From Carcharhinus longimanus (Eukaryota): 64,000 nucleotides of DNA. Every line of letters begins with the position of its first letter. Position 1 is the stretch's first letter. The translations under genes were made by a program, and so were the position numbers. The notes beneath the pieces are model-generated. The model had not been told where the DNA came from. It did no database searches and saw only the letters and a list, made by a program, of their open reading frames with translations. The stretch lies in the NCBI GenBank assembly GCA_030264375.1, contig JASCQW010000112.1, forward strand, positions 78,001,446 to 78,065,445. Reading direction: 5' to 3'. Below, piece after piece: positions 1 to 64,000 of the stretch.

Positions 1-235
1 CAGCATTTATTGCCCATCCCTAGTTGCCCTTGAGAAGGTGGTGGTGAGCTGCCTTCTTGAATCGCTGCAGTCCATGTACTGTGCGTTGACCCACGATGCA
101 ACGGTGATATGTTTCAAATCAGGACAGTGAGTGGTTTGGAGAGGATCCTGCACGTAGGGGTGTTCCCATGTATCTGCTGCCTCTGTCCTTCTAGATGGAA
201 ATGCTGGTGGTTTTGGAAGGTGCTGTCAAAGGATC
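1..235 (-). mobile_element. 3' end of a CR1/L2-group non-LTR retrotransposon (ORF2 C-terminus plus tail), truncated by the window edge
   Basis: Reverse complement ends ...GGACTGCAGCGATTCAAGAAGGCAGCTCACCACCACCTTCTCAAGGGCAACTAGGGATGGGCAATAAATGCTG (GLQRFKKAAHHHLLKGN*). Homologous to the + strand copy at ~42010-42207 and ~43085-43175. Confidence 0.75.
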
Positions 236-2715
236 TTTCATAACCTTTCTATTATGAACTCTTCCAAATACAGGCCATTTCTGCAGGGAAGATTTCACCT
301 GTTTTCTTTCTGCTGATGTTTCAGGTCAAAATTCCAGAATGTCCATGAATTCCTGCATCTCCCTTTCTTTAACATGATGGCTACACAACAGTTGCTTCTT
401 TAGTTGCCCAGATGACCTTCAGTCCTGTTCCACTTGGAAGACGTTCCACACCTGGGTGCTGACGTCTTGTTTTATACCTGAAGTTGTAGCTGGGGAGGGG
501 AGGCGGTACCCACTCTGTGTAAAGTCTAACCCACCGGGAACCTGTTCCATTCGGAGCAGCATGCCCAGCTTCATATTGGCTAAACAAGTTATGAATTCAC
601 TCTGAGTGACCGTCAAGGGGAGGACTGGCACCCGGAAACTCCGGCTCAGAGGCTCGCCACTGCACCACAAGAACTCCACAGTCCCATTCCCGATCAGATA
701 ATCTGTATCTTTCTATTAAAGATGATAATTGTTCTATCTCGGAATCCATTCCCGTTGATCTATAATTTTCTTTGAGATTTGTTGGTTTTATTCTTGCGTC
801 ACTAATTCTGGATTTAGAATCCAGAGATTTTTCCATTTGGATTACAGATTGCTCCGGGCATTCTAAACATGACTGAAGGTGTAAAAATACCGAAAGCAAG
901 CTTGTAACTCGTGTTGTGGAATAATGATGCTGATAAAACCAGGAGCAGCATTGAACAAATAACCAAGTGAATACTGGAACCTCATTTAATGCTTTGGGAT
1001 AGAGCAGCACACAGGGACAAACTGCAACTCTCAACGCCAAGTTTAATCGGTGACCTTGAATATGTAGTTGAGAATCGGAATGCAGTAGCCCTTATTTCAG
1101 ATCTTGCTTCTAACGCGGATAATGCAGTCTGTTAATGTGTGTGGAAGTGAGCTCGAGTGTTTTTAGTTTTATTGCTATCAAGCAACATTGATTGAGCACA
1201 TCACACTTGTGGCATTGCCAATGAAAAGGATGTTTTTAAATGTATTTACCAAGGTTGTCCTCGCAATGTTAATGACTCCAGCGAAGGACAAAGATGGGAT
1301 TTTGAAATCACCCATTATGTTAACGACATGCAAACTGCGCTTTAATAAGTTACCGGTGTCCAGAAGTAAATTCGGTGTAAATATAAAGCTCCTTGGTGGA
1401 ACAAACTTTGTCCGGATGTGTCACAAATTACAACAACTACAAAGCGGATTTATAAGGAGCCTTTAATGTGAATAAATAGCTTTTCATGAAAATATATTTT
1501 TAATTGCACAGATTGTAAATATTGATTCTCTGAACGCAGCTTGACTAAACCGACCCCTAAGCTCAGCTATGAAACGCTGTACATACCTCAACACATTGTG
1601 ATCAGCGGTCAGTATTTAGCGCTAAACTGCTGACTACAGATTGCAGCAAATCGGTGACTGGAGAATTTCGGGTGTTTACATTCCCGCAGCTCATTTTGAA
1701 TGTTATTGGAAGACGGGAAACAGAATCTCTTTTTTTGTAATGTTACAGGCGAGTCAAAAGGCAGTTCTTCGAGATGACAGCTATCATATGACAAGAAACC
1801 ATAGTGTGGGGGGTGTAAGATCCAACATTGCTAACTCTGCTCGCTCGCTGCGTCTCACACACGCACTGCCCAGCTCGGAGTTCTGTCTGGTGGACCATAC
1901 CTGTGTCCAAAACCTCATTTCTGGGCAAGTTCTTTGCAATGTCGAAAGTGGGGAAAGTGTGAGTGCAGACTGAACCCATTCTCCCTATTAAAAGCAAATC
2001 TGTGTTCAATTCCACATTTGGAGATATCTTAATGAACTTCCAGACACTTTGCAATCAGGTTAGAGTTGCATTTCCACGCATTATTCCCAGTGAGCCTGAA
2101 ATCTGGCGCACAGATATCTCCATGCGTTGGGTTAATGCGCAGATTTATTTCCAAACTTTCTCGGAAACTCCTGTCAAAATGCACCTCTGCGTCACGGTGG
2201 AGTTAGCAATTTAAATCGGTGCGGGCTTGTGTCTGGGAGACTGGTCACTCTTTCTGAAATGGTTGATGTCTCAAACACTGCTTTTCTCCCACGGAAACGT
2301 TGAATTTTAACTAATTTTGTGTGTGCCGCTGGATACTGAGACTCCCACTCTCCCCGACAAGCAGAAACGCTCGGAATTGAGCAGTGATTTCTGGAGGTAG
2401 CCGAGCTCCATACTTCCCAGGTCCCGGCAGACCCAGCCGGCAATGACACTCTCTCTCCGAGTGTTACGGACAGACAGATTGCAGAGCTAAATGCAAAAAC
2501 AGAAATTCAGAAAGAGAAAAAAAAACTTCACAGAATCAAAAACGCAGACGAATATAGGAAGGAAACTATAAGGAAAATAATGTAGTTAAATTGAAATTAA
2601 AATGATTTTTAACGAATCGTGTACCTTTAATTTGGATTGTTAAAATGAATTATTGATCAATTGGATCTGGATTTGGTGAAGAGTTTTATTGTTATAGGTT
2701 ACCAAAGCATAAAAA

Positions 2716-2793
2716 GGGGATTTTCACAGTATTTTCATTGCAGTGTTAATGTAAGCATATTTTTGATACTAATAAATCAACTTTAAACTTTAA
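2716..2793 (+). mobile_element. Isolated retroposon 3' tail (GGGGATTTTCACAG...GTTAATGTAAG...AATAAA type)
   Basis: Similar tails at 37873-37939 (end of a full SINE) and 51087-51144; ends in a short AACTTTA-like repeat. Confidence 0.65.
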
Positions 2794-3740
2794 AAGTGTG
2801 GTCAACTGCTCATTTTTGGACTGTGTTCGCATTTGAAAAATGAAATACCTGAGCTTGTTAGTCTGGCCAAACCTTGCGCTAAAAATGCATCCCGCCGCAC
2901 CATGCAATGTCCACCCTGCTCGCCTTCTGTAAGTGTCACTTGATAAACTCGATTTCTGGAAGTTTCGATTTGCAGTGAAAAGTGCCACAGGAGAGATTTC
3001 AGACATCGGTTTTGTGCAGAGATTCACTTTGCCACTTGGTGACGCTGAAGAGGCGCCAGGCTAAACATTGGCACATTGATGGAGATCACAAGATCTTCAG
3101 AGCCCCCAGTGTTGTGCTAACCGTTAACAAATTTCGCAAAATATCTTGAAAATACAATGTGATCTTCGATTTAGAACTAGAACTTGGCTGATATTTGCGC
3201 TGCGTTTAATTTCATTCGCCTCTTTTGTTTACTTTGGGAAAATGATATACAGAAAATCTGGGTGGCAGTTGTTTGATATCACCCTGCACCTGTATCACAT
3301 CTGTACTCTCTCCATCTGTCAGATAAATGTCTCCAATTCTAAACTAGCAACTGCAGACTTCATGTTTCATCGATGACTGAAGAGATACTCTAGTTAAAGG
3401 GGATATGTTCCAAAATCCAACACAAAGCTCTTTTACTCCGAGTTTAATACCTTTAACTTCGCGACTTGCTATAGATCTGTAAGCTGGTACATTCAATCAG
3501 GAAATGCCTCTCATGGGTTCTAAAATCTGCCATTTTGGAGACATATAATGGAATTTCCAATCTTGGGACAAATTGCACAATGGATTTGACCGTGTAGCCC
3601 ACTTTGCAATCTTCCCGAAGATCATTGCTCAGACAGAACTGTTTCTGATAGAAGTGTCTAACTAAAACCATTCCAGTCAAACACGGCTGTTGCAACAATT
3701 ATCAACGTTTTCTGTCTCCGCCACGTTTTAGCAGGCCAGA

Positions 3741-3897
3741 GTTTAGGTTGATTGGCTGTGCTAAATTGACCTTAGTTTCAGGGGGATTCGCGGGCTAAAT
3801 ATGTGGGGTGACGGGGATAGGATGGGATTGTTGTTGGTGCAGCCGCGATGGGCCGAATGATCTCTTTCTGTACTGTAGGAATTCTATGATTCTATGA
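3741..3897 (+). mobile_element. 5'-truncated HE1/V-type SINE with CR1-like tail
   Basis: GTTTAGGTTGATTGGC...GCTAAATTG...GATGGGCCGAATG...CTGTACTGTAGGAATTCTATGATTCTATGA; related to the copies at 34859, 36737, 47546 and 62216. Confidence 0.8.
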
Positions 3898-6800
3898 GAG
3901 CGCGGTCCCGAGCCCAGAATCAATGATCCCAGTCACATTTCCACTTGTTCCTGTAGAATTATAAAATAAACATTTGCTCGGAAAGAAATAAAAGGGCCAG
4001 CATATTATTAAACAACAAAAGACTTTACTGGGGTTAACAATCCTGTCACAAACTGGGACTTTCCAGAAAAGTGTAAATTGAATGAGTTGTTCCCGCTTCC
4101 TGTTTATTTCACATGGGACTGAAATCAAATGGCGTCAGCTCCTGACCACTGGGCTCTGAGCTGTCCCGTTCCAAGAAAAGAGAGGGGGGCAATTCTTCAT
4201 TAACTGCTCAACTTGGGGACAGTTGCAAAGGGATCGAGTCGGTTAAGGTAGACAGCAGCAATATTCATTAACCTGTGCACAGATAGCTGGCAAGTAAATC
4301 AGCTGGGTTGAGATGGGGAGTCCGGATTACTGCAACGCCGGGGCTAACTCTAAGTTTCTGTAAAGACCGTGTTAAAATATAGTGTCATGTCAATTGTCCC
4401 AAAGCAATAACATGAGAGTAACAATTTCCCGGCCATCGGATAAACTTTTCTTTATTTGAAGGCGAGAGAAGTGATGTGTTGTTTATTGCAGAAGCATTTT
4501 TGGATGGGTTTGTACGGGAGCCGGCCGTTCTGCCTGAGATCATCGAATAACGCGGGCAATAATTGAAAATGTATTATTCCAGTGATCCTCCCAAACTCAC
4601 AAAACAAAATACAAACAAAAATAAAGTTCTCAAAAGAACGCAGTAAGTGCTGAGGTTGCCCCGCCGCGGATCGGAGAGAATTTTAGCTTCGCTTTAATAC
4701 ATTACTGGCAACATTCGGTAGACGGTTCGGTGAAACCAGCAGATATTTAGGAGTTTATTTTTAGCGTTTGGACACTGATTCTCGAACCTATTTCTGTGCT
4801 TAGAATTTTATTCCCATCAGTAAGGCTGACTCTGATATGAGTTAATCCGAAACAAAATCCACATTATATCAACAAACACTTACTGGGCGTTTTATTCTAA
4901 ATTACCTGGATGATGTGTTCAAATTAAACGGGGGGGTGCGGGGTGGGGGTAGCTAAAGGAAATTCGGGGGAATTGCTTCGCCTTATTATCGCAGTAAAAG
5001 GAAATTATTCGCTTATTTTGAACCATCACGAGAGTTCCTCCTGAAAAAATTTCTGAAAGAGATTAAGGCAGCAATCCCACTAAGATAATGTTCCTCTTAC
5101 AATTTACTCTCTGCATCTCAAAGCTAAAACTGCAGCATTGCAGCCAACTCCCATTTTGCCAGCGGATGAAATTTGCAAAGAACAGTCTGATTTGGAATTT
5201 GTCTCGGGAGGAAGTTTGGATCAGGGCAGCAGTAGTCGGTACAATAACATCAGTGTTGCAATGGTTGCGACACATTCTGGACAAAGGTACTTAGCGAAAA
5301 TAACATTCTCCATAAACATTACACCGTGCGCTCACCAACCAGATCGGTTTCCCCTTCCAATCCCCGTCCCACCTCCAACTCTTTGCACCCCTTCAGCTCA
5401 AGCTCGGGATTGGATTGGAAACTCAAAGAATGCATATTTCAGCACTAAAAATATCAATCGCGTGTAATAAATCCCAAAGAACAAAAAAAATGTTTTAAAC
5501 TAGGTGGTAGTTACGTTGCAATATTGTAGATTGCGATGATATTAATGTTACAAACCTAAATGGCAATATTAGCAACACATATGGAGCTATTTAAATGTTC
5601 TGATCTGGCACTTTTCCCCCCTTTTTGTGAACTGCACTGAATTGTACGAATATTGAAAATCCTCCCAGTGCTTCCGACAAAGGATTGCCTTTCACAGTCT
5701 GTTCACAAACTGGTCACCAGTCTCAACGGCAAATCTACACGGAGCCAACCGGGGACACCGACAGGCATAGAGATAACTGGCGGGGGGTCGGGGGGGGGGG
5801 GAATATCTCCATTTATATAGCGCCTTTCACCCAGACGGGTAAGCACAGGCACCGCACATTCATTCACATAGCCACCGGGGATCCGTGCCCGCATTATCAA
5901 AACTTTATTTTCAATTAATTCGATCATTTCCTGAGTCCCTAATTTCTGGCGGTGTCACTGCTCGCCCCCTTTCCATTTGCCAAGGGAAATACGCAGACCA
6001 CAAGGATGGGGGGGAATGATCAGGGCGTTTGTCCGGCTTGTTACAGATCCGTTAACATTCAATGATTATTAAATGAATGCGGCTGACCGTTTGGGAGGCA
6101 GCAGTGTTAAGACATTGGGGACAGGGAGCGAACTGATCACATCAACAGTGAACAAAGTAGTGTGTGACAGGACAGAGAAAGATCTATTTAGCAGAGTAAA
6201 TATAGCACTGGGGATGTTTAATGTCCGGAGTATGAGAGAACAGGAGAAGGAGAAATGTCTGCCCCCACCCCCAGGCCCCCAACAAGTCTTGGCCTCTGAG
6301 AAAGTGGACCATCAATAATCAATGGCCAGTGATTTTCTCGTTATTGGACCAATGCGCTCTACATCAGAAATGGAATCAACATGATACTCTTGTTAATCCA
6401 TTCTCTTCTGCAAGAGTTTTTTTTTGTTCCCGCCGATTTGATGGTACCCTCGCTTCGATTGCAGGTCCAGATTAAAAATTAAAAACCAACCACTGTGTCC
6501 CTCAACTATTTAAATTTTCACAGGCGCGAGAGAAAGGCGAATATCAACCCCTCTGGAAATGTTTATTTTCCAATATTTACCAATCAGCGCGAAGTTTTTT
6601 TTCTGGGTTACTGAAAGCGAAAGGAACTGTATTGGCAAATCCTGTGCTTTCCTGCTGATTTTGGAAACCATTTATTTTCCGTGGGCTTTAATGAACAATT
6701 TTCACGCTGTGGTTGCTAAGAAATGAACTGGCTCGTCACAAATTTCAATACTACTGCTTAAATATTTTTGTTTTATATGCACCGTCTACTTTTACAACCT

Positions 6801-9800
6801 GTAAATATTTATGAAGCATCTGAGCTAATGTTATTAGATATCAGCAGTATTTGTGTCTTTATCTGATGTACAATACATTATATTGAAGACGCCAACCAGC
6901 AGAAACTGCAACTCGCGGCGATGAGTGTGAGGGTCTCCGCCAGGCGGCGTGTCTGGACTACTTGGGAGGGCGAGGATTTGCTTTGAAAGATGGATCAGAT
7001 ATTGTAGGGACCGACTTTACAACGCAGTCGGCTTTTGTTCCCGCCTGTGAAGCTTCATGCCTTGTGCTCCATGTGTAAAATATTACAGAACGCTTGTAAT
7101 GCTTTCTGTCAACGCTCCAAACCGTCAACAAGTATTGGTTTAGATGGTTTATTATTGCATTATTACCTAATGTAGCCACAGACTCTTCCTGGCGGTTTGG
7201 GTAACCGTCCTAAAGCTCAATTGTTTCCCTGCTACAGTCAAGTTTATTATCAATATTGAAATTCTGGTGTAGGTATATACACTTTCTCAAAATTGCTATC
7301 ATATACATTTGTGCAACTATTTATTTGGGAGATTTTTTCGCATTTCGAATATTTATAGGCTCCTTGCAACCGTATTTCATCAAGTCCCAATATTTAATCT
7401 TGCTGCTGCTTGAAGCGTCCGGTTCGTCGATTAGGAGATACAAAAGTTTGTTTCCCAAATAGAGTGAGAGGGTCTGAATTTGCCGTAAATAGTGCTTTAT
7501 AATTACTGGCCTTGTAAGAAAGGAATGGTCTGATTTAGGGAATAGCTGGAGTGACAGTCATGTGGAGGTGGTTACAAGGCTTTTGCATGTTGTGTACTTT
7601 CAACATACACAGCTCCAGGAGCGTGTCGAGACAAGCAACTAATTTAGACTAGGTGCTGAGCGAGAGCTGCTCTAGGTAGATGCAACACAAAGCGCGGTCA
7701 CCGACAACCTAATATTGGCTGGGCTTTGCAGATGCAACTGGGTTTTAATATTTATAATTATTCAGATTGTTCTTGTGAAAATTACATCAACGCGAACGAA
7801 TCCACAAATGAGAATAATGATCGAAATCACCTACAAATAAAATTCCCAAATCAGATAGAGCTAACATCACCGCGGCCGGAATCTTACACACAATATTAAT
7901 TATTTCTTAAAGTATCGTCCAGGAGGGAAGTTGCCATTTCTAGAACCGTAACTGGTGTTAGAGAGATAGGCACCCAATCTGGGAACTGGAATGTTTCCTT
8001 TTGTTCCAGACAATCTGTGTTTTCCCCAATTCCCGACCGCTTCTGCTGGGTAAACACCGAGTAAACCAAACGGTACCACAAAGAGGCACAAAGAGCTACT
8101 GGAGGCTGAAACTGCAAGCTCGGCATTACAATTAATTTTCACACCCCATTGGCTCAAATATTGAAGTCAAATCCACGGATAAAATTAAAAGATGTTCTTC
8201 TCCCTTTAAATAATCGATTTTTACAACAGTTATTTACGAATTTATTTATCAGTGCAGTCCGGGCGGGACCGGGGAAAGTTGGGACTGGGTCCTGCAGCGC
8301 AATTAAAAGACCATTGTTTACATTGGGTTTCTTCAGAATTTCTTTGTGTGTTTCTGGCGCGGTTTAAATTCGCGGAAAACTGGGCCGGACAAGATGCGAA
8401 ACAAGTGATATTGAATGTCTGATTAGAATGGGACCAGCGGATTACACAGACTGTGTTACAGCTTTGTCTCCTAGTTCCAATTCACAAGGAAATGCGTTTA
8501 TTTGGAAACTGCAGATTGCTGCTTTAGAAGGTTGCAACGTTTTAATAAAATGGTTAAAATAAAGCCACAAATAAAGACAATTGTATATTTTATACGGTTA
8601 CGGTGGGTGTTTTATAAATAGATTTTTTTTCATTGGCAGAGCCTTCTGTTGGGAAACGTCATTTTTTTATCTGTTTAAATCCAGGGCGTCACACCATTTG
8701 CAAATCAAGTCAATATTTGAAATCATTTTGTTAATGTTATTAAATAAACGCCGGCTCTCATTGTCAGCCTGGGTAGACTGGAGCAGAATATTGCAGATTA
8801 CATTCCGGCATGTGTGGAAGACCCGTCCTGAAGGGAATGGAAATTCAAATAAAGATACAAGCAATTGACAAAGAAAATACTATCAGTTCTTTACTTGAAC
8901 ACTTCCTAACACCAAGTTAAAAAAAATTCCCCGCCGTGGATTTAATGAAGACAGATGGATAAATATTAGAATGCGCTGGAGAAATCGGCCCAGCTGCTTT
9001 ACAATACATGGCACACGCGTTTCCCCCATTGAACCGGATAATCCCAGCTCAAATCGCGGATCGATCATACTATTGATTATCGGTAATCGCCGTTTGCGAC
9101 TGAATCCTCAGAATAAACAAAAACGAAATGAGTTGAGGCAAATGTTTTAATATTTAAGAAGCTAAACTTCACAAACAGTCATCCGGTTATCCAATGGGCC
9201 GAACGATTAAACTGACCCCAGGATATGGCCCGAAATCACCAGTGAACCCAACTCATGAAATGTAGTGACAATACAGTTCTCATCGTGTGTTTTTTATGAT
9301 ATTGCATGGGAACGTTGATGGGAATCTTTAAAAATGCTGTTTTCAAAATATTAGAAGATTTTAACTTGAATCGTGTCGTCTAAGCTGTTGCAATATCCAA
9401 TTCTGTTGGTCATTCGGGATATTTTGCAATAAAGGGAACTTTAGAGAACAAGTTTCGCTGCACAGATTTCCTAGGATGCATATTTCACCCTCACTTTAAC
9501 CTTAAATCGGAAACATTATCGGCAATTAATCATGTTGATCTTTGAATCTTCCTAGAGAATCATTCGCCTGCATATTATTTATTTTCTGAGTCGCACCATT
9601 TTATTTCTGTTTGTCTCCGTCAGTTTCAGCATGTTGCAAAGAAGTTTCTCTGTGTCATCGTTAACTTGCACCCATTCTGGGAGAAGTTTTATTTCAATGC
9701 CAAAGCCTTCTGCGGTGTAAATGCGGGTTGTATGATGCGGAATATCTTGATCCCAGTCAGGTTTACTCAACACCCACTCAGTGAATTATTCAGCTTGCTG

Positions 9801-10230
9801 AGATGCCTTTCCAAGGGTTCGGGACTGTGTGCTCTCAATCCCGTGTTTCATATCGATTGTTCATCACGCTTCAACGTGGTGTTGTGTGTTTGCACATGCA
9901 TGTGCACCGCGAGACCTGTGCGTTTAAGAACATGCACCGTAAGGCTAGCAACAAGAAAATACCGCAGCTTTTGTGGATAGCAATGTTGTCATGCAAACAA
10001 TGCTTTCTGTCAACTACTGTACTTCGACATCAGATTATACATCAATACCTCATCTCAATCTTATGCTTCCTTTGTTTAAGGCACTCCTCTGGCATTGCGT
10101 AAACGTTGCTTCTATTTTTATTTCTATTTTCAAATGTATTTAGTGCTGTTAGACTGCTTCACTTACAATTTGCATGGCAATTTTATTTACACTGGGGCCT
10201 ACCCAGAATCAGCGTTTATCTTCTGGCTTT

Positions 10231-10241
10231 GTGTGTAAGTC

Positions 10242-10276
<35 letters not shown>

Positions 10277-10416
10277 ATGTGTGAGTTTGTGTGTATGCTT
10301 GTGCGTCTGTATGTGTGTGACAGTGTGTGAGTAGTGTGTGTTTCTGCGTGAGTTGGGTGTTTGTCTGTATGTCTGTCTGTGTGTGTCTGTGTATGTGTGT
10401 GCATGTATTTGAGTGA
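10231..10416. repeat. Compound (GT)n/(GA)n microsatellite running into an assembly gap
   Basis: GT and GA dinucleotide runs seen directly. Confidence 0.9.
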
Positions 10417-13400
10417 NNNNNNNNNNNNNNNNNNNNNNNNNNNNNNNNNNNNNNNNNNNNNNNNNNNNNNNNNNNNNNNNNNNNNNNNNNNNNNNNNNNN
10501 NNNNNNNNNNNNNNNNNNNNNNNNNNNNNNNNNNNNNNNNNNNNNNNNNNNNNNNNNNNNNNNNNNNNNNNNNNNNNNNNNNNNNNNNNNNNNNNNNNNN
10601 NNNNNNNNNNNNNNNNNNNNNNNNNNNNNNNNNNNNNNNNNNNNNNNNNNNNNNNNNNNNNNGGTAGAATGTGTGTGTTTTCTTTCCTGTAGTTTTCAGG
10701 AGAATTTCTCAGTGACACAATGTTATGATGGAAAGATGCTGCAAATGACAGCGCCGGTAAACGTTCATCTTAATCATCGGGCTCTTAATTTAGTTTGGTG
10801 CTGGTTTGAGTGCTGAGCAGCCGCTGACAACCTACAGGGAGTTAATGAGTGACGAGGCAGGGCTGCTACACCAAGTAACACTTTCCTGGTGCGAAGACCA
10901 CTAACTGGGAAGTTTAGTTCACTACTGTTTTCGCAAAGCTAATAATACAACCTGTAACAAAAACCACTTCTTCAGAAACATGTAGCCCGCTAAATACAGA
11001 AACTTTCAATCACTAATTATTAGCGCCTACAGTCAGTGAAGTGTTTTACTTAGTTACTTGGAGAAGAATTTAAGGATGATTCCTTCAATTGTCTGTCAAT
11101 CCAGGACTGTTCAGATCTCTTACAGATAAAAAAAACATTGTTTATTCGGTGCCAATTCAACAAGAAAATTTTATTCAAATTCAGAATACGTTTATCTATT
11201 TTTATAAAATGACCAGCACAGACGACATTTTAGACAAACCCGGAATCCAAATGACAAATCAGAATTGCTCTGGAATTAATATATTCCCTATTACCAATTC
11301 TATTGCGTGCTGACACCTCATTGGGAGAATGGCTGTCTCCGTTTTTGTTATCGTTTCAAGAGCTTCGGCCCTGATTTATATTTTTGTTCTTTTTTTGCTG
11401 AACTGTACCAACCCAATTAAGCTCATCAATAACACATGGGAATCTTGGTGCAGATTGTGGGGTTGTTTTCCCAACTTTATTTAACCACAATTATAACTCC
11501 GTTATATTTCAGCATCAACTGTGTACATCAGAGAGGCGACAACTTCAATCTGCAATATCTACAATATCACATCACATATTTAGAAAAAATCCGACTAGAT
11601 AATTATCATATTAATATGGTACATTAGTATAGATAGTTCCTGCTTCGCCCTGATAGGAGGAAATATGTAATACCCAGGAGGCCACTTGTATGCAAGAGTT
11701 TCTTTTCATTGAAGGTCAAAGGTAAAATTCTGCAGCAGACACAAAAACAATATTATTATTTAAAATAAACTGCATTTCCTAAAACCCAAAATTTCATAAC
11801 ACGAAACGTCCAACACCCTCAGGATAAATTTCTACACATATATTAAAAATCGCTGTGCCAAACCTTCCCGCTTTATCTGCTGGGAAATGAGAGATGGGCC
11901 TTTAACCAACACTCATTGCAATACATTCCCTAATTTCTCTGGCGATTTCGTCTGCCTCTGGTTTTCTTTGCTTTCTTGGCTCACACCTGTGTTAATTCAC
12001 ATTATTTCACATTTTAAGTATAATATCATTTTCTTTAAAGTTGTGGCTTTCTGTCTTTGCTAATCCTGACAACAATTTCTATCNNNNNNNNNNNNNNNNN
12101 NNNNNNNNNNNNNNNNNNNNNNNNNNNNNNNNNNNNNNNNNNNNNNNNNNNNNNNNNNNNNNNNNNNNNNNNNNNNNNNNNNNGACAACAATTTCTATCG
12201 TGGCAGTTTGACCCTTTGTGAGGGATCAAGTGATTGGAATAAACAGTTTTTTAGTGGCCTGTTAACATGAATACACACTATATATATCACGCATACACTA
12301 TATAACTATATATGCTATAATATACAAAAGCTAACTTCAGATAAGCTTCATTTAATCATGCAAATCCAATTTCAAATGTTTCACTTCTGTATCAGTCTGT
12401 TAGCTTTCCTGAACCAACGTGAAATCTCTTACCTTTCCGGCCAATTTATGAAATTGGAATTATGTGAAACAGATTCCGAATATTATAACACGCCACAGTC
12501 AGTACGTCTGCCTCTTTCGGTCTTCCAAAATCAGCTTGGAATATACATTTGTAAACGATTCAAAATTATCAGACAAAAATGTTGATTTAAGTATTGCTAA
12601 ATCACAGCAACAACAGTGGTTCGGTGCAAACAACAGCTGTGTCTATTTAAAAACACAATTCAATGAGCGCTTACACATATGAGTTTGCAATCAGCTAATC
12701 TCGATCTCTCTCTCTCTCTTCGTGTTAATCAACACTTTTTTTTCCTGCATATCAGTGTATAAGTACTGTAGTTACCCCACATCAGTAAATGTTGATGTAA
12801 CCTGTCCTTTCCCGGGAATCCGGTTACGCTAAATCATTTCATGCTAGACTGGGTAAGAAAATGAGCAGGTCAGAATAGACTTTAAACATAAACCCATGAA
12901 ATAAGCGAATGGTTTACAATCTGATTTCTGGAAAGGCGTGCGCGCACCCACACACACAGCATATGAAACAATTTATGACCTTACACAGATTTTACTGGTG
13001 ACCTTTTGGCCTCAGATATTGCACTGTTTAAAATTGGGAACTCCCTTAAGCTAATTTTTTACAGTACCATTGAAAATGTGCCAGTATTTAATTCATCCGA
13101 TGCCTTTGAATATATTTTACAGATTTGATCAATAATTGGAAAATGTAGCAGAGTTTTTTTGCTCAGTGTCTAGTGTTTTTTTAAATGATCTTAGTGATCA
13201 AATCCATGCATCCCTCACAGTTAACACTGAGCCTCATTTTGACATTGTGCTCGTTCTTCTGCAGCCGAATTTTAACATTATTTTGTAGATATTAATTTAA
13301 AATACTCATCAATGTATATGGATTTCAATTTGGGTTGTATCTATGTATTTTTTAAAAAAGCCCTGTGGAATACAGCAGCAATAGTATGTGCATGGTTTAT

Positions 13401-13514
13401 ATTAATTCAGGCTATATAATTAAGTGTAAACGAGAGGTGTCGTTTATTTAATACATATTACCAGGAAAATGGAATTGGAATCCACGGCCTTGCTGGTTGG
13501 TGTAGGAGTTCCGC

Positions 13515-13594
13515 ATACACACACACTGACTCACACAGACACAGACACACACACACACACACACACACAGACATACACAGACACACACACACAC
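13515..13594. repeat. (CA)n microsatellite
   Basis: Interrupted CA run seen directly. Confidence 0.9.
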
Positions 13595-14639
13595 AGGTCT
13601 TCCATTTGATGAATCCAGCCGCTTCTGTAGTCCCAGTCTAACGTTTTCAGGGAAGGCAGCGAGTTGGCTTCACTTGGCCTGTCGAAGAAAATACCCCCGC
13701 CCCGAGTAAAGCAGGGGCAGCATTTGATAAAAACGCCAACATTTAATAAGACATTGCAACAGAAAACAAGAAAACTCGCATTCAGGCCTGGAAATAAATA
13801 GAAGGCCAAATGTTTGAACAATAATAGGTTCGTTCCGTTATTCCTATAAACATCTTAATCAATTAATAGTTAATCTTTAAGAAATGGAACAAAGGAGTTA
13901 TATGAAGAAGTCAGACTGTACAACGCGTTTACACAACATTTACACTGATCTATCCTTCAATGTTTGGTTCCGCTTTTCCAACGCTCATTAGTTTTGAGAA
14001 ACATTAAAAATTAGATTTATAAAAGCAGCATTTTATTGTTTGTGAACCGATGTAAAGTCACAATCGACCGACAGCCGGTTTTCCACATGCTCCATCCGCC
14101 ATCATGTATCCAAAATGACTGACAGGAAAGGATCAGGGAGGGAGTGATCGGGATTTGGGTGGAATGAAGGGGACCTTCCCCAGGGCAGCGGGACGGAGCA
14201 GCCCAATGCTCCCCAGCTCCCCTTCCCCAATCCTCTACTCTCCCTGACTGACTCCCCCAGAGCCCTCAGCCTCCCACAGCAGCCCCCCCCCCCCCACCCC
14301 AGCCCCGGCTCCTAGCCCGCAGGTCCTGGCCGAGTGCTCTCATAATGAGGCAGCAGCACATCCCTGCCTCCTCAGGCCCATTCCATCACAGTGCAGGAGG
14401 AGCAAGGCTGGGAATGGGGAGGGGGGACTGGGAAGGGAATACAAATGCAATGAATCATCAATACTCAGCCCTCCGCTGCAGCACTGTGGCTTCATGTGTA
14501 AACTGGGATTGCACCCTCGCACAGAGAGAGACAGGGAGAAGGAGGCAGAAAATAGTCCGGAGCCGCTTCCTGCTCTCTGAGCCCCCTCTCAGCCCAGCCT
14601 GAGCTAACTTGCAGCAGACACTGACCTTCCCGCAATGCC

Positions 14640-14880
14640 ATTCTCCGGGCCCGCGGCTCTGCGCGGTGGCAGCACAGGGACTGGGGGCTGGAGGAGGCGG
14701 TGATTGGGTCCCTCCCGCCTTGCCAGTGTAACCCTCCGCCCAGCCTGGCTGCTGATTGGCTGAGGGCCGGGCCGGCTCTCGGCAGGCTCTGATTGGCCGC
14801 TGTTTGGGGGCTTGCAGCGAGTGTTGGGGGCGAGCGGGCCAGGGGCCGGTTGAATTGCAGCAAGCTGGCTCGGCGCGACG
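14640..14880 (+). promoter_or_regulatory. foxg1 proximal promoter (CpG/GC-rich, three inverted CCAAT boxes, GC box)
   Basis: TGATTGG with ATTGG at 14703-14707, 14755-14759 and 14792-14796; CCGCCC at 14736-14741; dense CpG immediately upstream of the CDS. TSS not directly visible; probably near 14850. Confidence 0.7.
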
Positions 14881-14893
14881 TGTTTTTAAGAAG

Positions 14894-14902
14894 ATGAAGT
14901 AG
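14894..14902 (+). other. Minimal upstream ORF (ATG AAG TAG, Met-Lys-stop)
   Basis: aagATGAAGTAG with A at -3. It is a uORF only if the TSS lies upstream of 14894. Confidence 0.45.
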
Positions 14903-14921
14903 TGGCGCTTTTTTTTACTAC

Positions 14922-15002
14922 ATGAGTTGCCAGCGTTTGCGATTGCGGTCCAACTGTGCTGCTGCAATTTTACCTGTGTGTGATGTTGGACATGGGAGAT
15001 AA
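14922..15002 (+). other. Overlapping out-of-frame upstream ORF, 26 aa ([26 protein letters not shown])
   Basis: ATG at 14922 is open to TAA at 15000-15002 and overlaps the foxg1 ATGs at 14983 and 14992 in a different frame. Translation is not demonstrated. Confidence 0.6.
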
Positions 15003-16215
15003 GAAAGAAGTGAAAATGATTCCGAAATCATCCTTCAGCATAAACAGCCTGGTGCCCGAAGCGGTTCAAAGTGACAACCGACACCGCTCTGCCCCCGAAC
15101 AGGAGGAGAAAAGCCTCTTGCCAACACTGGAGTCCAAGTCTGAAAATACTCTAGGCAAAAGTGACAGCAGCTCAGCGGAGCCGCCCTGCTCCGAGGAGAA
15201 GGAGAAGCAGGAAGAGAAAAAGAGCGAGGGGGGGAAGGAAGGAGACTCCGGCAAGGAGGGAGAGAAGAAAAATGGCAAATACGAGAAGCCCCCGTTCAGT
15301 TATAACGCTCTGATTATGATGGCCATCCGACAAAGTCCCGAGAAGCGGCTCACTCTCAATGGCATCTATGAGTTCATCATGAAGAACTTCCCTTATTACC
15401 GGGAGAACAAGCAAGGCTGGCAAAACTCCATCCGCCACAACCTCAGCCTCAACAAATGCTTTGTCAAAGTTCCCAGACATTACGATGACCCGGGGAAGGG
15501 CAATTACTGGATGTTGGACCCATCCAGTGACGATGTCTTTATAGGCGGCACCACCGGCAAACTGCGCAGGAGATCCACCACTTCGAGGGCAAAGTTAGCC
15601 TTCAAGCGGGGAGCCCGCCTCACCTCCACCGGACTGACTTTCATGGACAGGGCGGGTTCCTTATATTGGCCCGTGTCCCCATTCCTGTCCCTGCACCATC
15701 CCAGAGCCAGCAGTACTTTAAGTTATAATGGAACCACCTCACCTTACCCCAGCCATCCGATGTCCTACAGCTCGGTGCTAACTCAGAACTCTCTGGCGAA
15801 CAACCACTCATTTCCAACATCAAACGGCTTAAGTGTAGACAGACTGGTTAACGGAGAAATTCCTTATGCCACCCACCACCTAACGGCCGCGGCCGCCTTG
15901 GCCGCCTCGGTGCCCTGCGGCTTGTCCGTGCCCTGTTCTGGCACATATTCGTTAAATCCCTGCTCGGTGAACCTCTTGGCAGGACAGACAAGTTACTTTT
16001 TCCCCCACGTTCCTCACCCTTCAATGACTTCTCAAAGCAGTACTTCGATGGCGGCCAGAACAGCGTCCTCCTCGTCGCCACAGGCTCCTTCAACTCTCCC
16101 CTGTGAGTCTCTAAGACCTTCTTTGCCAAGTTTCTCCACAGGACTTTCTGCAGGGCTATCTGATTACTTCACACATCAAAACCAGGGGCCCTCGTCAAAC
16201 CCTCTAATACACTAA
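14983..16215 (+). CDS. foxg1: Forkhead box protein G1 (brain factor 1), single coding exon, 410 aa
   Basis: Starts [29 protein letters not shown] (eh1 motif FSINSLV at 15034-15054). Forkhead domain [79 protein letters not shown] at 15286-15522, then [23 protein letters not shown] and C-terminus ...[19 protein letters not shown], all typical of vertebrate FOXG1. The ORF-track GTG start at 14956 is upstream of the true ATG. Confidence 0.98.
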
Positions 16216-16498
16216 CATATCCCTTCGAAAAGACTGTAAGTTAACATTTTACACACATTTGCGTTGTAAATAATTCTCAAAAAAAAAGCCCAGGTATTTT
16301 TATTCAACTCCCCATTGTTGTCTGCATTTTGTCAGATTCCGTAGGGTTGTTTGTTTATTCAATTTCAGCAATGTGCAATTTGAGGCGGGTTAGATAGCAA
16401 ACCACTAGTTAAATTAATGTAGACTGTGTATTTAATACGACTACATTCCAACTAAGTTTAAAATTAGACAGCTTTGTTCCACCAAATGTCCATGTTTG

Positions 16499-16506
16499 CA
16501 GTATTA
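16499..16506 (+). promoter_or_regulatory. miR-200b/c/429 8mer seed match in foxg1 3' UTR
   Basis: CAGTATTA; Foxg1 is an established miR-200-family target in other vertebrates. Confidence 0.65.
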
Positions 16507-16646
16507 GAAGTTACCTGATTTCAATATTGGCGGAGACAATTTACACTAAAATAATCAAAATTTGAAGTTTGATTTGTATTTCGTAACCTTACTTAAAACA
16601 TGCTTAACCTTTCGGTCATTTTATCATTTGGTTACAAAATGGTTCA

Positions 16647-16685
16647 TGTTTACTTTCAGACCAAAGACGGGGGCTAGAAATGCAC
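16647..16685 (+). promoter_or_regulatory. Clustered miRNA seed matches: miR-30 (TGTTTAC 16647-16653), miR-9 8mer (ACCAAAGA 16660-16667), miR-33-like (AATGCAC 16679-16685)
   Basis: Motifs seen directly; miR-9 regulation of the Foxg1 3' UTR is established in vertebrates. Confidence 0.7.
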
Positions 16686-17040
16686 TCCTTGTTTAAAAGA
16701 ACAAGTACTTTGAAAATAATTCCTAGTTTCCAGTTTACAACACTGCCTGCAAAGAATCAGAAGGGGACAATATTGATGATTGCCTTTAGCTTGTGTTGTG
16801 CATAATTCGATGTATGTGACCACTAACAGTTCCCTTTTCAGTTCCTTATGTAAATGTAGTGAAATGTGTAAACCTATTGTACTTAAAGGATAAATTTTGC
16901 GGACGTGTAACTTGTGTTGCTTAAATGCTTCATAAATTCCTTGAGTGATTGTTAATGTTGTCTCTAAATTTCATGATTGTGATATTGTGATCATATGCCC
17001 GTGTTGTCACTTAAAATGTTTACTATACAGAAGGCACCGA

Positions 17041-17046
17041 AATAAA
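17041..17046 (+). terminator. Polyadenylation signal of foxg1
   Basis: AATAAA ~830 nt after the stop, followed by a T-rich downstream element (CTTGTCCTTTTCTTT). Confidence 0.65.
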
Positions 17047-20000
17047 AAAAATAGGTTACATTCAGAAATGTTGACATCTTGTCCTTTTCTTTACCACCGC
17101 TAAATGCAGTAGCGATTTGCAGCAATATTTTTTTAAATGGAGGCTTTCCTGCCTCGTGCATCCCTGTGTCCCATCAACAAGAGACAGAGAGAAAAAGCTA
17201 TCAGTCAGAGGCAATGAACAGTGCGCGTTATCCAGGCCTAACTTATCCTCTCCCACTCCTATTTAACCCGAACCCATGCTGCAATCTCGGGGCTGGTTTC
17301 CAATGTATTTAACATTTTCAGAACTGATTGTTACAGTTCTTAACAAATCTTCCATATTCGCACAATCTGTTTCTAGTTCAGCGTTCAGCGTATTACAAAT
17401 TGTAGATTCCAAAATCAACAATATAGACCAGAAGTGATTTTTAACAGTGCAACCAATAACATTTATGTTCACTGTCTTACAACTCTTTAAATCGTTTGTC
17501 CATCATGTGTCATTTATTTAAATTCTAAACCACCCAGTATTCGCTGAGGTGTAGATTTTCAGAGTTAATAGATATATAATATATTTTGGATGTGAATCCC
17601 ACATCTGGTTTCACGGGGCCTTGTCCTTTCACAGGCAGAAAACATCAATGCATTTCTTTGAAACAATGGTCAGCTTCCAAAGATGAATTAACAACCCAGT
17701 CCCGCCGCCGATAAAGCATTTCAAATATGAAGGTTTTCAAAAAGTGAATTAGCCCTCAGAAAACTTAGTTGAAAGTTTATATATTAATATTCATTTGCTG
17801 AATTATTCTGACGGTGGGCTGTTGTTTACAAAGTCACATTAAAGAGGAGGACCGATGAAAACAAACGAGTGTTAGGGCAGAAAACTGTCAAGGGTTGCAG
17901 GTACTTTCGGTATCTTGACAATTAAGAAACAGAACCTGATTTGTAAATAAAACCTTTAGTATAAATGATAGCCTGTGTCAGTGAATGGTATGTACACTTA
18001 CTGCCTTGTTTCAGATTAATTAAATTTATACAATGACCCAGAGACCTGATATTATTGCTTATGACTAAAAATATTCACATTCTCAATGATAAGTAGAGAC
18101 TGTCTCCCCACATTGTGAGAAAACTTTGCATTTTTTTGTAAATCCGCTCCGCCTGTAGTCCTGTGCCAGGCTGCTGCCCTTAACAATTCTTCTAGTCCCA
18201 TGTTGGATATGCCCACGAGTAATGCAAGAAGGTCTGGTGCCTCTTACAATAGGCCCGAAGGAAAATCAATCTCTGCTCTAGATGTTATCAGTGCAATGTT
18301 AAACGGGGTTATATGGAAGGAGGAAATGTGTCTGGTGAATTAGATGCAACCAAATTTATGTGGAAGAAAGGAGAATTTGCCAGGCGCTGTTGAGGTGATC
18401 TATTATTAATGTTTTTTGACTGCTAAAGAAACGTGAAGGTTCATTTACATAGTGACAGTACGCAGTGACGTTGGCTGCCATTGGTACGGCTGGCTTCTCC
18501 ATACGTGTTACGGTGAAATTTATATCCCGCTTCTTCCCTGAAATCCGGCGCTCCGGAACTAGAAAATAAAGTTAATCTATCTGTGGGCAATATGCTGTGT
18601 ACAGCCTATTAGAAAAATAACAAAATACATAGCTTCTTTATTTAGGTTAAAGACACAAACGTACTTTTTCCTCCCCAATCTGTGGCTCGGTTCCATAATT
18701 AACCTCGATGTTAACTCCCAAAAGAACATTATTCAATTGGGGAAAAGTTGAACGGTTTTTCGCAAGGTGCCGTTTTGCGGAAAGGACGGAGAATCACTCT
18801 CTTCTCTCACCTGGGAAGTTTCACTGAACTGGGAGCAGGAGCCGAGATGCATTTGGTAAGTGCACATTTTCCACTTCTCCTTTCAGTAATTAAGCATTAA
18901 TTTGCTAAGATTGTTTGAAAGTTGTGTATGTCTATATTACGCAGCACAATTCTTGTTGCACTGTTGTCCCTGAACTGTGATTTAATTCGTCTCTGGGGCT
19001 AAGGCGTTAGTTCAGTCACAATGATCGCCATACTGAACAGGAAATCAGTATTTTACAGATTAGACAATTTGCAGAGTTGATGCTAACTCCCAAATTAAAA
19101 TTGCGTGCTTGCTGTACAAATTCTCACAGGGTATTCTTAAGAATGTCATCTAATTACTTTTCTGATGACTTACAACCAAATTGAAATTCAGAAGACTTAA
19201 TACATATTGTATAAATCTGACCCAAAACCTAGGAAAGAGCGAGCGATTCGAGCAACAAGGAAAGGTGTATTTAATGTGGCAATTGCATTACTGTTCTATT
19301 GTCAGGTTGCTTTGTGTGTAGCTGGATTGGGAGAGGGGATTGGATGGCGACAGTATTTCTGTTCAGGAGGATATTCGCCAGTGATTGAGTGGACGTACAG
19401 TCTGAACCTCCAATTACCTTTCCACCAGATCACACCAAATCCACTGGCAGCAAGTTTAGGAAATACAACCCTGTTAAATGCGACACAGGGAGATTACCTG
19501 ATGCCTTTGTGGCGTCTAAAGAGTTAGAAGTTTGAGAATCAAACATTCCCGAATGATCAGAACAATGCTTCTTAACTAACAGTTTCAAAATACCACATGT
19601 TTTCCGTGCCGAAGCAATTAATTCCGAATGTACTGGCCTACTTTATAACTTGGCTAAAATATCTTGAATTTATGTTGAAAGGGTCTGAGGATCTGTACTT
19701 TGTCCCCGTTGATGTGTTGGATTTCGGAGCGGAAATGTTTCAAATCTTAATGTGGGGGCTTCACTTTGGGTCCAAAACAAATCAGAGTTTACTTTTGCAC
19801 GGATTTCGGTGAGCGGAACCTTCACTGGGGAGATAGTGTGCAATGAGACAGTGTGGTCTGGTGCGGAAGGTAGTGTGCAGGATCCCGGACTAACATTATA
19901 CTTTATTGTGTGATGTTATGTATGACAATCCGAGGCCATTCTTGGGACAAGACGCCAAGGTGCAGTAGAAATATAATTCCGATAATTCTATTCGGAATCT

Positions 20001-23000
20001 GATTCGTCGCAAAATATCATCTCACCACTCGAGAAAATTATCTTCATTTAACTGCACCGTGATTTCTTTAAGCGTTGAGGTTGATCCATACTGCAGATAA
20101 TATTCCCCCTGGGTTGATTTTTATTTGCTGTTGTTGTGGGATTTCTTTTTGATTTTTATTTACCAGCTCCTCTGAGTTCCACCCATGTTTGGGGGGGGGG
20201 GGGGGGGGACGAGNNNNNNNNNNNNNNNNNNNNNNNNNNNNNNNNNNNNNNNNNNNNNNNNNNNNNNNNNNNNNNNNNNNNNNNNNNNNNNNNNNNNNNN
20301 NNNNNNNNNNNNNTTTTGGCGACTTGGCAATGAGTGTTATTTCTAATATTTGTTTGATTATTTAATCCGGTTTGAAGGCCATTGTTTTTGATAACTCGGG
20401 ATTGAAATTTCGGCTCGACCCGCCTGGGTCAAACGTGGTGTTTGCTGGGTTAGGCAGAGGTGAAGGTGGATATCATTAGAGGTTTTAGGATATGCCCAGG
20501 GTTGCCCAGAGGGCGGAGTTCTTGCGCACTGTAAACTTTCAGGCCAAACCTCACCACATTCGCCTGGAAACAGATGGCAAGGACATAGAACCGGACCAAG
20601 AGTTTACCCTCAATCACCTCATGTTAGGTAGGTAATCAGTAAAAAAAACAACGCTGGAATAACTTGGATAGAGCAAATGTTAATAAAAGCAAGCATTACA
20701 TATTCCCTAATTCGCGGTAACTAAAATGTTCAGCAAACAGCTTCTGAATAGAAGCAAAAAAACAGCATGCTTAATTTGCATTACAGTTTGATTTTCTTCA
20801 CGGAGGCTACTAGTTTTAATTATTTGATTATTTGAATTTTATCGTTTTAAGCAAGTTTTAGATGTGGCGATTCCCTTTGTCAAGCCACTTTGGTGTAATC
20901 TTTTATGAATTTGATATATGGTAATTGGAAGAGAAACATAATTACCAGATGCTAAAAGGACCCATATATTTTCGAATAATATTTCTGCATTGTTGCTGAA
21001 CGTCCTGGAGTTAATTTATATTTATTCCTTGATAAATAATCTACAAATTGTTCAGTGACGTTAGATGTATATGTGTTCTAGAGAACATCAAAATCACACG
21101 TGAGGCAATTACTGAATATATTAAACTAAACCAAACAAGGAAAATAGAATTATTCACCAAATATACAAAACTGCACAAATATCAAAAATTGTGCTGAATC
21201 TTGAGATAGATCAGTATGAAATTAAAATGAGGGGACAGAATACCGAGAGGATGTCGATTTCTAAAATGTTATCTCTGTACAGGAAGTCTTTGTTCTTTGT
21301 TGTCTTTCGCAGACAATACCAACACCGATTAATTGTCTTTGCCGCCTCTTCATCGACGTTTGCGGCTGAAATTTTTTAAAGTTCCAGTATCTCTATTTAA
21401 AATATTAATTCTCAATTTGGAATGATGTAAAGGCGCGTGTCTGTACCTCGCACCGCTGCGGTTAGTGAAAGATGTGAGCGAAAACTCATCACTTGGAATT
21501 AATCTCAAACACTATTTTAGTGCAATAAAAACCCTTCCCTGTGTTAATTGCAATTAAAATGCGAGCATCGTGCTTCTATCGCGTGGGGTGTTTCTGAAAT
21601 TCTTTATCTGCCTGTAAATTTGCAGCACCTTGAGCCAATAATGTTATAATTCAGTATCTTCGGGATACAATCCTGCGTGCTAAACATGTGGAGTTTATGT
21701 TTAATATTATTTTCTAACATATTGAAGGTCAAATTACAAACATATTTTAGGTTATATAAATTGAAGAGTTAAATTTAACAGCTTCGGTGTGAAATGTAAC
21801 TGCTATAGTTTCGGTTAAATGGTAAATTCTGGTTTTCCTTTCTAACAGCAGTTTCACAGCACAGAGTAAAATATTAGTGACCCTTAAAAAGATTTTAATA
21901 TTTCCATTTTGTTAATACCTATACTATATTCAATATGTAGATTGCAAATAGGGTTTGTTTTTCAAATTATCACTTATGCCGATGTATAATATGCAATATA
22001 TTCATTTCTGAACGAGCTATACTGAGAAATATTAGAATTAGACATTTCTACATGATTATAAAAGTTAATATCCACATATCTATTTGATAGGTCGATCTAG
22101 TCATCTTGAAAATAGATGTTTTTTTCCAACGCGCGTACAGAACATTATGCCGCTGATATAATAAAATTCATACACACAAATATAATAAATGGAACAGCTA
22201 ATCGTCTGCTAAAAATGTGATTTTGTTATCTCCTATTTGAAAATATATTTATTTGCATACGGACAGGCTAAAGAGTTAAATAGTTGATATAATTAGTCCT
22301 CGCAGACCTTGTCCTGTAGTTTAACGTTATTGAGAGTGACAGGTCAGAATGTTTGCGGTGTTTTAACTGTTGTGAACTCACTACAGACAGTATTTTATTC
22401 AATTTCGGCCTACCCTAGAACTAAGCACGTTCCTCTGTTCACTCATCTTAAATTTCGTGACATTTTCAGAGAAGATTCCGAGTGTTCTCTCTCTAGTCTG
22501 GTTAAGAGTTTCCGCACAGGTGAAAATCTGGTAGATCCTCACATTGTACATTTAACACAGGTAATCATTGATATTACCTGCAAGTGAAAACGCGAGTGTT
22601 GCCGCCAGAAGACAGATAAGTTCAACTTCTTCGCTTTGATTTTTTTTTTGACAAACGCTAACCTTTCCTAAGGAAAACGAGAAGTTTGATCAGAAAGTGG
22701 GCGAGAGCGTGGGGGCGCTGTTGGTAAAGTAATGAGAATCTCCTTCAATATCTGTCGAAATTTCGCTCTTTCTTCCCCCATCTCTCTCTCTCGCTTTTCT
22801 TCACAGCTTGTGTCTGTGTTTCCAAAAACATAATGCATGTATTCGATTGTCTTTTTTGCACATTCCGCAAATACAGCACTGTCGGCACCAAGCGGCTTCT
22901 CTTCTCACGGTCTTCAGCGTTGTCGGTGCCGATCCCAAGACAGCAGCTTGACTTGGCCCCAGAGAAAGGAATGGACTTCACTTGCACTTCGCTGGGAGCA

Positions 23001-26000
23001 GAATCGGGTCCCACAACTACGCTGGCACATGCCAGCGTCTGGAGCCCGTCTGGCAAAGTCTCTGCCTCAATAACCAGGCGGTTAGGGGGAACGCTTAGGA
23101 AGGTGTCCGCAGATTTAGCAAGCATTGCAGTTCCACTCAAAGAGCAATGCTTCACTTTCCAAATTACCAACAAAAACCTATTTGTTACCCTAAAATACAC
23201 ATCAACAAAATATAGTGCTTCATTGACTTATTTGGATAGTTCGTAAAACGCAAATAATTAAAGGAATAACAATTGTCGACAATAATTATTTTACTTTATG
23301 GAAAGGATGTTTTTGAGCAGTTTTCCTCTAACCAGTTCAAACTAAATGTCTGATTGGTTTGTTATGAGAAATAATGAATTCTTTATCATCCCGGCCCGTA
23401 ATATATTTGGGGTATAATTTACATAACACTAAACTGCACAAATTTAATAACTTTAAATTTAATAACTCCTTTTCGTTGCAATCTTGATGTTGCTTAATAT
23501 TTTGACACCTGTAGTATCTATCAGGCAGTTGGATTTTTTCATCATTTTGGTACATTTTATCAGGCTGTCATTAAGCAACTATTTTTTATTCCCACTTCTG
23601 TAGTCCGCTGAACAGTAAGGCGGATGTTATTAACAGGAAGTTTAAATGTTGGATAAATAGATTTTAAAAATCAAGTGACCTTTAGGAAAGTATTATTTAT
23701 GTGTCGCCTAACTGGAAGATATAATTTCGCTGTACCTTATATTTCTAACCACTTTTAAATGTTCCATTTCGCCTTCCCTAAGATGGGCGCCTATGTGTGC
23801 ACAAACTGGACCGATTATTGAGGCATATTTTACAAATGATGCCGAGAAACAGCAAACAATGACTCTCACTCCAGGGATTTGCAAAATAATGAAGCTGGGG
23901 TTTGTCAAACCTCGGTGCCCTGACTGGCTTTAAAACAGAAAACGGCTTGAAATATACAGGAGGACCCTAAACTTTGATATGGAACGCGGTGTTGTTTCTG
24001 ATTGAATGTAAAATCAATGTTAGATAGGAAAAGGATCGCACACCCAACCCCTTTATCCCACCCAACACCTAAAAACAGAAAACTGCCTATTTGTTCACTC
24101 GAGTAGCCGTAAAGATTCTAGAACAAAATCTGTGATTTCAAAATATTAACAATAGGAGTTTGTTACAGATGCGGGAATGTAGATATAGGGAGGTAGAAGT
24201 AGAAAGTCATGTGGCTATTAGAAAATATTTTCAAAATGTCAAGCAGACATATACACGCAATTATTGATCATTTTTTTAAAAGACATTCGCATTAGTGCGA
24301 TGTCATCAAATACAGATATCCTGTTTTTCATACATAAAGAAGGGTGGAGTAAAATATGATTTATTTATTTAGCACAGGTAACTGTAAGCATCATTTTACA
24401 GTATCTAACTTTGACCAGTAACTGAGAGAAAGTGCAGCTTAGCAGATGGAGAAGTCGTCCTGGTGTACTTGTAACACCATCGAGAATTCTGGGCAGTGAA
24501 AATATCCCAAAATATCCAAATTAACAAAACATTTTTCTCAGCCGAATTAAATATCTAGCAAGGACAATAAAACATTGACAAGGCCCTTTTGTCACGTTAC
24601 GTAAACACTTTCCTGGAACGTTCTCGTCCAAATGTCAGATCTCCTCATAAAACACAATGGCAGCGACTGAAGTTACTCAAAGTTCACACCTCAATATTTA
24701 ATATAAAATGTCGGTAATTGGTTTAACAATTACACTACACCTTGTCTTTGTGCATTAGCAGTTGATGTACCCTGTCATTTTTACAATAATTATCTCCTAT
24801 GATTCATTTCAATTCCCCTTCTCGCTAAAATTAATTTCATAAATGAAACCTCCTTTTCCTTTTTTTTCTTCAGAAACGTGTCATTTTCCGGTCCCCTCCT
24901 AAGAGATTCCAATCGATTTCCACGTAAGCACGTTCCGTGATATTAGACATTACCTCTCAAACAGAATGAAGAGAAGTCAACATTTTATTAATTCATTTAA
25001 TATGAAATGGTTCAAACTATAAAGAAAATGCAACTTAGAGAAATACCAAGGCCACATTGAAGATTCCGTGTTTTAAGTGCTGTCAAATATTAAAACATTA
25101 TTTACATGGAGTAAATAAGAATTGGCCCCTCTGATATTAGTTGATATATTTAGGAAATGGGGAATTGTCTCCTCTGTAATTACATTGGAGAACTCATCTG
25201 GGACTCGGTGGAATGTATTCGCGGAAGCGTGTAAATATTGTTTGATTCGGAATGGGGTCCTAATATGGATCAAAGCGAGGGCCTGATGCGTACAATTACA
25301 GACAGTATTGTTGGGGAAAATAAAACACCGAAACATAACAACCAGTAGCTCGCAACGGTACAAATCACACACTTGGCCAAAAAAAACATTAAAAATAAAT
25401 TTCCGCTGATGAACCAACTACCGAATTTAACTACCAAAATGGGAGCGTTGTTAACGAATTGTTCGAGGTATATTGCTCCTGATCTGTGACTGGGAAAAAA
25501 AACAAACTCAGTAAATGTCATTCTCAGTAAGAAGCCATAGTTTAGAGACGGAATAATAATTCTTATTTTCTGTTCAAACTTTACCGTAACTTACTCATTC
25601 ACCCCGATTAAAATAAATTCACGCTGAAATCGACTTTGATGTTTAAAATACGTTCACAGTGCTAAAAAAAACCCCACTGTTGATAGCATTGCGTAAACAT
25701 GTCAACCACACATTTACAATGAGTCATTCATCAGAAATTGGTCACAAATTATACAAGCTTTAATTTGTATTGATTTGTGTGCTTATCTATTTGTGAAAAC
25801 TTTTTACGTAATTACCTACATAGTCATTGGCTTGTGTTAATATTACTGTATTGTTTTGGAACAGATTTCTTATAATCGCAGAGAAGCTGGCATGTGTATT
25901 TTTCAAACAATCTATTATACCGGTAGCAGATTGTTAAGAGTACTTGCAAATATCACTGGCGCTTCAATCCAAATGTGCAATTTTCAAAGGGAAGTTAAAA

Positions 26001-26604
26001 TTTTAAGAAATTAATTCGAATCTGTTGCTATTGACGAGAAGTGTCGCCTTAAAAACGTACATTTGCTCATTTGCAAACCCGTAACAAGCAATGAGCAGTA
26101 TTTCCACTTCAAAAAAGAGAGTTTTACTTGTCATTGTGTGGGGTGAGAATGAGTTGGTGTTAACAGGCGGCCCATGTTTCCTGTGTTGTATTTGCTGTTT
26201 AAACACTAATCGGAAACCTACATCATTTTATCCCACTTTCGTCACTTTGAATATTTTGGTGTTTATTTTAAATTACCAATATCAATCAATTCGTTCATCA
26301 GCTTTGAACGATGAATTTATAAATTGTCAATCTAAATATTTTTTTCTCAAAAATATTCCTAAGTTATTCTGATGTCGTTCTGTGGCTCATAGAAGGTTGG
26401 GGGATTTTTAATGTTTAATCAGTTTCTCCGTTAGTATAAACACTGAATACTATGAAACTGGATATATCATTGGGAATATCCGGTTGCCAACCTCTTGCAG
26501 TGTATTGCAGTTTCTGTGATAATTCTGTTATATTTTATGGTAAGTTACTCGAAATACTTTTTATTCACACAATCAGATTTGCGCCAGTAGTAGGAAAGCT
26601 AGAT

Positions 26605-27610
26605 AGTGTGTGTGAATCTATCTTCTGTGTGTGTATTTACCCCATGTATGCATGTATATGCCCTGTGTGTATCTGCTCCAGGTGTGTTTCTGTATATTTG
26701 CTCTGTGTGTGAGGGCATACCTGCCCCTATGTGCGTATAACTATTCCTGCATGTATTCCTGCCTCTGCATGTTTACAGGTCCGTATCTGCCCCTGTGTGT
26801 GTATCTATCCATATGTGTGTGTCTGTCACTGTGTGTATATGTGTACACCTGTCTGTTTTTATGTGAGTGTGTCCAGTCTAGTATGTGTAGATACTCATGC
26901 GTGTGTATCTGCCCCTCTCTGTGTCTGTCTGCCCCTGTTCCTGTGTGTGTGTGCATGTATGTGTATCTGTCCCTGTGTGGGTGTGTTCTGTCTCTTTGTG
27001 TATGCATTTGTGTGTGTGTCCCTGTATGTGTGTGTTTGTGTGTCTGCCCCCGTGGGTGTGTGTGCATGTATCTGCCCCTGTATATATTTGTGTGTGTCTG
27101 TACCTGTATCTGTGTATCTGTGCCTATGTGTCTGTGTATATCTGCCCCCGTGTGTGTTTGTGTGTGTGTATCTGCCTCTGTGAGCATATGTCTATCCCTG
27201 TGTGTGTGTCTGTCCCTGTGTTTACCTGTATATCTGCTCCTATGTGTGTATGTGTGCCTGTCCCTCTGTGTGTGTTTGTCCCTGGGTGTGTTTGTGTGTT
27301 TATACTTACCTGTATGTGTGTGCATCTGTCCCGGTATGTGTATATTTGCCTTCTCGGTATATATCTGTTCTTGCGTATATCTGCCCATGTGTGTGTGCAG
27401 CTGTGTGTGTATATGTGTGTGTGTGTGCGCGTGTGTATGCCCATCCCTGTGTGTGTGTGTATTTGCCTGTCCCAATGTTTGTGGACTATGTGTGGGTGTG
27501 TAAATGTGTCCCTGGGTGTGTGTGTATGTATCTGTCGCTGTATGTGTATATTTGCCCTCTGTGTGTATATCTGCCCCTGTGTGTGTATATGTCCCTATGT
27601 GTGTGTATGT
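26605..27610. repeat. ~1 kb degenerate GT-rich minisatellite (recurring ATCTGCCCCTGTGTGTGT-like unit)
   Basis: Repeated TATCTG(C/T)CCCTGTGTGT cores separated by (GT)n/(AT)n; explains the long Cys/Val- and His/Thr-rich ORFs here. Confidence 0.9.
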
Positions 27611-30600
27611 TGATATCGTGTGAGTCACTGCAACCTGTCGACTCGACGCTCGGTTTGGACAGCGCTGTTTGAAAGTCCGGATTTTTGCTTTCTTCTGACT
27701 AGCCGACCCAATAGGTTGAGCTAATGCAGAGGGCGTCGTGTGAATGAAGTAGAAAACACTCGACAGGTCGTGAATAATCGTTTTAATGAGTGTGTAAAGC
27801 ATGCGACGGGGTGCAGAGAGCTGTCGGGTTAAACAAACAACTTGTACCCTGATGTAATCCGATTGTTAAAGTGCAAAGTGGTGTCATTCCAGTTTTCCGT
27901 TCCGTTGGTTAAAACCACAGCTCTAACACGCGGGAGTCCAATTGTCCCAATTAAAAAAAATAACAANNNNNNNNNNNNNNNNNNNNNNNNNNNNNNNNNN
28001 NNNNNNNNNNNNNNNNNNNNNNNNNNNNNNNNNNNNNNNNNNNNNNNNNNNNNNNNNNNNNNNNNNAAAAAAAATAACAATATTTTCTTAACTTGAGTGT
28101 GATCTTGTTTAATGTTAGTCTGGTTTAGTCAAGCATCAAGTCAGACAAAAAGGTGATTTGTGATCGCGCTACGGTTCTTTAATCAAAGTCCAAGTTAATA
28201 CATCATGTATTTACAATCCGCAGACGGCAAGAAATTAATACTTCGCTGAAAATAATTCGTATATATGTTTTAGCAAAAAAACAGTGAATGAGGATGATAC
28301 AGTTCAGGTGTTCCAGTGTCGAGGAAGTGCTTTGATTACAGGATTTGATGATTTAGACAGAGTACACAGTGAGTTGCATTTTCACGCGTACTCTGATTAC
28401 AAAAACGGGACTAATAGATGCCACACACAAATCGGTTAAAACATCTTCCAATGTCACACAATCACGAGTTCCCAAAATGCTGGCCCACGTGTGAAACCAT
28501 CTCAGATTTAGGAAGATTGTGTTCACGTGTACAGTTCCAAGTGTACACCGTGAAGCAGATCATTGCACTTTTCATACAATGGGTTCGAAATAAAGACTTA
28601 GTTTCAATTAATTAGGGCGATGTAGTATCCAAACACAAGAAAGCGAGCGGCGCACCGAAGCAAATGCCTTTGCACGGGTTTCTCACATCTTGTGTTGATT
28701 GTAACAATGATTTGGAACCGATTGGGTCACTTCCAGACATGAGTTGCAGAGAAACAGGCCTCCCGTTCCGACATCCTTGGAACGACAATTTGGGAAAAAT
28801 GCGTCCTGTGTGGAGAAAAGCGAAGTATTTCTAAATAATGTCACAACCTGCTGGCAACTTAGTGTTAAGATAGATAATTGTCTTACCAATACTGACAGCT
28901 AACATTACTACCTGACGGGGTTGGAAGAGAATTTTAGTTTAAAGCCTCAATATTAAAATATCAAGACTATTGATTACTCAACAATATTCTTCCTGTGGCA
29001 GTCTGCACGCGTGTATGTTCTTGCATCTCCATTAATTGCTATTAATTATTTTTATTTTGACATACATAATTCAAAAATAATACAAATATAATATTGCCTC
29101 GTAAACAGTTCAGGCAGAGTTACAGTAATTATACGGTGGAATAGGAAATTGAAGATATGCAGGATATAGACAATAAGTGTTGTACAATTGGTCTGTCCCC
29201 TGTTTCCCAAAGAAGATCCGAGTAAAGTAAAATAATTGTAAGTGTTGATATTCCGGAATTGTTTTAGTTCATGCAGCAACATTACAGGGAATTGTTGTGT
29301 ACCTACAGGAGCCAAATAACCCTAATAATCTGTAAAATAAACCCCCAAATTGCTTTTTATTCTAGCTGTTTGTTTTCTCTGCTTTGCTGTGTAAGTAAAA
29401 TGCACTAACATATGTTTACGTCAATACAGCTGCGCTATAAGAAACGTTTGTCTTGCTGCAGTGAAAACAGGCTACAGAAACACAAACATTTCCAACGTCA
29501 GACGCAGGCGGTGACAATTCTTAACACGTCAACAGTAACCCGCCAGTTTCGGAGGCAAGGGGGATCTGCCAGAGTTTGCTATCACTTATCCATTTGTCCA
29601 AACGTTGTGTAATTTAAAAGTCGATATCCAACGTAATGTTTAGAATTTGGTTCACGCGTGCTTGCAGCATTGGGGCAGGCGGGTGCTCAGATCACGGCAG
29701 CACTGATATACTTCTCAAATTACTATCAAAACTCCCTTTACGACCAAATCAATTCATTACTTACAATTTAATCATTTGCAAATAACGCCCCATTAAGTGC
29801 AACTTTAAGAATTTCACTTTCTTGTCGGTGGATTTATGTATTATTTATATATATATATATAAAAGTATTGAATCACATGTCAGCCTGTTACAAGGGAAGG
29901 AAGGTTGCCTTGGCTTGTTTGCGATGGTCTCCAGTCTGCAGTCAGCCACCCTGGAGACGGGAGGCGGCAGCCGAGATCCGCCGCCAGTTTGAACATAACA
30001 TTGGTTCGCTTCCTCCGGTACTCGGAGTAAACGGATCCAGGGGACCCGGGTTTAAGATAATATCATTCGAAGGCGTTGCCCCTAAATCAGAACGATACTG
30101 AATTCCTCAGCGACTCTCCCCTCCAGCATCACTAAAGCTGGGGGGNNNNNNNNNNNNNNNNNNNNNNNNNNNNNNNNNNNNNNNNNNNNNNNNNNNNNNN
30201 NNNNNNNNNNNNNNNNNNNNNNNNNNNNNNNNNNNNNNNNNNNNNCCATGCCCCCCCCCTCCCCCCCTGGTACTCACACAGGTGCTCAAAGGACAAGGGG
30301 CTCTCGCTTGTCGAGTAACTCCCCAACGATAGAACCGACTGTCCCACCAGGTGTCATAGAAACCGAGTGTAGGCAGCCAGAAATATTGCGCCGAGGAAGA
30401 AGGGTGAATGTGATGAATGAAATCCCGGTCACAGTCCACAGAGACAATCCCTGGCATAAAGTGCTCTTTTGTACAATAAAAACACAGCTCGGCGCCGGAG
30501 CGGCCTGTACTCGGTAAATAGCAAGTTCTCTGCCGGGCTTGGAATTGCTATTGTTAAACACGCTAATGCCACAGTGTGTAATGCAAAGGCGAAAGGGCAA

Positions 30601-33600
30601 AAGCATTCTTGAGATTGAGTTTCTTTAAGTATTCCCTCCCGAAACAGTTCACTAGTTTTCGGAAAGTACTGTATTCAGAGGAAACATTCTAAAATTGACA
30701 AAAGCAGATGTTTTGCTGCTTCCTTGGACACACTGCGCGTTCATTCGGCACAAAACAACAGAAAAACATTGGGGTGAAAAATCAATTTTTCAGATTATGT
30801 CGGTGATAGGTGTCTCGCCGCATTTCATATGTTGAAACTTTGTAATATCAAACATTAGCAGCATAGGTGACCAGTTCTGGAAAAAAAATCCATTGAAATG
30901 ATCAGAAAATTACCCTGAAATTGTCACATCTGAATCGTATACATTCGCACCATGAATATACGGATCATTGCGATTTTTTGCACGTTTCCCCGATGGAAAG
31001 ATGGGCATTTATTTTATTTTTCATTTCCAGTCATTGTGGGTTTCAGATTTTTAATGACAATCTATTTCCCACTCCTCCTGTAGCCATAATCTGCTTATCT
31101 TCATAGGCTGCTTACAACTTTGCCTAACAGTTGAACGAACACATTTTGCATTAACCGTACTTTATTTCGGATTTAATAAAACAGCAAATTTCCTGATAAA
31201 ATATGCAATGCATCACCATTTAAGTTTGCTGCAATGAATCTTGCATTGTTCAGGCGTTTCACCATTCCATCCAGACTGTTCTGCTGCTTCGTTTAGAACA
31301 AGTGAAATGTAGCAATCTAAATCATTGTAACTGATAAATCACTGAATATTGTATAATGATAAACTCCGTGATAATCTGATAAATATCACATTTATTATCG
31401 GCGATTGAAATGATTTAATTCTCTTTCGAGATACCACGGCTTCTGCTCAAATAATAATAATCAGAAGTGACAATTCTTGTTGGCACTTTACACAGACGCA
31501 TCTTAATCAAAATACCATGTTGTAAAATATTTTAGATTTGGCGTAGGTTGTGCCGTTACCCTTTGCATCATTCTGCTGTCTGTGAAGTGATGGGGATCAT
31601 TTACATCCTTCTCTGTTATGTTAAAAACACGGGTTTATAGAAATACTGCAACTTTTTGGTCCAAATTATGTTACAGGGCGGCTCTTTGACCAAACATTTC
31701 TCAAACTGGATGTCACACCAGCCAGATTGTAATTTCTAATCATTTCTCAGCTGATTTTGGACATTTGGTTGAAGCCAAAATGAGACCTTTACCATTTCGG
31801 TATATTTAGGTTAACAGATTTAGCCAACAGCTCAATCCTTTCAAACACAAACATGATGAAGCCAACGCTTGAGCACATTTCATTTAGCAGCCCTCAGATT
31901 TATAACTTTGTTGATCAAAACACAATGTTGGTCTTTAGCTTTGACATTAACTTGTCCTGATAGTCCTGAATGAACGAGCAAAGTGTAACGTGCGGGTCTC
32001 TCACTCGGTTTGCCACGAAAGACGCGATCCAGATCCTGAACCGTTCATGTTGCCATTCACATAAACACCCAATAAATTATAAAATACGTCACCTTGGTGG
32101 AAAACATATTCACCACTCTGAAGCGGTAAGCCATACTTTCAAGGGATATTTTTAATCTGATTCTTCAAACGTTACCATCATAAGCACGCCATTTATTTTA
32201 TGTACTTGTGGAAATTGCACGTTCCCCTTTAAGAACCAAAGTGACAAGACCAAAACCTCTTTAATGTTTTAACTTAAATAAACCTAAAGCCAAGCTTTCG
32301 TACAATATACCGGGTGCGGGAATGTTACATTCGGTGAATATCAATGTTTACAATCATCACTGCTTCTTGAATTTAAAATATATTTTTAAGTTATGAGGAA
32401 TTTTCTTCAATAACAAACAGGACACCCCATACATGTACTAACAGACATTGATGTTAACACAGTTAAGTGGATAAAACAATAACAGAGCAATTTCTGAAGT
32501 CTCATTATTAACTACACTGTTAACAAGCAATTGGATAAATATAAGGTAATTTTGTATTAAAAATGTGAAAATATTTGACGAATGTTTATTGTAGAAATTG
32601 GATCCATTTGTTTTTCTTTATTTTCTTAGTCACTTAAGGTAGCAGGCATAAGTTTGACCAAGATAACAGGGGCCTTACAATTTGGAAATGATGAAAGCTT
32701 GATCTAACTGCACCCTCTAGTCAGAGTAGAAGATAAAAGCTGATCCTATCGAAGCCTTTTAAAAACAAAAAGTTTCTTCGATAACATTAAATAATGCTTT
32801 CACATTTGATAGGATTTAGAATCTCTTATTTTGTATACTAAATATTGGGGTGATTTAGATTAATTTGTTTCATTTATCTCTGGATGTTGGGTCTAATAAA
32901 GCGAAGGCAGATGGGGTGAATCATCCCCACAATGTGGTGCTTCTTAAGGACTCTAGCTGAAACAAGTTTGTGCTGCATTAACCCAGTTTTCATTGGATAT
33001 GGGTGTCAGCAAAAAAAAATCTGTCTGTAATTTGGCAGCTATTGCAGCTGATTGGGTAGTCTCACTCAGATAGACCACAATGCTGACTTGATGTGTAGTA
33101 AATGGAAATATCAGGGCATGATCTTTTAGTTAGGGCATGAAATGCTTGGAATAACACACAGAACACACAACACTGCCTATTCCAGCAAATATCAGATATC
33201 CAGCAATATGCTTGTCCTGTTTTTTAGTTTAAAAAATCAGTAGTTTACAGGTTAACAAACTAAGAGAAATTAGTAAATATCTCATCATACAAATGTGAGG
33301 TAATTACCAGATAAGTTGACATTTACTTATTTAATATTTTTGTTCATTATTAAATGTGTTTATCTAATTCAGAATACTCTGTATTACCAAAGCTGAAATA
33401 TTAAAATCAATTTATTTAAATGACAATAAAAAGCAGTTTTAATATGTTCATAAAAATAAAACATTTTCTGAGCACCAGAAAGATGTTTTTGGTAACATTA
33501 GTAATGTGCCTCCCATGCATTCCATATTAAAATAAGGTGGGTGCATTCATTTTCTTCCAATATTAACCAAGTTAAGATTTATATTTTGATTTCTGATAGC

Positions 33601-34858
33601 AACAAAATAATTTTCCACATTGTAAAATATATTAAAATATAAGTATCAAAGTGGTCTTTCTTTATACAATAATATTTCAAAAGTAGACAATGTTTATTTG
33701 ATTAATGCAAAACATTCTATATTCACACCTGTACATGACAATTATCATTGAGGAGTAATTGAGATATCTATTGAAGACATAGTATGCAGTTTGTACAATA
33801 GTGTGAATTTGGGGGAATGCATGAATATATGAAAATAAAGAACAGGAAGAGAATCAACTGGACATTTAATTTTGTAATGGTTAGTTTCATTTTTGATCAA
33901 GTCACATGTTTGCTTCTTTTACCATTTGATTGCTCAGCCACCAAGCAACAACCAATTCCTAAACAGAATAACATATTATAAAAAGCCAATATCAGTTTCA
34001 AAAGCAACACTACATGTGCTAATTCAGGCACTGTACACTCCAGTGTCTGCTAATTACTTATGCAAGAATGTGCAGACATCACTGAAGAATAGGGGACGTG
34101 GAGTTAGTTAAAACCAACAATTACCTCATACTTTAATTAACAATTTGTTCTTTTTTTCTAGCACCATGCCTTTGCATTCATCTTGCAAAACAATACACTG
34201 GATCTGTATTTACTAAAAAATATACAGTCATGTTCGCCTTGATTTGTGAATAAAGTGTGAGATCTCACAGCCTAAGCTTTTATTGTGATTTATTAACATT
34301 TAGTCAGTGTGTGATTAATTCAGAACATGCACACATTCAAGGCTATGCATTTGCACAAAAAACACATTTACTACAGAAACAGACTAAATTTGCTCATTCA
34401 GATAGTACAATATTAGAATGTCTGAACTGACTAATGTTATGTCCATTTGTCTCTCATCAGCTGCACTGTAAGTACTTCAGGTACTGCTGAGTAAATGCAA
34501 ACAAACCACTCACATTGAGAAGGGTATTAGTAAATTAATCCAGCGCCAATGTGTATGTATTAGAAATCAGAAAGTGGCATTCTGTGCATTTTATGGGCTA
34601 AGTTACATTGTTACTTTTCTTGTCAGTTTATACTGAGGCTTTCTAGCACAAATTAATACAGAAAGCATCCACTAAGGTTCGGGTCCTAGGTGGGGAAAGG
34701 GTGCATTCTTCCTGTGCATTGTTTGTTATTTCTGTACACCACATGTCAGCAACTTACACTTTAATATAGTTCCTTTAACACAATAGAATACCTAAAGGCG
34801 CTTCATCAATATCTTGGTAAGCTTTCACCAATTTCATTCCAAAACAATTAGGAAGTAT

Positions 34859-35025
34859 TCATAGAATCATAGAAACTCTACAGTGAAGAAGGAAGCCATT
34901 TGGCCCATTGAGCCTGCACCAACAACAATCCCACCCAGGCCCTGTTCCCTGTTACCCCACACACTTACCCCAATAATCTCCCTGACACTAAGGGGCAATT
35001 TCACAAGGTCAATCACCTAACTCCC
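34859..35025 (-). mobile_element. 5'-truncated HE1/V-type SINE
   Basis: TCATAGAATCATAGAA tail, CATTTGGCCCATTGAGCCTGCACC, GACACTAAGGGGCAATTT; same family as 47546-47862. Confidence 0.8.
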
Positions 35026-36736
35026 CACACACCTATTCCAAAAGAACAATCCAGAAGTAGCACTCTTTATTAAATTCCACCTCCTTTCTTAATACCCATT
35101 TGATTGGGTCATCACAGGAAAGCACCCACTGAGCAAGAATATACTAATTGACATCAATCCCGTGGCAGATTGTTCACGAGCACGTGGAATTGATTCCAAT
35201 ACATTGATAGCACAATGTCTTTCTGCTTTTATCTATTGGACTTTGGGAGAATTGGGGTCGATTAGAGTTGTCCATGTTATTTCTGAAAGTTTGTACAAGT
35301 TCAAAAAGCTATATTTGATTTACGCCATGTCCAGTGTATGGTTTATATGTAATTGTTTGAAAACTGAAGTTTCAGTTATTCTAATGGTAAACAAAAGAAT
35401 GATATTGATGATTTAAGATCTTCTAATGTCACTGAAACAAAGCGTATTTGATTGAAATTTATAAGAAAATTCAAATGAGCAACAGTATTTGGAATGTTTA
35501 CATTTCTGAAAAGACTTTATTAATTGCTTATTGCTCTGTGATTATTATTTGGGATAATTATTGCATGTGAAAAATATATCAACCAAAACTCCTTCAGCAC
35601 TTCATCTCTGCTAAGTAACAGTGAATAAGTCCATGTTTGTTTATGTCAATGCTGTTAGCTTTATGCTTCATGAAAATACATGCTTATGGTTGACACTTAT
35701 GTATAATACTGCCTCTATTTTAATGCCAAGCTGGTGGGTTGATGCCGCAGTGGCACTGTAATGATACTGTTGGAGCTTTAAAACAGTTGGATTTTACTTT
35801 TGATTTCTAGCAAAAGTAACAGTGAAGGGCTAAAGACATTGATATTCTAAAGATAATTTCCCTGCTGTCTATGTGTNNNNNNNNNNNNNNNNNNNNNNNN
35901 NNNNNNNNNNNNNNNNNNNNNNNNNNNNNNNNNNNNNNNNNNNNNNNNNNNNNNNNNNNNNNNNNNNNNNNNNNNNTGTGTGGTGCAGAGTATGGTAGAA
36001 ACACCTTTGTGGGAGAAACTAAGTACAGCATTTTCCAGTTCTATCGGTGATGGGTTTCATGGTGGGCAGGAGCAGAAAATCTGAAGAGAAGCCAAAATCA
36101 GAATCCTGTCAGAATTTCCCCTCACCACTTTGGTAGTGGGTCAGATTTCCCACTGATCCATGTTGGGAATGCCATTAACAAGTGGTGAGTACTCATTAAA
36201 AATGCTACTCACTGGAATTACAGCCCCCCTCCCTGTGTCATGCCCATGAGAAATTAAACCAGTCCAAATCAGCAGATAGACTATCTGCCCTCATTATGTT
36301 TGTGGCTTTGAGGTGAGTGCAATGTTGAAAGCCTACCTGCAGTAGTGCCTTTCCATTTACTCAGCCATTCCAGGCTGGTGTGGGCATTGGGTTGGTCTGT
36401 TTACAATGGGTGCCCCCATACTCAGGGAGGACATTGTGTGCTACAGACCTCAGACAGGGCTGCACCTGGAAACAGAGGCCAGCATTGTGAGTGGAATAAC
36501 AGACACATGAGCGACATGGTGGGATTGAGAACAGTGGATAATAGGATGCAGTTGGAAGACTGAGGGTGGAGAAGACTGGAATGCAGATATGGAAGAGGCT
36601 GGATGGGATTCCAAATGAGATGGAATGGATGCAGACTTCAGAATGGGGGGAGTGATGCGGGGGATACATTAATGTTAGTGTGGCACAGGAGGGATGGGTT
36701 GTACAGAAACTAATAGTGGGGGAGTGGAAGGAGAGT

Positions 36737-36980
36737 GAATCATAGAATCCCTACAGTACAGAAGGAGGCCAGTCGGCCCATCAAGTTTGTACTGACCACA
36801 ATCCTATCCAGGCCCTGTTCCCGCAACCCTCATTTACCTTGCTAATTCCCCCGACACCAAGGATCAAGTTAGCATGGTCAATCAACCTATCCCACACATC
36901 TTCGGACTGTGGGAAGAAACTGGAGCATCCAGAGGAAACCCATGCAGACACGGGGAGAATGTGAAACCTCCGCACAGACA
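36737..36980 (-). mobile_element. HE1/V-type SINE, truncated by gap
   Basis: Tail plus core GGACTGTGGGAAGAAACTGGAGCATCCAGAGGAAACCCATGCAGACACGGGGAGAATGTGAAACCTCCGCACAGACA. Confidence 0.85.
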
Positions 36981-37634
36981 NNNNNNNNNNNNNNNNNNNN
37001 NNNNNNNNNNNNNNNNNNNNNNNNNNNNNNNNNNNNNNNNNNNNNNNNNNNNNNNNNNNNNNNNNNNNNNNNNNNNNNNNCTCCGCCCACCCTGATACAC
37101 ACACACACACCCACACACACCACACACACCCCCAAAATTGGTCCTCTGATATCCCCCCCACCCTTCCTCTGTCCAGAATAATGGCCTCGAGACATTTGAT
37201 TACATTGGCCGGAATCACACTGGGCTGCTAACATGGGAACTGGAGTGGGCAAGGGATGGAGCATGGGAAGATCCATTGATCTCAGGTGCAATTTTACAGT
37301 TTCCAGATGAGCAAGGCCATAAGATGCAACCCATAAAGTCCCATTATTAGCGTCTTTGCCATTTGTGAATTTGCTTATTCACACAAAGTATTACAAACAC
37401 CATTTAGTGGATTTACGGTGTAAATGTTCTCTTATCCTTCATTTTCAGAGGAGAGATCCACAAGAAAAGTTAGAGGAAATGTCACAAAATACAGAAAACG
37501 CATAAATGAATATTAAAATATACAATACTTAGGTGTCCATGATGCATTTGCTGAGCTATAAGGTACACACTGCATGTGTGTCATTAACCATGTTGCTTAC
37601 GAGAGTTTTTGCATGTGGGTATTCATAGTTCAAA

Positions 37635-37939
37635 GGGGTGGCATGGTGGAAATGTGGTTAGCACTGCTGCCTCACAGCACCAAGGACCCAGGTTTGATCC
37701 CCAGCTTGGGTCACTGTCTGTGTGGAGTTTGCACATTCTCCTTGTGTCTGTGTAGGTTTCCTCCAGGCGCTCTGCTTTCCTCACACAGTCCAAAAGACGT
37801 TCTGGTTAGGGGCAATGGCCATGCTCAATTCTCCCTCAGTGTACCCAAACAGGTGCCAGACTGTGGCGACTAGGGGATTTTCACAATAAGTTCATTGCTG
37901 TGTTAATGTAAATCATTTGTGACTATTAAATAAACTTTA
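37635..37939 (+). mobile_element. Near full-length tRNA-derived V-type SINE with an alternative 3' tail
   Basis: tRNA-like head (TGGTGG..GTGGTTAGCACTGCTGCCTCACAGC, B-box-like GGTTTGATCCC), core TGTGTGGAGTTTGCACATTCTCC..GGTTTCCTCC, tail GGGGATTTTCAC..GTGTTAATGTAA..AATAAACTTTA. Confidence 0.85.
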
Positions 37940-38113
37940 GTTGTTATGATTTCTTTTGTGTCTACAGTATAGTACCTAGGCAACCTTTACATCATTATTA
38001 TTGGAAAATTATGAATCTGAATTAAATGGTAAACACCTTGGAAAAATTGTGACATGAAAATATGTCAACATTAGGAAAACTGGAAAACTGGAAAACAGTG
38101 CCAGTGTTACCAC

Positions 38114-38206
38114 AAGAGAAAATGCTGGAAAATCTCAGCAAGTCTGGCAGCATCTGTAAGGTGAGAAAAGTGCTGATGTTTCGAGTCCAGTTGACCCTTT
38201 GTCAAC
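38114..38206 (-). mobile_element. Penelope-like element terminal fragment with decayed hammerhead motif
   Basis: Reverse complement TTGACAAAGGGTCAACTGGACTCGAAACATCAGCACTTTTCTCACCTTACAGATGCTGCCAGACTTGCTGAGATTTTCCAGCATTTT; second copy at 49722-49818. Confidence 0.55.
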
Positions 38207-39967
38207 CATCTTGGCAAAGGAATAAGATGTTAATGAATCTACAATCAGGTACGTTAAGCAGTCTGAAGGTAAAATAAAGGCCAATATTAATGTTTCTGGA
38301 TATCATACTGCCAGGTAAGCTTTTATAAATAGAAAACATCCACATTTGGATGAAATGGAGAAGTTATGGAATGTGTATGTGGAATACCAGCATGAAAAAA
38401 ATACCAATTACCGTCCCAATTACTAGGAATAAAGTAGTTAAATTGTACCAAAAAAATATAAAATGACAAATGGGGGTAGTACTTATGCTACCCAAACCTC
38501 GACAAACTTCACTTCAATGATGGAAAAGCTTATAATAAGGGTAAGTGTGACTAATGTATATTTCTTATTGTGTTAAATTGTTGGATGTACAAATATTTGT
38601 CTGTGTTTTATGTGCACCTATTGGGCAGATTTCCCGTGGGTGGGGGAGTGGAGGGGGTGGGGGCATGTAATATGGAATTGGTGCCCATCACATATCTTCC
38701 TGAGCTCTCCCCCAGACTCCCAATTGATCCACATACTGNNNNNNNNNNNNNNNNNNNNNNNNNNNNNNNNNNNNNNNNNNNNNNNNNNNNNNNNNNNNNN
38801 NNNNNNNNNNNNNNNNNNNNNNNNNNNNNNNNNNNNNNCTCTCCCCCAGACTACCAATTGATCCACATAATGCACCCTCACACCATAAAACTGTTGCCAT
38901 GGGTGACAGGGCAGAAGTGGGAAATCGTTTTCAAACTTTAATGTTTAAATGAATGGATTGGCGGGGGGGTGGGGGGGCGGAATCACTCTTTGGGGGTTTC
39001 CCTTGGTTGATCACAGGATGAAGGTTGAATCCTAACCCTTCCTTCCTATCTACCCCCTCTGATAAACCTTCTCGCCCCACTCTGCCTAACCCATCCAAAC
39101 CCTCCTGACCCAAGACCCCAGGCTGACCTGAGAGCCACTGGACATGTTCTTCTTTCCTTTGTGCAATGCCAGCAGTGGCCACTAAAGCTTTCCTGGCGCT
39201 GCCCAGGCTGGTGGGGCTGCCAGCTAATTTGCTTCAATGAGAGGGCAGAGGTCCCATTCGGTCTAGCCCGGAGCTGGGTCAGTTCCATGCTGGCATAGTT
39301 TGTGGGGATGGTGTGGGGGAAAATGCTGACATGACAAACCACCACCCCCCCGCCCCCCCAGATACTCCTATCCATTGGGTGGGGTTTTCCAGTCCCGCCT
39401 ACCCTGAGGCCAGAAGATACTGCCCATAGTGCACAGATCTTTAGTTTGGCTGTTGAATGATCCCTCCCTTTGTGAGGATCTCTGTGGTCAGAGGAATTGG
39501 AAGGTTTAGGCCCCCGATTCAATTGCCTTTTATTCTCTATTCCTATCGAAAGTTTGGATATTTGGAACCTACCCAATTAACTCCCAAACATAAAATCTGC
39601 TGGCTGTTTGGGAGGTTTTCCAAGCACATTCACTTCATGAATAGTGGGACTTTATTGTCTGAAACACCTTTTTGACACAATTACAATACTAGTACCAGGA
39701 ACAGTTTTAAGTGATGTTGCATTTCCCATCTGCATTTTAATTTAGGTGATGTGGAGCTGAATACTTATTCCAAGTACGTGCACAGATACTACACCTTCTC
39801 CAACTGATGGGGAAATTTTGCATCGTCCAATGACAGAAGGGAAACAACTATCCAGTAAGCTCTTTGCTAACTTTGAAAAGGATTCTAATAATCCAATAAA
39901 CTACTTTTAAATTACATATTTGGCTTAAATTTGTTCTAACGGCAGGTACTGGTTAGGTATTAGGGTA

Positions 39968-40110
39968 AAAGAATGAACTTGCATTGAGGTAGCAATTTAT
40001 CACATCACTTCAGAAACTTCCAGTGTGATTTGGATGAATTCCATTTTTGTTATATAGGTAAATGCATTTACTATTTTGTACACAGCAGGTGCCAATAACC
40101 AGCACTGAAT
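39968..40110 (-). mobile_element. Highly decayed 3' part of a DeuSINE-like element
   Basis: AAAGAATGAACTTGCATT...TTTTGTACACAGCAGG resembles the reverse complement of the SINE tail at 52830-52900 and 56767-56790. Confidence 0.35.
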
Positions 40111-40149
40111 CAAATTATCAGACAATCTACAGAAGAAGAGTCACAACGA

Positions 40150-40575
40150 CCCAAGGAAACTTGATTGAAACGGACAAGTTCCTGAGGGATATTGAGGAAG
40201 AGAATTGCAAAGACTCAGCACTCTCTGAGAGAAAAAGATTTTCTCATTTCTGTCTTAAATAATGACCCCTTATTTTTAAACAGTGACTCCTCGTTCTCTA
40301 TCCTCCCACGAGGGGGAACATCCTTGCCACAGGAATCTTTTTCTCTCAGAGAGCGCTGAGTCTTTGCAATTTTCTTCCTCAAAAGGCAGTGAAACCAGAG
40401 ACTTAGAATAGAATTAAGGTGGAGCTAGCTAGATTCTTGATTAGCAAGGGGGTGAAAGGTTATCGGGGATTAGGTAGCAATGTGGGATAAGGTTGGAATC
40501 AGTTAAATCTTATTGAATGGTGGAGAAGATTTGAGGGGCCGAGTGGCCTACCCCTGCTCCAAATTTGGATGTCCA
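40150..40575 (+). mobile_element. CR1 LINE 3' fragment with an internal inversion-duplication
   Basis: GNLIETDKFLRDI, then an inverted segment (40192-40330), then TTTTTCTCTCAGAG and a CR1 3' UTR (GAGGGGCCGAGTGGCCTACCCCTGCTCC). Confidence 0.8.
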
Positions 40576-41329
40576 TATGCTATCCAAAAATCTAATTTAA
40601 TTGTGAGGATGCATTTGTAAAATCTATTGACAATTGTGCACTTTGTATGGTTTTTTTTTATCCAGTCAATAATTTCACCCATATTAATCCTTTTGAGGAA
40701 AGCCACATCTTATCTGGAGCAAACAAGGGGAACATGTACAAGATCTTATAACAAGTTATGAACTTCTTAAATAAGTAAGTTCCCCTTTGCAGCAGTTGTA
40801 ATTAAACTATATTTGGCGAGGAGTTGTAGCAATGTGAGTGAGACGATTGTCATTGGTTGATGAAGATTTTGATGCAACACAGTTTAATGGCCACCTGCTA
40901 AAATATCACTCATGCATTTTGTCCCTGTCCAAAATCAACATGGCAATAAATTTATTATTTGAATTTTTCCTTAACTCCTGAAATTGTATTTTCCGCGTAA
41001 AATAGAGTTCTAAATTCCACCGATGACCCGAAATATCCTCTTTGGCAGCCAATGAAAATACTGATATTAAAATGGCTTTAACTTTCCTGTGAATTTCATT
41101 AGAATATTCTCAATGTGAAATGGGGGAAAGCTTCCATTAAATTTGCATGAAGGATTGGAATCCACGGAAAGTACTGAACTCATATATTTCTCAGCTTTAA
41201 GAATGTGGTTCAACATTTCAATTTTCAACTTATTCAGCCCCCTTCATGCATGTTAAACATGGCATGCTTAATAACCTATAATAACCTTCCATCCATCAGA
41301 AGGTCAGATTTGGGGGTGTGTTGCTGGTG

Positions 41330-43175
41330 TTTGCACAATGTGCAGAACCATTCACACTTTTCCAATCTGAGTCCACATGCAGCAAATTCTGTATAACATT
41401 CAGAACCCAGCTGAGAAGTGCAGGTAATATTCATTGTCACACAAGTGTCATTCAATGACCAACTCCAAAAACAGGGAATCTAACCATTTCTCCTTGACTA
41501 TCAATTATCATTGCCAAATTCCCCATCATTAAGATCTTGGGGCTTAGCATTAACCAGAAACGTAACCAGCCATGAAAGTTCTATGCCTACAAAAGTAGAT
41601 CAGAGGCTGGGAATTCACCTCCTGAATCCCCACTGTCCACAAGGCACAAGTCAGGAGTCTGGTATCATACCCTCCATTTGCCTGGATAATGCACCTCCAA
41701 GAAGCTCAATGCCATCTGGAACAAAGTCTCGGGCTTGATTGGAACTCCATCAATCACCTTAAATATTCACACACTCCAGCACTGGTATACTGTGCCAGCG
41801 TTATGTACCATCTAAAAGCTGCCCTGCAGCAATTCAACCACTGCATCTCTTACACAGGTAGCTCAAAGTTCTACAATCTTTTAGCTGCATAATTTGGATT
41901 TATAGATACAAATATGGAGGAAATTCAAGTTCAATATATTTACCTCTTCCATTGTATTAATGTACAATTTAACAAACATTCACAATTATTTTATGTTTAA
42001 TTATTTAAGCAGCAACTCAGCAGGGCTCCTTCGACAGCACCTTCCAAATGTATGACCTCTGCCACCTCGAGCGGATGCTTGGGAATATCATCAACTGCAA
42101 ATTTCTCTCAAAGTCAAACAGCACCCGGATCTGGAACTATATCGCCATTCCTTCATTGTCACTGGATCAAAACCTTGGAACCCCGTTGCCGATAGCACTG
42201 TGGATGTAAGTTTATCTGAAGTTTATGAAGTTTATCTTGATCAATTGGGTCAGTGGGTTGACGAATGGCAGATGGAGTTTAATTTAGACAAATGCGAGGT
42301 AATGCATTTTGGTAGATTGAACCAGGGCAGGACTTNNNNNNNNNNNNNNNNNNNNNNNNNNNNNNNNNNNNNNNNNNNNNNNNNNNNNNNNNNNNNNNNN
42401 NNNNNNNNNNNNNNNNNNNNNNNNNNNNNNNNNNNNNNNNNNNNNNNNNNNNNNNNNNNNNNNNNNNNNNNNNNNNNNNNNNNNNNNNNNNNNNNNNNNN
42501 NNNNNNNNNNNNNNNNNNNNNNNNNNNNNNNNNNNNNNNNNNNNNNNNNNNNNNNNNNNNNNNNNNNNNNNNNNNNNNNNNNNNNNNNNNNNNNNNNNNN
42601 NNNNNNNNNNNNNNNNNNNNNNNNNNNNNNNNNNNNNNNNNNNNNNNNNNNNNNNNNNNNNNNNNNNNNNNNNNNNNNNNNNNNNNNNNNNNNNNNNNNN
42701 NNNNNNNNNNNNNNNNNNNNNNNNNNNNNNNNNNNNNNNNNNNNNNNNNNNNNNNNNNNNNNNNNNNNNNNNNNNNNNNNNNNNNNNNNNNNNNNNNNNN
42801 NNNNNNNNNNNNNNNNNNNNNNNNNNNNNNNNNNNNNNNNNNNNNNNNNNNNNNNNNNNNNNNNNNNNNNNNNNNNNNNNNNNNNNNNNNNNNNNNNNNN
42901 NNNNNNNNNNNNNNNNNNNNNNNGTTACATGGGTAAGATGGGTATAGAGGGATATGGGCCAAATGTGGGCAATTGGGATTAGCTTAGGGGTTTAAAACAA
43001 AAGGATGGCATGAACAAGTTGGGCTGAAGGGCCTGATTCTATGCTGTACACCTCGATGGCTCTATGACTCCATGACTCTACGTGTTGGAGTAGTTCAAGA
43101 AGATAGCTTAACATCAGCTTCTGAAGGGACAATGAGGATTGGGTAATTATACTGACTAGGCCAGTGATGTCCTCG
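41330..43175 (+). mobile_element. Decayed CR1/L2-group LINE ORF2 3' half (same family as 1-235), interrupted by two insertions
   Basis: Degenerate segments AAGTAGATCAGAGGCTGGGAATT, CACAAGGCACAAGTCAGGAG, CTCCTTCGACAGCACCTTCCAAA, TTCAAGAAGATAGC; interrupted at ~41840-42008 and ~42208-43080. Confidence 0.7.
42236..43080 (+). mobile_element. CR1 LINE 3' fragment (spans a gap) nested in the older LINE
   Basis: LDQLGQWVDEWQMEFNLDKCEVMHFGRLNQGRT (CR1 RT C-terminal motif); 3' UTR ending CTATGACTCCATGACTCTA. Confidence 0.85.
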
Positions 43176-43431
43176 TCCTAGAAACAGAGTTTTAAAAAAT
43201 CACCAGATCTTTGCATTAAGGATAACTCAAAAACAATACAAAATTACATTCAAGTTGCTTTAGAAATTTGGAAGGGGCATTTGGACAAGTGCAATTACAA
43301 TAGATCATAGCTTTATGTTGGAAGGGAACAGATCCATGTGTAGAGGTGCATTTGGGTGGAAGGTTTTATGGATCACTGTAAAAGATCGAGGAGATTTGGT
43401 CTGTTGCATTCATTTAAAAATTGATTTTATA

Positions 43432-43749
43432 GAACGTGTGCATTGCTGGCTGGATCAGTATCTATTGCCCATCCTTAACTGCCCTCCATTTCAGAGGGTA
43501 TTTAAGAATTAACTACATTTGAATCAGGAGTCACATGTAGACCAGACCAGGTAAGGATGGTGGATTTCCTTCCCTAGAGGACATTAGTGAAACAGATGGA
43601 TTTTACTACAATCGACTAGGGTTTCATGGTCATCAGTAGACTTTAAATTCCAGATATTTATTGAACGCTGTCAGATCACACATGGTCCCCAGATCTTGCC
43701 CTGGATCCCTGGAGTACGAGCTCAGTGACAAAATCACCATACCACTGCC
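43432..43749 (-). mobile_element. SINE whose tail matches the LINE at 1-235
   Basis: TATTGCCCATCCTTAACTGCCCT matches the LINE tail at 9-30; body GACCAGACCAGGTAAGGATGG..CCTTCCCTA..GGACATTAGTGAA; tRNA-like head at the right end. Confidence 0.65.
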
Positions 43750-44510
43750 AAAAGTCTATAATCTTTTAGTCACATAATTAGCATTTGGATTTATAGGTAC
43801 AAATATGGAAGAATTCCAAGTTCAATATATTTGCCTTTTCCATTATATAAATGTACAATTTAATAAACATTCATGCAGCAATTACTTGAACAGGCTGGTG
43901 GCCAACACTTGTGTTTAAGTTATGCTTACGCCAGTAAAATTACCTTTTCATTTTTTTGCAGAATTCCCTGGTGTTTTGTGCTCTTCTTGGAAAATAGATA
44001 AAATTATTTGAGGTACACCAGGCAAAAGTCTAGAAAAATGCATCCCTTCTATGGTAAGATATGGATATGTCCTTCAGCTGTTTTCATTGGGAAGAGGGAA
44101 TAGAAATGTGGAGCTGCTTAAAGGACCCAGTAATGTAACACTTGGGTTTATGCCTCATACATGAATAAAGCAAAGCGTTACTTTCCATTGTCAAATCCAT
44201 TTTTTTATGTTATAAAATTAATACTGAGAAGGATGTCAAGATAGTGACTTGGGTCACAAGTATAACAGCCTCCTTTGATGATTTGCCTGTGTTCAAATAC
44301 TGACTCTCAGTCAATAATCAAGTGATATTATCGAGAAGATATGACATTTTGTGCTTGAGTAACATAAATCCCCTATTGTTATAGCTAGGGAAAAATTATG
44401 TAGCACTTACACACGAGCCCTTCATCACTGCTGTAATATCTTTCCATGAAAACCAATCCAAAATGTTCAACAGAGAAACAATTGTGTTTATTTTTTCTAA
44501 TTTTATATTA

Positions 44511-44724
44511 CCACGGCATTTTCCAGCTCCCCTATCATATGCTTACTGGCAGTAGAGGCGGCTTACCTGGCGATTAGTCAGATCTTCCAGGTCCATCAAT
44601 GTTTACAGTTTACATTTGTTTACATTTCTCGCCCTTCCTGCTGCCAGGGTTCATTTTTGACTCAAGGGTTCAATTTTGGCAGGACTGGAAGACCTGCTGG
44701 AGAGAAAGGCTAGAAAATCCTGCC
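44511..44724. mobile_element. Imperfectly palindromic MITE-like element
   Basis: Ends GGCATTTTCC / AGAAAATCCTGCC; internal inverted pair GATCTTCCAGGTCC / GGACTGGAAGACC. Confidence 0.45.
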
Positions 44725-44780
44725 TCATGTTTCTAATAGTACAGTCTATTGAGAAATGGATTCTGTTACAATGAGGCATT

Positions 44781-44950
44781 AGGCGGGATTTTTTTCCCTC
44801 TCCACGGCACGCTTCATGGTTGTGGGAGGTAGCACTCCGTTTGCTGGTAGTGGGAACTTATGGTCCTGCTATTGTCAATGGGGTTTCCCATTAAGCACAC
44901 ACCTCATCACCAAGAAACCCATGGTGTGTGTGCCATCAGCAGCAAGATTT
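44781..44950. mobile_element. MITE-like fragment related to the insert at ~53502-53690
   Basis: Starts GGCGGGATTTT; shares TGTCAATGGG(G/A)TTTCCC core with 53578-53594. Confidence 0.45.
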
Positions 44951-46282
44951 TAGCCACTATCTCTAACTTGTAAAAAGTTGTCTTATGTCCTTATGAACTT
45001 TCTGACATACTGCCTTTCTGCACAGAAACAAATTCCAATAGAAATGATATGAGAGCTTTGGCTTTTCAAAAACATTCACCACGGGCACAGGGAATCCACT
45101 GTTGGAGAAACGAGGTAGATGTTTTACTAAATATGTCTAGATAATCGAAATACCTTCTCCGTTCATTCCTTCCTTCATCCCATTGTTATGTGATGTGTTA
45201 CTCGCCACATGTACAAGATTGTTTGCGGTTGAGTGTTAATAATTTTTGATAAATGATCTTTAATCAGTTTACTTAAGATGTGATTTTCATTCTGCTTTTA
45301 ACCCTGGGTGATTCAAGGCTAGCATGATGTGGGGTGTTAATAAAACCCTTGTGGCTCCTTGATATGAGGTTCTTTTCAACAGAATTCTGATTTCAATGGA
45401 ATTATTCTGCACTGTTCACTGCCCAAAGTGCTGCGGCCAATGGATGAGAGTGGGAGGTTGATTCCACCAGGGGACCCAAGCAAACAATTCCAGCATGGGG
45501 TAATGATGAAAGGAGGAGCTCAATAAGTCTGCAAAGAACTGCTGCTGGTGGGAGGCTGGGCATATCCATGGGTTTCCTGCGAGGTTCCCGAAGCATTCTT
45601 TTTCCTATTAGTCCATTAGGAATTTGAACAGTGATAATAAAAGATAATTTTTGGCCTCTACTGTTTCTTGCACTGTGTTGCTGATGACTTTGGCTTCATC
45701 TGGTCATCCTGTGATTTCATCTTAAAATGGGTTTAATGTAACTGCGTCATTCTACAAATCCCAGAATACCCCTTTTGGGGACTTTTAATTAAGTTGGGGA
45801 CTAAATGTCGATAGAATAGAGACCATCAAAGGGCTTAAGTGTGAGAATACAGACACTGGAAATGAATAGGGGCAAGTTGGAGTTTCTGCAAGTAAACATA
45901 TCATGGTAGAAATTTGCATGAAGGTATAAGGGATGATTTGAATTTTTAATTTCAAAAGGAGGCAAGAAGGAGTCATAATAAATTAGGCAAAAATGTTAAA
46001 TTTTATTTTAGCAGGAAGTAGTGGCCACAAGGGAAATATTAAAGGTTTTAATATTTTGGGAAACATAAATTTCAAGGGAGGAAAGGGCAATAAGAAAAGA
46101 TGTAAGAGAAAAAATATATCCAAAGGAGGGCTGGAAGATGTGCTAGGTGTGGCCATATAAGGTCTCTGAATAAGAGTTGCTGGGACAGACCTGTGAAAAA
46201 ATGAAGCAATCTTCAGCCACAAAGAAGAGTGTCTGCTGTTTTCAGAAAGCAAAGATTTGATCTAAAGTTTCTGGAATTGCAA

Positions 46283-46915
46283 GACCTGATGAAGTGTATC
46301 CCAGGACATTGTGGGAGGCTAGGGAAGAAATTGCAGGTCCCCCAGCCAAGATACTTGAATCATCGATAGTCACAGGTGCAGTGCCTAAAGATTGAAGAGT
46401 GGCAAATGTTGTGCCTTTGTTTAAAAAGGGCTGCAGACTGCTATTCTCCAATTGCCTGGGACCTCCCCTGTAGCCAGTGAGGATACAAAGATTTCTCTTG
46501 AGGCCCCAGCAATTTCCTGCCTTGCATCTCTCAGTATTCTGGGCTACCTTGATGTTTCTCAAGAATCCGAATACCTCCTCCTTTTTGAGCTCAACATGAC
46601 TCAAACTATCTACACATCCTTTCCCAGATTCATCATCTACCAAATCCTTCTCTTTGGTGAATACTGACGCAAAGTACTCATTTAATACCTCGCTCATTTC
46701 CTCTGGCTCCACACATAGATTCCCTCTCTTGTCCTTGAGTGGGCCAACCTTCTCCCTGGCTACCCTCTTGTTCTTTATATCTGTGTAAGAACGATGGATA
46801 TAGAGAAATATTGGCCAAATGCAGGCAATTGGAATTAGCTTAGGGGTTTTTTTAAAAAAAAGGGCAGCGTGGACAAATTGGGATGAAGGGCCTGTTTCCA
46901 TGATGTAAATCTATG
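46283..46915. mobile_element. Composite CR1: + fragment, - fragment, + 3' UTR
   Basis: + strand PDEVYPRTLWEAREEIAG..VPKD*RVANVVPLFKKGC (46283-46437); - strand YTDIKNKRVAREKVGPLKDKRGNLCVEPEEMSEVLNEYFASVFTKEKD (46440-46790); + strand CR1 3' UTR (46792-46915). Confidence 0.85.
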
Positions 46916-47350
46916 AATTCTCCACAGAAGAGTTAGGGAGAGGGAGAAATCCTGAGACCTACCTTCCCTGCTGCCTAATGCTAATATTACNNNNNNNNNN
47001 ATGGGACTACAGCATGACCCCTCTATCTTCTCAACCCTTCTTCTATGTGTTCCAACCAGGAGTAAAGGGCGGCAGGGTTAATATCAAAACTCACGGAAAC
47101 CTCAACCATTGTTTTCTGTACTGTGTTCTCTGAAATTCTAAACTCTCCGCTGATTATAACACTGGCTCAGCGTCCCTTTGTAAATGTCAGAATTCAATTA
47201 AACAGTACAATTGAAATGAAACATAATTGTGAAAACACAACATGTAACAACAGAAATATCACAAAATATAACCTCTTGTTAATGCTTTGTATAAATACAA
47301 TAACCTAAACACATGTAAGTACATAAACAAGAGTCTTGCATTTACATGAT

Positions 47351-47480
47351 GCTAAAGGGATCAAGGGATTATGGGAGGAAAGGGGGGTAAGATATTGAAT
47401 TTGATGACCAGCCATGATCACAATGAATGACGGAGCAGGCTCGAAGGGCTGAATCTTCTGCTTCTAGTTTCGATTTTTTA
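47351..47480 (+). mobile_element. CR1 LINE 3' UTR fragment
   Basis: GGGATCAAGGGATTATGGGAG..CAGCCATGATCACAATGAATGACGGAGCAGGCTCGAAGGGCTGAAT. Confidence 0.75.
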
Positions 47481-47545
47481 TGTTTTTTATCTCTCCTAAA
47501 TTCCTGTATTCCTACTGAGGGACAAAGTTTTGAGAATGTTTCTTG

Positions 47546-47862
47546 TAGAATTCCTACAATGCAGAAGGAGGCCATTTGGCCCATCGAGCCTGCACTGACA
47601 ATCCTACCCAGGCCCTATTCCCGTAACGCCACGCATTTACCCCGCTACTTCCCCTGACACTAAGGGGTAATTTAGCTTGGCCAATCAACCTAAACTGCAC
47701 AACTTTGGACTGTGGGAGGAAACCAGAGCACGTGGAGGAATCCCACGCAGACATGTGGAGAACGTGCAGAATTCGCACAGACTGTGACCGGAGGCTGGAA
47801 TTGAACCTGGGTCCCTGGCACTATGAGGCAGCAGTGATAATCACTGTGTCATCACGCTACCC
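47546..47862 (-). mobile_element. Near full-length HE1/V-type SINE
   Basis: CR1-like tail, core, and tRNA-like head (GGAATTGAACCTGGGTCCCTGGCACTATGAGGCAGCAGTG). Confidence 0.9.
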
Positions 47863-49721
47863 ATTCTTGTGTTACAATCTCAGTCCAGAAACCCAAGTTT
47901 ACTTTCGGACTGGGATGCGACCCCAGTGTTTGTTAGGGATCCCTAAATGTGATCCCATCGTCCCTGAGCGAACAGCACAGGATGTGCTAGGACTGGCCAG
48001 GAATGGACCCCTGTGAATTTTTCCCTGAACCGCCGACTCTTTCACCCCGGTGATGATTGGTGCTACGGAGCCAAGTTTTCTGACTGAATCATTCAGACCA
48101 CACTTGTCTACGTGTAGTGTTTTATGGTAAGTCTCAAAGCATCCAGTTAAGGAGCTAGAATTTTTGTTTTACAACCAGTTCCTTCTCGAGAGAATAAAGC
48201 TATAAGATTCCATGATTTTAAATAAATAGAATAACTCTTACTGTACAAAATTCAGCCAAGCAAACCATCAACATGATCTATCTTACATTCCAATGTGCAA
48301 GATTATCATGAGGTAAACATTGATTGACAGACAGTAGTCAAATATACCATAACCTGCATGTTCATTGACAGATCCAAGACAGAACCCCCCACCAAAGCTT
48401 CTCAACAACCCAGCCAAGTGTCACTGAGTCCCAAACACTATTTACAACTCTGTCTTCTTCCTGAAGAATTCCAGTTCCTCTCTTTCAAAGACCTGACCAC
48501 TGATTTCCTTGAAGTGCCACGACAACTCAGAATCCAATGAATCCTGATTGTTCAATCTCTTTTTCTGAGATTGCAACCCACTGGATTTATGAGGGTTATG
48601 TACCAGCAAAGAACTCCCAGCATGATTCCAGCTCTCCAGGTACTCCCAGCAGAACCTGACTGCTCACAGCTTTCCTTTACCCCATTGACCAAATGCACAG
48701 GACTGTCACTGTCCCCATCACTGAGTGCCCTCAGCAGCATGGAGCTAAAGGCAGCATTTTAGCTGCTCGGAGTTGGCAATCCTCTGTGTCTGATTTCCCA
48801 CCGGCTATTGTTCACTCTGTTCCTTGTATTAATCTGTGCAAGCTGCTACTTACTATCTCTCAACAGAGTTCCACCCCTGGTCCTTGGCAGAATCCATGGT
48901 ATCAATCCTTGGTATTGTCCGTACCTTAAATGTTACAACAAAGGGCGAGTCCCCACAGGTAGAAAAATGTTATTGCTCCCCAACTCAAACAGACACAAAT
49001 GAAAAATCAAAAAATAAAGATTCCATCACATTTACAGAAGCATCACAGCCTTCTTTCTGGTTCTGTACCTTCTCAATTTATTTGTATATACAGAGTGCAC
49101 AAAGTATAAAGAGTTAATCTTTTTTTAGTCTGGGGTCAATACCATATTGGACACTTATCACAGAGCTTGTATGTAGACAAGTGTGATGTAAACATTTTGG
49201 CTGGAAAATTTGTCACCATAGTCACAATAGCCACAGAATATGAGAGTCAGTCTGGAAAAAGAATTGACGGAGGTCCATCGCAGATCAACTCTGACACATC
49301 CCATGGTGTTCACACTGGATCTATGGGATGAATTTTACAGGGGCATGATACTTGCCCCCCCCCTCTCCCCCGCACCCACCCCTCCCTCAAGCCCAGTGTT
49401 TTATTTTAGGTTTGGAGTCTAGATGGAATTTGTTTTGGATTTTCCTGTTACCCTAATGATTTATCCATGAAACCAATTACAGATTGACATAAATCTCAGT
49501 AACTCCACACAAGGTTGTAATTCCCAGCTGGTCACCATGTTTTAGTCATGTGACGTCACAGTTCTGTCAATGATTATATCAGTGACAGGGGCTTCTGATG
49601 TTCACCTTTTATTCTACAGCCAGAAGTAACATCAATCCTGAATTGACTGACAATAAACGAGGAGCTCTGGGTGACCTCACTGAGGTCACTTTCTTTGACA
49701 AGCCCACTTTCTGTGCCTTTT

Positions 49722-49818
49722 AGCTTTGACACAGGGTCACCTGGACTTGAAACACCAGCTCTTTTCTCTCATTACAGATGCTGCCAGACCTGCTGAGATT
49801 TTCCAGCATTTTGTCTTT
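49722..49818 (+). mobile_element. Penelope-like element terminal fragment with decayed hammerhead motif
   Basis: AGCTTTGACACAGGGTCACCTGGACTTGAAACACCAGCT..CAGATGCTGCCAGACCTGCTGAGATTTTCCAGCATTTT. Confidence 0.55.
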
Positions 49819-50334
49819 CGGAGCTGAGGGTCAGAATTCCGCCTGTCAGTGGGAAGACATCTTGTCCTGAAGAGCTGCTGATTAATATGATTGGTCAAAA
49901 ACTCCAGCGGTCTCAGTGCAGTTCCAGGGCTGAATGGCGGTTACTGATGGAACTGCAGAGTCCCCATGCTGGACAGAATATAGCCACCAGGTAAGTTTTG
50001 GATTTTGCAAGGGCAATAATTGACAACTAAAGGTCCTCAATAGGCATTAAAGGCAATGGCTTAGTGGATATCTCACAACACATATCCTTTCCCCGCAACA
50101 CCCAGCCCAAGGCCTGGGCCAGGGGTGCGGAGGAAGGCAGTGGGCTAGCAACATGACATATTTTACATGCCCCCCCAAAAAAAACACACCCATTGTAGAG
50201 GAGAGGAAAAGTCTAACTCTATGTTTGAAGGGCGATATTGTAGGCATTGTACAGGCTTGCAGTAAGAATGTAGAGTTGGCAGATCTTCACGTCAGACAAC
50301 ATCTCATACAGATTTCATGTGTGACTGGTCATTT

Positions 50335-50575
50335 CATAGAACATAGAACATTACAGCATGGTACAGGCCTTTTGGCCCTCGATGTTGCGCCAACCTGTGA
50401 AACCAAAAAGCCCATCTAACCTACATTATTCAAATATCATCCATATGTTTATCCAATGACCATTTAAATGCCCTTAATGTTGGCGAATGCACTACTGTTG
50501 CAGGCAGGGCATTCCACGCTCTTACTACTCTCTGAGTAAAGAACCTACCTCTGACATCTGTCCTATATTTATCAC
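50335..50575 (-). mobile_element. CR1 LINE 3' end
   Basis: DKYRTDVRGRFFTQRVVRAWNALPATVVHSPTLRAFKWSLDKHM; CATAGAA tail repeats. Confidence 0.9.
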
Positions 50576-50675
50576 NNNNNNNNNNNNNNNNNNNNNNNNN
50601 NNNNNNNNNNNNNNNNNNNNNNNNNNNNNNNNNNNNNNNNNNNNNNNNNNNNNNNNNNNNNNNNNNNNNNNNNNN

Positions 50676-50862
50676 AGGCGGGTACAATTTTATCTTTTAA
50701 AAAGCATTTAGACAGTTACATGGGTACGATGGATATGGAGGGATATGGGCAAAATGCGGGAAATGGGATTAGCTTAGGGATTTAAAAAAAAATAAGGGCG
50801 TCATGGACAAGTTGGGCCAAAGGGCCTGTTTCCATGCTGTAAACCTCTATGACTATGACTCT
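50676..50862 (+). mobile_element. CR1 LINE 3' end (same family as 42924-43080 and 46792-46915)
   Basis: TTTAAAAAGCATTTAGACAGTTACATGGG..GGGCCTGTTTCCATGCTGTAAACCTCTATGACTATGACTCTA. Confidence 0.85.
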
Positions 50863-50921
50863 AGACAGTGACCCAAGATAGGAATCAAACACAGGTCCCT
50901 GGCGTTGTGAAGCAGCTATGC
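50863..50921 (-). mobile_element. HE1/V-type SINE head fragment
   Basis: AGACAGTGACCCAAG..GGAATCAAAC..GGTCCCTGGCGTTGTGAAGCAGC. Confidence 0.6.
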
Positions 50922-51086
50922 TTGTTTTGTCTATAAATTATTGGGGGTGTAATGTTATAAGACTTCCAGAGGAGAAACATTGCCTCCACAGGATTGAGTT
51001 CAAAGTCATCACTATCCAAGCTCAATACTGACCAAAACACCCACAGGACTATCTAATGCACTCAGACAGAGGTACAACACTTGGTC

Positions 51087-51144
51087 TAGGGGATTTTCAC
51101 AATAACTTTGTTGCAGTGTTAATGTAACTACTTGTAACAATAAA
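51087..51144 (+). mobile_element. Isolated retroposon 3' tail (same type as 2716 and 37873)
   Basis: TAGGGGATTTTCACAATAACTTTGTTGCAGTGTTAATGTAACTACTTGTAACAATAAA. Confidence 0.6.
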
Positions 51145-51149
51145 ATATC

Positions 51150-52450
51150 CATGAACCAGAAAACAGAAGAGCTTCAATCATATTTAGATCACAAAGACTG
51201 GAAGAGATTCTGCATTGCTCTGAAATCTGTCTGCAGACCCCAGTTTACTGGTTCATCTCTGATGCGGATGGGTCAAGACTGTTCAAAGAAAAAGTCCAAA
51301 TTCTAGAAAGATGGACAGAGCGTTTTCATCACATCTTCTCTCAGCCTTCATCCATCAATGAAGAAGCAAAGGCCAGTCTGCCTCCAGGTACCATTTCTCT
51401 TGATGACTCTCTCACACTGGGAAATGGGAATTAAATTCCTGTCTGGAGGTAAATCTCCAACACTAACGCGATCTCAGCTGAGATTTACAAGTCTGGAAGT
51501 CAATGCCTGATTAAAAAGCTCACAGAACCTTGTCATTCAATTTGGGAGCAAGGAGCCACCTACACAAATACACGAATATCTTCACTGACCATCCAGACGA
51601 ACAGAAAGGAACTCATCAATCTAGTGTCAACGAGCTGAGATGCAGTGTAGAGTAGACTTGTTCTCCAATGCATTCAACAACTTCTGATCAGCGTAATGAA
51701 AACTGAGCCCTAGGTTTCAGTCTCCGACCAGAACTTGTCAGCAGTGGATAAGCTCACAGCCTCAGCAGCACACCTCCTTGAGCTGTCTATATTGATAACA
51801 AGAAATAAGCAAGAATTATCAAAGCAAATGTGGCCGTCCACAGACTTTGAAAATGGCTAATTCTACCCACTAAACTGACTGACATTTGTTGATAGTGTAT
51901 TAAAAATTATATTTCTTGTTTCGTCTGCTTGAGGCAATCTACACAGATTAACAATACTCAGAATAAGAGTGGGAACATGAGCTGACTTTGGAAGCTTCTG
52001 AAGATCGAGTAGCAGAAGGAAATACCCAACACTGNNNNNNNNNNCATTGTGATAGTCGAGCTGTGTTGAGTTGGTCATGCAGCCAGGATGCCTGACACTC
52101 ACTTACCAAAGTGAATCTTCTTTAGCGTGTTTGAGTTTGTGCTACGCTGTCTCAAGTGACAGGGATTACTGCAAGGACACTCTGAAAGCTTCACTTTGGA
52201 GTTTTGATTTCCACTTTGATTCCTGGGACAAGTGCACTGGGGGTTGCCATCCCTGGCACAACAAAATCACAAACAATGCAGCCTCCTTCAAAAGCAGGCG
52301 CATATCAGAGTGAAAGAGACAACGCAAGGCGAGGACATCCTGAACCAGTAACTTGTCCAAAATTCACTCATCACTGATATCCTGTCCTATTTGCAGCAGA
52401 GCACTCTGGGCTCAGATTGGCTTTAAACAACACTGGAACCCTACCAAACA
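51150..52450 (+). mobile_element. Decayed, internally deleted RTE-clade LINE
   Basis: Colinear frameshifted peptides ILERWTERF, QPSSINEEA, ISAEIYKSG, LIKKLTE, GHAARMPD, KDTLKASL and C-terminal CPICSR, typical of RTE ORFs. Confidence 0.75.
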
Positions 52451-52634
52451 TCCCAACTAATCAATTTGGACAACTTCACTGCAAAGGATGAACAAGATAT
52501 AAATTGTAAATGTTTCTGAGAGAAATACTGGAGGATGTTGTTATTCACAAGTATACACAATGCTGTGTAAATTGCATCTCTGTATAAGATAGTAAATATA
52601 TGCAAATATATTTCAGCTATGGCTAAATTGAGTC

Positions 52635-52921
52635 TGAGTGATAGGATTCTGGGTTCTCATTCTATTCTAGTATCTGAATGCAAAAGTCAAGACTGACACT
52701 CCATTGCAGTACTGGGGGAATGCAGCACTGTTGGAGGTGCTGATTTTCAGGTGAGATGTCTGCCCTGTCAGGTGGATGTATTTCAGAGAAGACAGGCTCT
52801 CCCCAGTGTCCTGGCCAACATTTATCCTTTGTGAGAGCTTGCTGTGTAAATTGGCTGTCACATTTTCTACATTACAACAATGACTACACTTCAAAAAGAG
52901 ATGTCTGGTGTTGGTGCAAAG
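52635..52921 (+). mobile_element. DeuSINE (SacSINE1/AmnSINE1-related); 3' tail displaced to ~56760-56791 by an LTR insertion
   Basis: CTGACACTCCATTGCAGTACTG..GCACTGTTGGAGGTGC..CAGGTGGATG..CCCCAGTGTCCTGGCCAACATTTATCC..CTTGCTGTG..AAATTGGCTG..CTACATTACAACAATGACTACACTTCAAAA; terminal ATAAATGCAAGTCATTTCTT at ~56767-56787. Confidence 0.75.
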
Positions 52922-53164
52922 CGCAGTATTAGGGTGTACAGGTCAGAAAAGGTTAATGTGGAGCTGGAGAAACAGTACAGCCCGTATGATGTAGTAAAGG
53001 GAGTCACATGTTTAGTAACAGTCTGGTATAGCCTGAATAAAAATAGCTCATGGGTTGGACTGAAGAAGCCATGGGTTGGACTGAAGAACTATATTGTATA
53101 TCTGCACAAGGTTAGAGTTCTGCCTCTGGATCTCCTCCTTAGACAACCACAACAATATACAAAA
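52922..53164 (+). repeat. 5' LTR
   Basis: CGCAGTATTAGGGTGT..GAAAAGGTTAATGTGGAGCTGG..CCTTAGACAACCACAACAATATACAAAA; contains a private tandem duplication at 53049-53088. Confidence 0.75.
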
Positions 53165-56100
53165 TGCTGGCAACAGGTGAAGGATCCAAAGGTTCCGACA
53201 AAAAAAATTGGAAAAATCTGCAGTCTGATCTGAAAAAAAGCACCGAGGTGGAAGAAACATTTGGAAATTGCCAGAAAAACTCCACAACAAACATGAAGGC
53301 TGAGAGGGATAGAGCACATCAAGTGTGCAGTTCAAGAATGGCTCTGCCACAGCACCTGAATATCCATGAAAATACCAATCAAAAAGCAACGTCAAAGCGG
53401 GNNNNNNNNNNNNNNNNNNNNNNNNNNNNNNNNNNNNNNNNNNNNNNNNNNNNNNNNNNNNNNNNNNNNNNNNNNNNNNNNNNNNNNNNNNNNNNNNNNN
53501 NCATCCCCCCCACCCCCCCATGGCGTGTTTCTCGGTGACCCACCATTGGCTGAAGGGGGATCATCTGGTCTCACTTCTGTCAATGGGATTTCCCGGTGAA
53601 TCCATCACTTGTTGCAGTTTTGCGGGACGGGGGTTTGCCAGGGGTGGGAACAGAGATCGTCCTGATGCAAAGAGTCAGAAAATCCCATCCAAAGAATCTC
53701 TCAATGATTGAAGAGGGTGAGCAAACTTTTGGAAAAGTTTAACAAGGCTTCTAAACGTAGTGCAGTAACTGGGCTGCACTGGGAGACAGTTCATTTTAAA
53801 TGGCAGTTTGTAACATGCCACAATCTGGACTCAGAAGCAGCTCCATGGCAGTCACACAGTGAAAAAGCGAAAAAAAAAAGCAAAAATCAGCTACTAAATC
53901 TGATCCTCCAGAGACCAGAAAGTAAGCAACTGGCTTTAAGACTCATTTCAATAACTTTTCCTGAGATTTGGAGAAGGTTTGAAACAGTTTAGTAACGAGT
54001 TGGGTTTCAAAGAATCCCAAACTGTGAAGGAATGCTCGATCAGTGCCGCACCATTTTACCAATTTAAATCAAACCTCTCCTGAGCTGAAAACAATGGTGA
54101 ATTCAAAATAATCTTTGCCAGAACACTTTGACCAGATGGAAGACCCAGACTCGTTTCAGGACTGGACACGACAGAGAAGGGGATTTTGCATCAGGATTAA
54201 ATATTAAATCAGAGGCTGAGCGGGTTAATACGCTTTTGTATTCAATTGGTGAAGTTGGTGATGATATGATAACCAGACAAGGCATTATTGAATCAGCTGA
54301 CTCGTTTGAAGAGGTCTTAAATTCCCTGACAGTTACATTAACCTTGTCAGCATCAAAATTTTGGAAAGAGTAAGGTTGAGTGGAAGGGTCAAGAATTCTG
54401 GAGAACCTGTGGAAACTTTCATTAATGATTTGTATCAATTAGCTAAAGGCTGTTAATCTGGAAATCTTAAGTTTGAGCTAAGACAAGGCAGCATTAATGG
54501 TTGAGGGTAACTGACAGTACCTTCTCTGACCTACTTCAATCCAAAGAAGATTTAACTTCAGAGAAGGTGGCACAGATTGTCATGTAACTTGATGTCTATT
54601 CAGTAAAATAGATTCACACTGAGAGGAAAATAAACCACACAGTGCTGTTCATTAAAAAACAAAATGCAAAAAACACTTTGGGAGAAAAGAAGACTTCATG
54701 ATTAAAACTCAGGATGGCAGTAAACCAGGTAGGTGCTGTGGCATCAAAAATCCTCAGAGGCATGGGCAATGTTGCACAAGTATGGCAGAGTGTTTCCATG
54801 GCAAAAGGTAGGGCACTTTGGGAAGATGTGCAGATCAAAAACCTCTAAATATTTAGGGAATCGCTAGTGAATCTTCAGAGAAAAAGCCATCAACGAGTTA
54901 GAAAAGTCACACCTAGATGAAGAACAATTCTGAGGTAAAATTAGAGATCCCAAATTTACCTTCTGGAAAGCTGGCATCTGCATTATTGAGCATGTTGTTA
55001 ATTTTAAACTCGGCACAAGAACAAGTGTGACTGCCCTGTCTGACAGCAAACCATGACTAACCAACTCTTGGCTGCAGTCAACACACACACACTATTACAT
55101 GTCCAGGCAGGAATCAGACGAACAGTAATAGACATGTTTCTAAAACCACTCCAAAATACGTGAAAAACAGGTACGGAGATGTGATATGTGATTCTCAATC
55201 AGAAACATTCCCTCCTGAGCTCAGACGCTCCTGTTGTCCTCAACCTCATTGGAACAGTGAAAGTTCTCAAGGAACAGGCTGTCATTGAATGTATAAAGTT
55301 AGTGACCCTCAAACTGTCCAACAAAACTGATGATCTCAAGTGGCACCTCAGTGCCAAATTTTCAACACACTTTGCATGGGCAAGTAATTCAGTTCCTTCC
55401 CAACCTGATGATGGTAAATGTCTTCGGCCTGAAGAGGAACCAGACCAGCTGGATCAATGAGTAGCTGAGTGAAACCATGACTATTCATCATTTGGCCAAT
55501 CATTGGAGAGAATTGTAGTTAAAACCCAGATGACAAGAGATACGGGTACAATCCCACATTCATCTGTCAATATTGACCTCTTAGTAAGTGCATCCACACT
55601 GATTCATCCACCAAAACACTTGGCCCAGGGTTTAAATAACCAAATGGNNNNNNNNNNNGAACTAGAAACAAAAGTGAATCAGATTAATTCTACCTCTTGT
55701 TTGTCAGAGGACATTGACCTTCTGACCACAGCGGAGTTACTGCAATTGGAGAGACTGAAAGATAAACATCTTCCTCACCTCCAGAAACCACAATCTAGGA
55801 TTCCTGAGACTTCAGGAGCCAGGGGCTACAGGAGTGATTGTTCTCAGGGCAAGGCACAGCAAAGTCATTAAAAAGAACCAGGAACCATGTGATGAACAGG
55901 AGAGGGAACAGAGTTAACATGGAGAAAGGGATCCAGCCATGCCAAGGAAATATTGACATGGGAAAGTACAACAACAAGGAGAGGGAGAAAGGGGTCAAGG
56001 GAGGAATTCTTTGGCTGCGCTTGCCCAAAACTGGAAAATCCTGCCCAAGATCAACAGACCTTTGCACGGTCTGCCCTGCCCGTTATGATTCCCATGGCAG

Positions 56101-56374
56101 GCAGGGATGGGAAAATTTCCCTCCGAGTGTTGAACCTCAAACAAAAGAAGCAGCAAACACTGAAATTTCCAATTCTGCTGAAGAACAACCAAGTCAAAAC
56201 AAAGAGATCCACATTGAGATTACTAATCCTCCAAACTTCAAAAGAAAACAATCATGAAGACTTGCCAAACCTCCAAACTGATGAAAGCCGAGAAGTCAGA
56301 GACTTGGGGGCATTGGAGAAGGGGTAGCATGTAGATAAGAGTGCAAATGCATTAGGATAAAAGGTTGGGGGAGG

Positions 56375-56596
56375 TGTAGTATTAAGGTGTTAAGGACTGG
56401 AAAAGGATGAATGTGGGGCTGGGGAAGCAGTATCGTCCACAGGATGATGTTATGGGAGTCACGTGGTCAGTAGTCTGAATGGAGATAGCTCATGGCTTGG
56501 GTTGTATGCTTGCACACAGCTATGTTCTACAGTAGTTACAGTTCAGACTCTATGCTCCTCAACCTCTTCCTTAAACAATCACAACAACATACAACA
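56375..56596 (+). repeat. 3' LTR
   Basis: TGTAGTATTAAGGTGT..GAAAAGGATGAATGTGGGGCTGG..CCTTAAACAATCACAACAACATACAACA (TG...CA termini). Confidence 0.75.
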
Positions 56597-59500
56597 CAAA
56601 GTGTTTNNNNNNNNNNNNNNNNNNNNNNNNNNNNNNNNNNNNNNNNNNNNNNNNNNNNNNNNNNNNNNNNNNNNNNNNNNNNNNNNNNNNNNNNNNNNNN
56701 NNNNNNCTCTATGCTCCTCATCCTATTCCTTAAACAATCACAACAACAGAAAACAAAAAGTGTTTCATAAATGCAAGTCATTTCTTTTTTTATAAGAGAT
56801 GAAAATGACAAAGGTTTATTTTAGTATGGTATCACTCAGTAACGATTTGCACGCACCAGGTAATGACATTGCGGCTGAAAACTGGAGAACTCATGGGACT
56901 ACATTTTTAATAGTTTTAGAATTAGTAACAGTTTTCCATTTGGCTTTTGGATTTTTAAGTTGTGAACTATGTGTCATGACAGCCTGGAGAGATCGGAGAA
57001 ATTGTCCTATTCAAGACTTGCTCATTTGTTCAAAGTAATATTCTCATTTTGCAAAGATTTCCAATGTAGATGCTTACTTTTATCAGGCACTAATTAGTTT
57101 TCTGTGAACTGACACTTTCTAACACCCTCCAACTGACGTAGGTTTTAATCAGATCTGATTTTATATATCTAATCCTACATTTTTTTCACATTGCCAAAGC
57201 TCATTAACACTAAAAGTAACTTGAGAGCCTACAACCTTGGTTGGACTACTTCAGAACCCAACAAGCACAAAATAGCATAATAATGTAAATTAAATATTAG
57301 TGATATTTAGCTCAGTCAGTCTATAAGTGCTAAGTAAGCTCTACTCAAACTTGCCTTTTACATGTCTCGAGAAAGGGAAAAAAACATGTTAAAATAGTGT
57401 GTTAATTTTTGAAATGTCACCATCATGTGTATGTAGGTGTATTTTGATTTGATATAATCTTTTACAAACTGTAGGGTAGCTGATTCCTTTGTAAAACACG
57501 ATTAACATAATGAAGTTAGGCCTATAATGACAAGATGTGTTTTTTTTCTAAAGGATATTTTTTAACACTAAACTTGTGTAGATTTATGTAGTAATGGAGG
57601 AGGGGGGTGACTTGATGCATTTGGTAAAATATTCCGGCTGCTTTATGGAGGATTTTAGAATTTATCTACTGGCATGTTTCCTCAATTACTGCTTTATAAT
57701 GAAAACATGAAGAATCTCTGGGGAATGAGATACAAAAATACAATCTTAAACCACGTAGTCTTTCAAAGGTAAACCAACAGCGTTGCCGCTTCCAGCATGT
57801 CGATCATTCCTTTTTCACAACTCCCTGTTTAGGCAAGTAAATACATTATTTGAACAATAATAATTGAATCCATGTCATTTTCTCACAGCGGCTTTGTGTA
57901 TTTCTTGCAGGCTGAAAGATTGGATTACTGGTAAGTTTTTAATTCATCCATTAATCATAGATAAAAAACACCATACATTTATAATTCTCTATGAAAGTCA
58001 TTGACTGTAAGATAGGAGACATACTGAATGCAAACACATAAGTTACCTGTGTACATAAAACTCACCGATCATCATTTCAAATAATTAGGCAATTTTGCAC
58101 TTGTAAATTTTTTAAGAGTGTTTACGATGGAAGGTTTTTTTTTTAATTTGATTTTTGTGTTCCACATTGCTTTTTTTTAAAAAGAGGAATTATGTCAAAG
58201 ATTTGCATCTGACAGGAAAATTGCGCTTCCGCCATTACAAAGGGGTAATCAGCAGAAAAAGCTGGTCACAATCTTCGTTTGACATGGTCTGTCAAATGCA
58301 GAAAAGCCACACTTGTGTTCATCTGCCTCAGGATGCATCCAGCATCAATCTTTAGGATTGACAATTAGAACACTTCATATAATTCCAAACAGCAGAAAAT
58401 ATCCTGATGGGATGGCAGTGGGTATGGGTGGTTAGGGAGATTGGGAGGCACAGCAGCAAGCGATCAAAATGACTGCTAAATTTGTGAATGTAATGAAAAT
58501 TGAAAATTTCCTCAATGTTCTAAAGTTATATGAGACAGTCGTTTATATTTGAACACTACTGATGCGTCATTGTACACAGGTTACGTTTTGTATAATTGCA
58601 CATTTAAATACAATAATTTGTCTTTATTTTTGTAAAGCACTTAATGCTATTTAACAGATAATTAGTTATCCGCTCAGAGTTTTGTGCCACCTCTAGGAAT
58701 TACAAAACACGTGTTGTTGAGATGAAATGTTGGCTATCTATTTTCCTGTGTTAAGAGTTCCCTATTTAGACAATTCTGCCCACTCACTGACCTGTAAGAT
58801 ATCAGGTGGCTATCAGAACATAGTAACTAAAGTGTTTTTTTTGTTAATACATTCAAGTCATGTTCACAGGCTCCAAGTAATTTGTTAAATGCCAACACAA
58901 TTTGCTGAAATTTTTTTCGATCCATGGGAACTCAGAAAGATGTTCTCACAATGCATCAACAATTCTCAACTGCATGCTGCAAAATTAATCACTGCCATTA
59001 TACAGAAATTACAACTGAATTATAACTTACCACACATGAAATCTGGTATTCAAGTGAAGAGAGCTGAGCTACAGTTTTTGTTTCCCTGTTAATGAGTGTA
59101 TAAACCCTATAAAGCAGTTTATCAAATAAACATTTGGAAGTACACAGAAGCACTGAAAAATTAGGTGCAGATTCTTCAACCTTTCTTAGTGAACCACAAA
59201 GAATGAAGATGTATATGATTTTTGCAGAGGCGGAATAGGTTGACTGTCAGTTGGGTATTGGCGACAGTCTGTCTGCAGTCCGTAAGATGATCCTTGCAGC
59301 ACCAGAGGAAAGTAGGCAGGATTCCTGGCTTGCAAGCATAGATATTGATCTACCTTAGGCATCTAAACAATGCCTCACCTGTTCGCCTTGTCCGCATTTT
59401 ATTTTCTGCCGTCTAATGCTTGTTTTGTTTGGCTTTTCTTTTATTTCTGTGGATCTGAGCTTTGATACACTTTGGGGAGTACATAAACACCCTGTTGTAC

Positions 59501-60525
59501 TAGAACATCATTCTCCTTTTAAAGTCTTTTGGTGGCTCGAGACCACCTTCTCCCGGCACAGAGGCCGCACTGTTACACCAGGTAAAATGAACAGCCAATA
59601 GTTAATTCACAAACAAAAGTGGTGTTTTACGAGAGAAATGACTATGCAGAACAATGATGGGCAATATAATAGTCATGGCAGCAGTGGGTCATTTGTATTT
59701 CTTCCTTATCTAAAGTGGCTTTCAATACTTTTATATACTTCATACTTTCTCAATAAGTATTTGGAAATTTATGATTGTAATGGCCACTCCTGTGAATATG
59801 ATTCCTGAGATACTAAACTGCATATACAAATATTTATTGCTTTCGCCGCTTTAACATCTGAATGTTATGATCATGAATAATGTTTGTTGTACAAAATTAA
59901 ATTTAAAATTTTGCATTGAGTTGTTGCAAAGCTATTCAATAACAACTATATTTACCCAGTTTTAATAATTCAGTAAAATTTCAGTTTAAAATATTGGGGA
60001 GGTTTTCTGGCCGTGACTATTCATTTTTAAATTAATTTGCTTTCTGGTGATGGAATCAGACACAGAATGAAGTTGATTTGATGAGTTAAGCCGTGAAAAC
60101 AATTGAAGTTTTACATTTTCGTTACTCCACATGGAGAATCCTTGGACTGGGTTTTCTGGTCAGGCCTGAGGTCCCCTATCCAGATGTGGGGGTCATTGCC
60201 AAGTGGGCAGCCAGATGTTACCAATTCTGTTGCTGTTGGCCAATTGACTGCTGGGATGTGGAAGCACCGGGCACTCAGGCAGGGTGGGTGGGGGTGAGAT
60301 CACACTGCCAGGGTTCCATCAATTCTATCCATCCTCAAAGGCAGCAATCATTGGATACCTGAGAAACCAGCACATGCAGTGGCTGAATGACAATCCAGGC
60401 TAACTCTATGGTTTACTGAACCTTCTCTGCAGATTTTCCTTCAAGCCGCAAGGGGAATCTTGAAGGTCAGTGTACCGAGAGACAGGAAGAGCAGTCCAGC
60501 CAGATAGACAAGGCGCGACTGTTCA

Positions 60526-60600
60526 GAGATTGCAGGGGAGGTCAGCAGTCACGGGGTTTTTCCTCAAACTTGGCTACAGTCCCACAAGTGTTTTAATGAA
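60526..60600 (+). pseudogene. Relic of Harbinger Myb/SANT-like DNA-binding protein
   Basis: EIAGEVSSHGVFPQTWLQSHKCFNE resembles the W-x-EIA-x-V...RT-x-x-QCRK-x-FNDL motif. Confidence 0.5.
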
Positions 60601-61699
60601 ATTGGGTGTGCCACCAGGGTGAATAAACCCACATTGCTCACCCTCCAGCCTTACGTATGGACTAGGTGTGATGTGAGATTGGTAGAAAGGGAATGCCCTG
60701 ACAGTCACTGGCATTACACCAGGCAGCAGCATTGGCAGTAAGAGACAGGCCGCCCTCTCTGTGAACAATCCTGGGCCATCTAAGTTGACCCCTCCGTTAC
60801 TGTGAATGACATTCAGAGGCATTCCTGTACTACTATCATAGGCAGTCAGCCTACGCTTGGTGGACACTTAAGTACTAATAGGAAGAGATAGAACATAACA
60901 CAAAGGAAAGAGTGAGGCCAAAGGGCCACCTACCTTTCCTGTTCATCCTGACCCAGGTAGAAGACAAGGCATCGAGGCTTGGAGGCCTGCATGGCTCTGC
61001 TCCTTGGCTAATGATGACACAGGAGTGGAGACTTGCAGAATTGAATGGGTGTGAGAGCCTCTGTCAAACACAAGGCATTCTGCCACTGGGCACAGGGAAC
61101 TCTGGATTAGAATTGCTGTGAATGATAAAATGGACCCTGTAATCAATCTGTTCTCTCATGCAGGTCAAAGACAAGTGCAGATAACTGTGGTGGCCTCTGA
61201 GGAGAAGGAGGTCATCAGAGGGTGCAGTGTCCACTCCCTGTGCTCTGGACAGGGCTGGGCAAACTGCCAGTTCAAAGTCAATGTCCTCGGACTTCTCAAC
61301 TGAGTAGGGGGGAGCTGGTATTCCTGAAAGGAGAGAGGAGTGATTCCTGCAGCATCTGACCCTCCTTACAGGTGCTCCTGAAGTGGACAGCTTCTCCTGG
61401 GCTCCTTTATCAGTGATACCAGTGCCTCACCTGGTTTCAGTGATGGACGAGGCACTGGGTTAAGTGAGTCTCATTACACCTGGGCTCTCCAAGCCTCAAA
61501 CAGCTAGAGTAGAACTGCCAAAGTCATCAAACTCCAGGGATTGCCTAAGTCAGTAGCTGGCCTGGAGTCCCTCACAGATTTTAGTAGCCACACTTCCAGT
61601 AGCCTTTGTCACAAAGTATCTATCTTTGAAGTTGTGTTGAGGGTAGGAGTGAGGGGAGTCTGGAAAGGTCTGACATCCTGGATTGTCTTAGGCTGTAGA

Positions 61700-62210
61700 T
61701 GTCTTGTCTGCCCCTCAGGAACAGTGCAGTACCTGAAGGAAGCACTGGAGTTGCTCACAGATCAGTTGAACATTGAGTGAGTGGAAACCCTTTGATTTGA
61801 AGGCCACTAGTTGGTCAGTGGGAGCCTTGATGACCATGTGTGTAGTCAATGATACCCTACAGCAGGGAAATGCATCAAAGGGCCCTGAATCATCTGACCC
61901 TTCTGCTCCCCTGGTCAGTGTGAATGTCTATGTCCTGGATAGTCTTCTTGAACATTTTATTGGTGATCAGCTTGATGTGAAATGAGTCACAGTCTTGGCC
62001 ATCCCACGTTTATCTCCAGTGGATCCCTGGAATGATCCTGAAATGTTGGAATTCAGCAGCATAGTGACATGCAGCTCCACAGGCCTTCCCCTCACCCACA
62101 GGGTTCAGCTGTCCTTGATTCTGACACTGTGACTGCCCGCCGGGAGGTGCAGTCTTCAGGCACACTGCTAATCTGACATTGGCACAAAGTGGAGCCTCTG
62201 ACATTCTGTC
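61700..62210 (-). pseudogene. Relic of Harbinger (HARBI1-like) DDE transposase, N-terminal half
   Basis: Minus-strand peptides VTMLLNSNISGSFQGSTGDKRGM, GIIDYTH (first catalytic D), frameshift, then VIKAPTDQLVAFKSKGFHSLNVQLICE. Confidence 0.8.
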
Positions 62211-62215
62211 CTCTC

Positions 62216-62552
62216 TAGAATCATAGGAAGAATCATACAAACTCTACAGTACAGAGAGGCCATTGGGCCCATCGAGTCTGCACCGACCACAATCCCACCC
62301 AGGCCCTACCCCCATCTCCCTACATATTTACCCGCTAATCCCTTTGACCTAAACATTTCAGGATACTAAGGGACAATTTTAGCATGGCCAATCTACCTAA
62401 CCCACACATCTTTGGAGGAAATCGAAGCACCTGGAGGAAACCCATGCAGACACGGGAGAATGTGCAAACTCCACTCAGACAGTGACCTGAGGCCAGAATT
62501 GAACCCGGGTCCATGGCACAATGAGGCAGCAATGCTAACCACGATGCTGCCC
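62216..62552 (-). mobile_element. Near full-length HE1/V-type SINE inserted in the Harbinger relic
   Basis: Tail, core GGAGGAAACCCATGCAGACACGGGAGAATGTGCAAACTCCAC, head GAATTGAACCCGGGTCC..GAGGCAGCAATGCTAACCAC. Confidence 0.9.
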
Positions 62553-63260
62553 TCAGATTCCAAGCCTATTCACCTCCCCTCTGCTCTGTTCATGCACGTG
62601 ACATGTCCAAAATGACACACAAGCACAGTGCCCCCGGCTCCTGACTGATATTGTCAATGCCAATGCTGTTCCAACCTCCCTTCCAAACTACACTATCATT
62701 CACACTGCCTGCTGTCGAGTTAGCACTGACCCACCAGTACGAGCTGAGGCTCTGAAACTCTTTGTTAATGTGCATGCTTCATAAAATTAGAAATCCCTGG
62801 TAAAATAGGAATTGAGTGGCGGTTAGAGAAGTTACATTACTTCCCCAATGCATCTCAGTGCAATGTCCTGCCCACAGCACTGCAGTCTTCAGAATGTCCA
62901 ATGGCAACAAAAAGTCACACGCTTTCCCACCAGTGCCTTTGACCTGATATTACAGCACCCTCTGCCTCTGAGTCCATCACTGTCAACAGTAAAATCCAAC
63001 CGTTTGAAGAAGCATACATTAATATAATTGTAGAGGACAAGGTTTGTGCTTCTCTATTTGTAAATGTATTTCTGTGCGATGGTCTGAATGCAACATTTAA
63101 ATGTGAATTCTTGAAACAGAACACAAGACTCAGATTTTCCCATAGCTGGAAGATTGGAGAGAACAATGTTAATGTTACTCATTCCATTAATGATCATTGA
63201 GAACTTATTCCCAACTTTCCTACAATTTTAATTTTACAATTAAGTTGATCTTTCTCTCCA

Positions 63261-63390
63261 CCCTCGCTGTGACTGTAACACTACCCTCTCCTTTCCTTCT
63301 CTATGAATGGTATGCTTTGTCTGTATAGTGTGCAAGAAACGATACTTTTCATTGCATGTTCATACATGTGACAAAAATCAAATCAAATTA
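63261..63390 (+). mobile_element. LINE 3' tail fragment (possibly Rex1/Babar-like)
   Basis: TTTGTCTGTATAG..GCAAGAAAC..TACTTTTCA..TACATGTGACAA followed by AAATC repeats. Confidence 0.45.
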
Positions 63391-63579
63391 AATTTTAATT
63401 GATTGGTAATGACACGGTTATTTCTTCCAAGAGATTGATGACAATACCTGATGATGAGTTATTTTGAGGGGGATGGAAGACATCGCTGCTGGAAACAGCA
63501 CCAGGAATCTTCCAGAACACCTTCACCTTCAAATGAAGAATTGAGGAAAAATACACTTTGGGGCTCTAATTGATTTTTA

Positions 63580-64000
63580 GGCTTTTCTAATGTTGGCTCT
63601 GCCATTCGATAAGATCATGGCTGATCTGACTTTGGCCTCATTTCCCCTCTCTCCAATAACCTTTAACTCCCTCGTTGTCAAGGATCTAACCACCTCTGCC
63701 TTACTGATATTCGGTGGGATGGATAGGATAGAGGTGGAGAGACTCTTCCCGCTCAAAAAAGACAGTAGGANNNNNNNNNNNNNNNNNNNNNNNNNNNNNN
63801 NNNNNNNNNNNNNNNNNNNNNNNNNNNNNNNNNNNNNNNNNNNNNNNNNNNNNNNNNNNNNNNNNNNNNNATGGCCTACTCCTGCTCCTATTTCTTATGT
63901 TCTTATGTTCTTATGTTCTACCTGCGCTAGTCACTGGGAACATTTTCCACAAATTTCACCACCCTTTGACAGAAAATACTTTCTCCTCATCTTCATCTTA
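63580..64000 (-). mobile_element. Old CR1 3' fragment interrupted by an opposite-strand CR1
   Basis: GCCATTCGATAAGATCATGGCTGATCTG (CR1 3' UTR, minus); resumes after 63918 with TTCCACAAATTTCACCACCCTTTGACAGAAAATACTTTCTCCTCATCT. Confidence 0.7.
63713..63917 (+). mobile_element. CR1 3' fragment (spans a gap)
   Basis: GMDRIEVERLFP-like segment; tail ATGGCCTACTCCTGCTCCTATTTCTTATGTTCTTATGTTCTTATGTT. Confidence 0.8.

Follow-up and report, generated by a model that had tools for sequence, protein, structure and literature searches.

The 5' leader of foxg1 in the shark Carcharhinus longimanus carries two upstream open reading frames, a minimal uORF1 and an out-of-frame uORF2 that runs over the first two FoxG1 start codons. 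We somewhat favor the reading that this pair acts as an old, always-on brake, which would set the share of ribosomes that initiate at FoxG1. The analysis covered a window of 64,000 nt on contig JASCQW010000112.1, which is the whole stretch of DNA considered here, and the features around the foxg1 start are as follows.

14703..14796, minus strand: three inverted CCAAT boxes (ATTGG at 14703, 14755 and 14792), from a motif scan
14816..14826, plus strand: possible transcription start region, where contigs of the runs X1, X9 and X18 have their 5' ends, contigs being unable to map a start
14894..14902, plus strand: uORF1, Met-Lys-stop, with A at -3, read directly from the sequence
14908..15080, plus strand: zone of nucleotide-level conservation comprising uORF2 and FoxG1 codons 1-32, from comparison with X1 and X9
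14909..14916, plus strand: eight consecutive T within the 19 nt that separate uORF1 from uORF2, from the sequence
14922..15002, plus strand: uORF2, 26 codons, out of frame and extending over Met1 and Met4, from the sequence
14983..16215, plus strand: foxg1 coding sequence, a single open frame of 410 aa, identified by its forkhead domain and homologues
14983..14985, plus strand: FoxG1 Met1, with G at -3 and T at +4, a moderate context
14992..14994, plus strand: FoxG1 Met4, with G at -3 and G at +4, a strong context
15016..15018, plus strand: FoxG1 Met12, with A at -3, upstream of the presumed eh1-like motif at codons 18-24

The main frame contains a forkhead domain (PF00250, E 3.6e-40), and its closest relatives are all FoxG1, with best matches of 91-97% to cartilaginous-fish FoxG1 and 408 of 410 residues identical to the Mustelus asterias FoxG1 model. 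The foxg1 locus is single-copy, and two more distant FoxG paralogs, L003 (G000:C99) and L004 (G000:C180), are located on other contigs. Codons 18-24 encode what we take to be an eh1-like motif. The 3' UTR has a poly(A) signal at 17041 and single miRNA-seed matches among the positions 16499, 16660, 16679 and 16741, which presumably belong to miR-200b/c, miR-9, miR-33 and miR-34. The observed/expected ratio of CpG is 0.55-0.91 in positions 1-32000 of the window versus 0.13-0.46 in 32001-64000, and a broad unmethylated domain with a sharp edge near 32 kb likely surrounds foxg1. Long ORFs on both strands at 26652-27802 were rejected as genes, being a CA/TG-rich simple repeat.

uORF2 lies in another frame than FoxG1 and ends within the coding sequence, which makes it an overlapping uORF. 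It starts in a weak context (T at -3, A at +4), runs across both the 14983 and the 14992 ATG, and terminates with the TAA at 15000-15002, 13 nt ahead of the ATG at 15016. The uORF1 stop is followed by the uORF2 ATG after 19 nt and by Met1, Met4, and Met12 after 80, 89, and 113 nt, respectively. All coordinates in the first-pass annotation, which had described uORF1, the 19-nt gap, the 26-aa uORF2, its overlap with Met1 and Met4, and the 13 nt to Met12, were correct, and the sequence also agrees with the A at -3 of uORF1 and the weak uORF2 context that it had stated. A TGA at 14923-14925 overlaps the uORF2 ATG and shuts the FoxG1 frame 19 codons 5' of Met1; thus, a longer in-frame extension of FoxG1 is barred.

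The two-uORF layout by itself is not beyond chance. When leaders of the same composition (157-167 nt) were shuffled by two methods with 5000 shuffles per row, 40-50% contained an overlapping uORF, and in 8-16% a short uORF preceded an overlapping one. The case depends on conservation and not on layout, and the conservation of the uORFs, judged by sequence comparison, does exceed chance.

Expression of the leader was examined with four probable-RNA runs of three related organisms, whose RNA nature is guessed and none of which comes from C. longimanus, aligned over 14400-15300. The uORF2 start was inside contigs of all four runs and uORF1 inside those of three. X1, X9, and X18 reach 35, 29, and 5 letters past their aligned starts at 14851, 14851, and 14831, respectively, and the resulting contig ends at about 14816-14826 sit just downstream of the three inverted CCAAT boxes, which likely mark the proximal promoter. 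The contig ends and the CCAAT boxes together fit a start site at about 14816-14826, and a leader counted from there has exactly two ATGs, those of uORF1 and uORF2. No splice joint was found in the leader in these four runs over 14400-15300. Among runs registered as RNA, none was listed for the species or contained the stretch, which counts neither for nor against transcription of the leader.

In X1 and X9, for which all listed differences are visible, both upstream ATGs, both uORF stops, and the poor start context of uORF2 are unchanged from the window. Their leaders differ from it by four substitutions, at 14875, 14893, 14907, and 14965, with one additional T in X9; the T run in the spacer is one T longer in both X9 and X18. 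The substitution at 14965 changes Ala15 of uORF2 to Val and is the sole uORF2 change visible in all four runs, so that one non-synonymous and no synonymous change was seen. It is also the single substitution of X1 and X9 in the zone 14908..15080, whereas X1 has 26 in 15079-15270. Seen from the main frame, FoxG1 codons 1-32 show no change in X1 and the following 192 bases show 26. In codons 8-32, which lie past the uORF2 stop, X1 has no synonymous change against 4.6 expected from the rate in codons 33-79 (9 changes at 29.7 sites), and X18 has at least three among the 24 that were displayed of its 35 listed differences. Because silent sites are frozen beyond the uORF2 stop, the constraint on this region acts on nucleotides, at least in part, and close relatives therefore cannot distinguish selection on the uORFs from selection on nucleotides.

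This pattern is the main ground for supposing that the upstream ATGs are passengers in an element conserved at the nucleotide level, such as a core promoter or downstream element, an RNA protein-binding site, or a splice signal, and that they are translated little or without consequence. We regard this explanation as possible but unlikely. It would account for the frozen silent sites in codons 8-32 of X1 and for the absence of synonymous change in uORF2 next to the one amino-acid change over the four runs, and it agrees with the layout being common by chance and with the percomorph models described below, in which the block 3' of the uORF2 start seems to persist without the ATG. However, what is conserved over the longest range is translation signals: the ATG and TAG of uORF1 are kept around a variable middle codon, and the ATG and register of uORF2 are kept while the mammalian leader gained 126 nt. 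No stable RNA fold was found over uORF2 (z 0.01 overall; local z -0.8 to +1.9), which ruled out RNA structure as the reason for conservation of the uORF2 region, and the leader matched no Rfam family and had no splice joint in the four runs. The only notable fold score came from 14820-14899 (z -2.1), and the one sub-threshold Rfam match was located elsewhere.

The leaders of mammals and teleosts were inferred not from DNA but from a few protein models that extend into the leader, faulty gene models among them. Of 300 proteins fetched, 247 had a complete FoxG1 N-terminus, and 22 of these had an N-terminal extension; the 53 excluded proteins were partial models, other N-termini, and unrelated cluster members. 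The macaque model P0066 (UniRef A0A2K5X839) begins 58 residues before Met1 at a uORF2-like Met. Its N-terminus and that of the independent P0121, an ORF from an ENA contig that likewise starts at this Met, have 12 of 15 residues identical to shark uORF2, including an unbroken run of eight, and the pairwise E value between uORF2 and the mammal-type peptide is 2e-05. P0066 and P0121 have 26 of their first 27 residues in common. P0121 is a 97-aa ORF that diverges after residue 27, as would be expected if the contig were chimeric or if splicing led out of the leader there. P0066 was the only match among 1343 candidates, a set of cluster representatives only that missed the goat model.

In the goat model P0296, the conserved block is read in frame with FoxG1, just as in the shark sequence, with 55 codons from the block to Met1 versus 13 in shark, a difference of 126 bases. 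A single DNA sequence accommodates both the macaque and the goat frame with no mismatch, while 200 shuffles gave a minimum of 4 and a mean of 11.5. This joint fit, together with the register in goat, indicates at the level of inferred sequence that shark and mammals have in common the uORF2 ATG and also its out-of-frame register, across the 126 inserted bases; the register had a 1-in-3 chance of being kept through one indel history. After residue 27, P0066 leaves the uORF frame and continues in the main frame of goat. For this reason, and because it was the single match among the 1343 candidates, we rejected its in-frame fusion as a real N-terminal extension of FoxG1; a one-base frameshift is probable, and the fusion is probably an annotation or assembly error. 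A mammalian counterpart of uORF2 had been proposed in the first-pass annotation; its start and first 15 codons are borne out by P0066 and P0121, and its register by goat P0296. None of the mammal models showed uORF1.

The similarity between the shark and mammalian peptides (12 of 15 residues, with the unbroken run of eight) could also suggest that the product of uORF2 is a peptide with a function of its own, or one that stalls ribosomes as a nascent chain, and that its first 15 residues are important. In the run of eight, the second frame differs at one position (Val in shark, Ala in goat), and this change is silent in the uORF frame, as selection on a peptide would have it, but a single silent event is not a signal. 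Against such a peptide, the sole change of uORF2 among close relatives is non-synonymous, 42 low-complexity codons are inserted after residue 15 in mammals (the goat uORF would have about 68 codons), and neither the length nor the stop is conserved, the stop position being lost in 158 of 247 models. Searches for a family or relative of the product were also negative: Pfam gave no match for uORF2, a HMMER search of 1.84 billion representatives returned one match, a repeat protein without a single passing stretch and hence due to chance, and the best score in the Protein Atlas was 0.77, a blank. We thus consider a functional peptide improbable. The micropeptide envisaged earlier finds no visible peptide-level selection in these comparisons, with no synonymous and one non-synonymous change among close relatives and one silent change relative to goat.

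Among percomorphs, poeciliid and flatfish models hold a block matching the shark main-frame reading over uORF1, and two percomorph models, P0112 and the Logan model P0293, read this block in different frames. Their joint DNA solution requires Met-Lys-stop for one of the two and Met-Glu-stop for the second, and the best solution has 1 mismatch, which 1 of 500 shuffles equalled; uORF1 looks conserved to percomorphs on this reconstruction. A uORF2 ATG was impossible about 29 nt before the conserved block in all five percomorph models tested, a test that assumes unspliced models and in which all but one of the models are closely related or of common ancestry. On this basis, the uORF2 start looks lost in percomorphs. 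The frog model P0273, in which part of the block stands in a different register, is uninterpretable.

The end of uORF2 is variable as well. At FoxG1 residues 6-7, 158 of the 247 models have Glu-Arg, 73 have Asp-Arg, and 16 have Asp-Lys, and because a Glu codon at residue 6 cannot supply the stop, the uORF2 stop is impossible at the shark codon in the 158, where the frame could still end at the codon before or after it. Residue 6 is Glu in skates, most amphibians, and most ray-finned fish, and Asp in sharks, other rays, chimaera, coelacanth, Xenopus, and amniotes. Without its stop, the shark uORF2 frame would reach 15074 and the overlap would be kept. In the inferred leaders, conservation is patchy, with both uORFs in sharks, at least uORF2 in mammals, and uORF1 only in percomorphs. 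The idea that uORF2 was kept in all jawed vertebrates is not supported, since its start is absent from the percomorphs tested and its stop position is lost with Glu6. A metagenome scan for vertebrate foxg1 DNA gave 594 pattern matches, none of which was confirmed.

In the standing brake that we favor, ribosomes initiating at uORF2 would pass Met1 and Met4 in the other frame and be lost to FoxG1, while the poor context of uORF2 would make it leaky, so that many ribosomes would scan past it. Strict start-codon selection would then raise FoxG1 output and loose selection would lower it, as for eIF5 mRNA. Ribosomes that have translated uORF1 would mostly be unready after 19 nt and skip uORF2, then restart at Met1 or Met4, 80-89 nt downstream. 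That the short gap could let re-initiating ribosomes skip uORF2 had already been suggested, and this part of the suggestion fits the 19-nt spacing. A toy scanning model with assumed rates and three assumed uORF2 start strengths was used for the stress response. At all three strengths, slower re-loading lowered FoxG1 output or left it nearly flat; the largest rise, from 0.18 to 0.22, occurred only at very fast re-loading, and the Met12 share rose modestly with slower re-loading. In the model, uORF1 was beneficial only with a strong uORF2 start and otherwise cost output. Stress acting through eIF2-alpha would accordingly be predicted to give slightly lower output with a small shift to Met12, the opposite of ATF4.

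The same order of parts, a short uORF in good context followed by an overlapping out-of-frame uORF, had led to an analogy with ATF4, in which eIF2-alpha phosphorylation would raise FoxG1 through delayed re-initiation and skipping of uORF2. The gap between the two uORFs of ATF4 is about 87 nt, and 19 nt is too short for unstressed ribosomes to re-load before uORF2, so that skipping is predicted with or without stress and the analogy fails at this point. In addition, the toy-model output falls or is near flat as re-loading slows, and percomorphs are without the second uORF start. Such a switch at foxg1 is, in our estimation, quite improbable.

Met12 offers a further way in which the uORF could act, because termination at 15002 might feed re-initiation there and yield a shorter FoxG1 isoform. 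With A at -3, Met12 sits 5' of the presumed eh1-like motif, and it is invariant, like Met4, in all 247 FoxG1 models with a complete N-terminus. However, re-initiation is poor 13 nt after a uORF of such length (26 codons, or about 68 in goat), and skates, most amphibians, and most ray-finned fish do not have the stop at that codon. The paralog L003 also has Met1, Met4, and Met12, together with two upstream inverted CCAAT boxes and a 31-codon non-overlapping uORF at -145, while the readable part of its leader is without an overlapping uORF; the leader of L004 is mostly N. We consider the isoform very improbable, and poor spacing and a non-conserved stop position speak against the earlier proposal of Met12 isoforms made 13 nt past the stop. 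The ATF4-type switch, the micropeptide, and re-initiation at Met12 are all ranked as less likely than the standing brake.

FOXG1 is dose-sensitive in both directions, with loss and duplication each causing disease (PMC7052011, PMC8780739, in their available text), and its upstream control is described as less well understood in the available part of one review (PMC7052011). The available parts of these two reviews mention no FOXG1 uORF. Our search, which had the main Ribo-seq ORF catalogues outside its scope, found no published description of one, and those catalogues may list the human uORF. FOXG1 was absent from the supplements of PMC11057154 (3 files), PMC10032668 (6), PMC7889888 (11), and PMC4568590 (9 of 16 files searched), as well as from the main text of bioRxiv 2021.10.22.465170 and PMC13577902. 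The class of mechanism is already known, and the deeply but patchily conserved foxg1 leader is a new instance of it.

If a repressive uORF has been kept from shark to mammal, it would be a concrete site in which to seek non-coding variants, and a possible target where the aim is to obtain more FOXG1 from the healthy allele. A bolder version, which we put forward only as a speculation and think rather unlikely, is that FOXG1 dosage in jawed vertebrates has since the shark-mammal split been set by a translated, stringency-sensing overlapping uORF, with the N-terminal peptide adding repression. Should the stringency-sensing uORF be real, it would be an overlooked control point of human FOXG1; some unexplained cases of FOXG1 syndrome could then be due to variants in the uORF, and blocking it could increase protein made from the intact allele. 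The mosaic of leaders, with both uORFs in sharks, uORF2 in mammals, and uORF1 in percomorphs, supplies natural variants for tests.

Among known systems, ATF4 and ATF5 also have a short first uORF and a second one that overlaps the main start out of frame. They differ from foxg1 in the distance between the two (about 87 nt versus 19), in that the second uORF of foxg1 is weak, and in that the predicted stress response of foxg1 is flat or negative. Animal uORFs with conserved peptides (PMC7530721) likewise show peptide similarity across distant animals; unlike them, foxg1 uORF2 is conserved at its N-terminus with an unfixed end, and peptide-level selection on it is hypothetical. In human genes, an overlapping ORF is present in 15.0% of 5' UTRs and a uORF in 34.4%, and the leaders of dose-sensitive genes have more uORFs and more conserved ones (PMC11057154, available text). 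foxg1 resembles these dose-sensitive genes in having an out-of-frame overlapping ORF in a haploinsufficient developmental gene, whereas its depth of conservation, which reaches from shark to mammal, would greatly exceed what is typical of such genes. eIF5 mRNA is likewise comparable: its output is sensitive to start-codon stringency via conserved uORFs in poor context, and it shares with foxg1 a deeply conserved upstream AUG, which in the window and in X1 and X9 also has a poor context and which in foxg1 is predicted to be inhibitory and to make output depend on stringency (PMC3326321, available text). The eIF5 loop is autoregulatory and experimentally shown, whereas foxg1 is known here from sequence alone; foxg1 also differs from eIF5 in encoding a developmental transcription factor and in having a short uORF in good context precede the poor one.
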